A DNA stretch of 50,984 bases, from the NCBI GenBank assembly GCA_025463555.1, contig JAODAS010000029.1, forward strand, positions 1-50,984, read 5' to 3'. This DNA comes from Schumannella sp. (GTDB lineage Bacteria; Actinomycetota; Actinomycetes; Actinomycetales; Microbacteriaceae). The notes beneath the pieces are model-generated. The model was not told where the DNA came from and made no database searches. It saw only the letters and a list, made by a program, of their open reading frames with translations. This document shows, piece by piece, positions 1-50,984 of this stretch (within the stretch, counting starts at the first letter, position 1; each line of letters opens with the position of its first letter). Both the position numbers and the translations under genes were made by a program.

Positions 1-39
1 CTCTTCAAGGTCTTCGTCGTCGCTCATACCTGCTCCCCA

Positions 40-732
40 ATGACCGGTCGGGGTCAGTTTCAGAACGCGTGCGAACGTACTCCGCTTGACGCACAACGAA
101 TAGTCGGCAAGACGCTCGTTCGCGTCGACGGCCCCTATGGTGAGGACATGCTCGACGATCTCGATCACGCCTACCGACTGTCGTACCTGATCGGTGAGAT
201 CGTCCGGAACGACGTCTGGGCCGAGAGCGAGATGCGCTCAGTGTGGCGTGCGCTGCACGATGCCCATCTTCCCGTCGGCGAAATGCAGCGGAACTTCGGG
301 TATCTGGTCAAGCAGGTTCGGACAGCCCTCCGACTCCCATCGATCCCCCACGACTTCCAGGTTCTCGCGCTCGAGGTCATCGAGGCCACGCACGCGGTGC
401 ATCAGATGCGCAATACGGTGGCGCACGATCTGCTGATCCAGGACCACTTCGACTCGAACCTGGTGCGCTCGATGCGAACATCGGCACCGCCGCGCCCTCT
501 CGCGGAGCTTCAAGCCATCAGCGCGGATCTGATGACGATGGCGTGGAGGCTGCGCGGCATCTGGGTTATCGCACCTAGTTGGATAGGCGGAGCATCCGAG
601 GATGACGGGAATACTCGTGAAAGCCTGCTGTCGTGGACGCGGGTAGCGATGGGTCACATCAGAGATGACGTCCCGAACGCCATTCTGGGCACGCCCGGCG
701 ACGCTCCCGAGCCACCTGGCGGATACCGTTAG
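40..732 (+). CDS. HEPN-like protein (RNxxxH motif), possible RNase or abortive-infection-type effector
   Basis: 230-aa ORF whose composition is not shadow-like. 'HQMRNTVAHDLL' contains R-N-x3-H, the Rx4-6H HEPN signature. No other domain recognised. The start is uncertain because ATG 40 lies only 12 nt from a divergent ATG at 27. Confidence 0.4.
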   Translation: MTGRGQFQNACERTPLDAQRIVGKTLVRVDGPYGEDMLDDLDHAYRLSYLIGEIVRNDVWAESEMRSVWRALHDAHLPVGEMQRNFGYLVKQVRTALRLPSIPHDFQVLALEVIEATHAVHQMRNTVAHDLLIQDHFDSNLVRSMRTSAPPRPLAELQAISADLMTMAWRLRGIWVIAPSWIGGASEDDGNTRESLLSWTRVAMGHIRDDVPNAILGTPGDAPEPPGGYR

Positions 733-1319
733 GAACCGCGGCTAGCCCCTGCGCCCTCGGTTGAGGCGAGAGCGCGGCGGACAGTGGCCGAGCCGACTCG
801 GAGAGTCTTGGCGATGGTGTCCCACGTCGCCGGCGGCGTCTGCGCCCGCATCTGCCGCGCGACCTCGATGCGCTCTGGCGTCATCACGGTTGGGCGGCCG
901 CCGACACGCCCTTGGGCGCGGGCGTACTCGAGCCCGAGTCGAGTGTTCTCTCTGATGGTGTCGACACGGAGCTGGGCGAACACGGCGACGATGCCGAACA
1001 GGGCACGGCCCATTGGACTTGTGGTGTCGATCACCGGTTCGGTGAGGCTCTTGATATCGATGCCCTTGTCCTCCAGCTCATGCAGCGTCTCGATCAGGAT
1101 CCGCTCCGTGCCGCCGAGACGATCCAGCCGGCGCACCAACAGCACATCCCCGGCGCGGAGGTAGTCCATGCACGCCATCCACTGCGGTCGGTCCTTGACT
1201 CTGCTCGAGTCGCCGTGGTCGACGAACACCCGTTCGGCGCCGGCCGCTTTCAGCTCGGCCTCCTGCGCCTGCGAGTTCTGTTCCCGCTTCGACACGCGCG
1301 CGTATCCGACGACAGTCAT
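729..1319 (-). CDS. Serine recombinase (resolvase/invertase family)
   Basis: N-terminal 'VVGYARVSKREQ' catalytic-Ser motif, 'LLVRRLDRLGG', 'GGRP' linker and a C-terminal HTH ('TIAKTLRVGSATVRR'). Its ATG overlaps the upstream fic stop (ATGA). Confidence 0.9.
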   Translation of the reverse strand: MTVVGYARVSKREQNSQAQEAELKAAGAERVFVDHGDSSRVKDRPQWMACMDYLRAGDVLLVRRLDRLGGTERILIETLHELEDKGIDIKSLTEPVIDTTSPMGRALFGIVAVFAQLRVDTIRENTRLGLEYARAQGRVGGRPTVMTPERIEVARQMRAQTPPATWDTIAKTLRVGSATVRRALASTEGAGASRGS

Positions 1320-2074
1320 CGTCCCCTCCCCAGATCGGTGTCGTACCCCTGCGTCAGCGGTGGCGTCGGCCGTGCCGGGGCCGAGGAGATGCCACGCCCC
1401 GGAGTGGCAGGGCCTCCCATGCTCGCGAACACGCGCAGCTGCTCTAACCGCTCCGGGGTGAGCCGGCCGCCCGGTGTCGCCGGTTTCACGATCTGATCGA
1501 ACATCGTGTGCAAGCCCGCGAAGTCGCGGCGCTCCATTGCATCCCGGGAGGCTTGGTCGTTCTGCGCGCCGGTGACCTCGCTCCAGTCCAGGTCATAGCC
1601 CGCGCCCGCGGCGACCTGGGTCCAAAAGATCCGTTGTGTGCGCCCGTTTCCTTCACGGAACGGGTGCAGGTAGTTCACCTGGTCGTAGTGATAGGCCAGC
1701 CGCTCAACGAACCGGTCGCGGTCTAAGCCCCGCAGCTGCTTCTCCTCCGCGAGCTCCGCGAACGCGAACCCCGCCCCGGACTCCAGCCGGGATACCGGCA
1801 TGAAGAACTCCGCCTCCGCATCCGTGCCCTTGCGGATATCGACGGTGCGCAGCTGGCCGGCCCAGTCGTAGACGTCCTGGAAAAGCTGGCCGTGGATCGC
1901 CTGCAGCTGTCGGAGATCGCCGGTGACCTTCACCGGTCGGATGATCATCTGGACGCGCCGCGCCTCCACCAGGTCAGCCTCAGCAGAGTCGAGGGCGCGC
2001 TGATCGGTGATGCCGAGGTTGTTGCGGAGAATGCCCGAGGCGGGCTCGAGATACGGGTCGACGAACTCAGGCAA
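1316..2074 (-). CDS. Fic/DOC family toxin (AMPylase-type Fic domain)
   Basis: Canonical Fic motif 'HPFREGNGRTQR' (HxFx[DE]GNGRxxR). The track ORF runs to 2146, but the N-terminal 24 aa look like run-in. The likely TTG start at 2074 overlaps the antitoxin stop by 8 nt. Confidence 0.85.
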   Translation of the reverse strand: MPEFVDPYLEPASGILRNNLGITDQRALDSAEADLVEARRVQMIIRPVKVTGDLRQLQAIHGQLFQDVYDWAGQLRTVDIRKGTDAEAEFFMPVSRLESGAGFAFAELAEEKQLRGLDRDRFVERLAYHYDQVNYLHPFREGNGRTQRIFWTQVAAGAGYDLDWSEVTGAQNDQASRDAMERRDFAGLHTMFDQIVKPATPGGRLTPERLEQLRVFASMGGPATPGRGISSAPARPTPPLTQGYDTDLGRGR

Positions 2075-2270
2075 GGCCGTAGCGGGCCCGGGTGCGACGC
2101 ACCAACTCGTCGGCGTCGAACTCCCCCTCGACGAACGCTGCAGCATCCGCCCGGTACTCGGCCGTGGAAGAAAGGCCCTCCATTTCGGAGCTGTGCGCGG
2201 CGTCAGCCACTACACGCTCGCGGAGCTCGCGCTCAGCGGCGGAGATGGTGCTCGCTGTCTTAACGCTCAT
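2067..2270 (-). CDS. VbhA-like Fic antitoxin (inhibitory [ST]xxxE[GN] motif)
   Basis: 67-aa product 'MSVKTAS...AAHSSEMEGLSS...' carries S-x3-E-G. ATG at 2270 is preceded by AAAGGGG. It lies immediately upstream of fic and overlaps it. The longer track ORF (to 2441) is Arg/Cys-rich run-in. Confidence 0.7.
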   Translation of the reverse strand: MSVKTASTISAAERELRERVVADAAHSSEMEGLSSTAEYRADAAAFVEGEFDADELVRRTRARYGLA

Positions 2271-2304
2271 CGCTGCCCCTTTCGACCTCTCCATTCTACC
2301 AGAC

Positions 2305-2370
2305 CTGCTCAAAAACCCACACGTAGCGTTTCGAGCAAAGGAGGGTTTCGGCAAGGGTTTTGAGCAGCAC
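2305..2370. promoter_or_regulatory. Repeat cluster upstream of the vbhA-fic-resolvase operon (inverted repeat plus three tandem ~13-bp units)
   Basis: CTGCTCAAAAACCC (2305-2318) and GGGTTTTGAGCAG (2355-2367) are inverted. Between them lie tandem units GTTTCGAGCAAAGG / GGTTTCGGCAAGG / GTTTTGAGCAGC (2328-2370). Confidence 0.3.
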
Positions 2371-2489
2371 GCGATCCGCGAAGTTCCGCAGCACGCTCTC
2401 GCCGGTCGACGGGCTGCTCGCAAACGATCGTTTATGAGCATGTTTCAGACAGAGCTCTCCTGCCGGTTGGGGGCACCTGCGATTTTTGG

Positions 2490-2645
2490 CTACTTCTTCC
2501 CGCTGCGGAACGCCTTGATAAGGCGCACCACGCGACGGTGGACCTTCTCGTTGAAAATAGCGAGAAGGACCACCACGCCGAGGACGTACCCGAGGAACGG
2601 GAACGCGCTGGCGTACTGAAGAGCCTCGGTCAGCAGTGGGGGCAT
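2490..2645 (-). CDS. Small hydrophobic membrane peptide (51 aa), absent from the ORF track
   Basis: ATG at 2645 is preceded by a perfect AGGAGG 6 nt upstream. It translates to MPPLLTEALQYASAFPFLGYVLGVVVLLAIFNEKVHRRVVRLIKAFRSGKK, with one TM segment and a basic tail. Third-position GC is high throughout. Confidence 0.5.
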   Translation of the reverse strand: MPPLLTEALQYASAFPFLGYVLGVVVLLAIFNEKVHRRVVRLIKAFRSGKK

Positions 2646-2770
2646 CAGCCACCTCCTGTTGCGAGGTGTCGACCCAACCGGTCGACGAAGGTTGACCGCC
2701 GGACAGCAATCAACCAGTCACATGCGGCGATCCGCACGGGTGGGTGCGGAGTTCGCCGGTTAAACAACAA

Positions 2771-2802
2771 AACGGCCGAACCTTCCGGTTCAACCGTTTT
2801 TT
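2771..2802. terminator. Hairpin with flanking T/A runs (bidirectional terminator-like)
   Basis: AACGGCCGAACC-TTCC-GGTTCAACCGTT followed by TTTTT, with an A-rich run before it. Confidence 0.45.
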
Positions 2803-2900
2803 GCGCACTACTAAAGCGCTCCTCACTTTACCGCAAAGGCGCGCAGAAAAGCAACCAGCCGCGCGAACCGTCGCTGGCCGCCGCCCGGTAGCCTCTCGGT

Positions 2901-3344
2901 GTGCAACGGTCAGCAGCCCGCATCGTCGTCGTGAACGAGGACGGACAAACCCTCCTGTTCCGCGGCGGCGACCCAGGACGCCCGGAGGCGGGGACGTGGT
3001 GGTTCACGCCGGGCGGCGGCGTCGAGGGCCGCGAGACCCTTATCGACGCAGCGCGCAGAGAGCTTAGCGAGGAGACTGGCCTAGAGGTTGCGCGCCCGCT
3101 CGGACCCATCTACCAGCGCGATACCACGTTCGAGTTCACCGGTGAGACTTTCCAGCAACACGAGGTCTACTTCTACGTTGTCGTGCCGACCTTCGAGATC
3201 GACACACACGGCTGGACAGTCCTCGAACGGGCCGTCATGCGCGAGTCCCGGTGGTGGTCGCTGCAAGAGATCCAGACCACCGACGAGATCGTGTACCCGG
3301 ACAACCTGGCCGCTCTGCTCATAGAAATCTTCGAGAGACACTAA
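2901..3344 (+). CDS. Nudix hydrolase
   Basis: Nudix box 'GGGVEGRETLIDAARRELSEETGL' (GX5EX7REUXEEXGU). GTG start. Confidence 0.9.
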   Translation: MQRSAARIVVVNEDGQTLLFRGGDPGRPEAGTWWFTPGGGVEGRETLIDAARRELSEETGLEVARPLGPIYQRDTTFEFTGETFQQHEVYFYVVVPTFEIDTHGWTVLERAVMRESRWWSLQEIQTTDEIVYPDNLAALLIEIFERH

Positions 3345-3418
3345 CCATCGTTTTCGAATCTGACTGGCCGCTTCCATCGACCGCTTCGTCTTGGCACATA
3401 TGGCGGCAGACTTGAAAC

Positions 3419-3955
3419 GTGAGCTATTCCGACGTCCTAGCAAGTACAGCGTTAGTGGTTTCCCTGCTCACGGCCGGTTGGACCGCATGGCGCTCTTGGC
3501 GTTGGGATCGTCCAGTGGTCTCCGTTTCGGGTGAGCAGTGGACCGGGGAAAGGAGCACCGCGCCGGGACGCCGGATCGCTGGCTTCAGCATCGAGGTCGT
3601 GAACACTGGCAATCAAGCCACCCAGATCGTCTCCGCTTACTGGCAGATTGACCGCGGTGACGGCGTCGATATTCATTTCACTGCCTCGCACGGTGGTGGA
3701 GGCATCGACTCGCTGTTCGGCGCTCCCGATCACGCGAACGCGCCGATTCTCCCGTTCAGTCTTGAGCGTTACGATCGGCGCGCATGGGACTTCGAGATGA
3801 GCCTGGACGGCATCCGAGATCCGGAGACGATCGTTCGCGCCCGCCCGGTGGTTCAATTCACCTCGCGGAAAAAGATAGAGCTCGCGTACGGCCCGTGGCA
3901 GCCGTCTCAGCTCGCCTTGGACGCGCGCCGCTCCCGTGACGAACGGGACGCTTAA
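3419..3955 (+). CDS. Hypothetical membrane-anchored protein
   Basis: N-terminal TM segment 'LASTALVVSLLTAGWTAW' followed by a beta-rich soluble part. Coding-like composition. No motif recognised. Confidence 0.5.
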   Translation: MSYSDVLASTALVVSLLTAGWTAWRSWRWDRPVVSVSGEQWTGERSTAPGRRIAGFSIEVVNTGNQATQIVSAYWQIDRGDGVDIHFTASHGGGGIDSLFGAPDHANAPILPFSLERYDRRAWDFEMSLDGIRDPETIVRARPVVQFTSRKKIELAYGPWQPSQLALDARRSRDERDA

Positions 3956-4008
3956 GGCCAGTCGGAAGCCTCATGCTCGCCGGCCGCGATCGGGGTACGC
4001 TCGGCGCC

Positions 4009-4722
4009 ATGTGCGGACGTTTCGCGATGGACGACAAGGTGAATGCGGCGATAACGGAATTCGTCGAGTCGACCGGCAAGATGCCGGAAGACTGGCGCCC
4101 GGGCTGGCAGCCGAGCTGGAACATCGCTCCCACCGAGAACATCCCGCTGCTGTTCGAATCCGGCAAGGGCGAGGCGGAGCCGCAGATCCGTTTCGAGCCG
4201 GCCTACTGGTCGCTGGTGCCCAGCTGGTCGAAGACGTTGAAGCTGAAAGCATCCACCTTCAACGCTCGAGCTGAGGATATGGCCGAGAAACCATTGTGGC
4301 GGGGGCCTGTGAAGTCGCACCGGGCGATCGTGCTCGCGAATGGCTACTACGAATGGCAGGGCCCCAAGGGGCACAAGATCCCGTACTTCATCCGGTACCC
4401 CGACGATCAAGTGATGGGCTTCGCGGGCCTCTACTCGTGGTGGGCCGACCCGTCCAAGGATCGCGACGATGATTCACGTTGGCGGCTGACGGCCACAATT
4501 GTCACCTCCGACGCGGTGCAGACTCTCGCAGACATTCACGACCGGAACCCGGTCATCCTTCCGCAGCGGATGTGGGAGCACTGGATCGATCCGACCGTGG
4601 CCGGCGACCAGGCCCTCGTTGACGAGGCTGTCCGTGCGGGCGTCGCCGAAACTGAATCGCTGCGGTTCGACCAGGTGGGACCCGGGCGCGGTGATGGGCC
4701 GGAGCTCATCCAGCCAGCCTGA
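4009..4722 (+). CDS. SOS-response-associated peptidase (SRAP/YedK family, abasic-site crosslinking)
   Basis: Starts 'MCGRF' (catalytic Cys2). Also has 'SWNIAPT', 'FNARAE' and 'ANGYYEW'. The track ORF begins 12 codons earlier at 3973. Confidence 0.85.
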   Translation: MCGRFAMDDKVNAAITEFVESTGKMPEDWRPGWQPSWNIAPTENIPLLFESGKGEAEPQIRFEPAYWSLVPSWSKTLKLKASTFNARAEDMAEKPLWRGPVKSHRAIVLANGYYEWQGPKGHKIPYFIRYPDDQVMGFAGLYSWWADPSKDRDDDSRWRLTATIVTSDAVQTLADIHDRNPVILPQRMWEHWIDPTVAGDQALVDEAVRAGVAETESLRFDQVGPGRGDGPELIQPA

Positions 4723-4766
4723 CAACGAATCGCGGACTGACCGGGCGCACGGCGAGCCCAAAACAG

Positions 4767-4795
4767 AAAACCTCGACTCCCGGGAGTCGAGGTTT
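4767..4795 (+). terminator. Perfect palindromic hairpin terminator after the SRAP gene
   Basis: AAACCTCGACTCCC|GGGAGTCGAGGTTT, with 14-bp arms and a T-rich 3' side. Confidence 0.7.
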
Positions 4796-4942
4796 CTGTA
4801 CTGCCTCCGGTGATCCTGCGGGAACCCCACCCAAAGAAGGTGGCTGCTCCGAGCATTCGCGCGGGGCGTCGGTTCAAGACTCCCTGCCGGATTGGTTCTA
4901 AAGCTACACCCGTGGGGAGCAAAGAACTGCGGGTTGCCAATC

Positions 4943-5006
4943 TAGCGCAGCCCCCTATGGTACGTTAGCGCAACCCCTAATGTAATCCTTAGTAGTTCAA
5001 CCCTAC
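4943..5006. repeat. Iteron-like direct repeats (2-3 copies, about 23-27 bp spacing) in a lower-GC spacer
   Basis: TAGCGCAGCCCCCTAT (4943), TAGCGCAACCCCTAAT (4966) and the weaker TAGTTCAACCCTAC (4993). They lie about 55-115 bp upstream of the ORF at 5059. Confidence 0.35.
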
Positions 5007-5058
5007 GCCTTCGCTTTGAAAAAGCAACTCGGGCCAGCGGCAACAGTGGAGGTCGGAA

Positions 5059-5883
5059 ATGGCCAGCTCTAACCCAGCACAGCGAGAAGCGTTCGACCGA
5101 GTCGTGCGCTTCCAACAGAATCGGTTCGGCAGGGGGGCGCCCCTGCGGGATGACTTCTTCGTCTCCGCGCGACAGGAGGGCACCCACCACCCCCTGGCGA
5201 GTCTGATGAACGCCCGCAGCGGGTCCGGCGGCGGCCGCGGAGGGAAGACTCGCGTGCTGCTCTACCTGAGCCTGCTCTGGGTGGCCGGCGGCGGCGACCA
5301 CACAACTAGCCGACCCTCATGGTTCTGGGCCGATCTGCTCGGACTACCCGACTCGAAGGGCGCCGGCGGCCGAGCGATCCGCAGCAACTGGGAGGAGCTG
5401 GAACGCCGCAAATTCGTCGGAATCGAACCCGGCAAAGCGTCAGGAGATCTCCCGACCATCCGCGCGCTCAAAGAGGACGGATCAGGAGACGCGTACGTCA
5501 TTCCTACCGGTCAACCTGGGGACACCTACCGCCGTGTACCTGAAGCCGCCTGGCGGACGCTCTTCCACACGACCGATCTCACCGGAGCTGGCCTCAGCAT
5601 GTACCTCGTTTCGCTCCGAACATTCGGCCAAGCCGGCGGTAATCCCCTCACGTTCCCTCGTTCCTACTTCAGCAGTGAATACGGAATGAGTGAGTCCACT
5701 CGGAAAGCCGGCCTCCGTAACTTGGTGGACCTTGGAGTATTGGAGGCCGAGGGCATCAGCGTAGAAACGGGCGCGGGTGTGCGTCGCCGCGGCCGGACGA
5801 ACTACTCGCTGCTGCCGGTCTACGAACCCCCGGCACCCGCTACCCCCGCTCCGACACCGCCTCGGCAAGACCCGCCCGCATAA
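5059..5883 (+). CDS. Hypothetical DNA-binding (winged-helix-like) protein, possible iteron-binding replication initiator
   Basis: 274-aa ORF. The C-terminal segment 'GMSESTRKAGLRNLVDLGVLEAE' resembles a wHTH recognition helix and wing. Function is inferred only from context with the upstream repeats. Confidence 0.3.
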   Translation: MASSNPAQREAFDRVVRFQQNRFGRGAPLRDDFFVSARQEGTHHPLASLMNARSGSGGGRGGKTRVLLYLSLLWVAGGGDHTTSRPSWFWADLLGLPDSKGAGGRAIRSNWEELERRKFVGIEPGKASGDLPTIRALKEDGSGDAYVIPTGQPGDTYRRVPEAAWRTLFHTTDLTGAGLSMYLVSLRTFGQAGGNPLTFPRSYFSSEYGMSESTRKAGLRNLVDLGVLEAEGISVETGAGVRRRGRTNYSLLPVYEPPAPATPAPTPPRQDPPA

Positions 5884-6261
5884 TCAAGCAACCGCGGTTT
5901 CATCACGGCTGCGTCCGGTGCGAGGGTCAAGGCCGGCCCGCCATCGTTCGCGTTGCTCCTCGGGGGTGATGATTGTGCCATCCGGTGCGGTCGCCGGCGC
6001 GAGGAAGTTGGGCATGCCGAGCGCGAGCGCGCAAGCATCGAGGGCCTGCCGCAGCTCGTCGTAGTAGCCCAGCGGCCACCGGTCGCTGCGCTTGAGCACC
6101 CAATGGTCAACGCGGTACATCATCAGCGTTTCGTGAGTGTCGGAGCGGGTGGCCGGCGCGTACTCGATCTGGAACTCGATACGGTTCGCGGCGTCGTCGA
6201 GGACCAGCCAAACCTTCTCCCCCACGTGCAGCGTTTTCACGTTTCCGACCTCCCACAACAT
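5884..6261 (-). CDS. Hypothetical protein (125 aa)
   Basis: Trimmed to 'MLWEVGNVKTLHVGEKVWLVLDD...'. The upstream part of the track ORF is Arg/Ser/Thr-rich run-in. No motif recognised. Confidence 0.5.
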   Translation of the reverse strand: MLWEVGNVKTLHVGEKVWLVLDDAANRIEFQIEYAPATRSDTHETLMMYRVDHWVLKRSDRWPLGYYDELRQALDACALALGMPNFLAPATAPDGTIITPEEQRERWRAGLDPRTGRSRDETAVA

Positions 6262-6322
6262 TCGAACATAGCTTCGAATTGTGGTGCAATGGGGTGACAC
6301 TGAGTATCTGGAGGTTCTGGTC

Positions 6323-6592
6323 ATGAGCATCGCGCCCGCCGCAGACATTGTGCACCTCTGGATGGAGCAGGGAGCCCCGGTTCGCCTGGTGTGGGCCGGC
6401 CACCGGTACCGAGCCGTCAGCGCCGAAACAATCCGCACGGCGGTTGACCATGACGCGCTCACTCACTCCGCCGAACGCCTGGTCGGATGGTCGGTGATCG
6501 GTCGCAGCGAGCACGATCCTGCGGACGTGCGCCTGTTCCAGCTGCAGCGCCACGGCGCCGGCTGGATCCTGGTCGACGTCGACCCGGCCTGA
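6323..6592 (+). CDS. Hypothetical small protein (89 aa)
   Basis: ATG at 6323 is preceded by GGAGG 8 nt upstream. 'PVRLVWAGHRYRAV...WILVDVD' looks like a beta-rich small domain. Function unknown. Confidence 0.5.
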   Translation: MSIAPAADIVHLWMEQGAPVRLVWAGHRYRAVSAETIRTAVDHDALTHSAERLVGWSVIGRSEHDPADVRLFQLQRHGAGWILVDVDPA

Positions 6593-6596
6593 GCTC

Positions 6597-6911
6597 GTGG
6601 GCACGAACAAACGCTACGACGTCTATTCGGCGCCGCTGGCGGAGATCGCCAAGGCTGCGGAGCGGCAGCCGCGGCCGATCAGCCTTCCGGACGAGATGGT
6701 GCGCGCGAGCGGTCGACGTCGAGACGAACCGCAGCCGGTCCCGGTCAAGGCTCACGTGCCGGTCCAGGTCGCCTATACCGACGTGCAGCTCGTCGACGCG
6801 GAGGCGTTGGCCTGGACGACGGGCGGCTTGGTGCTAATCCGTTACGTCCCGGAAGGCGGCCGCGCTCCGGTTTACGTGTGGGTTGCCGGGAACTTCGTGC
6901 ACCGGAAGTGA
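6597..6911 (+). CDS. Hypothetical protein (104 aa)
   Basis: GTG start 5 nt after the previous stop. Coding-like composition. Followed by a strong hairpin. Confidence 0.45.
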   Translation: MGTNKRYDVYSAPLAEIAKAAERQPRPISLPDEMVRASGRRRDEPQPVPVKAHVPVQVAYTDVQLVDAEALAWTTGGLVLIRYVPEGGRAPVYVWVAGNFVHRK

Positions 6912-6927
6912 TCCGCCTGGACACAAG

Positions 6928-6963
6928 AAAGCCCCGGCCGGGAGAGAGATCGGCCGGGGCTTG
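6928..6963. terminator. Bidirectional hairpin terminator between convergent genes
   Basis: GCCCCGGCCG-N10-CGGCCGGGGC flanked by AAA and TT. Confidence 0.6.
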
Positions 6964-6993
6964 GTTCTTGAGGGCGCGAGACGTCGGACGTCG

Positions 6994-7524
6994 CTAATCG
7001 CTGTCCTGCAGCGGCGGTAGGTACTCGCCGGTGCCTGGTTGCCGGATCGGTACGTCCCAGGGTGTGAGCGGTGCCGGTTGGGAGTGGTTCTTTGCTCGGT
7101 GCTCGAGCAGGGCCATGTAGTGCAGGTGGCGATCGACGATGTGGGCGATCGTGCCGTCCATCGCAATCAGCATGCGCTCCAGGTCGTGCTCGGCGTCTTC
7201 AATCTGGCGCACGAGTTCGTCTCGTTCCCGTAGCGCTTCGCGGACGCCTTGCACGTACAGCGCAAGGCCCTTCTGGGTGAGGCGATCCAGTCGCACTCGC
7301 CGGGCCGGCCGTTCCAGGTCCTTGCCACCGAACTCCGCCGGCGCGGGGTGGAAGTCGATCGCGCCCTCCTGCTCGGGTTCCGGCCCGTCGTCGACGAAGG
7401 CGCGGTGGTAGTAGTACGCCGCTTCCTGGCGCAGCTCGTGCAGCTCGAGGTACAGGTCCGCGAAACTCTCGCGTGTGTCCTGGATACCGCCAACGATGAT
7501 TTCTGCAGGTGTGTACTTGGTCAT
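6994..7524 (-). CDS. Hypothetical protein (176 aa), second gene of the R1-driven unit
   Basis: Trimmed to 'MTKYTPAEIIVGG...'. Helical and acidic. No motif recognised. Confidence 0.55.
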   Translation of the reverse strand: MTKYTPAEIIVGGIQDTRESFADLYLELHELRQEAAYYYHRAFVDDGPEPEQEGAIDFHPAPAEFGGKDLERPARRVRLDRLTQKGLALYVQGVREALRERDELVRQIEDAEHDLERMLIAMDGTIAHIVDRHLHYMALLEHRAKNHSQPAPLTPWDVPIRQPGTGEYLPPLQDSD

Positions 7525-7594
7525 GGTGATGCCCCGCTTTGGCGCATCGAAGGGGGGCGAGCGCATCGCGCCCGCCCCTGCGGCCTGTCTGCAG

Positions 7595-7876
7595 TCACTG
7601 GCAGGAGTCGCATTGAAGGTCCTCCATCGGGTCGATCGGGACGAGGTAGAGCTCGGGTGCGGGCTGGTAGTGCTGGTCCCCCGGCTCGTCACCGTGCGCG
7701 TGTGCATCCAGCCACATATTGGCTGCTGCTGGCTCTCCCAACGCCCGGAGGATCCCGGCTAGCGCTTCGGCTTCTCGGCATCCCAAGGTCGAGGCAACAT
7801 CGTGCGCGAGGGTCACGTCGGAAAAGACCCCACAGAACCGGGTGACGTCTTCGGTGTCCGTAATGAGCGTGCTCAT
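7595..7876 (-). CDS. Small strongly acidic protein (93 aa) with C-terminal 'VPIDPMEDLQCDSCQ' tail
   Basis: Trimmed to 'MSTLITDTEDV...'. About 17 D/E against 3 R/K. It is the first gene after hairpin cassette R1. Its tail is shared with the product of 50443-50739. Confidence 0.6.
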   Translation of the reverse strand: MSTLITDTEDVTRFCGVFSDVTLAHDVASTLGCREAEALAGILRALGEPAAANMWLDAHAHGDEPGDQHYQPAPELYLVPIDPMEDLQCDSCQ

Positions 7877-7903
7877 CGTTCTCTTCTCTCTCTCAACCAA
7901 CCG

Positions 7904-8068
7904 TTTTTCTTTGCCTTCCGGCGAGAGAAATCGATAGTGAGCGGGAGCGCCGAGAGTGCCGGGTCGTGGAATACCGGAGGGAGCGGAGCGAGTGAGGATG
8001 TGCCGCGAAAGCCCGGAACGGCAGGCGCGGAGCGAGCTACGGTGATCGGCCGGAAAGGTCAAAGAAAG
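7904..8068 (-). repeat. Hairpin cassette R1 (long imperfect hairpin, copy 1 of 4)
   Basis: Homologous to 10646-10806, 12446-12598 and 50257-50421. Outer stem CCTT(T)CCGGC/GCCGGAAGG is extended by T-run/A-run pairing. Conserved core is CTTTCGCGGCAcATCCTC...CCGGTATTCCACG. It ends 27 nt before ATG 7876. Confidence 0.8.
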
Positions 8069-8195
8069 CAGAGCGTTCGCAGCGCCGCGTAGCGGCTCCG
8101 TTGGCGGGCGGCCTCCGTGCCGCAGCGCCCCGCTGTCCACCACTCCCCCGTGCATGCGTTCCCCCGAACGGTTGCTTTCACGCTGGATTCATTCC

Positions 8196-8213
8196 GATAT
8201 CGGAGTGATATCA
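8196..8213. promoter_or_regulatory. GATATC-type operator (GATATCGGAGTGATATCA) upstream of cassette R1
   Basis: This 18-mer is identical to 10923-10940 and near-identical to 9271-9291 in the parA promoter region. Confidence 0.5.
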
Positions 8214-8232
8214 AAATGGATCCATGGTGCTG

Positions 8233-8568
8233 CTAGATCCCGTTTTCGTCCTTGAGGATTTCAAGGCCGCGCCGCAGCGCCCGTAGGGCGGTGGCGTGCT
8301 GGCTGCGCTCTTCTGCTCGCGCTACATCGGTCAGCAGCGCCGGTAGCTCGAGGTCTGGGTACCGGATGAGCAGCGTCTTCGCGACGTCGTCCGGCCATTC
8401 TGTTGCCGGCGTGGCCGGTGGCGTGGGCACCTTCTTGCGCGCCGGCCGCGCCGGCTGGAGGCTCGCCTGTGCGATCGGTGCCTCGGTGGGCCGCTCGGCG
8501 GCCTCGCCGAATGCTTCGATGGCAGCCTCAGTTGCCGGGTCGATCGTGGGCCTTCTTTTGATTGCCAT
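8233..8568 (-). CDS. ParG/CopG-like ribbon-helix-helix centromere-binding or repressor protein
   Basis: 111-aa product. The C-terminal 'KTLLIRYPDLELPALLTDVARAEERSQHATALRALRRGLEIL' fits strand-helix-helix. Its ATG shares one base with the parA stop (TAATG coupling). Confidence 0.55.
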   Translation of the reverse strand: MAIKRRPTIDPATEAAIEAFGEAAERPTEAPIAQASLQPARPARKKVPTPPATPATEWPDDVAKTLLIRYPDLELPALLTDVARAEERSQHATALRALRRGLEILKDENGI

Positions 8569-9200
8569 TACGCCATCAACTCCGCTGCGAATTCCTGGAT
8601 CTCTGCTCGGGCCTTGGGGTTGTTCCATTCCACGACGCCGAGTCCTTCACCAATGACGTCGCGGTATGCCTTGCGTTCGTAGACCACCGTCTGCAGGGGG
8701 TGAAGTGCCGGGTAGTCCGACAGGTACTCCCCCGCGTCGGTGCGCTCAGTCACGCCCGGGTTGGTGGGGACCTGCGTTAGCAGGCTCCGCACAACCAGCT
8801 CCGGGTTGAAGTCGCGTACCTGTTCGACCAGCTCACTCATGTGCGGAAGCGTGTCGAGGTCGAGCTGTGACGGCCGGACGGTCACGACCATCTTGTGCGC
8901 GGCCGTCATGCCGGTGCGCATCTCTTTGCTGTCCTTGCCGGCGACGTCGACGATGACGTATCCGTAGCGCGCGTCGAGGTCGAGCAATGTCTCTCGGATG
9001 TTGCCGAGCTTTTCGATGCAGGCGATAGCGGGCGTGACGCCTGCGGCTTCACGGTCGGCGTGCCAGCGAGCGGCGGACCGCTGCGCGTCTGCATCGACGA
9101 CTACGACGTCTTCGCCCTGACGGGCCAGTTCGGCCGCGAGATTGATGGCGATGGTGGATTTGCCAGCGCCGCCCTTCTGGCTCCCTACGAGGATGATCAT
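8568..9200 (-). CDS. parA: ParA/Soj-type partition ATPase
   Basis: Deviant Walker A 'GSQKGGAGKST', 'VVVDAD', 210 aa. Confidence 0.9.
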   Translation of the reverse strand: MIILVGSQKGGAGKSTIAINLAAELARQGEDVVVVDADAQRSAARWHADREAAGVTPAIACIEKLGNIRETLLDLDARYGYVIVDVAGKDSKEMRTGMTAAHKMVVTVRPSQLDLDTLPHMSELVEQVRDFNPELVVRSLLTQVPTNPGVTERTDAGEYLSDYPALHPLQTVVYERKAYRDVIGEGLGVVEWNNPKARAEIQEFAAELMA

Positions 9201-9210
9201 GATTGCAGTC

Positions 9211-9299
9211 TACTTTCACTTTGATATCAGAACAGTAGCGAAACGCCATCAAAGCGATATCACTATGAAAGTGATAGCAGAGTGATATCAGTTTGAAAG
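9211..9299. promoter_or_regulatory. parA promoter/centromere-like cluster of TGATATC motifs
   Basis: Motifs at 9222-9230 (TGATATCAG), 9254-9264, 9271-9280 (GTGATAGCAG) and 9281-9291 (AGTGATATCAG). Flanking CTTTCA/TGAAAG arms are inverted. The cluster is directly upstream of ATG 9200. Confidence 0.5.
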
Positions 9300-9374
9300 C
9301 ATGACAGTTGGCGGGGGAGTGTGAGGGGGAGTCCCCCTCACTCGCGGCGATCCGGCTGCGATGATGGGGGAGCG

Positions 9375-9407
9375 GGGCCCCGACCTACTTTCTCTAGGTC
9401 GGGGCCC
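9375..9407. terminator. 12-bp stem hairpin downstream of the ArdC unit
   Basis: GGGCCCCGACCT-N9-AGGTCGGGGCCC. A second hairpin, GTGAGGGGG-AGT-CCCCCTCAC, lies at 9321-9341. Neither has a clear U-run. Confidence 0.35.
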
Positions 9408-9492
9408 TTCACCGTGGCGGGGGAAGTCGCCCCGGTGTCTGTAGCGGCAGGCGCTCCACGATTGCGGGAACGGTGGCAGGCTCTCGGCCGGG

Positions 9493-9693
9493 CTAGTCGG
9501 CGTCGATCCGCTGCAGCGTGTCGACGATGGTCACCACGTCGGGGCTGTCGATCGTGATGGTGCTGACCAGCACGTAGCCAATTCGGGCGTGGCCGGTGAG
9601 GTCTTCCTGGCGGTAGCTGAGTTGCCGGGCACGCGTGGCGGGTTCGTCGTCCTTGGTGACGTTGGTCTGGATCGTCTGGATGCTGTTGGCCAT
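9493..9693 (-). CDS. Hypothetical small protein (66 aa) downstream of ardC
   Basis: ATG is preceded by GGAGAG. Composition is not shadow-like. No motif recognised. Confidence 0.5.
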   Translation of the reverse strand: MANSIQTIQTNVTKDDEPATRARQLSYRQEDLTGHARIGYVLVSTITIDSPDVVTIVDTLQRIDAD

Positions 9694-9732
9694 GTGTCTC
9701 TCCTGTCTGGGATGGTGGGGGAGGGCCGCCGG

Positions 9733-10620
9733 TTAGGCGGCGTCTTCCGTGTCGGCGTCTTCGTCGTCAGGGTCGAGAATTTCCGCGATCTGGTGGGCGG
9801 CGCGCAGGACGCGGGTCGCGGTGGACTTGATCAGGTCGGCGTCACCCTCGGACCATCCGGCGATGTAGCCGACGCTGTAGGCGCTGGTGTCGAATCCGAC
9901 CATGCCGGCGACGACGTAGGCGACGCTCTCGGCTTCGGTCTCCATCAGGCCGCGGTGCTCGAGGTATTGCGCCAGGTCCTCGGTGTGGCCCAGGATCACG
10001 TGCGCGGTCTCGTGGATGAGGGTCTTAGCGGTGTGCTCGGGGCTGAGGTCGGCGTCGATGACGACGGTCATCTCTTCCGGGTCGCTGTACCCGTTCTTCG
10101 TCCCCTGGATCGGGCGGAACTCAACGGTCCAGCCTTCCTCGACGAGGTAGGTAGAGAGAGCATCGACGATGCCGAAATCGTCGGCGCCTGTGAGCTGGGT
10201 GGTGAGAGTTCCGGCGTCCTGTGCGCCCTCGATGAGGTCGGTCTGTCCGATGTCGAACACGGAGAGGATGGGGAAGCGGGCGACGCGCTTTTCTACCTCG
10301 TCGCCGTTCTCGTCCTCCTCGGTAATCTTCTTGGTGCTGTAGCCGAAGATCCGGATGGCCTTCTCGCCCTTGCGTACCTGGCGGCCGAGCGCCTGCCACT
10401 TGCGGAATCCGGCCACCTGGGACGCCTCGGGCATCTGGGACAGGATCAGCAGAAGGTTGTTCAGTGAGTAGGCGTGGAACGCTTTCGCGAAGTCGAGGAA
10501 CGCCGTCCACCGGTCGGACTCGCGCAGCTGCTCCACCTGGTCGCTGATCGAGTTGTGCAGCGCTTCGGCCTGAGCCTTCTTCTCTTCGATGGTCTTGCCG
10601 GGTCGGCGGGTCTTGGTCAT
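9733..10620 (-). CDS. ardC: ArdC-like antirestriction protein (N-terminal ssDNA-binding domain plus zincin HExxH protease domain)
   Basis: 'FHAYSLNNLLLILSQ...GFRKWQALGRQVRKGEKAIRI' matches the ArdC-N/DUF1738 pattern. C-terminal 'LIHETAHVILGH' is an HExxH motif. Confidence 0.75.
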   Translation of the reverse strand: MTKTRRPGKTIEEKKAQAEALHNSISDQVEQLRESDRWTAFLDFAKAFHAYSLNNLLLILSQMPEASQVAGFRKWQALGRQVRKGEKAIRIFGYSTKKITEEDENGDEVEKRVARFPILSVFDIGQTDLIEGAQDAGTLTTQLTGADDFGIVDALSTYLVEEGWTVEFRPIQGTKNGYSDPEEMTVVIDADLSPEHTAKTLIHETAHVILGHTEDLAQYLEHRGLMETEAESVAYVVAGMVGFDTSAYSVGYIAGWSEGDADLIKSTATRVLRAAHQIAEILDPDDEDADTEDAA

Positions 10621-10645
10621 TGCTCTCTCCCTGAGTGGACAACTG

Positions 10646-10806
10646 TTTTTTGTGCCTTCCGGCGAGAGAAATCGATAGAGAGCGGGAGCGCCGGAGCCCC
10701 GGGTCGTGGAATACCGGAGCGAGCGCAGCGAGTGAGGATATGCCGCGAAAGCCCGGGGTGTAGGCGCGGAGCGAACTACGATGACCGGCCGGAAAGGTCA
10801 CAAAAG
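10646..10806 (-). repeat. Hairpin cassette R2 (copy 2 of 4)
   Basis: Same architecture as R1, with inner stem CCCCGGG/CCCGGGG. It ends 25 nt before the ardC ATG at 10620. Confidence 0.8.
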
Positions 10807-10922
10807 ACGTCCGAAAGAGCTGTGCCGCGAAGCGGCTCCGCTTCGATCAGGTCAGGGTGGCGGCTGCGCCGCAGCGCCATTTCTGCGCCCGCTGGGCGCT
10901 GCTTCCATGGTGCTTTCAGTCT

Positions 10923-10940
10923 GATATCGGAGTGATATCA
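10923..10940. promoter_or_regulatory. GATATC-type operator upstream of cassette R2
   Basis: GATATCGGAGTGATATCA, identical to 8196-8213. The flanking 'GCTTTCA' is also shared. Confidence 0.5.
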
Positions 10941-10989
10941 CCCCGACTAAGGAGGGGCCGGCCTCCGTGCCGGGCCTGGGGGAGCGAGC

Positions 10990-11012
10990 GGCGGGTGCGG
11001 GGGACACCCGCC
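10990..11012 (-). terminator. Hairpin after the ParB-like gene
   Basis: GGCGGGTG-CGGGGGA-CACCCGCC, 13 nt past the stop at 11025. Confidence 0.45.
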
Positions 11013-11024
11013 GCTCATCGTTCC

Positions 11025-12422
11025 CTACTCGTCGAGGTCGTTGTCGTCCTCTTCGTCGGCCAGGGGAGCACTGCTCGTCCCGGCGTTGTCGATCACGATC
11101 TGCTCGACTTCCGACAGAGCGTATCCCCAGGTGGCGAGCTGGGCCAGGTAAGCGGCCTTGGTCGCCTCGGGGTAGCGCCAGGTGCTCTTGCTGGTGGCGG
11201 ACTCGATGCCGCCGAGAACAACGGCGAGGCTGACGTGCTGTGCCTTGGTGGGGGACTGCTCGACGTGCGCGGCGAGTTTGTCGTCGTAGTAGCCGCCTCG
11301 CTCGATGCCGAGCAGCTGGTGGGCCAGTTCGTTGCCGTTGGCCGCTGCGCTGCCCACGTCGCGGCGTTGGATGGTGAGTCCTAGCGCGATTACCTTCGCC
11401 GCGTCCTTCGGCAGTGTCTTGCGGGTCAGGAACTCGGCCAGCCATGCGCGCCGCACCGTTTCCGCGGATGCCCACGCCTTGTTGTTGGCGATCAGCGTGC
11501 GCCGTTCGGCTTTCTGCTCGTCGGTCATCGGGCCGCTGTTGGAGCCCTGGCCGCTGGCTTTGGTGAAGCCTGCGGCCTTCGGGTCGCTGAGGAAGTAGCT
11601 GATGTTCGGCTCGCCGTCGAGGTAGACGCGGACGAACACGGCACGCCCTTCGGCGTTCTCGATGTGCTCCGGGGTGACCCGCTCGCCTTCGGCGGTGGTC
11701 AGCTCGCGGATGCTGATGTAGTCGGTGTCGTAGTAGCCGCGGTCATGGTCGAGGATTTCGTAGCCGCGGCCGCGCAGCTCATCCTCGGTCTGTGCCTTCA
11801 CGTGCGCCCGGGCGCGGTCGTCGCGGGCGCGCTGGGCCGCGTGGGTGAACTGGGCCGGGTCGTTGATCGCGATTTCGATCAGGTCGGCGCGGGTGGCCTC
11901 GTCGTCCTCGAACTCGATCAGCGTTGCGGCCTGGTCGAGGGTCAGCTGGTGCTCCTGGATCGCGGAGGCGGCGACGGCGTTCTCCGCGACGGCCAGGCCG
12001 CTCTTGACCACGGCCTGCTTGGTGCCGGTGCGCTTGGCGATTGCGGCGGGGCTGAGTCCTTCGAATGCGAGCTGCTGGAACGCTGCGGCCCGGTCGCCGT
12101 CGGTGAGGGCTTCGCGCTGGTCGTTCTCGACCATCTGCTGCACGATGCGCTCTACGGTGGCCTCGTCCGCCTCGACGATGTAGGCGGGGATGCTGGTCAG
12201 TCCGGCCTCGCGGGCTGCGAGGGTGCGTCGCTGGCCTGCCCGAACCAGAACGTTGCCCTGGGCGTCGCGTCGGGCGAGAACGGGCGTCAGAACGCCGTTC
12301 TCGCGGATGCTGGCGATGAATTCCTTGGTCAGCGGGGCGCTGGGTCGCACGTTCGCTTCGATGATGATCGCGTTGGGGTCGATGTGCTCGACGGTTCCCT
12401 GGCTTGCGGTAGTTGTGTTCAC
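11025..12422 (-). CDS. Orphan ParB/Srx-domain (ParB-like nuclease/CTPase fold) protein, KorB-like
   Basis: 'GVLTPVLARRDAQGNVLVRAGQRRTLAAREAGLTSIPAYIV' contains the ParB N-terminal GxRR box. 465 aa with an acidic tail. GTG start. Not adjacent to parA. Confidence 0.8.
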   Translation of the reverse strand: MNTTTASQGTVEHIDPNAIIIEANVRPSAPLTKEFIASIRENGVLTPVLARRDAQGNVLVRAGQRRTLAAREAGLTSIPAYIVEADEATVERIVQQMVENDQREALTDGDRAAAFQQLAFEGLSPAAIAKRTGTKQAVVKSGLAVAENAVAASAIQEHQLTLDQAATLIEFEDDEATRADLIEIAINDPAQFTHAAQRARDDRARAHVKAQTEDELRGRGYEILDHDRGYYDTDYISIRELTTAEGERVTPEHIENAEGRAVFVRVYLDGEPNISYFLSDPKAAGFTKASGQGSNSGPMTDEQKAERRTLIANNKAWASAETVRRAWLAEFLTRKTLPKDAAKVIALGLTIQRRDVGSAAANGNELAHQLLGIERGGYYDDKLAAHVEQSPTKAQHVSLAVVLGGIESATSKSTWRYPEATKAAYLAQLATWGYALSEVEQIVIDNAGTSSAPLADEEDDNDLDE

Positions 12423-12445
12423 GGTTCTCTCTCCCGATCAACTGA

Positions 12446-12598
12446 TTTTTTTGCCTGTCTGGCGAGAGAAATCGATAGAGAGCGGGAGCGCCGGAGTGCC
12501 GGGTCGTGGAATACCGGAGCGCAGCGAGGATATGCCGCGAAAGCCCGGAACGTAGGCGCAGAGCGAACTACGATGACCGGCCAGACAGACGAAAAAAG
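12446..12598 (-). repeat. Hairpin cassette R3 (copy 3 of 4)
   Basis: Outer stem changed to CTGTCTGGC/GCCAGACAG, two compensatory pairs relative to R1/R2. The apical loop has a 10-nt deletion. It ends 23 nt before GTG 12422. Confidence 0.8.
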
Positions 12599-12653
12599 CG
12601 ACAAGGACAGCGCCGCGCAGCGGCTCGAATCAGGGTCAATCAGTCGCCGCCGG

Positions 12654-14735
12654 CTAGGCGGCGTCTCCGAGGTATTGCCAGCGGCTCTCGGGACTGAGAG
12701 CGCCGACTATGACGAGTTCTCGAGCGCTTCGGTGGTCGGCTCGGCGGTCGGCGGATCGAGGGTAGCGGGGCCAGATTCGTTCGCCCGGCGCGTCGGCCTC
12801 GAATAGCGGTCGGCTCGATGCATTTCGGCGTCGTGGACGCATCCTGGGGGAGGCGTTCATGGTGGTGAGCTCGGCTTGCCACCATGCCCATACTTCGCGT
12901 TCGGCTCGATATCGTTCGGCTCGATCGAGAAGGGTTCCGGCCACGCCGAGGATGCGAGCTGCCTGGTCTCGGAGATCTCGCGTGGCTCGGGCCCATCCTT
13001 CTCGATGCTTGACGATGAGGCGATGCCGGCGCAGGCGGCTGAGGATCCTCGTGGTGTGGCGGGTACCGGTGCCGAGGAGTCGCGCAGCGGTCTCTACGGT
13101 GAGTGTGGGGTGCTGGCGAAGGATGGCGTAGAGCTTCCCGGCGAGGTGACCAAGGCCGGCGCGGGTGAAGAGATCGTGCCGGCTGTCTGTTAGTTCGTCC
13201 TCGAGCTGGGCTACTTGGACGGCGCGAGCGTTGAAGAGGTCGGCCGGGGGGCGGGGGTTATCTAGAGGTTGTGACCGGACTGTGTCAGAGGTTGTGGAAA
13301 GTGTGAGGGTCAAGCGCCATTCGGCGGCGTTGCCGCCGTCGGTGGTGGTGACCTTCTGCACGTATCCGTCGCGTGCGAGCCGCTGGAGGGCGTCTGCGGC
13401 CGTGGTGCGGCCGAGCCCGACCATCAGGGCGAGGTCGCGGATCGAGGCCGCTACGACTCGTTTTCCGGTCTGCAGGGTGAGGTAGGCCAGGGCGGTCAGG
13501 ATGGAGCGCTCGGAGAGCGCGGCTTCCGTCCGTCCCCAGCGTCCGGGGGCGACGCGGAATCGCGTCAGGAGGTCGTCAACGTCGCGCACGATGGCGTCGA
13601 GCTCTGTCAGGTCGCGGGGCTCCCGCGCGGCCGGGAGAGGCCGTTGTACGGCCGCGTATTGCTGCGCCTTGGCCCACTGGCGTTCGAGCCGTTCGCGCGC
13701 CTCCGCGGGGGAGCGGCGGCGGCGGGTGCCGCGGCCGGTGTTCTTGGTGCGGTAGTGCTCCATCCCAGGGGCGGTCTTGGCAGCGTGCTCGACGTCGGCC
13801 AGGGACCACCCGGCATTAGCGGCCGCCAGGAGGCACATGAACCCGGTCCATGATGGGTTGCTGCCGCCGTCGATCGTGGCCATGTGCGCGGCGCCGGCGG
13901 CGGTGAGCTGTCGGTGCGCGCGGTGTGAACGGTCGACGGGGCCGGATGGTGCGCTCTCAGCGGCTCTCAGAGCGGGTTTCCGCTCATCGAGCACCACGGC
14001 GAGGGCGATCAGTTTGTCAGGAACGATCCTGCTGGCCGTGAGCGCGTCGAGGCTGCCTCGGATGATGACCGAGCTGGACCCGTCGCGGTGAGGCGACAGC
14101 GGCGGGCGCGCGGCGCCCTCCCGCACGTTCAGCAGCATTCCGTGGTCGAGGGTGCGATAGTTCGCGCGGGCAGCGCGGGCGAGGGCCGCCACGACGTCGG
14201 CCGTGGCTCCGCCCGGCACGGCGATCCAGATGTGGCGGCCGCCGGTTCCCGAGGACTGGCAGAGCACGTAGGCGATAGAGAGTTCGTCGAGGATGCCGGC
14301 GAGGGCGTCGGCCTCGTCGACGGCGCGCTCCATGAGCTCGGCGTCGACGCCGTGCTTGTCCTTGCCGTCGAAGTCGAAGCAGAGCAACCGGAACAAGCCC
14401 GCATCGTCGGCCAGGCGGATGCACCACGGCGTTGTGGGTGCCTGCGGAGCGACGCGGTGGAAGCTGGGGTAGCTGTTCTCGTCGAGACGGCCGTAGGCGT
14501 CTCGCTTCATGACGCGCACGCGATCGCGTGGGCTGATTCGGCGGGTCAGCTCCCAGGCGTCAGCAACGTCGGCGGACACGCTCAGAGGCCTGTAGCCGTG
14601 CAAAACGTCGTATTTGCCACTATCCGGGGCTATGATGGCCTCACTCCTTGAGGATTCGTTCTTGAGGGTGCACTGAAGCCCCCGGCTGGTAACCGGGATA
14701 TTCGGTGGGACTAGCTCGAACCTCGAGGCCGGCAA
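12654..14735 (-). CDS. Prim-Pol (archaeo-eukaryotic primase-type) replication protein with C-terminal winged-helix repeats
   Basis: AEP motifs 'LLCFDFDGKD' (DxD) and 'SGTGGRHIWI' (sGxGxH). Several MarR-like wHTH segments, for example 'LALMVGLGRTTAADALQRLARDGYV'. Confidence 0.6.
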   Translation of the reverse strand: MPASRFELVPPNIPVTSRGLQCTLKNESSRSEAIIAPDSGKYDVLHGYRPLSVSADVADAWELTRRISPRDRVRVMKRDAYGRLDENSYPSFHRVAPQAPTTPWCIRLADDAGLFRLLCFDFDGKDKHGVDAELMERAVDEADALAGILDELSIAYVLCQSSGTGGRHIWIAVPGGATADVVAALARAARANYRTLDHGMLLNVREGAARPPLSPHRDGSSSVIIRGSLDALTASRIVPDKLIALAVVLDERKPALRAAESAPSGPVDRSHRAHRQLTAAGAAHMATIDGGSNPSWTGFMCLLAAANAGWSLADVEHAAKTAPGMEHYRTKNTGRGTRRRRSPAEARERLERQWAKAQQYAAVQRPLPAAREPRDLTELDAIVRDVDDLLTRFRVAPGRWGRTEAALSERSILTALAYLTLQTGKRVVAASIRDLALMVGLGRTTAADALQRLARDGYVQKVTTTDGGNAAEWRLTLTLSTTSDTVRSQPLDNPRPPADLFNARAVQVAQLEDELTDSRHDLFTRAGLGHLAGKLYAILRQHPTLTVETAARLLGTGTRHTTRILSRLRRHRLIVKHREGWARATRDLRDQAARILGVAGTLLDRAERYRAEREVWAWWQAELTTMNASPRMRPRRRNASSRPLFEADAPGERIWPRYPRSADRRADHRSARELVIVGALSPESRWQYLGDAA

Positions 14736-14797
14736 GCGAAGAGGGTTTGAGCTACGAAACTTGGAGGGCCCGTCGCGGAAGCGGCGGGTCCTTTCGT

Positions 14798-15049
14798 TTA
14801 AGCGGCTGTCGTGGTGGTTACCTCCGTGCCATCGAGCGTGGGGGAGAGCACGGGCAGTCCGCCGCGCTCAGCTTCGAGCTGGCTTACTAGCCGCTCGAGG
14901 TAGAGGGAGAGCGAGAGCGAGCCGGAGGCCATGCCCGCGTCTCGTAGTCTCTGCTCGGTGGACTCTTCGAGCCTGACTTTCAGTTCAACAACTTTCACGC
15001 CCTTAGGGCGGCGGTTACGTTTGATACCCGCGTTGCTTCCCATCGTCAT
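14798..15049 (-). CDS. Ribbon-helix-helix (CopG-like) protein upstream of rep
   Basis: 'VVELKVRLEESTEQRLRDAGMASGSLSLSLYLERLV' fits strand-helix-helix. Start trimmed to 'MTMGSN'. Confidence 0.5.
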   Translation of the reverse strand: MTMGSNAGIKRNRRPKGVKVVELKVRLEESTEQRLRDAGMASGSLSLSLYLERLVSQLEAERGGLPVLSPTLDGTEVTTTTAA

Positions 15050-15108
15050 GTTGCGAGTATTTCGGGTTAACAGGCCCGTTAACGCAAGGACGCGCCGCGT
15101 GTCGCACA

Positions 15109-15549
15109 TCATTGCGCCGTCCGTCCTCTGCTGGCACCGCTAAGCGAGGCAGGGGCCGCTTCTACGTCGTGCGGAGCCTTCGTGCCACACAGGGTGCAGA
15201 AGTTGTACTCCAGAGATTGGGGCTTGCTGCAGTGCCGGCAGGGGGAGTCTCCGATTGCACGCTTGTCGTCGGAGGCGTCGTCGACGGTGCCGTCTGGGTT
15301 GAGGATCTGCACGAACGCGTCCGGGTGGATTCCAAGCTGGTAGGTGGCGTCGACGTCGACGACGGTCAGTCTCACCGGCCGACCGACCTGGCGGCCGATC
15401 GCGGCGCAGCGGGCAATGATTCCGGCGCGCAGTCGCGCGGTGTCGGCTGCGATCAGCGGGCGCGAGGTTCCGCTGATCGTGAGCTCACCAGAGGCGTCTG
15501 GGCGCACGATCGCGCTCAGACGCGGTTGGGCGGGGATGAAGGTCGGCAT
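15109..15549 (-). CDS. Hypothetical protein: N-domain paralogous to the ParA-like ATPase N-terminus, plus a C-terminal zinc ribbon
   Basis: 'AIVRPDASGELTISGT...GRPVRLTVVD...LNPDGTV' parallels 'AIVNPDATGVLVIEGT...GRPVMLITED...ISPDGSV' in the product of 17127-18485. Also has 'CRHCSKPQSLEYNFCTLCG'. TGATG coupling to the upstream gene. Confidence 0.55.
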   Translation of the reverse strand: MPTFIPAQPRLSAIVRPDASGELTISGTSRPLIAADTARLRAGIIARCAAIGRQVGRPVRLTVVDVDATYQLGIHPDAFVQILNPDGTVDDASDDKRAIGDSPCRHCSKPQSLEYNFCTLCGTKAPHDVEAAPASLSGASRGRTAQ

Positions 15550-16616
15550 CAGTAGTTCCTGTGGCAGGTGTCGTTGCAGAGAGTCATGCCGAACAGTTCG
15601 TAGAACTTCTCGGGATCGACCCAGCCGGGTACGGCGGGGTCGAGGGGGAGCGTCGCGACCTGCGGGTTGATGTTGCCCACGACGTTGATCCGGAGGTCCA
15701 GGTGACACCCGGTGGCGGGCGCTTCGTCGCCCACGAGGGAGATCTTCTCTCCGGTGGTCACGGTGTCTCCGACCTTTACGAGACGATCGGATTGGTGGCT
15801 GTGCAGGTAGGAGATTGTGTATCCGTCAGGGCTCTTGATCGAGAGGTAGAGGCGATCGGAGAGAACGACGGTGCCGGGCTGGATCGCGTAGATGGGCTTG
15901 CCGCACGGGTTCGGCCAGTTCTGCAGGTCGTCTGCCGGGTGGTAGCTGCTTGCACCTTCGGTGGGCGAGCTGCGCGGGCCGAATTTGTCAGTCATGTTGA
16001 ACGGCATATCGAGCGGCATACCGAGAGCGCCGCTGCCGCATCCGGTCGAGGGGGAGGCGGTGACGCCGCTGAGGGCGGCGGTGATCTGTCCGGCCGCGTC
16101 CCAGTATTTGGCGTAGTAGTAGGGGTCGGCGTTGACCTGCACCTTGTGGGCGGCGAGCGTGGGCTCGAGGGTTTCCCAGTTGGGGACGTTCTTCAATCGT
16201 TCGAAGAAGAGCGTCGCGGATTTGAAGGGGTCCATGCGGTCCGCAAGGCTGCCCCAACTGTCGCGCTGCTGGAACAGTCCGCGGGAGTCGGGGCCGGCTT
16301 GGTCGCCGTAGTTGAGCACGCGGAGCCCGGATTCGCCCATTGCCGTCATGACGCCGATCTGCTGCGCCTGGGCGTTGAGTCCGAGGGCTTCGGCGGCGTT
16401 CATGATGTAGGCGGCGTTCACGAGCTGGTCGTGCCCGTAGCCGGCGACGGCTGCGGTGGGGACGGTGTTCTCATCGACCTTGACGCCGGCGCCGGAGGGT
16501 CCGCACGCGGCCGCGGCGGCGTTGCTGCCGCCCAAGAGCAAGATGAAGCCGAACAACAGTCCGATGAAGAGAACGGGGACGAGCAGCAGTGCGACTACCC
16601 CCTTGCCGCCTTGCAT
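15549..16616 (-). CDS. T4SS-associated cell-wall hydrolase (lytic-transglycosylase-like domain plus M23 peptidase)
   Basis: N-terminal TM segment. 'MTAMGESGLRVLNYGD...GLFQQR' is a transglycosylase-like Glu motif. C-terminal M23 signatures are 'YHPADD', 'YLHSHQS' and 'GCHLDLRI'. Confidence 0.8.
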   Translation of the reverse strand: MQGGKGVVALLLVPVLFIGLLFGFILLLGGSNAAAAACGPSGAGVKVDENTVPTAAVAGYGHDQLVNAAYIMNAAEALGLNAQAQQIGVMTAMGESGLRVLNYGDQAGPDSRGLFQQRDSWGSLADRMDPFKSATLFFERLKNVPNWETLEPTLAAHKVQVNADPYYYAKYWDAAGQITAALSGVTASPSTGCGSGALGMPLDMPFNMTDKFGPRSSPTEGASSYHPADDLQNWPNPCGKPIYAIQPGTVVLSDRLYLSIKSPDGYTISYLHSHQSDRLVKVGDTVTTGEKISLVGDEAPATGCHLDLRINVVGNINPQVATLPLDPAVPGWVDPEKFYELFGMTLCNDTCHRNY

Positions 16617-16620
16617 ATGA

Positions 16621-17130
16621 CTACCTCCCCGGCGGTGTGATGCGGTCGACGAGCCAGGGATCGGTCGCAGCCTTGCGGGTGAGCGAGACGACGTAGGTTC
16701 CGATATCGGTCGGCACAGTCACGAGGAGCGCGTAGTCGGTGGCTCCGTCGACGACGGAGCCGGCGCCAGTGATCTTGTGGACGGGGACGTTCGCCGGGTC
16801 GGTGCCTTCATAGGCAGCCGCGCCCTGTTGCGTGAGCATCGGGTACAGGGCGTTTATCCACGTGGTCGCGTCGAGCTGCGGCTGCGCGAATGCCGTCATG
16901 AACTTCTCGGCGAGCTTCACGGCCGCGGCTTGGCTGGTGGAGTCAGCCGGCGTTGGCGTGGGGGCGTTCGGGCCGTCGTCGAGTCCGTCGGTCGGGGTCG
17001 AGCGTGGCGTCTTGGTGGTGCCGTCCGGGAACGTAGCGACCGGCGTTGACACGGGCGACATGACGGGCGCGCAGCCGGTCAGGATGAGCGCAGTGAGCGC
17101 GACGCCGACTGCACCGGCGGCGCGCTTCAC
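16621..17130 (-). CDS. Conjugation-cluster lipoprotein
   Basis: Signal peptide with lipobox 'LILTGC'. Pro/Thr-rich linker. Confidence 0.7.
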   Translation of the reverse strand: MKRAAGAVGVALTALILTGCAPVMSPVSTPVATFPDGTTKTPRSTPTDGLDDGPNAPTPTPADSTSQAAAVKLAEKFMTAFAQPQLDATTWINALYPMLTQQGAAAYEGTDPANVPVHKITGAGSVVDGATDYALLVTVPTDIGTYVVSLTRKAATDPWLVDRITPPGR

Positions 17131-18485
17131 AGACCCTCCGCCACCGCGGCTGCTGCTGCGAGCCAGGCGCGGCGCGTGATCGGGTTGAGGGCGTCGTAGC
17201 GGATCTTGCCGCTGTGCAGCGCCTCATCGAACGGAATGGTGACCACCCGACGCGCGATTGACGCGAACCCGTTGGCGATCTGCTGGGCGTCGCCCTTGTC
17301 CGCGCTTTTCTCCGACTGGGAGACGATCACCACGGCGTTGTCCGCGAGAGCGGCAGAGCGCTCGTCGCGCTGGGCCAGGCCATCGAGTAGGAGCGCACCT
17401 GCTTCGGCGTGCTCTCCGAGAGCGGTGGTGGCGATGACGAGCTGGTCGCTGCGGTCGATCATCTGCTGCCAGCGCTCGGCGGACTCGTCGTTGCCGGAGT
17501 CGATGAAGATCAGGCGGAAGTATTTGCTCGCGACCTGGTGCAGCGCGTCGAACTCGACGCGGCTGATGCGCTGGTCGGCGGAGAGCGCCTGCGGGTTGGA
17601 GCGCAGCACGTCGTATTTGTCACCGGTCTGGTGGTGCACGAAGTGCGCCAGATCGGAGGACTGGGCGGCGGGGGAGAGCAGCCGTTCGGTCTGTGGGAGC
17701 AGGTTGTGCACAGTGGCTTCGTGCGGTCCCTGCTCGGTGCGCCAGCCCAGCGTGCCTCGCGTTTCGTTGTTGTCCCACGCCAGCACACCGGAGCCGCCGT
17801 AGCGGGCGAATACGGCCGACAGCAGGGCCGTCGTCGGGGTCTTGTTGGCCCCGCCCTTGCCGTTGACGATCGCGATCGTGCGCGGGCCGGGCCAGTGCTG
17901 GCTCACGGCGTGCACGTCGCGACGTTCGGCAAGCTCGGTCTCAGAGGGGGCGACCTGGACGCCGACGCGGGCGAGGACTCCGCGCCATCCCTGTGTCGCG
18001 GGCTGCTCGGGTGCTTCCTTCTCGAGGAAGGACGCGCGCGCAGCTCGCCGCTCGCTGATGGTGGCCTGCGGTACCGCTGCCTGCTGCGGCTCGGTCGCCT
18101 GCGGCGCGACAACAGTTGGCGCGGGAAACACTGCAGGAGGCGGAGGTACGCGCTCGACGTCGTATGTCGGCGGTAGCTCCGCCCGTTGCACGGTCTCCTC
18201 TGGGACTGCTGCTGGCTCAGCGGGGATGAACTCTCCGACAGCCTCAACGCTGCCGTCCGGCGAGATGATCAGCTGTCCTTGGCCCATTGCGTCCTCCGTG
18301 ATGAGCATCACGGGGCGGCCGTACATGCGTGCGCGGCCGGTGACTTGGGTGAGGATCTGTTCGCGGACGTGGGTGTCGTTGTTGCCGGCGACCTCATGGT
18401 GAGTCCCCTCGATCACCAGCACACCGGTCGCATCCGGGTTCACGATCGCCCGAATGGTGGGGTGAGAGGTTTCCTGCTGAGCCAT
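17127..18485 (-). CDS. MinD/ParA/CpaE-like ATPase with an N-terminal extra domain
   Basis: Deviant Walker A 'VNGKGGANKTPT', 'IFIDSGND'. 452 aa. ATGA overlap with the lipoprotein gene. Confidence 0.75.
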   Translation of the reverse strand: MAQQETSHPTIRAIVNPDATGVLVIEGTHHEVAGNNDTHVREQILTQVTGRARMYGRPVMLITEDAMGQGQLIISPDGSVEAVGEFIPAEPAAVPEETVQRAELPPTYDVERVPPPPAVFPAPTVVAPQATEPQQAAVPQATISERRAARASFLEKEAPEQPATQGWRGVLARVGVQVAPSETELAERRDVHAVSQHWPGPRTIAIVNGKGGANKTPTTALLSAVFARYGGSGVLAWDNNETRGTLGWRTEQGPHEATVHNLLPQTERLLSPAAQSSDLAHFVHHQTGDKYDVLRSNPQALSADQRISRVEFDALHQVASKYFRLIFIDSGNDESAERWQQMIDRSDQLVIATTALGEHAEAGALLLDGLAQRDERSAALADNAVVIVSQSEKSADKGDAQQIANGFASIARRVVTIPFDEALHSGKIRYDALNPITRRAWLAAAAAVAEGL

Positions 18486-18497
18486 GTCGCTGCCTTC

Positions 18498-18746
18498 CTA
18501 GTTGTCGCTGTGCCCGCTGTATCGCGCCCGTGCCCACGCGCCGAAGTCGGCCGTGAGGATCGTGTAGCCGCGGCCGATTCGCAGCGCGGGTAGGCGTTCT
18601 TCTGGGTTGTCTGAGCCGATCGCGCCGCGGATCACGTCTTCGCTGACGTTGAACACTTTGGCGGCCTCGCTCACGCTGAGCGTCGGCGGCAGGCCCTTTA
18701 GGAGGTCGTCGAGCGCGCTCATGTCAAAGTCCGACCATCTGTCCAT
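18498..18746 (-). CDS. Helix-turn-helix (excisionase/MerR-like HTH_17-type) DNA-binding protein, first gene of the leftward T4SS operon
   Basis: 'LSVSEAAKVFNVSEDVIRGAI...LPALRIGRGYTI' is typical of this HTH class. The start is ambiguous between 18746 and 18722. Confidence 0.55.
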   Translation of the reverse strand: MDRWSDFDMSALDDLLKGLPPTLSVSEAAKVFNVSEDVIRGAIGSDNPEERLPALRIGRGYTILTADFGAWARARYSGHSDN

Positions 18747-18857
18747 GCGACACAGTTTAGGCGTATAGTTCGAGTTATCGGTAAGGTTCGGCAATATTCG
18801 GGTCTATTGGGCAACATCGCTGACGCTCCATCCTCGGGGGTGTGGGTGGTGATGTTT

Positions 18858-18897
18858 CCAGTATCCCGTTTCGTGTCACCCTTGCGGGTGATACTGG
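18858..18897. promoter_or_regulatory. Inverted repeat in the divergent T4SS promoter region
   Basis: CCAGTATC (18858-18865) and GATACTGG (18890-18897), between the divergently transcribed operons. Confidence 0.25.
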
Positions 18898-18936
18898 GTA
18901 GACAACTCAGTCGAGACCGAAGAAGGGGGCTCTCCG

Positions 18937-19536
18937 GTGACGGACTCCCAACACCCGTGGCTAGCAGGACCGGCGGTGCCTCAACACGCCCCGCCACCCG
19001 TCCGGGCTCGTCGCGAACTCCCACGCCCGGCCGCTCCTCAGCCGGGCGTTCCCGCGCCTGATCACGCTGACCGGCTCCCACGCCGGGATGTCAACCGTCC
19101 CGCACCGCTGTGGTGGCTCGGCGTTCACGGCGGCGCGGGGGAGTCCACCCTGGCCAACTTGGTCGCTGGTTCTCGCACGGCAGGCCATGCATGGCCAATC
19201 GGTTACGACGGAGCGACGACAAACGTTGTCCTTGTCGCCCGGTCGAATGCATCGGGCCTCGCGGCCGCACAACGGGCCGCGATCGAATGGGCATCAGGAG
19301 TGATCCCGTCCGTGAATCTCGTCGGCCTCGTGATCGTGGCTGACGCGCCCGGCAGGCTGCCCAAGCCGCTGAGGGAGCTGGCGCACCTGGTTTCCGGGGG
19401 AGTGCCGCACACCTGGCACATCCCCTGGGTAGAGGCATGGCGGCTTGGAGAGCCGCCCGACCTCGAGCACGCACCCAAAGACGTTCGGACGCTCATCGCC
19501 TCGGTGAGCGAACTGACCAACACGACCAGCGCCTAA
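18937..19536 (+). CDS. Conserved conjugation-cluster protein with degenerate P-loop-like 'GVHGGAGEST'
   Basis: GTG start. Pro-rich N-terminus. 'WWLGVHGGAGESTLA' followed by 'VVLVAR'. From memory it resembles proteins found at the start of actinobacterial T4SS operons. Not verified. Confidence 0.4.
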   Translation: MTDSQHPWLAGPAVPQHAPPPVRARRELPRPAAPQPGVPAPDHADRLPRRDVNRPAPLWWLGVHGGAGESTLANLVAGSRTAGHAWPIGYDGATTNVVLVARSNASGLAAAQRAAIEWASGVIPSVNLVGLVIVADAPGRLPKPLRELAHLVSGGVPHTWHIPWVEAWRLGEPPDLEHAPKDVRTLIASVSELTNTTSA

Positions 19537-19561
19537 CCCGGCCTGACCGAAAGGAAGCACA

Positions 19562-19858
19562 ATGCACACGCTCCACACCGTTCTCGACACCGTGAACTCC
19601 TTCGTCCCACTCGACGTTCCCGACCCCGGGAACGGCTCGGCCCCTCCTGGATCCGAGAAGTTCATCGCCGTTATGGGCTGGGTGAAGTGGCTCGCTCTCG
19701 GCGTCGTGATCATCGGTCTGATGATCATCGGCGCGAAGCTCGCCATCGAGAGCCGCCGCGGAGAGGGCGGAGCGCACCTCGGCTCCCTCGGCATGGCAAT
19801 GGCCGGCGTAATCGTCATCGCCGGCGCCGCCAGCCTCGTCGGCTTCCTCGTCAGCTGA
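19562..19858 (+). CDS. Small two-TM membrane protein, VirB2/TrbC pilin-like candidate
   Basis: 98 aa with two hydrophobic helices ('WLALGVVIIGLMIIGAKL', 'GMAMAGVIVIAGAASLVGFLV') separated by a basic loop. Confidence 0.4.
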   Translation: MHTLHTVLDTVNSFVPLDVPDPGNGSAPPGSEKFIAVMGWVKWLALGVVIIGLMIIGAKLAIESRRGEGGAHLGSLGMAMAGVIVIAGAASLVGFLVS

Positions 19859-19875
19859 TCGAAGGGAAAAGACGC

Positions 19876-20613
19876 ATGTCCGACAACCAGCCATCCGAGC
19901 CGAACCCGTTCACCAGCCGGCGATTCATCCTCGCTGCGGTCATTGTCGGGGTCGTCTTGCTGTGCGCGGTCGTCCTCATCGTGAGCTCAGTGATCGGCGG
20001 GCAGGCCAAGCCGAATGCGAACTCGTCGACGGCGCCGACAAGCACACCGTCACAGTCGAGCGTCAATGAGGCGGATCGCAGCGTCTGTGGACTGCCAGGC
20101 TTTGAGAAGTCGGGGACGATCACTCAAGCGCCCAAGAGCAAGTGGGAATTGGTCGGGACGGTGGCTGCCCCCACAGATCCAAAGGGGGCGGGTCCTGGAA
20201 ATGTCGAGTCCTCCGGTTTCCGGAGTTGCTACGCGCACACGCCAACAGGCGCGCTTTACTCGGCGGCCAACATCATTGCGATGGGTTCGGATTCGAGTCT
20301 CCGCCACGAGGTAAGCGACAAGTTGGTTCTGCCTGGGCCGGGCCGCGACGCCGCGCTGGCTTCGGAGGGCAGCACCAGCGAAACGACCGTCCGTTACCAG
20401 ATCGCCGGCTTCCGGGTTTTGTCGTATGACGGTTCCCAAGCGAAGGTCGATATTGCTGTGAACGCGGCGACAGGCCAACTCGTGAGTTTCGTCGAGAACC
20501 TCGAGTGGAGCGACGGGGACTGGAAAGTCACCCTCGACAAGAACGGCAATATGCCGATCCCGCCGTCGCCGTTGCAGAGCCTCGGCGGCTACATCCCGTG
20601 GTCGGGGGCATAA
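19876..20613 (+). CDS. Membrane-anchored secreted T4SS-cluster protein
   Basis: Trimmed to 'MSDNQPSEPNPF...'. Single TM segment, Ser/Thr-rich linker, then a globular part. The earlier portion of the track ORF is Arg-rich run-in. Confidence 0.5.
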   Translation: MSDNQPSEPNPFTSRRFILAAVIVGVVLLCAVVLIVSSVIGGQAKPNANSSTAPTSTPSQSSVNEADRSVCGLPGFEKSGTITQAPKSKWELVGTVAAPTDPKGAGPGNVESSGFRSCYAHTPTGALYSAANIIAMGSDSSLRHEVSDKLVLPGPGRDAALASEGSTSETTVRYQIAGFRVLSYDGSQAKVDIAVNAATGQLVSFVENLEWSDGDWKVTLDKNGNMPIPPSPLQSLGGYIPWSGA

Positions 20614-22134
20614 ATGGCTGGCTGCGACTGGCTCGACGTCGGCTGTCAGCTCGGCGGTGTCGTTTCAAAAGCCACGAATGACAGTCTCCAGCAGCTCGTG
20701 AACAACGTGCTCGAGGGCGTCGGAAAAGCGTTTGCCGCCCTTGGGTCGGTGTGGGTTCTCGTTCCCACGCCAAACCTCACAGGTGGAGGGTCAACGTCGG
20801 CGAACCACTCCGCGGAGGGCGCTGCGGGCGCGTCCGGGTTCCTGACGATCCTCCAGTGGTCGGTGTGGATCTCCCTCGCGATCTGCGTTCTATCGCTCAT
20901 CGCCGGCGGTGCGCTCCTGGCAGTGAATCGGCGTCGTGGCGACGGTGAGCGGCATTTGGGCCGCCTGGGCGTGGTCCTCGGCGCGGTCATCCTGATTTCC
21001 GGAGCCTCCGCGATCGTTGCGGCTCTCCTGCCCGGGATGGGATCCTCGAACGCCTCTGATGCGGTCGGCTACATCCAAGACTCGCTCTGGTGGTATACCG
21101 GCGGTCTTGCGGTGCTCTCGGTGATCATCGCGGGCGCCCGCATGGCGTGGACTCAACGTGCGCAGGCAGGCAAGGACCTGCTGCAGTCGCTGTTCACTCT
21201 CGTCGTAGTGTCGGCCGCCGGTCTGACTGGTATCGGCCTTGCCGTAGCGGCGGCCGATGGATTCTCGACCTGGATTCTCGACGGGGCGACCGGAAAGGAT
21301 TTCGGCCAGAACATCACCGCAATGATCGGCATCAGCGCAACAAGCGGCATCGGTCTGATCGCCCTGCTGATCGTCGGTATCGTCGCCACCTTCTTCACCT
21401 ACATTCAAGTGATCCTGATGGTGATCCGCGGCGGCATGCTCGTGCTGCTCGCCGGGATCTTCCCCATTTCTGCCGCGTTCACAAACACGGAAACGGGCCG
21501 TTCCTGGTTCAAGAAGTGCACCGGCTGGCTGATCGCGTTCATTCTCTACAAGCCGGCCGCGGCGATCGTCTACGCGGCCGCGTTCAAGCTAACCGGCGCC
21601 GACTTGTTTAAGGATGACGGCACCGGTCTGATCAAGATCCTCACCGGTCTCGCACTCATGGCGATGGCCCTCGTGGCTCTGCCCGCTCTTATGCGGTTCG
21701 TCGCGCCAATGGTGTCTCAGGTTGGCGGTGGCGGCGGTGCCGGTATGGCTCTCGCTGCGGGTGCGGGCGCAGCGGGGGCAGAGCTCGCCACCGGCGCGAT
21801 CCGCAAAGCCAACACAGGCGGCGGCTCGGGCGGCGGTGGAGGCTCGACCAGCGATCCGAAAGCCACGGGCGCATCCAATACCCCCGCTTTGAAGCCCGCG
21901 CCGGCACCGACAGGTGGCGGTAGCTCGGCTGGGACGGCGGCCACTGCAGGGAAGGCGGCGGGCGCTTCCAGCGCCGGTGGCGGAGCTGCAGCGGGCGGAG
22001 CCGCAGCGGCAGGCCCGGTCGGTGTCGGCGTGATGGCAGCCCAAAAGGGCCTCGAGGCGGGACAGAAGGCGGTCGGTGCTGTGCGCACCGCTGCAGCAGA
22101 CGCGGCCGGTGACGGCGCATCAGGAAGTAACTAG
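20614..22134 (+). CDS. Polytopic membrane protein, VirB6/TrbL-like, with a long Gly/Ala-rich C-terminal tail
   Basis: At least 6 predicted TM helices. Position and size are typical of VirB6/TrbL. The last ~130 aa are low-complexity G/A/S. Confidence 0.55.
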   Translation: MAGCDWLDVGCQLGGVVSKATNDSLQQLVNNVLEGVGKAFAALGSVWVLVPTPNLTGGGSTSANHSAEGAAGASGFLTILQWSVWISLAICVLSLIAGGALLAVNRRRGDGERHLGRLGVVLGAVILISGASAIVAALLPGMGSSNASDAVGYIQDSLWWYTGGLAVLSVIIAGARMAWTQRAQAGKDLLQSLFTLVVVSAAGLTGIGLAVAAADGFSTWILDGATGKDFGQNITAMIGISATSGIGLIALLIVGIVATFFTYIQVILMVIRGGMLVLLAGIFPISAAFTNTETGRSWFKKCTGWLIAFILYKPAAAIVYAAAFKLTGADLFKDDGTGLIKILTGLALMAMALVALPALMRFVAPMVSQVGGGGGAGMALAAGAGAAGAELATGAIRKANTGGGSGGGGGSTSDPKATGASNTPALKPAPAPTGGGSSAGTAATAGKAAGASSAGGGAAAGGAAAAGPVGVGVMAAQKGLEAGQKAVGAVRTAAADAAGDGASGSN

Positions 22135-22142
22135 GAGTGAGC

Positions 22143-23645
22143 ATGGCGAACACGCAACCTCAGGTCCGCACCTACGGCAACTGGCGTCGGCCGACAACCC
22201 CCGGCCTTTTGGGGCTGGGGATGGTCGGAACGATCGTGCTCTTGGCGGGCTTGGTCGCGACGGTCATCACTGTCATGTTCGGCGGTCTGGTCAACGGCGT
22301 GGTCGTGTTCGCCGTCATGGCCGGCTTCCTGCTCACCGTCGCGGTGAAGGACAAGCACGGGCAGAGTGCGCTGACCCGCACGACGAACCGTCTGAACTGG
22401 ATGCGCGCCCGCTCTTCCGGGTCCAACCTGTACCGCTCGGGGCCGCTGGGCCGGACCGACTGGGGCACGGCGCAGCTGCCCGGGCTTGCAGCACAATCCC
22501 GGCTGAGCGAGTACACGGACTCTTACGGACGTCCGTTCGCGATGATCTACGTGCCCTCGGCCGGTGACTACACCGTCGTGATCGGCACGGAGCCGGACGG
22601 GGCTGCTCTCGTCGATCAGGAACAGATCGACAGCTGGGTAGCCGACTGGGGCCACTGGCTGGCGAATCTGGGGGATGAGGCGGGCATCGTCGCCGCAGCT
22701 GTGACGATCGAGACGGCTCCCGACACCGGGCGTCGTCTCCGCGGCGAGGTCAACCTGAACATCGACCCGGAGGCACCGGCCTTCGCACAAGCGATGCTCC
22801 GCGAGGTCGTGGCGAGCTACCCGTCCGGATCGGCCACCGTCCGCGCGTACGTCTCGATCACCTTCGCCGCGGCCACTCGCGCGAACGGTCGACGTCGCGA
22901 CGCCGACGAGATGGGGCGCGAACTCGCCGCCCGCCTGCCCGGACTGACTCAGGCGCTGTCGGCAACCGGTGCGGGTGCTGCGCGTCCTCTGGGTGCGCAG
23001 CAGCTGTGCGAGGTCATTCGGACCGCGTATGACCCGGAGATTGCCGAGTTGATCGACGATGCGCACCAGTCGGGTGAGCCGTTCGAGCTGCGCTGGTCGG
23101 ACGTAGGACCGTCCGGTGCTCAGGCGAATTGGGACAGCTACCGGCACGACTCTGCTCTGTCGGTGACTTGGCAGATGACGGAAGCTCCCCGCGGCATCGT
23201 GCAGGCGAACATCCTCACTCGGTTCCTGGCGCCGCACCGCGATATCGCCCGTAAGCGGGTGACGTGGCTGTACCGCCCGATCGACGTCGCCAGGGCCGCT
23301 GCGATCGTTCAGTCCGACTTGCGGGCAGCAAGCTTCAACATGACGTCCAGCGATCGGCCCACCGCTCGCGACGTCGTGGGAACGCGCGCCGCGATGGCGA
23401 CGGCCGAGGAAGAGGCGAACGGTGCCGGCCTGGTGAACTTCGGCATGGTCGTTACCGCTACGGTGACTGACCCGACGCGGGCCGCGGACGCTAAAGCGGC
23501 GATCGAGAACCTGTCAGCCACGGCCCGCCTCCGTTTGCGGGTCGTCACCGGTGCTCAGGATTCTGCGTTCGCGGCGGCGCTGCCGCTGGGAATCGTGCTT
23601 CCCAAGCACCTGAAGTTGCCGGCCGAGTTGCGAGGGGCGCTCTGA
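22143..23645 (+). CDS. Membrane-anchored T4SS protein (VirB3 / VirB4 N-terminal-like)
   Basis: ATG 22143 is preceded by AGGAG 5 nt upstream. Two N-terminal TM helices precede a large soluble domain. TGATG coupling to the ATPase gene. I recall this family being labelled SCO6880-like. Not verified. Confidence 0.5.
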   Translation: MANTQPQVRTYGNWRRPTTPGLLGLGMVGTIVLLAGLVATVITVMFGGLVNGVVVFAVMAGFLLTVAVKDKHGQSALTRTTNRLNWMRARSSGSNLYRSGPLGRTDWGTAQLPGLAAQSRLSEYTDSYGRPFAMIYVPSAGDYTVVIGTEPDGAALVDQEQIDSWVADWGHWLANLGDEAGIVAAAVTIETAPDTGRRLRGEVNLNIDPEAPAFAQAMLREVVASYPSGSATVRAYVSITFAAATRANGRRRDADEMGRELAARLPGLTQALSATGAGAARPLGAQQLCEVIRTAYDPEIAELIDDAHQSGEPFELRWSDVGPSGAQANWDSYRHDSALSVTWQMTEAPRGIVQANILTRFLAPHRDIARKRVTWLYRPIDVARAAAIVQSDLRAASFNMTSSDRPTARDVVGTRAAMATAEEEANGAGLVNFGMVVTATVTDPTRAADAKAAIENLSATARLRLRVVTGAQDSAFAAALPLGIVLPKHLKLPAELRGAL

Positions 23646-25366
23646 TGACCACCTGGTTCAAGAAGCTCTCCCGCTCGAGCAACCGCATCGAGCGGGCCGC
23701 TGCGCAAGCTGCGGCACCGTCGCCGGTGACGCCGCGGCGTCCACCGGCTCGGGGCTACCCGGGACGCGGCCGCGGCGAGACGATGGTGATTTCCGCCGCA
23801 CCGGAATGGCGCGGCACCACCGTTCAGGTGTGCGGGCTCTGGCCGTTCGGTGTCGGCACGGGTGCGCCGATGATCGGTGTGCCGCTTGGCCGGCACCTGG
23901 TCAATCGGGGCACCGTCTGCTGCGACCCGATTTCGTGGTTCCAGCGGGCGAACCTGATTTCGAACCCGTCAGCGTTCGTGCTCGGAAAGCCGGGACTCGG
24001 CAAGTCCACGATCGTGCGCCGGATGGCGACCGGCCTCGCCGGGTACGGCGTCCAGCCGCTCGTGCTGGGCGACTTGAAGCCTGACTACGTGGATCTGATC
24101 GAAGCTCTCGGCGGCCAGGTGATCCGCCTCGGCCGCGGCCGCGGGTTCTTGAACATCCTGGACCCGGGCGAAGCAAAGGAGGCCGCGCAGCTGCTCCGCG
24201 ATGCGGCTCACGCCGAGCGTGAGGCTGCCGCGGAGGAAGAGACGGAGCTCGCGCAGCTGCGCGCGCTCCAAACGCCGGAAGATCCCGACCGTGCACAGCT
24301 GATCCGCGAGCGGATCGCTGCCCTGGTCGGCTCCATCACGACCCGTGCAGAGCGTGCCAAGCGCGACGACGAGCTCGCGGCGGAGGTGCTGCAGGATGCT
24401 CACGGCCGCCGCCTAACGATGGTGTCGGCGCTGCTTACGATCATGCGCAAGACGCCTCCCACGGATCGTGAGGAGACGATCGTCGACCGGGCGTTGAAGC
24501 TGCTCGACGAGCATCACGAGGGCGTTCCGGTGCTCAAGGATCTCCTTGAGCTGATCCGTCAGGCACCGCCCGAGCTGCGCGCCGTCGCGCTCGACCGTGG
24601 CGACCGCGCCCGCTATGACGCGATCACGGAGGACCTGGAAGCCTCGCTCATCGGCCTAACGACCGGCGGCCGTCTGGGTGAGCTGTTCTCCAGGCAGACC
24701 TCGACGCCGATGCGCCGTGACCGCCCCGTGGTCTACGACGTCTCCACGATCGACGACTCCGAAACTGACCTGCAGGCGGCCGTGCTGTTGGCCTGCTGGT
24801 CAGCAGGATTCGGCACCGTCAACGTGTCGAACGCTCTGGCGGATGCCGGTCTGGAACCGCGCCGCCACTACTTCGTGATCCTCGACGAGCTGTGGCGGGC
24901 GCTGCGCGCTGGACGCGGCATGGTCGACCGCGTAGACGCGCTGACCCGGCTGAACCGTCAGCGTGGCGTTGGCATGGCGATGATTTCGCACACGATGAGT
25001 GACCTTATGTCGCTGCCCACCGAAGAGGACCGGATGAAGGCGGCCGGCTTCGTCGAGCGCTCCGGCATGGTCATCTGCGGCGGACTTCCCTCCAAGGAGA
25101 TGCCGCTGCTCAACAGCGCCATCAGCATGTCCCGCGCCGAACAAGAGATGCTGCAGGGCTGGCAGGACCCGCCCGCCTGGGACCCGATCACCGGGCAGGA
25201 GGCCGATCCTCCCGGCCGCGGCAAGTTCCTGATCAAGGTGGGCGGTCGCCCCGGCATCCCGCTCACCGTGGAACTCACGGACGCCGAGCTGCACATCAAC
25301 GACACGAACAAGCTGTGGCACGCCGTCTCCCGCACCGGCACTATCGGCCGGGAAGTGCCGGCATGA
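23645..25366 (+). CDS. VirB4-like conjugative transfer ATPase
   Basis: Walker A 'GKPGLGKST', Walker B 'YFVILDELW', 'MISHT'. Confidence 0.75.
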   Translation: MTTWFKKLSRSSNRIERAAAQAAAPSPVTPRRPPARGYPGRGRGETMVISAAPEWRGTTVQVCGLWPFGVGTGAPMIGVPLGRHLVNRGTVCCDPISWFQRANLISNPSAFVLGKPGLGKSTIVRRMATGLAGYGVQPLVLGDLKPDYVDLIEALGGQVIRLGRGRGFLNILDPGEAKEAAQLLRDAAHAEREAAAEEETELAQLRALQTPEDPDRAQLIRERIAALVGSITTRAERAKRDDELAAEVLQDAHGRRLTMVSALLTIMRKTPPTDREETIVDRALKLLDEHHEGVPVLKDLLELIRQAPPELRAVALDRGDRARYDAITEDLEASLIGLTTGGRLGELFSRQTSTPMRRDRPVVYDVSTIDDSETDLQAAVLLACWSAGFGTVNVSNALADAGLEPRRHYFVILDELWRALRAGRGMVDRVDALTRLNRQRGVGMAMISHTMSDLMSLPTEEDRMKAAGFVERSGMVICGGLPSKEMPLLNSAISMSRAEQEMLQGWQDPPAWDPITGQEADPPGRGKFLIKVGGRPGIPLTVELTDAELHINDTNKLWHAVSRTGTIGREVPA

Positions 25367-27189
25367 GCCCGACGAACCGGATCAAAGAGCCGTCCGCCGC
25401 CGGCGACGGCGCGCTGGTCTGGGTGTTCATCGGAATCGTCGTCGTGCTCATTGGCGGCAGCTGGGTCGCCGTCACCCTCGGCTCCAAAATCGACGGGGTG
25501 AACCCCGGGCTGCCGCTGAACCCGTTCACGGTGTTCTTCGGCACGTTGAAGGGCACGTACGTGTGGCCACCATCGGCCACCTGGATCCTCATCGTCGCCG
25601 CCGTGATCGTCCTCGCTCTCGCGATCTTCGTCATAGTCGCGATCGTCAAGCGCGGGCGGCGCCGCTCGCGCGTCGACCACGCGGCCGGACACATGGGACG
25701 CGGCCGCGACCTCGCGGCCCTGTCGACCAAGGGCGCCAAGAGCACCGCGCAGCGGCTCGGAGTCGCCGGCTGGCTCGGCGTGCCGATCGGCATCACCGTC
25801 GCCGGCCGTCGGTGGCTCTACGGCTCCCCGGAGGACATGCACGTCGACGTGTGGGGGCCGCGGACCGGTAAGACGACCTCCCGCGCCATCCCCGCAATCC
25901 TCAGCGCCCCGGGCGCTGTCATCGTCACCTCGAACAAGCGAGACGTGCTGGACGCGACCCGCGACGTCCGTGCGCATAAGGGCACGGTGTGGGCGTTCGA
26001 CCCGCAGGGGATCGCCCTCGAGCCCCCGTCGTGGTGGTGGAACCCGCTGTCCTACGTCACAGACGAGGAGCAGGCCGCGAAGCTGGCCAACCACTTCGCC
26101 TCCGGCTCTCGCGCGGGCGACGCCCGCGCGGATGCGTACTTCGACCCTGCCGGGCAGGATCTTCTCGCTGGGCTTCTCTTGGCGGCTGCGCTAGAGAACC
26201 TGCCGATCACTCAGGTGTTCACCTGGACAACCCGCCCCGCCGACGAGAAAGCCATCGATATTCTGCGCGAGCACGGCTACGAGCAGGTGGCCGATGCTGT
26301 GGCCGGCTACGTGTTCGCCGCTCCCGATCAGCGCTCGGGCGTGTTCGGCACGGCGCAGCAAATGGCGTCCTGCTTGAAGAGTCGCAAGATCGCCGCCTGG
26401 GTCACTCCAACCGGCGGCAACTTCGCCGGCGACCGGCGGCCGCACTTCGACCCGCACGTGTTCGTGCGCAGCTCCGACACGCTCTACAGCCTCTCCAAGG
26501 AAGGGAAGGGCACCGCGGGCCCTCTCGTGACCGCGCTCACCGCTGCGACGATCGAGGCCGCGGAGCAGCTGGCAACCACGCAAGCGGGCGGCCGCCTGGC
26601 CACGCCAATGCTGGGCGTGCTCGATGAGGCGGCGAACGTCTGCCGATGGGAGGCCCTGCCGGATCTGTACTCGCACTACGGGTCGCGCGGCATCGTCCTG
26701 ATGACCATCCTGCAGTCCTGGTCTCAGGGCGTGGAGGTGTGGGGTCGCAACGGTATGCGAAAGCTTTGGTCCGCCTCCAACGTCAAGGTCTACGGCGGCG
26801 GTGTCGCAGAGACCGAGTTCCTCAGCGAAATGTCTCAGCTGATCGGTGACCACGACAAGCGCACCGCCTCCGTCAGCGTCGGCCGTGGCGGACGCTCCAC
26901 CTCGAGCTCCGTGCGAAGAGAACGCACGATGGACGTTGCCGACCTGGCCGCGCTCCCGCGCGGCAGGGCGGTCGTGTTCGCTTCCGGCGCCCCCGCGACT
27001 CTGGTAGAGACAGTGCCGTGGATGCGCGGCGACCAGGCCGACGCAGTACGCGCGTCGATTGCCGCCCACGACCCCGCGAACGCCCGCGCTGCGGCTCCCG
27101 ATGCCGCTCTGGGCGCCGATGCCGCTCTGGGCGCCGTTGGCGCGCAGGCCTGGCTCGACGCAGCCGCGTCCCGAGAGGACCGGCCGTGA
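25363..27189 (+). CDS. Type IV coupling protein (VirD4/TraG/TraD family)
   Basis: N-terminal TM helices. Walker A 'GPRTGKTT', Walker B 'VLDEAANV'. ATGA overlap with the virB4-like stop. Confidence 0.85.
   Translation: MSPTNRIKEPSAAGDGALVWVFIGIVVVLIGGSWVAVTLGSKIDGVNPGLPLNPFTVFFGTLKGTYVWPPSATWILIVAAVIVLALAIFVIVAIVKRGRRRSRVDHAAGHMGRGRDLAALSTKGAKSTAQRLGVAGWLGVPIGITVAGRRWLYGSPEDMHVDVWGPRTGKTTSRAIPAILSAPGAVIVTSNKRDVLDATRDVRAHKGTVWAFDPQGIALEPPSWWWNPLSYVTDEEQAAKLANHFASGSRAGDARADAYFDPAGQDLLAGLLLAAALENLPITQVFTWTTRPADEKAIDILREHGYEQVADAVAGYVFAAPDQRSGVFGTAQQMASCLKSRKIAAWVTPTGGNFAGDRRPHFDPHVFVRSSDTLYSLSKEGKGTAGPLVTALTAATIEAAEQLATTQAGGRLATPMLGVLDEAANVCRWEALPDLYSHYGSRGIVLMTILQSWSQGVEVWGRNGMRKLWSASNVKVYGGGVAETEFLSEMSQLIGDHDKRTASVSVGRGGRSTSSSVRRERTMDVADLAALPRGRAVVFASGAPATLVETVPWMRGDQADAVRASIAAHDPANARAAAPDAALGADAALGAVGAQAWLDAAASREDRP
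27100..27135 (+). repeat. Perfect 18-bp tandem duplication inside the coupling-protein gene
   Basis: GATGCCGCTCTGGGCGCC x2, in frame, giving DAALGA-DAALGA. Confidence 0.9.
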
Positions 27190-27617
27190 GCTACGAGGAT
27201 GACATGCGCGACGACGAGTTCGACGAGCAGGGAACCGCGATCGATAGCGCCGACGCGACGCCCGAGCCTAACCTGTTCTTCGGTTCGGTCGACGAGTTTG
27301 TACGCGAGTACCTGATCAAGGTCTACCGGCGCCCTGTGGGCGCTCAGGGCGGAATGAAGTGGTCCGCGCGTTGGTGGGAGTACCCAGAAGCGCTGAGCCG
27401 GCTCGATGCGCTCTGGCGAGCTTGGGAACATCTACGTCTCGACCCGGCTACCGGGATGAGCGTGTGGTGGCGTGATCACGCTGACCACCACATGCCGGCG
27501 CTGCTCAGCCCAAACGGGCCATTCGCTGCGTCGGACGATCAGAATAAGCGTGGGGAACCACTGCCCTACGAGGCTCCGCCCGCTGGACTGTTCCCCGATA
27601 TGCGTCGGCTGGACTGA
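27186..27617 (+). CDS. Conserved small protein following the coupling protein (DUF4913-like)
   Basis: GTG overlaps the T4CP stop (GTGA). 'FGSVDEFVREYL...WWEYPEALSRLDALWRAWEHLR' matches my recollection of the family found after traG in actinobacterial T4SS loci. Not verified. Confidence 0.45.
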   Translation: MSYEDDMRDDEFDEQGTAIDSADATPEPNLFFGSVDEFVREYLIKVYRRPVGAQGGMKWSARWWEYPEALSRLDALWRAWEHLRLDPATGMSVWWRDHADHHMPALLSPNGPFAASDDQNKRGEPLPYEAPPAGLFPDMRRLD

Positions 27618-28192
27618 CGGTCGGCTAGCAGCTGCTGGATCGTGGCCTCGACCCCCGGGAGCGGCGTCCAACGTGGAAACAGGTTGTCAAAATCCTGCTG
27701 CGTTAGGCCGAGCGATAGCGACTGAGCATTGATCTGAATGCGGCCGTTTTCGTCGTAGATGTGGCGGTCATCCGTCCAGACCAGGTAGGGCCGTTGGCGC
27801 TCCAGCTCCTCAGTGGCGGAAAGGGAGACGTTCGTCTCGACGACCTCGAGAATCAGAGCTTGCTTCGCCTGAAAACCCACCGTAGGAAAGTCCGGGTCGA
27901 CATCCATCTCCCCGATCGGCTCGACGCGATACAGAGCGCTCTGGCCGATCATCCGTGTCACCGCAGCTGCGAAGACACGCGCCAGCTCACGGTCAGTCGT
28001 GAAGTACACCCGATCACGTCTGGACTCTTTGAGTCCCATGTCCGCGAGGTTGCCGAGAGCGTTAGTGTGAGTCGGCGGCAGGAGCCGGTCACCGACATCG
28101 CGGCCGGCAACGCCTCCGTGCCATAGCGTGAGGCTGCCCGCTGCGTCCCGTGCCGTGCGGCGTCGCTCCTTGTTCGCGCGCGCCTTCCCCAC
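27566..28192 (-). CDS. Arr-family (rifampin ADP-ribosyltransferase-like) domain protein with a ~75-aa C-terminal extension
   Basis: 'LWHGG..GDRLLP', 'RVYFTTDRELARVFAA' and 'ALYRVEPIGEMDVDPDF' mirror 'FYHGT..GDLL', 'IYFSA', 'YIYIVEPTGPFEDDPN' of mycobacterial Arr, including the H-Y-D positions. Confidence 0.55.
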   Translation of the reverse strand: MGKARANKERRRTARDAAGSLTLWHGGVAGRDVGDRLLPPTHTNALGNLADMGLKESRRDRVYFTTDRELARVFAAAVTRMIGQSALYRVEPIGEMDVDPDFPTVGFQAKQALILEVVETNVSLSATEELERQRPYLVWTDDRHIYDENGRIQINAQSLSLGLTQQDFDNLFPRWTPLPGVEATIQQLLADRQSSRRISGNSPAGGAS

Positions 28193-28217
28193 GTCTGATT
28201 ATCTACTGGGCACGTCG

Positions 28218-29177
28218 TTAGCCGCGTTGCAGGATTTCTTGTCGGCTAGGGATGGTACGTGCACAGGCTGTACTCAAGAGGTCGTAAAACCTGGTGGAGT
28301 CGGCTCCGAATCCCATGAATGCATTCTTGGGGCGCCCGCTCTGCTCCCGTTGATCGACGATGGTTCGCCCGTATGTGTGGTAGCCGACCGTATCCGCGTC
28401 AACGCGGACGTGTCGAAGCGCAATGACGCTTGGATCCAGCACATATGCGACGCAAAGCGCGTCATGGATCATGGCCTCGCCATAAGTGGCGGCTTCGGCC
28501 GCAACGTAGAAGTCGAGGATTCGAGCGGCGGCCGTACCGGCGGGGGTGCCGAGGTCCGCCAGCTGTCGGATCTGCGCCGCGGACACGGTAGCTTGACGCG
28601 TGGCATCCAGCGGGACTAGAACCAGTCGCTCAAAACCTGCGTTGAACACGATGTGCGCGGCTACAGGGTCTGCCCACACATTGAATTCGGCCTGGGAGGT
28701 CGAGTTGCCGTAGGTCGAGCTTCCTCCCATGATCACTATCTCTTCGATCGCTTCCACGATCTCGGGCGCGACTGTAACAGCCGTAGCGATGTTCGTGAGC
28801 GGTGCTGTGGGGATGAGAGTTACGGGTTCAGTACGTGCTCGAAGCGTTTCTACCAGCCATTCGACTGCGGCTGGCTCTTGCACATGTCTCCGGGACGGGG
28901 GCAGATCGAGTTCTTCTTGATGGACCGAACTCGCCTTTTTCTCCTGGATTCCGAAAGGGTTGGTCGTCAGGGGCTTGCCCAGCCCTTTGTGCACAGGAAC
29001 GTCAGTGCGGCCGATCCAGTCGAGGACTCGAAGGGTGTTGTCGGCAGTTCGGTCGACGCTCAGGTTTCCTGCGACGGTCGAGCATCCGATCAGCTCAATC
29101 TCCGGGCTGAGCGCCGCCATCATGATCGCGACCGCATCATCATTTCCAGTATCGACGTCGAGGATGACGGAGCGCAT
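28218..29177 (-). CDS. Nucleoside hydrolase (IUNH family)
   Basis: Trimmed to 'MRSVILDVDTGNDDAVAI', the DxDxxxDD fingerprint. 319 aa. Confidence 0.85.
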   Translation of the reverse strand: MRSVILDVDTGNDDAVAIMMAALSPEIELIGCSTVAGNLSVDRTADNTLRVLDWIGRTDVPVHKGLGKPLTTNPFGIQEKKASSVHQEELDLPPSRRHVQEPAAVEWLVETLRARTEPVTLIPTAPLTNIATAVTVAPEIVEAIEEIVIMGGSSTYGNSTSQAEFNVWADPVAAHIVFNAGFERLVLVPLDATRQATVSAAQIRQLADLGTPAGTAAARILDFYVAAEAATYGEAMIHDALCVAYVLDPSVIALRHVRVDADTVGYHTYGRTIVDQREQSGRPKNAFMGFGADSTRFYDLLSTACARTIPSRQEILQRG

Positions 29178-29223
29178 GTCGTGTCCCTTCCCGGGTCTTA
29201 GCTTAGGAGTGGCCGGCGAGCTA

Positions 29224-29247
29224 GGCGCCGACCACAGGTCGGCCGCC
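29224..29247 (-). terminator. Hairpin between the FAH gene and the nucleoside hydrolase gene
   Basis: GGCGCCGACC-ACA-GGTCGG(C)CGCC. Confidence 0.35.
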
Positions 29248-29370
29248 CGCCCTCGTGTTGGATGGATTAGACGCGAGGTGAGACTGCCGACACTCCATTG
29301 AGCCACGCCCTCTGGTCGCGTGCTCGACTCTCGTTGGCCCTCCTGTCCCAAATCCGAGACTGGCAAAAAT

Positions 29371-30246
29371 CTAGACGACAGAGCAGTAGGTCGTGAGGAA
29401 TCCAATTCCGCCGATAGTGACTGTGACGGTGGACTTGTGTGTCAGGAACACACGCGGATCCCGCGAGTATCCGGCGCCGCCGGGGCTTCCAGTCGAAATC
29501 AGCGTCCCCGGCAAGAGTGTCGCCGAACGGGATAGGAACTCGATGATTTCGGCCACGGAGCGGACCATATCTGCGGTGGACGCTTCCTGTAGGACCATGC
29601 CGTCGACGTTCGTGGTCAGCCAGAGGTCTTGGGGGTCGGCAATTTCGTCGGCTGTCACTACAACCGGTCCGTTAGGGGTGAAGCCGTCAAAAGACTTGGA
29701 TCGTGACCATTGGGCTTCGGAAAACTGAAGGTCCCTAGCGGTGATGTCGTTGACTACCGTGTAGCCGAATACGTAGTCCAGCGCGTCGGCGGCCGCGACG
29801 TTGCGCGCGGGTCTGCCAATAATGACTCCGAGCTCGGCTTCGTAGTCGACTTCCGAAGTCAGATCGGCGGGCCACGTCGTTGTGCCACGGTGGCCGGCCA
29901 GCGAGTTCGGCCACAGTGAGAAAACGGTGGCCGCCGTTTCCGTGCGCAGGTTGAGTTCAGAGGCGTGAGCCGCGTAGTTCGCCCCCACTGCAATGACGTG
30001 CGGTGGTCGCAGAACTGCAGAGGCATGATGCAAGTCATATACCGGGCGGAGTGTTGCACCCGATGTGACCGCAACTCTAACGGCCCGTCGAAGTTCGGCC
30101 GACGCCCCCTGATCGCGCTCGATTAACTCTTGGAGATCGCGTGGCGCGTCTGCCAGGACCTCGTCTAGGAAGAGAGCGCCGTCGCCAATGACAGCCGCCA
30201 AGCGCGGAGGGGAGTTAGGCGTAATGCTCAGGTGGGAGAATCTCAT
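29371..30246 (-). CDS. Fumarylacetoacetate hydrolase (FAH) family protein
   Basis: 'SKSFDGFTPNGPVVVT', 'DLWLTTNVDGMVLQEASTADMV', 'LLPGTLISTGSPGGAG'. Start trimmed to 'MRFSHL'. Confidence 0.8.
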   Translation of the reverse strand: MRFSHLSITPNSPPRLAAVIGDGALFLDEVLADAPRDLQELIERDQGASAELRRAVRVAVTSGATLRPVYDLHHASAVLRPPHVIAVGANYAAHASELNLRTETAATVFSLWPNSLAGHRGTTTWPADLTSEVDYEAELGVIIGRPARNVAAADALDYVFGYTVVNDITARDLQFSEAQWSRSKSFDGFTPNGPVVVTADEIADPQDLWLTTNVDGMVLQEASTADMVRSVAEIIEFLSRSATLLPGTLISTGSPGGAGYSRDPRVFLTHKSTVTVTIGGIGFLTTYCSVV

Positions 30247-30357
30247 GACGTCCTGCTGCGTTGGCGGGCTGGTGGGTCGCCGCGCCGGTGGGATTCCACG
30301 AAAACCTTCCACCGGCGCGGCGAGCTTTGAGCCACCGCTTATCGGTGGCGAGTTTGT

Positions 30358-32016
30358 TCAGTCGCGCAACATCGGAATGCGCAGGCCTCGCTCGCGAGCA
30401 ATTTCCGCAGCATGTGCGTAGCCCGCATCGACGTGGCGCATCACGCCGGTTCCAGGATCGTTGGTCAGCACGCGCTCAATCTTCTCGGCGGCCAGCGGTG
30501 TCCCGTCGGCCACGACCACTTGTCCGGCATGGATGCTGCGCCCGATTCCGACACCGCCGCCATGGTGCAGTGACACCCAAGTCGCACCGGACGCCGTGTT
30601 CAGCAGCGCGTTGAGCAGCGGCCAGTCGGCGATGGCGTCCGACCCGTCCTTCATCGCCTCCGTCTCCCGGTAGGGCGAGGCAACGGAGCCCGAGTCGAGG
30701 TGGTCACGCCCGATAACGAGTGGCGCCGAGAGCTCGCCAGCGGCGACCATCTCGTTGAACTTAAGTCCCGCGAGGTGCCGCTCCTTGTATCCCAGCCAGC
30801 AGATCCGCGCGGGCAGCCCCTCAAAGTGGACCTTCTCGCCCGCCTGGGTGATCCAGCGGTGGAGCTTGTGGTCGTCGGGGAACAGGTTCAAGATCGCGCG
30901 GTCAGTCGCCGCGATGTCGGCCGGGTCTCCGGAGAGCGCCGCCCACCGGAACGGGCCGCGGCCCTCCTCGAACTGCGGACGGATGTAGGCGGGAACGAAT
31001 CCGGGGAAGTCGAACGCGCGCTCGTACCCGCCGAGCTGCGCCTCGGCGCGGATGGAGTTGCCGTAGTCGAAGACCTCGGCGCCCGCATCCTGGAACCCGA
31101 CCATGGCCTCCACCTGGGTCGCCATCGACCGGCGTGCGTCCTCGGTGAACCGCTCGGGCTCGGCGGCGGCGCGGTCGCGCCACTCGTCGACGTCGTAGCC
31201 GACGGGCAGGTAGGAGAGCGGGTCGTGCGCGCTGGTCTGGTCGGTCACGATGTCGATCGCGACGCCGCGGCGGAGCAGCTCGGGGAAGACCTCCGCCGCG
31301 TTGCCGACGACTCCGATGGAGACCGCCCGGCGCTCCTCCTTAGCGGCCAACGCGTGGGCGACGGCAGCGTCAAGGCCATCTGACAGTACATCCAGGTACC
31401 CGTGATCGACGCGACGCTGCAGCCGGGTGCGGTCCGCGTCCACGATGAGCACCGCGCCGCCGTTCATGGTGACGGCGAGCGGCTGCGCTCCGCCCATCCC
31501 GCCGCAGCCTCCGGTCAAGGTGAGAGTGCCGGCGAGCGTGCCATGGAAACGCTTGTCGGCGATCGCGGCGAAGGTCTCGTAGGTGCCCTGGAGGATGCCC
31601 TGCGAGCCGATGTAGATCCAGGATCCGGCGGTCATCTGGCCGTACATCGTGAGCCCGAGCGCCTCCAGCCGGCGGAACTCGGGCCACGTCGCCCAGTCGC
31701 CGACGAGGTTGGAGTTGGCGATGAGCACGCGCGGTGCCCACTCGTGGGTGCGGAACACGCCGACCGGCTTGCCGGACTGCACGAGCAGCGTCTCGTCGGC
31801 CTCGAGGTCGCGCAGGGTCGCGACGATCGCGTCGAAGGCCTCCCAGCTGCGGGCCGCGCGGCCGGTGCCGCCGTAGACGACGAGGTCGTCCGGGCGCTCG
31901 GCGACGTCGGGGTCGAGGTTGTTCATCAGCATCCGCAGCGGCGCTTCAGTCTGCCAGCTCTTCGCGCTGAGCTCCGTGCCGCGCGGTGCTTGCACGGTGG
32001 TCTTCGTGTCGATCAT
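30358..32016 (-). CDS. hutU: Urocanate hydratase
   Basis: 552 aa. '[31 protein letters not shown]', '[13 protein letters not shown]' (NAD-binding), '[19 protein letters not shown]'. Confidence 0.95.
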
Positions 32017-32034
32017 GGGGGAGACCTCCTTGGT

Positions 32035-33090
32035 CTAGTCCTTGGTGTACTCGTCGTACGCGCTAATCAATGCCTGGGTAGCATCCCGATGACCGATGGT
32101 GAATCGGACGCCCTCTCCCGGGAATGCGCGGACTGCCAATCCACGCGCCAAGCAGAGTTCGGCGAACCGTGCCGAGCCGGCACCCAACGGGAGCCAAATG
32201 AAGTTGGCTCCCGCTTCCGGCACTTGGAGTCCACGCGCAGCGAGTGCTTCCTCGGCGTATCGCCTCTCCTCGATGGTCTTGTGGACCGTGCCCCTGAGCT
32301 GCGCTTGTTCATCGATCGCTGCCCGAGCTGCTGCCGATGCGACGGAGCTGACGGCGAATGGGGGCGTCGCCGCCGAGATGTGCTTGCGGATCTCGGTACT
32401 TGAGACTGAGTACCCCACGCGGAGCCCAGCCAGTCCGTACGCCTTCGAGAACGTGCGGAGTACGACCAGGTTTGGGTAGTGGTCGAGAAGGCCAATCCCG
32501 TCGAATGACGTACGCGCGAACTCGCGATACGCCTCGTCAAGCACCACAAGGACGTGCGAGGGAACCAAGTCGAGGAAATGTCGGATCGCCGCCTCGTCGA
32601 TCTCCGTACCGGTGGGGTTATTGGGGTTGCACAACAGGATCAGCTTTGTGCGATCCGTCACGGCATTGCGCATCGCGGAAAGGTCGTGTGCAAGGGCCGG
32701 TGTGAGCGGAACATTGATTGGTTCACCACCCGCGAGTCTTACCAGGATGGGATACGCCTCGTAGGTCCGCCAAGCGAGTACGACCTCGTCACCTGCGCTG
32801 ACATATGCAAGTAGCAGGTGTTCTAGGACGGACAGCGACCCAGCGCCGACGCTGATCTGGTCGGCCGAGACGTTGAGATGCGCGGCGAGAGCGTCCGACA
32901 AGTCCTGGCCGGTCACGTCAGGGTAAAGGTGCGCGTTCGAACCGGCGCGGTAGATGGCCTCGAGGACGCTTGGGGTCGGAGAGGATGTCGCTTCGTTTGA
33001 CGATGCCCTCCACCGCACACCGATAGTGCGTGCACTGGAATACGACGGAAGACCTTGGGTCTCTGGCCTCGGTGTGGGTAGGCCGGTCAT
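32035..33090 (-). CDS. HisC/Pat-family class II aminotransferase (histidinol-phosphate/aromatic aminotransferase-like)
   Basis: 'LLCNPNNPTG', 'VLDEAY' and PLP-lysine motif 'RTFSKAYGLAGLRVGY'. ATGA overlap with the hutH stop. Confidence 0.85.
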   Translation of the reverse strand: MTGLPTPRPETQGLPSYSSARTIGVRWRASSNEATSSPTPSVLEAIYRAGSNAHLYPDVTGQDLSDALAAHLNVSADQISVGAGSLSVLEHLLLAYVSAGDEVVLAWRTYEAYPILVRLAGGEPINVPLTPALAHDLSAMRNAVTDRTKLILLCNPNNPTGTEIDEAAIRHFLDLVPSHVLVVLDEAYREFARTSFDGIGLLDHYPNLVVLRTFSKAYGLAGLRVGYSVSSTEIRKHISAATPPFAVSSVASAAARAAIDEQAQLRGTVHKTIEERRYAEEALAARGLQVPEAGANFIWLPLGAGSARFAELCLARGLAVRAFPGEGVRFTIGHRDATQALISAYDEYTKD

Positions 33091-34652
33091 ACGAGGGGCC
33101 CCGCCTCCAGCTCCGCATTCTCCACGAATACGCGGCTCGTCAGAAGCTCGAAGGCGGCCTGGATCTCCGGGGACAAGAATCGGTCCGTGCCCGGTCCGTC
33201 TACTCGTTCTCGCAATGCCGCGATGACACGCCCGGTTGCCGGAGCTGGTTCGAGTGGGACGCGAAGATCAATACCGCGCGCCGCGGTCAGAATTTCGATT
33301 GCGAGTACCCGGGAAAGCCCATCAATGGCTCGTCTGAGTTTTCGCGCTGCATTCCATCCCATCGAGACGTGGTCTTCTTGCATGGCCGAAGAGGGGATCG
33401 AGTCGACGCTGGCGGGAATGGCGAGCCGCTTGAGCTCAGACACGATGCTTGCCTGCGTGTACTGCGCGATCATGTGCCCGCTATCGACACCGGGGTTGTC
33501 AGCGAGGAATGGGGGCAACCCGTGATTGCGGGCGACGTCGAGGAATCGGTCGGAGCGGCGTTCGCTGATGCTGGCCAGATCAGCGACGGCGATTGCGAGG
33601 AAGTCCAGCACGTAACCGACTGGAGCTCCGTGGAAGTTGCCGTTCGACTCGACCCGGTCGTCGATGGTGACCACTGGGTTATCGATCGTCGAGTGAAGTT
33701 CGCGGGTTGCAACGGTTCTGGCGTGAGCAATGGTGTCACGGACTGCGCCAGCGACCTGGGGTGCGCACCGCAGCGAATAGGCGTCTTGGACGCGCTTGTC
33801 TTCCGGGCCAGCGTGACTTGCGACGATGGGAGAGTCCTGGAGGAGGCGGGTGATGTTGGCGGCCGATGAGGCCTGTCCGAGCTGGGGACGCAGGGCCTGC
33901 AGGTCGGCTGCGAAGACGCGGTCGGTTCCCAGGAGTCCTTCGACGCTCATCGCGGCGGCAACGTCGGCCGCCTTCACGAGGTGGTCGAGGTCGTTCAGTG
34001 CAAGAACAAGCTGGCCAAGCATTCCATCGGTGCCGTTGATGAGGGCAAGGCCTTCCTTTTCAACCAACTCAACTGGCGCAATGCCATGCGTTTGGAGCGC
34101 TGTCGCGGCGTCGACTAGCGCGCCGCTGTTGTCGCGGACGTTGCCCTCACCGGTGAGGACGATGGCGACATGAGCCAAGGGGGCGAGATCTCCGGAGCAG
34201 CCGAGGCTGCCGTACTCGTGGACAACGGGAGTCAGACCCGCGTTGAGGAGTGCGGCGTAGGTCTCGGCCACCACTGGTCGCACACCTGTTCTTCCGGAAG
34301 CTAGAGTCGCGAGTCGAAGGAGCATCATCGCTCGAACGACCTCGCGCTCTACTTCTGGCCCGGTGCCGGCGGCGTGGGAACGAATCAGGCTGCGCTGCAG
34401 CTGCCCGCGCAGGTGCGGGGGAATGTGCTTCGTGGCTAACGCTCCGAATCCCGTGGACACTCCGTAAACCGGTCGGTCGGCGACTGCGAGGTTGTCGATG
34501 ACGAGGCGGGTTCGGCCGATAGCGGTGAGGGCTTCGTCGCTAATCACCACGCGAGCGTTATCGCGTGCAACGCGAACAATGTCGTCTTCGCTGACTCCGT
34601 GGGTTCCGACAAGCACGGCGTCGTGTGCGGTTGCGTCGGTGTGTGCGGTCAT
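33087..34652 (-). CDS. hutH: Histidine ammonia-lyase family enzyme (MIO-type lyase)
   Basis: Trimmed to 'MTAHTDATAHDAV'. 'YGVSTGFGALA', 'GSLGCSGDLAPLAH' (Cys-Ser-Gly where Ala-Ser-Gly is usual), 'QDAYSLRCAPQV'. Confidence 0.9.
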   Translation of the reverse strand: MTAHTDATAHDAVLVGTHGVSEDDIVRVARDNARVVISDEALTAIGRTRLVIDNLAVADRPVYGVSTGFGALATKHIPPHLRGQLQRSLIRSHAAGTGPEVEREVVRAMMLLRLATLASGRTGVRPVVAETYAALLNAGLTPVVHEYGSLGCSGDLAPLAHVAIVLTGEGNVRDNSGALVDAATALQTHGIAPVELVEKEGLALINGTDGMLGQLVLALNDLDHLVKAADVAAAMSVEGLLGTDRVFAADLQALRPQLGQASSAANITRLLQDSPIVASHAGPEDKRVQDAYSLRCAPQVAGAVRDTIAHARTVATRELHSTIDNPVVTIDDRVESNGNFHGAPVGYVLDFLAIAVADLASISERRSDRFLDVARNHGLPPFLADNPGVDSGHMIAQYTQASIVSELKRLAIPASVDSIPSSAMQEDHVSMGWNAARKLRRAIDGLSRVLAIEILTAARGIDLRVPLEPAPATGRVIAALRERVDGPGTDRFLSPEIQAAFELLTSRVFVENAELEAGPLV

Positions 34653-34740
34653 GGTGACGCCCTTCTTAAGCGGATCGGATTGGGTCCCTGAGAGTTCACA
34701 CCTCAGGCTTGCTCTGTGGGGCGGCCCCATGCTTCCATCT

Positions 34741-34756
34741 GTCTTGGATTTGAGAC
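34741..34756. promoter_or_regulatory. GTCT-N8-AGAC palindrome in the hutH/iclR divergent region
   Basis: GTCTTGGATTTGAGAC. A related GAGAC/GTCTC palindrome recurs at 35575-35601. Confidence 0.3.
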
Positions 34757-34769
34757 GCAAGGAGAACAA

Positions 34770-35570
34770 ATGAACGGTTCGAGTTCGGAGCGTCGCAAAC
34801 CAGTGGTGCCGGCAGTCGAGAACGCTCTGGAGATACTCACGTTTCTTGCAGGCCAGCGTGGGCCCGTTGCCGCCGCCAGCATCGGCCGTGCGCTGTCTCT
34901 GCCGCGATCTTCGACCTATCACATCCTTTCGGCGCTGGAGAGGCACGGGTACGTCTCGCACGTCGCGGCGGAGCGACGGTATGGGTTGGGTGTAGCCGCG
35001 TTTGAGCTAAGTTCTGGGTTTTCCCGCCAGCAACCATTGGCGCGCCTTGGCACACCGCTGTTGGCTGACCTCGTTGACCACATCGGGGAGAGCGCCCACT
35101 TGGGAGTGCTGCACGGTCGTGACGTTTTGTACATCGTGGAGATGCGTGCAAAGAATCGCCAAGCGCTCATCACCGATGTCGGCGTGCGCCTACCCAGCGA
35201 TATGACGGCAAGCGGTCGCGCAATGCTGTCGCTCCTGCCGCCCAACCAGTTACGGGCGCTTTTCCCCGGACCAGAGGCCTTCTCAACAACAAAGAATCCG
35301 GTGCAGGCGCCGTATGCAGCCCTGAAACGGATGCTCACGCAGGCTCGCCAAGACGGGTTCAGTAGGGAAGACCAGGACGTCTCGAGCGGTCTTGCGTCGA
35401 TCGCTCTACCTGTTACCGATCACCTCGGCTGGCCAGCGGCAGCCATCGCCGTCACCTTCCCGCGAGAACTGATTCTTGAGGTGGATTATCCCGAGCTCGC
35501 AGAAAAGATCAGGCCTTACGCGGAGGAACTCACGCGGCGAATCGGCGGCATCGTTCCGGGAAAGAGCTAA
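34770..35570 (+). CDS. IclR-family transcriptional regulator
   Basis: ATG is preceded by AAGGAG. N-terminal wHTH 'ALEILTFLAGQRGPVAAASIGRALSLPRSSTYHILSALERHGYV' plus an IclR effector domain. Confidence 0.85.
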   Translation: MNGSSSERRKPVVPAVENALEILTFLAGQRGPVAAASIGRALSLPRSSTYHILSALERHGYVSHVAAERRYGLGVAAFELSSGFSRQQPLARLGTPLLADLVDHIGESAHLGVLHGRDVLYIVEMRAKNRQALITDVGVRLPSDMTASGRAMLSLLPPNQLRALFPGPEAFSTTKNPVQAPYAALKRMLTQARQDGFSREDQDVSSGLASIALPVTDHLGWPAAAIAVTFPRELILEVDYPELAEKIRPYAEELTRRIGGIVPGKS

Positions 35571-35574
35571 GCCG

Positions 35575-35601
35575 GAGACTGTTTGTCTCAAATCTCAGAC
35601 A
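35575..35601. promoter_or_regulatory. Overlapping GAGAC/GTCTC palindromes between iclR and the ABC transporter genes
   Basis: GAGACTGTTTGTCTC and TGTCTCAAATCTCAGACA. Either a terminator or an IclR operator. Confidence 0.3.
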
Positions 35602-35739
35602 GCAACCATTACGAATCTATAGCTTTAGACTGGACCGAGTGTGATCCTCGGATGAAGCGAAAGCTGGGCCCCACAGCTATTCGTCTCGCACTGGAGCTTC
35701 CGGCGCGATCACATCCCGCATAGACACTGGAGTCACCCG

Positions 35740-36672
35740 ATGAAGAGCAATGTCAAAGTCGCCATCGCCGTCCCCCTGATCGGTCTCGCAGCCCTGGCCT
35801 TCACCGGCTGCAGCGCAGCCGATGAAGCTGCCAAACCGTCACCATCGGAGACCAAGTCGGTCACCGTGCCGACGGCCAAGCTCGATTCCGAAGCGCAGGC
35901 TCTGCTTCCTGCCGATATCAAGTCGGCGGGAACTATCACTGCCGTCACCAACGCCGGCTACCCGCCCTACGAGATGTTCGCGTCCGACAACAAGACCATC
36001 ATCGGCCGCGACATCGATTTCGGGAAGGCCCTTGGAGAAGCCCTGGGCATTGACGTCAAGTTTGAAAACGTCTCCTTCGACGCGATCATCCCCGGCATCG
36101 ACTCCGGACGGTACCAGGTAGCCATCTCGGGTCTGACTGTGACCCCGGAGAGGCTGCAGGCCGCCGACTTTGTCACTTACAGCGAGAGCGGCAGCAACCT
36201 CGCGGTGGCGCCCGGGAATCCAATTCACCTCAAGGCCAGCGACGCCAAGACGCTCTGCGGAAAGACAATTGGCGTCACCAAGGGCTCCTCGGACGCTCTC
36301 GTGAACCTGCCGAAGCTGAACAAGGAGTGCCTGGACGCCGGCAAGAAGGCCATCGAGGCGAAGGAATTCCCCGATGAGGGTTCGCGCCTCGCGCTATCGT
36401 CCGGACGTGTCGACGGGATCCTCGACGACGCGCTGAGTCTGGCGTACTCAGCTAAGAAGTCGAACGGCCAGTACGAGCTTGCGGCCGGCCCGGACATCGC
36501 CCCGGCCGCCTCGGGCATCGCCTTGGTGAAAAACTCGCCGCTGACGCCGGCGATCTCTGCGGCGGTCAAGAACCTGGTCACCAACCAGAAGGACGTCTAT
36601 GAGGCGATCAACGAGAAGTGGGGCATTCCTGCCGACCACATTCTCAGCGCCGACCAGGTGGACAACAAGTAG
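35740..36672 (+). CDS. Amino-acid ABC transporter substrate-binding lipoprotein (family 3)
   Basis: Lipobox 'LAFTGCSA'. 'YPPYEMF', 'GRDIDFGKALGEALG', 'YQVAISGLTVTPER'. Confidence 0.85.
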   Translation: MKSNVKVAIAVPLIGLAALAFTGCSAADEAAKPSPSETKSVTVPTAKLDSEAQALLPADIKSAGTITAVTNAGYPPYEMFASDNKTIIGRDIDFGKALGEALGIDVKFENVSFDAIIPGIDSGRYQVAISGLTVTPERLQAADFVTYSESGSNLAVAPGNPIHLKASDAKTLCGKTIGVTKGSSDALVNLPKLNKECLDAGKKAIEAKEFPDEGSRLALSSGRVDGILDDALSLAYSAKKSNGQYELAAGPDIAPAASGIALVKNSPLTPAISAAVKNLVTNQKDVYEAINEKWGIPADHILSADQVDNK

Positions 36673-36699
36673 AGCAACAAACCCCAGACAGGAACGACA

Positions 36700-37632
36700 A
36701 TGACGACGGCGCCACTGGAGCCACCAGCTCCCGACCAATTCACCATCATCCGGAAGAAGCACCTCTGGAGGTGGGTGGCCGCAATAGTTGTGCTGGCTCT
36801 AGTGGCGGCGCTCGTCTACTCCATTGCTACCAATCCTCGCTTCGGTTGGCCCGTTGTCGCGCAGTACTTCTTCTCGCCGACTGTGATCACCGGTATTGGC
36901 ATCACGCTCTTCCTCACTGTCGTCAGCATGATCATTGGCGTACTGCTGGGCCTGTTGCTCGCGGTAATGCGCTTGTCGCACAACCCGGTCGTCAGCCAGG
37001 TAGCGCACGCCTATGTTGCCCTCTTCAGAGGAACCCCGGTCCTGGTCCAGCTGCTGATCTGGTTCAACCTCGCGGCTCTGTACCCGGTGATCAGCTTCGG
37101 AATCCCCGGGGTGGCCCTCAACGCTAACCAGCTGATCACACCCTTGCTCGCGGGCATCCTCGGCCTTGGTCTCAACGAGGCCGCTTACATGTCCGAAATC
37201 ATCCGTGCTGGCATCATCTCAGTGGCCACCGGTCAGCACGAAGCGGCTTCAGCCTTGGGGCTGAACCGTCGACAGGCGATGGCAAAAGTCATCCTCCCGC
37301 AAGCAATGCGCGTCATCATTCCGCCGACGGGCAACGAGTTCATTGGAATGCTCAAGTCCACATCCTTGGTCTCGGTGCTCTCCGTCGCGGACCTCCTTTA
37401 CTCGGCTCAGATCATCTACTCGCAGAACCTTCAGGTCATCCCGCTGCTGATGGTGGCGAGCGTCTGGTACATCATTCTGACCACGATTTTCAACTTCGGG
37501 CAGGGATATGTAGAGCGCTACTACGGCCGGGGAAGCGGACCGGCAGGGCAGACGACGACCTGGTCCCGCATCCGGAAGATCTTCCAGACTCACGCTCCCG
37601 AAGCCCTCACCCCCCTGAAGGAAACCCGCTAA
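36700..37632 (+). CDS. Amino-acid ABC transporter permease
   Basis: Polytopic membrane protein. EAA-loop '[30 protein letters not shown]'. Confidence 0.85.
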
Positions 37633-38405
37633 TGAACGACGAACGCCGCACCCTCGTACAGGCGGTTGACGTGCACAAGAGCTTCGGCGCGAACGAGGTG
37701 CTCAAAGGCGTCAATCTCGATGTTCATGAGGGGGAAGTGGTCTGTCTCATCGGCGCATCCGGATCAGGCAAGAGCACCTTCCTCCGCTGCATCAATCAGC
37801 TCGAAACCATCGACTCCGGACTGATCTGGGTTGAGGGACAACCAGTGGGCTTCCGCCGCGACGGCATGGTGCTCCACCAGAAAAGCGAAGCCGAGACCAG
37901 CAGGGATCGCGCAAAGGTCGGCATGGTCTTTCAAAGCTTCAACCTCTTCCCTCACATGACCGTCATGGAGAACCTCATGCAGGCTCCCCGGCTCGTGAAG
38001 AAGATGCGCCGTTCCCAGACCGAGCCGCTCGCCCGTGAACTCTTAGAAAAGGTGGGCCTATCCGAGAAAGCGGACGCGTACCCGCGGCATCTGTCCGGCG
38101 GCCAGCAACAACGGGTGGCCATTGCGCGTGCCCTCTGTATGCAGCCCGATCTGATGCTGTTCGATGAGCCGACTTCCGCACTCGACCCGGAGCTCGTCGG
38201 AGGCGTCCTGAATGTCATGCGAGACCTGGCCCACTCCGGGATGACAATGATCGTCGTCACTCACGAAATGGGCTTCGCCCGCGACGTCGCCGACCGAGTC
38301 GTCTTCATGCACGACGGGCAGATCATCGAGAACGGTCCCGCGCGCGAGGTCATCGGCAACCCCAGCCACGAGCGGACCAAGGCGTTCCTCGCCTCCGTCC
38401 GCTAG
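37632..38405 (+). CDS. Amino-acid ABC transporter ATP-binding protein
   Basis: Walker A 'GASGSGKST', signature '[15 protein letters not shown]', Walker B '[12 protein letters not shown]'. Confidence 0.95.
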
Positions 38406-38437
38406 GCGCAGCGCATCACAGCGACAAAGGAGCAGCG

Positions 38438-39403
38438 GTGACGGATAGTCGAACGCAACGAACATTGACGCTTGGGTCTATCAACCAGGACATTCGTGTC
38501 CACGTATCGGAGTTTCCACAGCCTGGAGAAACCGTCCTCGCCACAAGCGGTGGAACGGCTCTGGGCGGAAAAGGCGCCAACCAGGCAGCCTCGGCCACGT
38601 TGCTTGGGGCAGACGTGGTCATGATCGGCGCCGTCGGAAAGGACGGCGCCGGTCGCGACGCCACGCAACAGCTGAATCGACTCGGCATTTCAACCAATCA
38701 CATCAGCCAGATCGAGGGGTCTACCGGGCTTGCATTGATAACTGTAGATGCGACCGGCGAAAACACGATCGCTGTGCTGCCCGGTGCAAACCAGCGGATC
38801 TCAGCAGGTGATGTTGAGCGTCACCTCGACGAGCTACTGGCGGCAGAGGACGAAACCTTCTCCATCGCGTGGAGCCAAGGAGAAGTACCTCCTGAGGCAA
38901 TCCTCGCCTTCGCCGATCGCTGCCGAATCCACAACATTCGATTCGTACTCAACCTTGCGCCATTCGTGGTCGTGCCGCCGGAAGCGCTCGAGGCGGCGGA
39001 TCCAGTGATCCTTAACGAGACCGAAGCGCGCGCGCTGTTGGCGCACGTGGGCTTGGACACCAAGATTGATGACGAACAATCAGCCGCAAATGCCGCGCAC
39101 GTAATCGCTACACGCATCGCCCGCTCCGCGATCATCACCCGAGGTTCATTGGGCGCAACCATCTCAGACGGCACAAGAACATGGCACGAGCCCATCGCGT
39201 CCAAACCTCCGGTCATCGACACCTCGGGCGCCGGCGACGCCTTTGTAGGAGCAGTCGTGGCGAGCCTTGCAGCTGGCGCCGACCTTGCCTCAGCGTGTAA
39301 GGACGGTGTCCACGCCGGCACCTACGCCGTTGCGCGATCAGGAACCATCGCCTCCTATCCGACATCACGGGAAGCCCTAACGGCGGCGGTTCAAGGCGCA
39401 TGA
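38438..39403 (+). CDS. Ribokinase / PfkB-family sugar kinase
   Basis: 'GGKGANQA' and 'DTSGAGDAFVGA' signatures. GTG start. Confidence 0.85.
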   Translation: MTDSRTQRTLTLGSINQDIRVHVSEFPQPGETVLATSGGTALGGKGANQAASATLLGADVVMIGAVGKDGAGRDATQQLNRLGISTNHISQIEGSTGLALITVDATGENTIAVLPGANQRISAGDVERHLDELLAAEDETFSIAWSQGEVPPEAILAFADRCRIHNIRFVLNLAPFVVVPPEALEAADPVILNETEARALLAHVGLDTKIDDEQSAANAAHVIATRIARSAIITRGSLGATISDGTRTWHEPIASKPPVIDTSGAGDAFVGAVVASLAAGADLASACKDGVHAGTYAVARSGTIASYPTSREALTAAVQGA

Positions 39404-40749
39404 TCGATTCCCTCCGTCGCGCACTTCCCTGTGGCGCTGTCCTCGACTCCAAAGAGGATGTTGCGCACTACCTGCACGACAGAGCCCCCGCGGCCACGGT
39501 CGGCGCCGCCGCCGCCGTAGCCCTTCCGACCAGCACCGCTGAGGCGGCGGCGGTGCTTCAGCTCGCATACGCCACAAAGACACCGGTAGTCACGCGCGGG
39601 CTGGGCACAGGCGAGGCTGGGGGAGCGTCTGCAGTCGACGGCGCGATCATTCTTTCCACTGAACGCATGACGCAGATCCTCCGCGTTGACGCCGCCAACC
39701 GAACTGCGGACGTGCAAGCCGGCGTGACCGCCTACCAGCTAGACAAAGCAGCCCGTGCCGCCTCGCTGCGGTTCGCGCCCGAACCTGGCAGCTGGCGCAT
39801 TTCGACTCTTGGCGGAAACATCGCCACGAACGCTGGTGGCTTCCGCTGCAACAAATATGGCCCCACCGGAGAAGCTGTCCGGGATCTCACCATCGTTACC
39901 GGACGAGGAGAGGTGCTGCGAACAGGCTCCAGGACTCACAAGAGTGTCGCAGGCTTGAACCTTACCCAACTGTTTGTCGGCTCCGAAGGCATCCTGGGGG
40001 TCATCACCGAAGCCACCCTTCGTTTGGAGGTGAAACCCCAAGACCCCCCCGCAACGGCCTTAGCGCACTTCGAGACGTTCACCGCGGCCATTCGAGCTGG
40101 AGTTGAGATCAGCCGGAGCTCGCTGGACCCAGCGCTCGTGGAGGCGATGGACGCGCGCACCCTTAAGTCCATCGACGCTTGGAAAGGTACAGACTTCACC
40201 GACCATGGGGGCGGCCTGCTAATCGTCCAACTTGACCGAGAGGTGCAACTCAATGGTGAGCGGCTGGGAGAGGCTCTCGAGGACGCCGGAGCCACTGGAG
40301 TCATCGTGCAGCATGGACGCGAGTGGGCGGATCACGTATTGGGCATTCGCCGCCTCGCTTTGCCGGCAGCAGAGCGAGCCGGCAAGGTCTTGGTCGAAGA
40401 TGTCGCTGTCCCACCGGATCGCCTCGCGGAGCTTGTCGACTATGTTCAGGCCATAAGCCTTGACTACGGTGTCCCGATATTCAATGTGGCCCACGTAGCG
40501 GACGGGAATCTCCATCCGACGCTTATCTATTCCGGAAAGCGCCCGCCCAAACGGGTCACCGACGCCGCTGCAGAGATACTCAAGCTGGCACTGTCGATGG
40601 ACGGAACTATCACCGGCGAGCACGGAGTAGGGACCGTAAAGAGAGCCGCACTTGCCGACGAGCTGAGTGCCCTATCTATCGCCCTGCAGCAGCAGATCAA
40701 AGCTGTCTTCGACCCGGCCGGCATCCTCAACCCGGGAAAGGTGCTCTGA
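39400..40749 (+). CDS. FAD-linked oxidase (GlcD-like)
   Basis: FAD-binding PCMH-type N-terminal part ('VVTRGLGTGEAGGA', 'GGNIATNAGG'). C-terminal 'GTITGEHGVG'. ATGA overlap with the kinase gene. Confidence 0.8.
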   Translation: MIDSLRRALPCGAVLDSKEDVAHYLHDRAPAATVGAAAAVALPTSTAEAAAVLQLAYATKTPVVTRGLGTGEAGGASAVDGAIILSTERMTQILRVDAANRTADVQAGVTAYQLDKAARAASLRFAPEPGSWRISTLGGNIATNAGGFRCNKYGPTGEAVRDLTIVTGRGEVLRTGSRTHKSVAGLNLTQLFVGSEGILGVITEATLRLEVKPQDPPATALAHFETFTAAIRAGVEISRSSLDPALVEAMDARTLKSIDAWKGTDFTDHGGGLLIVQLDREVQLNGERLGEALEDAGATGVIVQHGREWADHVLGIRRLALPAAERAGKVLVEDVAVPPDRLAELVDYVQAISLDYGVPIFNVAHVADGNLHPTLIYSGKRPPKRVTDAAAEILKLALSMDGTITGEHGVGTVKRAALADELSALSIALQQQIKAVFDPAGILNPGKVL

Positions 40750-40813
40750 CCGGTGTACGCCATACCCACCGCCGTCCGAATCGAGAAAGTGAAGCGATCG
40801 CCTTCATCTGGAC

Positions 40814-41842
40814 ATGGGAGCAACGTTTAGGGTGACCATCGTGAGGAGAGCCAACCAGAGAGACGTCGCGCGCATGGCCGGCGTGAGCACCGCCGTTGTC
40901 AGCTACGTCCTCAACGGAGGCCCTCGCCCAGTCGCAGCGGCAACGCGCGAGCGCGTCCTAGCTGCGATGAACCAGCTCGGATACCGCCCAAACGAGAATG
41001 CGCGCGCGATGAAGTTCGCTCGTACTAACGTGATCGGCCTTCTCATCCGCGACATCACAAATCCCTACTTCTCCGAGCTTGCGCAGAAGGTGCAAAAGCG
41101 CGCACACCAGGCCGGATATGGGCTCATGATCGGCAACGCTGGAAGCGACGGCGTGGAGGCCACCGCAGAGTTCAAGAACATGCTGGCTCGAGAAGTAGAC
41201 GGAATTGCGGTCTACGGCATCCGAGATCCAGAGACGCTTTCGGCAATCTCGAAATCGGGTATCCGGCTCGTTTCCCTTGATTGGCACTTGGACAACATGG
41301 GCGTTCCATTCGTAGGCATCGACGATTTCGGCGCCGCATGTGAGGCCATCGCGCATTTGCGTGGCCACGGCTATGAGGAGATTGGCCTCATCGCAGGCGA
41401 TCACCCGGACCCACGCCTCGCAGCGTGGGAGCGGCACGTCGCTAGTGGTCTGAAGCCCGCGCGTGCATTGGAGCTCAAGGTCGCAAGCGACTTCTCTCTG
41501 GAAGCCGGCTATCAAGCCGCTTGCCGGCTGTTATCGCTGCCTAAGCCGCCCTCCGCCATCTTGGCTTCCTCAGACGTTCAAGCGTTCGGCGCCATTCGCG
41601 CAGCCCAGCACCTCGGCAAGAGAATCCCCGATGACGTTGCCGTCGTTTCAATCGACGGAACGGACGCATCCGCGTACACGTACCCGTCGCTCACAACGAT
41701 TCAGCTTCCCTTCAAAGAGATCGCTGATTTCGTCGTTGATCAGCTGACAACTGTCGACGCACCTCAGGGCCAGCGCACCTTCTCGCACACTCTGGTGCGC
41801 CGAGAAAGCTGCGGATGCCTCCCACTCAAGCTTTCAAGGTGA
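40814..41842 (+). CDS. LacI-family transcriptional regulator
   Basis: 'NQRDVARMAGVSTAVVSYVLNGGPRPVAAATRERVLAAMNQLGYRPNENARAM' plus a periplasmic-binding-fold domain. The true start may be a few codons downstream. Confidence 0.85.
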   Translation: MGATFRVTIVRRANQRDVARMAGVSTAVVSYVLNGGPRPVAAATRERVLAAMNQLGYRPNENARAMKFARTNVIGLLIRDITNPYFSELAQKVQKRAHQAGYGLMIGNAGSDGVEATAEFKNMLAREVDGIAVYGIRDPETLSAISKSGIRLVSLDWHLDNMGVPFVGIDDFGAACEAIAHLRGHGYEEIGLIAGDHPDPRLAAWERHVASGLKPARALELKVASDFSLEAGYQAACRLLSLPKPPSAILASSDVQAFGAIRAAQHLGKRIPDDVAVVSIDGTDASAYTYPSLTTIQLPFKEIADFVVDQLTTVDAPQGQRTFSHTLVRRESCGCLPLKLSR

Positions 41843-41869
41843 CGTCCGAACGCCAAGGTAGGAAAGCCG

Positions 41870-42493
41870 ATGGAATTACTCAACCGGAGTGCCCGGAGCC
41901 CTCGGCCATGGAAGAACGGCCTCGGATTCACCGAGGACGTGCTCGTTTCCGAGACGCCCGGAGCCGGCGATGATCCACTATGGCGAATCAGCATTGCCAC
42001 GATTGACGCCGACGTGCCGTTCTCCCGCTTCGACGGAATCGAGCGACTACTCATGCCGATCAGTCCGTCCGAGCTATCCCTCAATATCGACGGAAGACAG
42101 ACATCAATTCCGCAGTTTGGGGTTGTGAGCTTCCCAGGCGAGGCATTCGTTCTAGCCACCGGGGTAGTCAACCAGAAGGCCGATCTAAACGTAATGGTGC
42201 GGCGCGGGCATGCAATCGCTGAGATGTCACGCCGGTACATGGTCGGCACCAGTACAGTCCCTGCCCAGCTGCGGCCCGGTGAAATAGCCATTGCCGTGAT
42301 CCTGAGCCGCACGTTGCTATACAACGGAAAGCTGTTAGAACTTGGCGATGCGCTCGTTCTCGACGCGACGCCTTCGGCCTATCTGGGAGGCTTCGGAAAC
42401 CTAGCCATCGTTCGAATCAGGTCACTGACTGGAGAGGATCGGGGCGCCGATGATCGCACGCGGTCATCGGTTGCAGGTGGCAGCGCTTCGTGA
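41870..42493 (+). CDS. hutD: HutD/Ves-family protein
   Basis: 'PWKNGLGFTEDV', 'WRISIATIDADVPFSRFDGIERLLMPI'. The C-terminal ~15 aa look like run-on. Confidence 0.7.
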   Translation: MELLNRSARSPRPWKNGLGFTEDVLVSETPGAGDDPLWRISIATIDADVPFSRFDGIERLLMPISPSELSLNIDGRQTSIPQFGVVSFPGEAFVLATGVVNQKADLNVMVRRGHAIAEMSRRYMVGTSTVPAQLRPGEIAIAVILSRTLLYNGKLLELGDALVLDATPSAYLGGFGNLAIVRIRSLTGEDRGADDRTRSSVAGGSAS

Positions 42494-42689
42494 ATCGCTT
42501 CCGAAGAGCCTGGGCTATAGCCCTGTGTTGAACCTGGCCGACGCACGCACCCTAGTGACGAGACTCTCCGATCGCGAAGTACTGCGTAGCGCAGACGACC
42601 TCCAGGCGATCGCCCCAAACAGCGATCCCGCCGCGGCAATGCAGACCCTGCAAGCACTGGTTGCAAGGCCCGAAGCCGAAGCTTCGTGA
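42450..42689 (+). CDS. Possible small protein (79 aa), uncertain
   Basis: ATG is preceded by GAGAGGA. The sequence is protein-like and not Arg/Pro-rich. However, it overlaps the hutD 3' end by 44 nt and has no recognisable motif. Confidence 0.3.
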   Translation: MIARGHRLQVAALRESLPKSLGYSPVLNLADARTLVTRLSDREVLRSADDLQAIAPNSDPAAAMQTLQALVARPEAEAS

Positions 42690-42726
42690 TCTCACATGGG
42701 AGGGGAAACTGACATAACGACGGTTA

Positions 42727-43305
42727 TCAGTTATCCACCCGTCGGGGAAATTGCACCAGTCTGCCGCCGCCTCGCCGAGGGTCCGCGGGCAGTTGATCCC
42801 ACACTGTCTCCACGCTGGCGATCGGAAGCTCCGACAGTGTGAGGCGATCACGGAAGAGCGCCAAGGTCTCCCCGTCGCCTTCGGCCGCGGGCGCCAAGAT
42901 GCCATGATATTTCAGCTGATGGGCCGCCGCCGCGACGCGCTGGCACGCTGCATATTCCCCCACTGCTGACCTCAGGTCGGCTTCGAGGAGCCCGACCTCC
43001 GCAGCAGCACCGTCTGCCGTCAGATCGAGCACACGTGTCACCGCGACGGGAACCGTATACAGCACTCGACGCTTAACGTGCTCCGGAGGCACGCCCGCGT
43101 CTTCAACCAGGTGCCGGTAAGCCTCGATGATGGAACTGTCGACAGGGCGCCCGAGGTAGATCACCGGAAAGTTTGCACCCCACCGGCCGTGAAATCCTCC
43201 TGCGAAGGCGTCGCGACCGGGACTGGCGTGCCGGTAGAACTCACCACGAATCTCGCTCTGCCTAATTGAGGCGACACGTTCGATCGTCGAGCGCAGCGAG
43301 TCCAT
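42727..43305 (-). CDS. RES-domain toxin-like protein (RES-Xre TA family)
   Basis: 'GRWGANFPVIYLG' (Arg), 'SIIEAYRHL' (Glu), 'HGILAPAAEGDGETLALF'. Canonical RES proteins read 'PS' where this one reads 'PA'. It follows the Xre/DUF2384-type gene with a 5-nt gap. Confidence 0.65.
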   Translation of the reverse strand: MDSLRSTIERVASIRQSEIRGEFYRHASPGRDAFAGGFHGRWGANFPVIYLGRPVDSSIIEAYRHLVEDAGVPPEHVKRRVLYTVPVAVTRVLDLTADGAAAEVGLLEADLRSAVGEYAACQRVAAAAHQLKYHGILAPAAEGDGETLALFRDRLTLSELPIASVETVWDQLPADPRRGGGRLVQFPRRVDN

Positions 43306-43310
43306 GGCTG

Positions 43311-43667
43311 TTACCGCCTAGGTCCGCCGGCGAGAGATTCGACGACTGCTAGGACGTCCTCGAATCGTCCCTCACGGATGGCATCAATAGGACGCTGATG
43401 CTCGAGCATTCGCTGCGGGCGGTGGAGCCAGATCTCGATTCCCTCGTTGTCGAAAACGTCTGAAAGTTGTTCGATCAAATACTGGAGCTCCAGCAATCGA
43501 TCACGCTGGACGCCGTCCGGCTTCGTCGTGCCGGCGGCCCAATTCTGCACAGAGCGCGTTTGGACGCCAGTCACCTCTGCGATTTCGCCCAGCGTGAGCG
43601 CTTGGCGGGCGTCAGACACGACGCGACGATAAACCGGCGAAGCGGCACGTGCGGCGAGGTCAGTCAT
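43311..43667 (-). CDS. Xre-like antitoxin with DUF2384-type C-terminal domain
   Basis: Trimmed to 'MTDLAARAAS...'. HTH 'LTLGEIAEVTGVQTRSVQNWAAG'. C-terminal 'IWLHRPQRMLEHQRPIDAIREGRFEDVLAVVESL'. Confidence 0.7.
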   Translation of the reverse strand: MTDLAARAASPVYRRVVSDARQALTLGEIAEVTGVQTRSVQNWAAGTTKPDGVQRDRLLELQYLIEQLSDVFDNEGIEIWLHRPQRMLEHQRPIDAIREGRFEDVLAVVESLAGGPRR

Positions 43668-43830
43668 GGTGGGTTCCTTTTCTCGTCTCGGGCGCATGAT
43701 CCTTCGGTGGGGTGAGCCGTGCGGATCCGGACAATCAATAGCATACGCCGGTTGCCTGTTGTACTTCCACTCTTTCTGCGTGTTACACTGCGTCTTAGGT
43801 TGCACCTTTGGTTGCGTGATTGGATACCCG

Positions 43831-45057
43831 ATGGACCTCATCATCAGAGCAGGCCGCAATGATCACACCGTGATCGACCACTTCCTGACGCCTACCGCTG
43901 CGGGCGTGTTTGCACCATCACGCCAGCCGATCGACGCCGTTGTTGCGGACGCCTCGATTGCCGCACAACGGCCTCAGCTGCAACGGATTACCGCTGATGC
44001 TGGTGTCCCCTACCTGATAGATCCGGTGACACCTCTCCTGCAGAGCGAGCAGGCGGAGAACGACTCATGGGCGACCCTCCCATTCGCTCACCCCGAGCCG
44101 TTGGTGCCCACGGACATCAATGACTACATGCTCGACGAACTCGTCGAGCGTGTCGTTGACTTCCAGCGCAGCACGGGAGCCACCCATCTGATCCCGCCGT
44201 ACTTCTACTCCAATAGGCGAGACGACGTCTGGTGGCGCGCAAACCTCGCCCTCCTGCGCCGCACTGGTCACCACCTCTCGCGCGAAGGCGTTAATCTCCC
44301 GGTCATCCCGGTGCTGGCCGTATCTCTTCGTGAGTACGGGCCAGAGATGACATGGGACCGTGGACTTGATGCGTTCCTGGCTGCCACCGGTGAGATGAAT
44401 ACCGAGTCAGTGGCCCTCTCTTGGTCCTGGAATAACCCGCCGCGCTCCAAGCAAGCAGCAATAGCCTTGCTTCTCGGAGCGACGGCCCACGCAGCCTCCC
44501 GTTCCTCGATCATCGGTTGGCGTGCAGGGACCTTCGGCCTCGCCCTCGCCGCCGTCGGTGCAAGCGGATATGAGACCGGGATCGGCGAACGCGAAAGCCT
44601 TCACTACGTATCGCTCGCGGCGTCGCGCCGGCCCAAGGCCGACTCGAGTCCGCCGCGCGCTCAGGCCTACACCTATTTCAGCGAGTTCGGGCGAAGCCTT
44701 CCCCGCCGAGCAGGCGAGGCCATCTTGAAGGACCCTCGTATCATGGGCTCCCTCGTGTGCAACCCCGACAACGCCTGCTGCACAGAGGGCGCGGACAGCA
44801 TGATCCATCAGTGGCGCGAGCACACAGTGAGAGAGAGGCGGCGGGAGCTCACTCAGCTCGAAACGATGCCGGCGGCCAGGGGGTGGCGGCTCAACCACAT
44901 CGAACAGAAAGCTGATCGTGCCGCGGTTCTTGTCGCCAGCGCAAATGAGGCGCTTTCGGAAGCAGGGGTCGATGTGCGAATTCCCACGGAGAGCTTTGCC
45001 GCCATGCAGGACGTCGCCAGCTCGATGCGGGCGAGACTGAACAGTCAGGTGGCCTAG
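43831..45057 (+). CDS. Orphan 408-aa protein, divergent from the RES-Xre pair
   Basis: Trimmed to 'MDLIIRAG'. Has repeated strand-like segments (LIDPVTP, HLIPPYFY, VIPVLAV, VALSWSW, IIGWRAG) and a Cys/His cluster 'VCNPDNACCTEGADSMIHQWREH'. No family recognised. Confidence 0.5.
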   Translation: MDLIIRAGRNDHTVIDHFLTPTAAGVFAPSRQPIDAVVADASIAAQRPQLQRITADAGVPYLIDPVTPLLQSEQAENDSWATLPFAHPEPLVPTDINDYMLDELVERVVDFQRSTGATHLIPPYFYSNRRDDVWWRANLALLRRTGHHLSREGVNLPVIPVLAVSLREYGPEMTWDRGLDAFLAATGEMNTESVALSWSWNNPPRSKQAAIALLLGATAHAASRSSIIGWRAGTFGLALAAVGASGYETGIGERESLHYVSLAASRRPKADSSPPRAQAYTYFSEFGRSLPRRAGEAILKDPRIMGSLVCNPDNACCTEGADSMIHQWREHTVRERRRELTQLETMPAARGWRLNHIEQKADRAAVLVASANEALSEAGVDVRIPTESFAAMQDVASSMRARLNSQVA

Positions 45058-45126
45058 TGGGGTGCGGCGCGACCCGGTTCCAACGTCTACGAGATCGATG
45101 CTCGAGTGAAGAGAGAAGGACCAACC

Positions 45127-45372
45127 ATGGCTAACAACAATCGTCGCGATGTCTCACCGAACGGAGGAGATGGCTGGAAGGTCACCCGCCCCGGTGCCAA
45201 GGCGCCTACGGCAAAAGCGCCGACGCAGGGGGGCGCCGAGAAGATCGCGAAGAAGCAGGTGTCCGACGCAGGCGGCGGCCAGGTCTACATCCGCACCCCT
45301 AAGGGCGTCATCCGCGACGCCGACACCGTCAAGCCCGGCAACGAATCGCCGACCAAGGACACCAAGCATTGA
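45127..45372 (+). CDS. DUF2188-like small protein
   Basis: 'GDGWKVTRPGAKAPTAKAPTQGGAEKIAKKQVSDAGGGQVYIRTPKGVIRDADT' fits the DUF2188 pattern (GW.V...GA....f.Tq.eAi..A...a...g.e..ih..dG.i). ATG is preceded by GAGAGAAGGA. Confidence 0.55.
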   Translation: MANNNRRDVSPNGGDGWKVTRPGAKAPTAKAPTQGGAEKIAKKQVSDAGGGQVYIRTPKGVIRDADTVKPGNESPTKDTKH

Positions 45373-45401
45373 CCTAACCCGCATTGGGCCCGTCGATCGA
45401 T

Positions 45402-46070
45402 ATGGACTACGTGATGACGAAGAAGCGCCTCGTCCTCAACAAGCGCACCAGATCGGTCATTCGTGTAGCTGCAAGCGGGCTCGCAGCGGGAGCGTTGGCC
45501 GTCTACCTGGCGATCCCCGTTCGGATCGGAGCACCATTCGAGTGGCTTCCGTTGCTGATCGTGGTGGCGATCGGATCGATCATCGGAATCGTCGTCGCGG
45601 GGCATGCAACGATCCGACCGCGGCTCCTCGCCCTCACGTCCATCGTCTGGGTCGTGCTGGCCGCGCTAGCCTTCTGCGCACCGCGGTGGATCTCGGCAGG
45701 TCGTTACGACGGAACCCTGCCCACCGCCACGGAGTGCGTCGGCGGGGCGACCTCTGTCACCCAATGGCCCATACTCGCCACCGGCGGAAAAAAGATTCTA
45801 GGCCAAGCCGAACTGATTTACTCCGGGCAATGCGGCACCGCCTGGGTCCGCGTCAGCCAAACCCCACCGGACTCCTCCAGCACGAAGTCCATCGCACGCC
45901 CGGCCGGTGATCTGCTGCCACCAGCGGCGACTCGGCCTGAAACAGATCCGTACTCCAACTTGGGCACCTTCGGACGTCAGCTCGTGGCGCCAGGGTGTGT
46001 CGTAGCCCGGGTCACGGTGAGCGAGAACGGCGCCATCGTCGGAGCATCCCGGCAAACGGTATGCCGCTGA
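45402..46070 (+). CDS. Membrane protein with DUF2690-like C-terminal domain
   Basis: Three TM helices followed by 'AELIYSGQCGTAWVRV', which matches the YS..C.T.WA pattern I associate with DUF2690. The start is ambiguous among 45384, 45402 and 45414. Confidence 0.45.
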   Translation: MDYVMTKKRLVLNKRTRSVIRVAASGLAAGALAVYLAIPVRIGAPFEWLPLLIVVAIGSIIGIVVAGHATIRPRLLALTSIVWVVLAALAFCAPRWISAGRYDGTLPTATECVGGATSVTQWPILATGGKKILGQAELIYSGQCGTAWVRVSQTPPDSSSTKSIARPAGDLLPPAATRPETDPYSNLGTFGRQLVAPGCVVARVTVSENGAIVGASRQTVCR

Positions 46071-46105
46071 CCGCCAGTCAGTTGCGGCAAGCCGAACACG
46101 CAAGG

Positions 46106-46702
46106 TCACTCGCGAGCGCGCTTAGAAGCCGTCCGTAACCGACCTTGTCGTGCCAGGTGAGATCGACGGTTGACAGCTTCGCGGTAAATCTCTATCCAAG
46201 CCTTGTACGTGGCTCGCTGACGGTCTTGCGTGCGTGCGGCCGCCCACGCGAGTGCGGCCGCCACGAGCGAGATCAGGGCTACCAGCCCAACGACCAGAGC
46301 GGTTGTGCTGAGCACCTGCGTGAAATCCTCCTGGCTGATTCCGTGGATCTTGCCCGTCTTTGGGTCCACGAGGGGCACGAGTGTCGTGAAGAATCCGCCG
46401 ATGACGGCGACCATGAGTGCGGTGAATACTGTTGCGCTGGTGCCCACCACCACAATGAAGGTCGTTGCTGCTGGGGTCCTGGCGCCCGCCTCTCTCATCT
46501 CGGCGCGCACACTGAGTTCGGCTAGCACCTGGGTGCGCACGTTCTGGGGTGCCCTGAGAAACGCGGTAGTGCGCGACTCCAGGTGAATGAGGTCGTTGTA
46601 GATATGCTCCTCTGCTTGCCGCTGGACTGCGTCGCCGAGAATTCGGTCACGCCACGACACGCGCTGCCTTGCCGAACGGCTGGCGTCCTCTCGCTCTCCC
46701 AT
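46106..46702 (-). CDS. Hypothetical membrane protein, last gene of the relaxase operon
   Basis: Two long TM helices. TGATG coupling to the upstream gene. Confidence 0.55.
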   Translation of the reverse strand: MGEREDASRSARQRVSWRDRILGDAVQRQAEEHIYNDLIHLESRTTAFLRAPQNVRTQVLAELSVRAEMREAGARTPAATTFIVVVGTSATVFTALMVAVIGGFFTTLVPLVDPKTGKIHGISQEDFTQVLSTTALVVGLVALISLVAAALAWAAARTQDRQRATYKAWIEIYREAVNRRSHLARQGRLRTASKRARE

Positions 46703-47595
46703 CAGCGGCCAAGGTGACGTTCGCGCTGCTGTCCCGGGGCTCCAGCTGCGCGCCGAGCCCTCGGTGCCCGCTTGGGTGCGGTCGTCACAGCTTCACGCGG
46801 ATGCCGGGCTTGGTCGGCCGCCGTCGTCATGCGAGCGTCGATGACCTCACGATCGGCCTTGCCCTCGAGCGATGAGGCGAACCGTTCCCGCCGCTCGGCA
46901 CTGTCAAACGCCTCGGCCGCGTCCGCGCGGTTGGCGGTCGCCTCGCCACGTAGTTCGTCGCTCACGCCCCTTTCGTTCTCCGCCTCGTCTCGCAGCTGGT
47001 CGACGTCGAGCGCTCCATCGGTCTCGGCGGCCTGCTCGTCGCGTTCGTCCGCCGGTGGCTGGCGTTCCTCGGTCACTCGATCGAGCGTCTCGGCCGCGGT
47101 GATGAACGCGCCGGCTTCCGCTACGTCGATGACACTTTCCCCGCGCGAGGCGGCCGCCTCTGAGCGAGTCCGCTCTGCCCTGGCCAACGCCTCGCGTACT
47201 GCGGCGGGGTCCGCGTGAAGGTTCTGGACGTCCAGCCCATAACGGTCTCGGACTTCCTCTGCGATGCGTTCGCCGGCGCGGTCGGCCTCGGGGTCGATGC
47301 CCTGCCAGGCGGTGGCCGTCTCGTGGACGCCAGCAATCTGGTCGACGCTCGCGGTATCCCACCAGGTGCGGTCGTACACCGGCGCGAGCTCGGCCCGTGC
47401 TGCGGCACGTTCGGCATCGAACCGGGCTTGCACCTCACGGTTCTGCCGTTCCGTCTGAGCCTGTCGGGTGCGGGCGAGTTCTTCGCGGATCCGCGCGACG
47501 CGTGCGCCCAGCTGGGCCGCCACGGTGAGCGCGATCCGCAGCTGGCCGTCCAGTGCGTCCGCGATGCCGTCGTTCTCTTCGGCCATGATTGCCAC
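46702..47595 (-). CDS. Hypothetical acidic/Ala-Arg-rich coiled-coil protein downstream of the relaxase
   Basis: 297 aa with a helical repeat-like composition. 6 nt after the relaxase stop. Confidence 0.5.
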   Translation of the reverse strand: MAIMAEENDGIADALDGQLRIALTVAAQLGARVARIREELARTRQAQTERQNREVQARFDAERAAARAELAPVYDRTWWDTASVDQIAGVHETATAWQGIDPEADRAGERIAEEVRDRYGLDVQNLHADPAAVREALARAERTRSEAAASRGESVIDVAEAGAFITAAETLDRVTEERQPPADERDEQAAETDGALDVDQLRDEAENERGVSDELRGEATANRADAAEAFDSAERRERFASSLEGKADREVIDARMTTAADQARHPREAVTTAPKRAPRARRAAGAPGQQRERHLGR

Positions 47596-47601
47596 CTTCC
47601 G

Positions 47602-49245
47602 TTATCTTCCGATGCCGCGGTCTTGCTCGGGTCCGGTCGCGGGCTTGTAGGGCTTAGCGGGTTCGATCTTTGTCGGCAGGGGTGACCCGGGACGGGGAGC
47701 GCTGAGGCCGGTCTGAGCAATGCGGACCGCCTCGGCCGTGCGCTCGTCGACGTCGACGGGCGCGGGGTTCTGATCCTTCCGGGGAACCTCGGGCAGCCGT
47801 GATGCGACGGTGGCCATCTGCGAGTTCAGGGTGCGGGAGATTTCCGCTGCGCGAGCCTCGTCCCCGATGGCCTTGTGCATGTCGATGATCGCCACGGTGA
47901 GCCGTGCGAGCTGGCGCATCAGGATCGCCTCGGCCATCGTCCCTTGACCCTGGCTGGCGGCCTGCATCAGCAGCATGGCGGCGCCGCCGGCGCTGCCCAT
48001 GCTGACCTTCTTCGGCTTCGAGGTGTGCGCCTTGATGTGCGCCGACCGGGCCAGCTCACGGGAGGTTGCAGCGAGCGGTCCGGGCGTCGTCTCGACGCGC
48101 TGCGACCAGGCGGCGAACGCACCGGCCGTGTCGCGTGCGACGTGCGCCCACGCTGCCCGATCGCCCGGTGGGACGCTGCGCAGCTCGTCGCGCATTCGCC
48201 GCATGTCGTCGGAGTATTTCTGCCACAGTTCCGGGGCCGGCTCTGTCTCTTCACGGCCCGGCGCGACCGGCCGGTACTGCCAGGGGTTGCGGCTGGTGGC
48301 CTTCCACTCGTCGACCGCGCCCTGCGCCGCCTGCGGGCTGTCGGACCATCCCTCGCGGAGCCTCGGGAGGGTCAGGTCGCGGGCGAGCCGGCCGCCGCCG
48401 TACCAAACCGGAGGGGTGCCGTGCTCGGTGCGCAGCGCGACCGAGTAACCGGCGACAACGTCGTCACGACCGGCCGCGAAACGGGGCCGAATGAGAACGC
48501 CGGCGCGACGTACCCGACGTACAAACTCGCCCTCGTCGATCGACGCGGCCGCCGCAGCACGCACGCTCCGTTCGAGCCGGTGCGCGTCGACCTCGACGGC
48601 GCCGGTACGGCGTGCGCGCTCCTGCTCGGCGGGCTTGATGCCCCGCTCCCCCAGGCCGTGCTCACGGCTGCTGAGCTGCTGCAGCCCGTACTCGCGCTCG
48701 AGGTCGCGGCAGGTGTCCTGCGCCTTCTTGAAGTCGTTGTGGGTGCTCGCTTTGGTGCCGTCCTCGCGCACCAAGGAGACCGCGATGTGGACGTGGTCGT
48801 TGCCGTTGGTCGACAGACCGTGACGGACGGCGACCCACCGGCACTCGGCCTTGCCGCTGGCCTCGGTGAATCCCATCCGGTCCACGAAGTCTTGCGCGAT
48901 CGCGCCCCACTTCTCATCGGACAGCTGGCCCTCGCCGGCTCGTAGTGACAGGGAGCAGTGCCACACATCTGCCGGCGTCGTGGTCGAGTGAACCGCGCCC
49001 GTCTCCGGGTCGGTGATGCTCTGTGTGCGCGTTACTTCGACGCCCAGCGCGACGCGCGGCTCGTCGAGGTCCTTCGCGATCGCCAAGGCCGTCTCACGAT
49101 CGAGCACACCGTATCCGTGCATCGTGACGATGGCGGAGTTGCCAGCGACGAGGTGCTGTTCCTCGTGTTCGTTCGAGCGTCCGGGACCGGCCAGGTAGAC
49201 CATGAGCCCACCCATCCGGCTCCCCCGGGTGATGTTCGGCATCAT
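47602..49245 (-). CDS. Relaxase/mobilisation nuclease (MOBQ/MOBP-type relaxase domain)
   Basis: N-terminal relaxase fold. 'VWHCSLS' and the histidine triad 'HGLSTNGNDHVHIAV'. ATGA overlap with the mobC stop. Confidence 0.85.
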   Translation of the reverse strand: MMPNITRGSRMGGLMVYLAGPGRSNEHEEQHLVAGNSAIVTMHGYGVLDRETALAIAKDLDEPRVALGVEVTRTQSITDPETGAVHSTTTPADVWHCSLSLRAGEGQLSDEKWGAIAQDFVDRMGFTEASGKAECRWVAVRHGLSTNGNDHVHIAVSLVREDGTKASTHNDFKKAQDTCRDLEREYGLQQLSSREHGLGERGIKPAEQERARRTGAVEVDAHRLERSVRAAAAASIDEGEFVRRVRRAGVLIRPRFAAGRDDVVAGYSVALRTEHGTPPVWYGGGRLARDLTLPRLREGWSDSPQAAQGAVDEWKATSRNPWQYRPVAPGREETEPAPELWQKYSDDMRRMRDELRSVPPGDRAAWAHVARDTAGAFAAWSQRVETTPGPLAATSRELARSAHIKAHTSKPKKVSMGSAGGAAMLLMQAASQGQGTMAEAILMRQLARLTVAIIDMHKAIGDEARAAEISRTLNSQMATVASRLPEVPRKDQNPAPVDVDERTAEAVRIAQTGLSAPRPGSPLPTKIEPAKPYKPATGPEQDRGIGR

Positions 49246-49640
49246 GAGTCGGCCAGCGTTTCAATCGCTGCGGACAGGCGCGGGACGATCGCCCGATAGT
49301 CGGTCACGATCGCCTCGGCCTCGGCCGGGAACGTGCCCTCGCTGTTCGCGTACTTCGCGAGCTGGTTCGCGTTGTTCGCCAGGTTCGCGAGCAACCGGCG
49401 CACCGCGAATATCTCCACGATCGCAGCCTTGCGATCGGTGTCAGTCTGCACGTGACCGCTCATCGCGGACTCGAACAACAGGCGCGGAACGGTCACACCA
49501 CGAACCGCGGCACGAGCGCGCAGCTGCGTGTCCTCTTCGGGAGTGACCGACACCTCGTAGCGCTTGGCGCGCTTCGCTTCACCGCGGGCATTGGCACGTC
49601 GAGAACGGCCGAACAGTCGGTTCTCGTTCTGCTCCGACAT
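49242..49640 (-). CDS. mobC: MobC-family relaxosome accessory protein
   Basis: Trimmed to 'MSEQNENRLF'. RHH-like 'YEVSVTPEEDTQLRARAAVRG' and the MobC signature 'LANLANNANQLAKYANSEG'. Confidence 0.8.
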   Translation of the reverse strand: MSEQNENRLFGRSRRANARGEAKRAKRYEVSVTPEEDTQLRARAAVRGVTVPRLLFESAMSGHVQTDTDRKAAIVEIFAVRRLLANLANNANQLAKYANSEGTFPAEAEAIVTDYRAIVPRLSAAIETLADS

Positions 49641-49879
49641 TGCCCCTCCCCCGTCCTTCTGGCCCAGCGCAGCGAACCCGCCTCTGGCGGGGACCATACG
49701 ACCAGTATGCCGGTGCCGGACGCGACAGTCCAGCACCGCAAGCCAGTTACCCCGGGTAACTGTATAGCTTGCTCCGTATGGGGCTCCGCCCGAACGGTGC
49801 GTAAGTATCGGTGAGGCAGCACCGGGAGGGTGCCACGTTACGCCTAGTGGAGCGGTTGCGGTCCTGTTAATCTGAGGCC
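49641..49879. other. Candidate oriT region (divergent intergenic region upstream of mobC)
   Basis: Non-coding 239 bp containing the perfect inverted repeat AGTTACCC-C-GGGTAACT (49744-49760). The nic site is not identifiable by eye. Confidence 0.4.
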
Positions 49880-50188
49880 ATGAGCGACGTACAACTGGAC
49901 CCACAGGAAGCCGCCCGGAAAGCGCGGGCCATCATCGAGGCCGAGCAGAACGCGCGCGTGCGCTCTGTGGAAGAACTCGTTTCTGCCACCAACGTTTTCG
50001 ACGCTGCGGAGCAGGCCGTCAAGGATGCCGCCGCCGCGCACGACAAGGCCTGGAACGCCGCCCTTGCCGCGGGATGGACTGAGAAGAACCTGCGTGAGAT
50101 TGGCGCCCGTGCGCCCGGTCAGTCCGCGCCCCGCGCGCGTAAGCGCCGTGCTGCCGCTGCATCTCCCGCCCAGAGCATTGAAGGGTGA
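49880..50188 (+). CDS. Hypothetical small helical protein (102 aa)
   Basis: Coding-like, Ala/Glu-rich helices with a basic tail. Followed by a strong terminator. Confidence 0.5.
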   Translation: MSDVQLDPQEAARKARAIIEAEQNARVRSVEELVSATNVFDAAEQAVKDAAAAHDKAWNAALAAGWTEKNLREIGARAPGQSAPRARKRRAAAASPAQSIEG

Positions 50189-50211
50189 GCCTGCGGCTCC
50201 TCAGCTTTCTA

Positions 50212-50250
50212 GAACAGGCCCCGCCGAGCGTCGCTCGGTGGGGCCTGTTC
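50212..50250 (+). terminator. Long hairpin terminator
   Basis: GAACAGGCCCCGCCGAGCG-T-CGCTCGGTGGGGCCTGTTC, with one G-T wobble, followed by a T-rich stretch. Confidence 0.7.
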
Positions 50251-50256
50251 GTTGGG

Positions 50257-50421
50257 CAACTCCGTTGCCTTTCGGCTAGGTGATGGTACGCACCGTTCCT
50301 CTCTGAGCAAGAGCTTTCGCGGCATATCCTCACTCGCTGCGCTCGCTCCGGTATTCCACGGTCTCTTGCTCATTCACCCCCGGCGCTGTTTCGGCAAGAG
50401 CGCCGAAAGGCAAATGGGTTG
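50257..50421 (+). repeat. Hairpin cassette R4 (copy 4 of 4, opposite genomic orientation)
   Basis: Same conserved core, CTTTCGCGGCATATCCTCACTCGCTGCGCTCGCTCCGGTATTCCACG. Outer stem is TTGCCTTTCGGC/GCCGAAAGGCAA. The inner stem is replaced by GAGCAAGAG/CTCTTGCTC. It ends 21 nt before ATG 50443. Confidence 0.8.
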
Positions 50422-50442
50422 AGATGAGAGAGGGAGTGGGTC

Positions 50443-50739
50443 ATGAGCAGGATCGTCACCTTGTACGTGGAGTCCGGATCCGCAACAAGCGACAAAACCA
50501 GAGCAGCAATGGACAGTGTCGGCATCGGCTACGAGCTGGTGCCGGTAACGGTCGACGACTACCCCCTGCAGGCGGTCGGAACGTCCTACGCGACAGCACC
50601 GGTCACGGTCGTCGACGGGATCAGCTGGGACGGGTACCGGCCCGACCTGATCGCACGGCTCGCCGCCGAGCAGGCGCTTGAGGCATACGAGGTGCCTGTC
50701 GATCCGATGGACGAGCTCTACTGCGAAAGCTGCCAGTGA
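50443..50739 (+). CDS. Glutaredoxin/NrdH-like fold protein lacking CxxC, with C-terminal 'VPVDPMDELYCESCQ' tail
   Basis: 'IVTLYVESGSATSDKTRAAMDSVGIGYELVPV...APVTVVDGISWDGY' follows the NrdH topology, but 'SGSATS' replaces the CxxC motif. The tail is shared with the product of 7595-7876. Confidence 0.55.
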   Translation: MSRIVTLYVESGSATSDKTRAAMDSVGIGYELVPVTVDDYPLQAVGTSYATAPVTVVDGISWDGYRPDLIARLAAEQALEAYEVPVDPMDELYCESCQ

Positions 50740-50975
50740 TGAGCGCCGCATACCTCCGCCGGCACCGCGTCACCGTGCCCGCAGAGCTGCGCTCCTACAC
50801 ACCGGAACAGGCCGCGACCGCGACCGGGCTAACCCTCGACGATCTGCGCCGGATGCGCGAAACCGGTCAAGGACCGGCATACGTCACGATCGGCAAAAGA
50901 ACCATCCGCTACATCCGCAACGACCTCGACCAATGGACGGCCGATCAGCGCTCCACAATGTCCGCCCACTCGTAG
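50736..50975 (+). CDS. Helix-turn-helix (AlpA/excisionase-like HTH_17) protein
   Basis: 'YTPEQAATATGLTLDDLRRMRETGQGPAYVTIGKRTIRYIRNDLDQW'. ATGA overlap with the previous gene. Confidence 0.6.
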   Translation: MMSAAYLRRHRVTVPAELRSYTPEQAATATGLTLDDLRRMRETGQGPAYVTIGKRTIRYIRNDLDQWTADQRSTMSAHS

Positions 50976-50984
50976 ACCGGCGGC

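Follow-up and report, generated by a model that had tools for sequence, protein, structure and literature searches.

Four long-hairpin cassettes in a 50,984-nt stretch of Schumannella sp. DNA (contig JAODAS010000029.1, referred to in full as the window) share their tip with a site upstream of an M.EcoGIX-type methylase gene in the plasmids F and pESBL-EA11, and sequence comparison supports placing them in one family with the class 3 promoter from which M.EcoGIX is expressed in pESBL. We think it likely that each cassette is a single-strand-DNA (ssDNA) promoter of the Frpo/ssp kind within this family.

A reading of the sequence alone had placed four cassettes in the window, and all of them, 153–165 nt in size, are present, R1–R3 on the minus strand and R4 on the plus strand (Table 1). 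They are co-oriented with their downstream genes, as had been claimed and as is also true of R4, and the distance of 21–27 nt given between cassette end and start codon corresponds to gaps of 27, 25, 23 and 21 nt. With up to 3 mismatches allowed, there are four occurrences of the 19-nt core GCTTTCGCGGCATATCCTC against 0.01 expected, and CTCCGGTATTCCACG is found exactly at the same four places. Every stem that had been named can be located: a T-run/A-run base, an outer stem, ATCGTAG/CTATCGAT, GCGCC/GGCGC and an inner stem. Between copies, the outer stem alternates between CCTTTCCGGC/GCCGGAAGG and CTGTCTGGC/GCCAGACAG, and the inner stem between CCCCGGG/CCCGGGG and CCGGG/CCCGG. R4 has the apical core in common with R1–R3, while its inner and outer stems differ in sequence yet still pair, the inner stem being swapped in a fully compensatory way for GAGCAAGAG/CTCTTGCTC. 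The apical loop of R3 is shorter than that of the other copies, by 8 nt rather than the 10 nt first proposed.

Table 1 Cassettes, their predicted signals and neighbouring features in the window.
Feature	Position	Strand	Remarks
Gene for 93-aa acidic protein	7595..7876	-	served by R1; no Pfam match
R1 long imperfect hairpin cassette	7904..8068	-	62.4 bits
R1 apical core module	7965..8015	-	GCTTTCGCGGCACATCC, pyrimidine-rich loop, then CGGTATTCCACG
R1 predicted -10, TACGGT	8038..8043	+	3' arm of plus-strand hairpin, non-template arm
GAGCCGC-NN-GCGGC hairpin with T-rich tail	8084..8098	-	just upstream of R1; likely terminator
ArdC-like gene	9733..10620	-	served by R2
R2 long imperfect hairpin cassette	10646..10806	-	79.3 bits
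R2 apical core module	10705..10755	-	
R2 predicted -10, TACGAT	10777..10782	+	plus-strand arm
GAGCCGC-NN-GCGGC motif	10824..10838		upstream of R2; likely terminator
ParB-like gene	11025..12422	-	served by R3
R3 long imperfect hairpin cassette	12446..12598	-	65.8 bits
R3 apical core module	12505..12547	-	
R3 predicted -10, TACGAT	12569..12574	+	plus-strand arm
GAGCCGC-NN-GCGGC motif	12612..12626		upstream of R3; likely terminator
MobA/VirD2-type relaxase gene	47602..49245	-	
Candidate oriT	49744..49772	+	inverted repeat CAGTTACCCCGGGTAACTG then GTATAGCTTGC; predicted from the usual repeat-then-nick order
Near-perfect 19-bp hairpin	50212..50250	+	between orf 49880-50188 and R4; likely terminator
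R4 hairpin cassette	50257..50421	+	90.2 bits
R4 predicted -10, TACCAT	50283..50288	-	16 nt downstream of -35-like TTGCTC
R4 apical core module	50313..50360	+	
NrdH/glutaredoxin-like (50443-50739) and HTH_17 (50736-50975) genes	50443..50975	+	served by R4

The sequence-only reading had each copy forming a single long imperfect hairpin on the sense strand, and such a fold is obtained for all four, whether as RNA or DNA and on either strand. Folding z-scores range from −0.8 to −6.5 across copies; R1 is the weakest, which counts against an ssDNA promoter. The stems covary among the four copies, as had been described, and also across ~150 relatives, and this covariation has statistical support. In 24 full-length Microbacteriaceae cassettes, 20 of the 51 pairs change on both sides, compared with 12.8 ± 1.8 after shuffling (0/500), and paired cells amount to 81.7%, falling to 40–46% when partners are slid. 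Among 128 family members, double changes are seen in all nine pairs of the stem adjoining the core, whose covariation score of 0.363 compares with 0.104 for shuffled (0/500) and at most 0.094 for slid partners. The two arms of one instance are complementary to each other, whereas arms taken from different instances are not (−28.6 versus −16.5 kcal/mol), own arms pairing better in 143 of 147.

With a covariance model trained on the shared apical module plus the adjoining stem, the window copies score 62–90 bits; F has a single strong site (53988–54080, 56.6 bits) and pESBL-EA11 likewise one (54604–54696, 57.4 bits), each 85–86 nt upstream of an M.EcoGIX-type DNA methylase gene. In the published account (Wen et al. 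2025, PMC12672017), a class 3 ssDNA promoter, reported to be conserved in F, is formed by the hairpin 5' of M.EcoGIX, and its start sites, from 5'-RACE in early transconjugants, agreed with the hairpin-promoter prediction. The F and pESBL sites are equated with this promoter by position only; the family element in F is probably ssp3 (Wen et al. 2025, PMC12672017; Fraikin et al. bioRxiv 10.64898/2026.01.09.698686). The pESBL/F promoter and the cassettes are both long imperfect hairpins. They have in common the apical module (the F and pESBL sites are only 2–3 positions off the consensus core), a similar stem beside it with a TTGAAG/TTGACA-like hexamer, and a comparable placement, ~85 nt ahead of a leading-region gene and on the strand for which the transferred strand is the template. 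The outer arms, however, are unrelated in sequence, and the actinobacterial copies differ in how far the −10 lies from the tip and are mostly without a −35. There are four copies per plasmid here, R4 being on the other strand, compared with one in F and pESBL, and the host is a high-GC Gram-positive. Within the 19.5-kb leading region of F the model matches the methylase-upstream site only, and not Frpo1, Frpo2 or ssp2, and a blastn search with R2 gave no F-type plasmids among the 271 plasmid matches listed.

Plasmids and elements of Actinomycetota, Bacillota and Pseudomonadota carry the same apical ~45 nt (GCTTTCGCGGCATATCC-loop-CGGTATTCCACG), as do two inovirus-like contigs, and the GC content of the replicons sharing the core runs from 31% to 70%. 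This tip is nearly identical in members of many bacterial phyla and in filamentous phages as well, although the exact-pattern scan itself accounts for part of the near-invariance of the core in the large set. Across phyla the downstream genes, at a median of 86 nt, encode NrdH, ParB-like proteins, ArdC, DUF932, N6/N4 methylase, DprA, SSB and RadC and are of leading-region types, and in genomes sense-side genes dominate beside the element. The core stands without a co-oriented downstream gene ~215 bp past repC of the IncQ-type pCCK381 and in a 3.1-kb MobV plasmid. In the inovirus-like contigs it is intergenic and upstream of rep, and the packaged strand carries it in the promoter-bearing orientation. 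A phage-like group with capsid and portal genes, in which genes follow the element in the opposite sense, and several Leifsonia loci with convergent cassette pairs count against an ssDNA promoter. The cassette is also modular, its tip having been exchanged in Mycetocola.

Promoter-like hexamers are distributed unevenly between the arms. At offsets 26–29, TANNNT is present on the antisense arm in 78 of 147 instances and on the sense arm in about two; its restriction to the gene-antisense arm at a fixed offset is predicted if a promoter is rebuilt by folding of the template-strand hairpin. As DNA, the antisense strand folds more stably in 146 of 154 instances (mean 4.9 kcal/mol), and mismatches in the variable stem are of the antisense-strand G–T wobble type 58 times and of the reverse type 21 times. 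A −35-like TTGACA or TTGCxC lies beside the core in many phyla, and that of R4, TTGCTC, is the complement of 50305–50310. The predicted −10 of R2 pairs with TCGATAG (10672–10678) via a one-base bulge, between internal loops. Counting against the promoter are the fixed G–T pairs of the core, which favour folding of the sense strand, the lack of a recognisable −35 in R1–R3, and the absence of TANNNT from the actinobacterial offset in Enterobacteria and other Proteobacteria.

The GAGCCGC-NN-GCGGC hairpins directly upstream of R1–R3 likely terminate the preceding genes, so that the downstream genes would need a fresh transcription start; no consensus double-strand promoter was found in 7700–12800. 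The candidate oriT lies between mobC (start ~49641, minus strand) and the plus-strand orf 49880, and from its arrangement we infer that the plus strand is the transferred strand. R1–R3 would then be transcribed from the transferred strand as template, and orientation relative to the relaxase and oriT fits transferred-strand transcription for R1–R3, pARLON1, pMPC6-47K and F. R4, which adjoins the candidate oriT, and recurrent oriT-adjacent copies in other actinobacterial plasmids face away from the relaxase operon. If the promoter-bearing hairpins of R1–R3 are on the transferred strand, those of the R4 type are on the non-transferred one, which counts against an ssDNA promoter, and R4 cannot work in the same way as R1–R3 during entry. 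The strand opposition of R4 had not been foreseen.

Among the roles proposed in the sequence-only reading, the Frpo-type promoter is best supported, by homology to the M.EcoGIX site, the antisense-arm TANNNT, the probable transferred-strand template and the leading-region genes. If this mechanism operates in actinobacteria, the plasmid would enter the recipient as ssDNA and the gene-antisense strand (for R1–R3 the plus strand, presumed to be transferred) would fold into the long hairpin. Its 3' arm would bear the −10 (TACGAT or TACGGT; TACCAT in R4) and, in R4 and many relatives, also a −35 (TTGCTC, TTGCGC or TTGACA) directly adjoining the conserved tip, and pairing with the 5' arm would rebuild the promoter duplex. 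As the −10 helix is short, with a one-base bulge and internal loops on either side, it should open easily. RNA polymerase would then read the 5' arm from loop to base and on into the gene, from a predicted start giving a leader of ~45–50 nt with a GGGAGAGAG ribosome-binding site. The transcript would provide early ArdC, ParB-like and other establishment proteins, and probably also prime complementary-strand synthesis. In double-stranded DNA the sense arm offers only TATCGA or TCTATC, without the final T, so the rightward promoter would be lost.

It is possible, though we lean against it, that the cassettes serve mainly to prime synthesis of the complementary DNA strand, acting as a single-strand initiation signal or minus-strand origin at which the tip recruits RNA polymerase or primase on ssDNA and DNA polymerase extends the short RNA, downstream expression being secondary or incidental. 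Frpo-type promoters are themselves reported to prime DNA synthesis, and the cores that lack a co-oriented gene in pCCK381 and the MobV plasmid, or that lie beside rep on the packaged strand of the inovirus-like contigs, would suit such a role, as would copies on both strands (R4, the Leifsonia pairs) if both need priming. The pESBL homologue nevertheless drives M.EcoGIX mRNA, and in the window and at ~90 genomic loci the element keeps its fixed short distance upstream of establishment genes bearing a ribosome-binding site. Priming and promoter activity are mutually compatible, and the two explanations differ mainly in emphasis. The structured 5' mRNA leader that had also been suggested, which would affect stability, translation or attenuation and be transcribed from an ordinary upstream promoter, fares poorly and is very unlikely: the terminator-like hairpins less than ~20 nt upstream leave no room for a promoter, with no promoter motif, the position-specific TANNNT on the antisense arm would be superfluous in an RNA element, and the antisense DNA is the more stable strand. 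Sense-strand RNA does fold into the hairpin (z −1.6 to −5.4), the fixed core G–U pairs are compatible with that strand and a ribosome-binding site follows closely, but Rfam yields no matching family at E values up to 10, small plasmids and inoviruses carry the element without a downstream gene, and the published start sites for the homologue agreed with the prediction for a hairpin promoter (PMC12672017).

An ordinary double-strand element, either an antisense-arm promoter directed away from the gene or a palindromic operator bound by a plasmid regulator, seems quite unlikely. Although the −35/−10-like hexamers are readable in duplex DNA too, and the phage-like group has genes on the antisense-arm side, in the window and its relatives that side holds only the 3' end of the preceding gene and a terminator. 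Separate GATATC operator-like repeats nearby show that the region is regulated, yet a plasmid-specific regulator cannot explain a core common to replicons of such different GC content across phyla, and neither promoter nor operator needs 150–190 nt of arm complementarity kept by compensatory change. Least credible, and highly improbable, is a selfish MITE-like palindromic repeat or a set of bidirectional terminators without a role in establishment. In its favour, the cassette is multicopy, palindromic and modular, with an exchangeable tip (Mycetocola); against it stand the fixed position and orientation relative to start codons, the lack of target-site duplications or transposase association, the consistent link to one functional gene class across phyla and an A-run rather than a U-run after the 3' side of the hairpin on either strand.

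As ssDNA promoters, the cassettes would share their working principle with the class 1 elements of F and ColIb-P9 (Frpo/ssi1-3/ssp1a,b; Masai and Arai 1997), with which they have no sequence relationship. There, a transferred-strand hairpin with imperfections near the −10 rebuilds the −35/−10, transcription runs towards the base into leading-region genes, second-strand synthesis silences the promoter and the RNA is usable as a primer; we propose the same for the cassettes. They also resemble the sso of rolling-circle plasmids, a long imperfect, strand-specific hairpin used on ssDNA intermediates, but show no evident ssoA hallmarks (RSB, or a terminal loop with CS-6 TAGCGT); on the antisense strand their loop reads GAGCGCAGCGAG, and, unlike sso, these elements precede genes on a T4SS/relaxase conjugative plasmid. 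The minus-strand origin of f1/M13 is a hairpin on the packaged strand that host RNA polymerase recognises on ssDNA as a promoter for the primer, a likeness extended by the cassette core beside rep in the two inovirus-like contigs. We know of no sequence similarity between the f1 origin and the core, and for the plasmid cassettes the RNA would also be mRNA.

Our literature searches agree with the earlier statement that no equivalent has been described in actinobacterial plasmids. The main new result is the recurrence of the apical ~45 nt across phyla, which the sequence-only reading did not anticipate. We speculate that this conserved tip may serve RNA polymerase as a docking or nucleation module on ssDNA.

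The four cassettes R1 to R4, each a long imperfect hairpin upstream of a gene, lie at the coordinates that the sequence-only reading had assigned to them. Every one of them folds into a single hairpin as described there, all of the stems it named are present in the sequence, and each cassette ends 21–27 nt 5' of a start codon with a GGGAGAGAG-like ribosome-binding site. The placement of the four copies therefore stands, with the correction that R4 lies on the plus strand; the loop deletion in R3, given as 10 nt, measures 8 nt. A search across the window for more cassettes of this kind returned none beyond the four. A 19-nt string, GCTTTCGCGGCATATCCTC, occurs four times in the window at no more than one mismatch (0.01 expected), and CTCCGGTATTCCACG is matched exactly at the same four sites. 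R4 shares with R1–R3 only the tip (the apical ~45 nt of the hairpin, or core) and the overall layout; in place of the CCGGG/CCCGG of the others, it has GAGCAAGAG/CTCTTGCTC as inner stem. The genes downstream encode an acidic 93-aa protein (R1), ArdC (R2), a ParB-like protein (R3) and an NrdH-like protein with an HTH_17 protein after it (R4). Within ~20 nt upstream of each of R1–R3 is a GAGCCGC-NN-GCGGC hairpin with a T-rich tail, and upstream of R4 is a 19-bp near-perfect hairpin; from their sequence these look like terminators of the preceding genes. The loop string ACTCGCTGCGCTCG (R2 10722-10735; R4 50332-50345) is presumably identical to a sequence immediately downstream of the ColE1/pUC origin, close to the primosome assembly site, and this may be coincidence.

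Coordinates of the cassettes, their predicted -10 elements and the transfer features in the window
Feature	Position	Strand or arm	Sequence or basis	Setting
R1 cassette	7904-8068	minus strand	sequence and fold	
R2 cassette	10646-10806	minus strand	sequence and fold	
R3 cassette	12446-12598	minus strand	sequence and fold	
R4 cassette	50257-50421	plus strand	sequence and fold	
R1 predicted -10	8038-8043	antisense arm	TACGGT	
R2 predicted -10	10777-10782	antisense arm	TACGAT	
R3 predicted -10	12569-12574	antisense arm	TACGAT	
R4 predicted -10	complement of 50283-50288	antisense arm	TACCAT	
MobA/VirD2 relaxase gene	47602-49245	minus strand		
Candidate oriT	49744-49772		perfect inverted repeat CAGTTACCCCGGGTAACTG (49744-49762), then GTATAGCTTGC	between mobC and divergent small plus-strand gene

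The distribution of the cassette was determined using sensitive blastn with R2 as query against 72,556 plasmids, which matched 271 plasmid records. Close relatives align along the entire cassette, while only the central ~54 nt, at 88–96% identity, is found in Burkholderia, Pseudomonas (including pWW0), Stenotrophomonas, Vibrio, E. coli, Pasteurella pCCK381, a 3.1-kb Providencia plasmid, Cutibacterium and Arthrobacter. An exact-pattern scan for the core, with one genome per species, returned at least 120 loci. Among the matches listed, these fall in many families of Actinomycetota; in the Bacillota (Lachnospiraceae, Oscillospiraceae, Paenibacillus, Anoxybacillus, Parageobacillus and Alicyclobacillus); in alpha-, beta- and gamma-Proteobacteria and Desulfocurvus; and in a few metagenome-assembled genomes of Saccharibacteria, Bacteroidales, Spirochaetales and Vulcanimicrobiota, whose assignments need caution. 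In all, the family's tip recurs in hundreds of elements, spread over three or more well-sampled phyla.

The tip reads GCTTTCGCGGCATATCC, a pyrimidine-rich loop, and CGGTATTCCACG. From base to loop, its constant order is a variable stem, a CTT bulge, TCG/CGA, a C-A mismatch, GG/CC, a C-T mismatch, ATATC/GGTAT and the pyrimidine-rich loop, which often contains CGCTGCGCTC. That the core hardly varies in the large set is forced in part by the exact pattern used for collection, and the real range of the core is visible from the blastn identities, from the copies in the plasmids F and pESBL (2–3 substitutions) and from a Mycetocola plasmid (NZ_CP026950.1). The cassettes of this last plasmid (about 12680-12830, 14832-14993, 16022-16180 and 18980-19139) have an outer part like that of the window's copies, including CTACGAT and a GCCAGACAGGC base, with a diverged tip, ATTTTCGGACGCGGTCGCAGGCTCCCTTATTTCGCCCGAAAT, and a covariance model of the element run on these copies did not detect them. 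As the outer cassette is kept and the tip replaced, the tip looks like an exchangeable module. We did not find it described: Rfam 15 at gathering thresholds gave no match in the whole window, and at E up to 10 nothing overlapping the cassettes or the pWW0 copy; a description of the element or its tip was not found in the searchable literature, where the core strings retrieved unrelated primers only, and the core is absent from the supplements of Samuel et al. 2024. This near-universal and apparently undescribed tip is the main interest of the cassettes.

The sequence-only reading had staked its claim on statistically supported covariation among homologues, and such covariation is present. With 128 sites aligned under the guidance of the model, each of the nine pairs of the stem beside the tip shows double changes, with a covariation score of 0.363 against 0.104 in shuffled alignments (0 of 500) and at most 0.094 with slid partners. 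The long hairpin in its entirety is instance-specific: an arm hybridises with its own partner at -28.6 kcal/mol and with the arms of other instances at -16.5 kcal/mol, the own partner being better in 143 of 147 cases. When the two actinobacterial subtypes were mixed, RNAalifold recovered no more than the invariant core, as the outer arms were misaligned, and a subtype-only alignment with an explicit structure was used instead; across 24 full-length Microbacteriaceae cassettes, 20 of 51 pairs carry compensatory changes (12.8 ± 1.8 when shuffled). The observation is real and statistically supported.

A covariance model was built and searched with, as the sequence-only reading had suggested, and it connects the cassettes to a mapped promoter. 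The model scores R1–R4 at 62–90 bits. An unfiltered search of F's 19.5-kb leading region (NC_002483.1) gave a single significant site, 53988-54080, at 56.6 bits and 85 nt upstream of a DNA methylase gene; the runner-up scores 10 bits. In pESBL-EA11 (NC_018659.1) there is likewise a single site, 54604-54696, at 57.4 bits and 86 nt upstream of the M.EcoGIX methylase. Wen et al. (2025, PMC12672017) describe the hairpin 5' of M.EcoGIX as a new "class 3" ssDNA promoter, report a start site from 5'-RACE in early transconjugants that agreed with the hairpin-promoter prediction, and state that it is conserved in F. Equated by position only, our model match would be this published promoter. F also has a promoter named "ssp3", of strength equivalent to ssp2 (Fraikin et al., bioRxiv 10.64898/2026.01.09.698686), which by elimination is probably the same element as our F match. 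One covariance model covers R1–R4 and the F and pESBL sites, with the homology confined to the tip and adjoining stem. At least 5000 enterobacterial plasmids carry the F copy, as do 3412 of 5426 complete E. coli genomes. Frpo1, Frpo2 and ssp2 of F gave no model match, which sets the family apart from classes 1 and 2; sequence similarity to class 1 (Frpo/ssi) was seen neither by the model in the F Frpo regions nor by blastn with R2, which gave no F-type matches. The cassettes have the form of known leading-region ssDNA promoters, being long, imperfect, intergenic and set among leading-region genes, and they would be, by sequence, actinobacterial and multicopy additions to that kind.

The predicted promoter elements lie on the antisense strand, taken relative to the downstream gene. 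Many members have a -35-like hexamer in the stem immediately beside the tip: TTGACA in Lachnospiraceae and bacilli, TTGACC in Burkholderia, TTGCAC or TTGCGC in actinobacteria and TTGCTC in R4. At 26–29 nt from the tip, TANNNT is found on the antisense arm in 78 of 147 instances and in ~2 at the same place on the sense arm, and nothing consistent was seen for a -10 on the sense 3' arm. In the window copies, the arms opposite the predicted -10 read TATCGA or TCTATC and lack the final T. The predicted -10 is on the 3' arm of a template-strand hairpin, and the -35 is clear in R4, which has TTGCTC-N16-TACCAT on the minus strand, and in many relatives. No -35 is recognisable in R1–R3; promoters of actinobacteria such as mycobacteria and streptomycetes normally lack one. 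This arrangement matches the Frpo design, in which the gene's template strand folds and the 3' arm supplies the non-template promoter elements. The 5' arm of the folded template strand would then be transcribed from loop to base and onward into the gene. In R2 the -10 sits in a 3+4 bp helix with a bulged A inside and internal loops on both sides, so it should melt easily. Two A/T-containing patches in the tip (ATAT and a bulged antisense AAG) are about one helical turn apart and upstream of the -35; as a suggestion only, they may occupy the place at which UP elements are contacted by alpha-CTD. Scanning 7700-12800 for the strict sigma-70 consensus, which is uninformative for actinobacteria, returned 0 sites, and a canonical -10 at standard spacing could not be placed in Proteobacteria, Firmicutes or inoviruses.

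Fold energies also point to the antisense strand, which is the stabler as ssDNA in 146 of 154 instances, by a mean of 4.9 kcal/mol. Among variable stem mismatches, 58 become antisense G-T wobbles and 21 are of the reverse kind, while the fixed G-T pairs of the core favour the sense strand; as core and variable stem disagree, the wobble test alone is not decisive. The option of a structured mRNA leader, also raised by the sequence-only reading, is unlikely. Its ssDNA-promoter reading is supported by the homology to a mapped promoter, the strand-specific -10 and the context. A single-strand origin of the ssoA type would carry RSB and the CS-6 (TAGCGT) loop motif, and neither hallmark was seen in the loops, judged by inspection. 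We also rejected a sigma-54 promoter, as CCACG-N5-TTGCA resembles TGGCACG-N4-TTGCA but lacks the GG, and to our knowledge actinobacteria are without sigma-54. Other candidates (attC sites, group II intron domains, known ribozymes, IncQ ssiA/B and IncN CUP repeats) do not appear to fit in sequence or distribution.

Among the matches listed, genomic loci have a sense-side gene with a ribosome-binding site downstream of the element at a median of 86 nt. These genes encode NrdH/glutaredoxin (17), ParB-like proteins (15), ArdC (8), DUF932 (4), N6/N4 DNA methylases (4) and, in smaller numbers, DprA, SSB, RadC and others, which is the classic leading-region and anti-defence repertoire. When clustered, the sense-side genes form large and coherent groups and the opposite side is mostly noise. 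ArdC and ParB-like proteins, which the sequence-only reading had called leading-region or anti-defence types, recur downstream of the element across phyla.

The window is a conjugative plasmid of Microbacteriaceae type, with relaxase, coupling protein and T4SS genes. It has relatives in Mycetocola, Microbacterium, Herbiconiux, Cryobacterium, Curtobacterium and Clavibacter, and a Humibacter metagenome-assembled genome has near-identical copies of the cassette. A urocanase gene at 30358-32016 points to metabolic cargo between transfer modules. Within the window there is also a second, GATATC-based repeat family (8196-8213, 9213-9299 and 10923-10940; GATATCGGAGTGATATC; palindromes TGATATCA...TGATATCA), with copies upstream of R1, R2 and a ParA-like gene; by its sequence it could be an operator, or a centromere-like site, at which a plasmid regulator or a partition protein acts. 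The inverted repeat and GTATAGCTTGC of the candidate oriT presumably resemble MOBQ/pTi-type nick regions. From the usual order of repeat then nick, we infer that the + strand would be transferred and the relaxase gene would enter last. If the nick lies 3' of the 49744-49762 repeat on the + strand, R1–R3 would be on the transferred strand and R4 would not; R1–R3 and their genes would be templated by the transferred strand and point towards oriT, which is the arrangement of the F leading-region genes. Three complete plasmids, pARLON1, pMPC6-47K and F, have elements and downstream genes that face oriT from the side opposite the relaxase, the orientation required for transcription from the transferred strand.

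Several copies do not fit this arrangement. The promoter-bearing hairpin of R4 would be on the retained strand if R1–R3 are on the transferred strand. In nine Arthrobacter-type loci (one cluster), the element is ~290 nt from a divergent mobC-like gene, and four Arthrobacter-type loci have an HTH_17 gene after it. Six Leifsonia loci (L017, L069, L072, L086, L105 and L119) contain convergent element pairs 2–5 kb apart, with a ParB-like gene ahead of one element and a conserved ~100-aa ORF ahead of its partner; as some of these loci are chromosomal, they may be integrated elements. It is possible that R4-like and paired copies have a donor-side role, where the transferred strand is peeled off beside oriT, or prime the other strand. 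In phage-like contigs (L133–L185; 5–14 kb, with HK97-type capsid and portal genes; for example, the core of L146 at 4513-4558), the genes run opposite in sense to those of the plasmids, 33 against 5, and so tip orientation alone does not dictate gene direction. In this group an A-G mismatch gives TTGACG on one arm and TTTACG on the other.

The core is also found in replicons that are single-stranded for other reasons. In the IncQ-type pCCK381 it lies ~215 bp past repC, and both there and in the 3.1-kb Providencia MobV plasmid it is without a co-oriented gene after it. The two cores (3004-3050 in pCCK381, L003; 2858-2904 in the Providencia plasmid, L002) sit in a common ~350-bp multi-hairpin module with recurring TCGCTGCGCTCCCTT motifs, which adjoins the IncQ-type repC in pCCK381 and precedes mobV in the Providencia plasmid; the E. 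coli and Vibrio matches, which have the same 88.9% identity, may be what is left of this module within resistance regions. Of 53 IMG/VR contigs that carry the GC-rich core, two are inovirus-like (7.1 and 7.3 kb, 31% GC, with G2P-type Rep, Zot and integrase). In both (L149, 4939-4975; L150, 2184-2229), the core is intergenic, just upstream of rep, and its promoter-bearing orientation is that of the gene-sense strand, the one that filamentous phages package. The core may serve here as a minus-strand origin; the position and polarity are those expected of one, which argues that the tip works on ssDNA and can serve in priming as well as expression.

A wider reading is possible without being probable: the ~45-nt tip may be a pan-bacterial ssDNA start module, recognised only when single-stranded by a universally conserved host machine, which in this reading is most likely RNA polymerase. 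At GC contents between 31% and 70%, the tip would be reused by conjugative and mobilisable plasmids, by ICE-like elements and by filamentous phages, and transcription and second-strand synthesis would begin at it, with lineage-specific promoter arms beneath. As a corollary, copies such as R4, next to oriT but on the strand that is not transferred, could act as sensors in the donor and fire as the transferred strand peels away.

ssDNA promoters account for the ability of plasmids to express anti-defence genes in the first minutes after entry. Demonstrations have so far been confined to enterobacterial IncF and IncI plasmids, and their wider spread is described as unknown in recent papers. Four members of one such family are now placed in a high-GC Gram-positive conjugative plasmid. 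As a concrete marker that can be searched for, the tip would point out leading regions and the transferred strand in unannotated plasmids and ICEs. It also offers a defined target, 45 nt long, for work on the ssDNA features that RNA polymerase or another host factor recognises, and a route to early-expressed anti-defence genes outside Proteobacteria. It would make both ssDNA-promoter recognition and leading-region annotation outside Enterobacteria directly testable.
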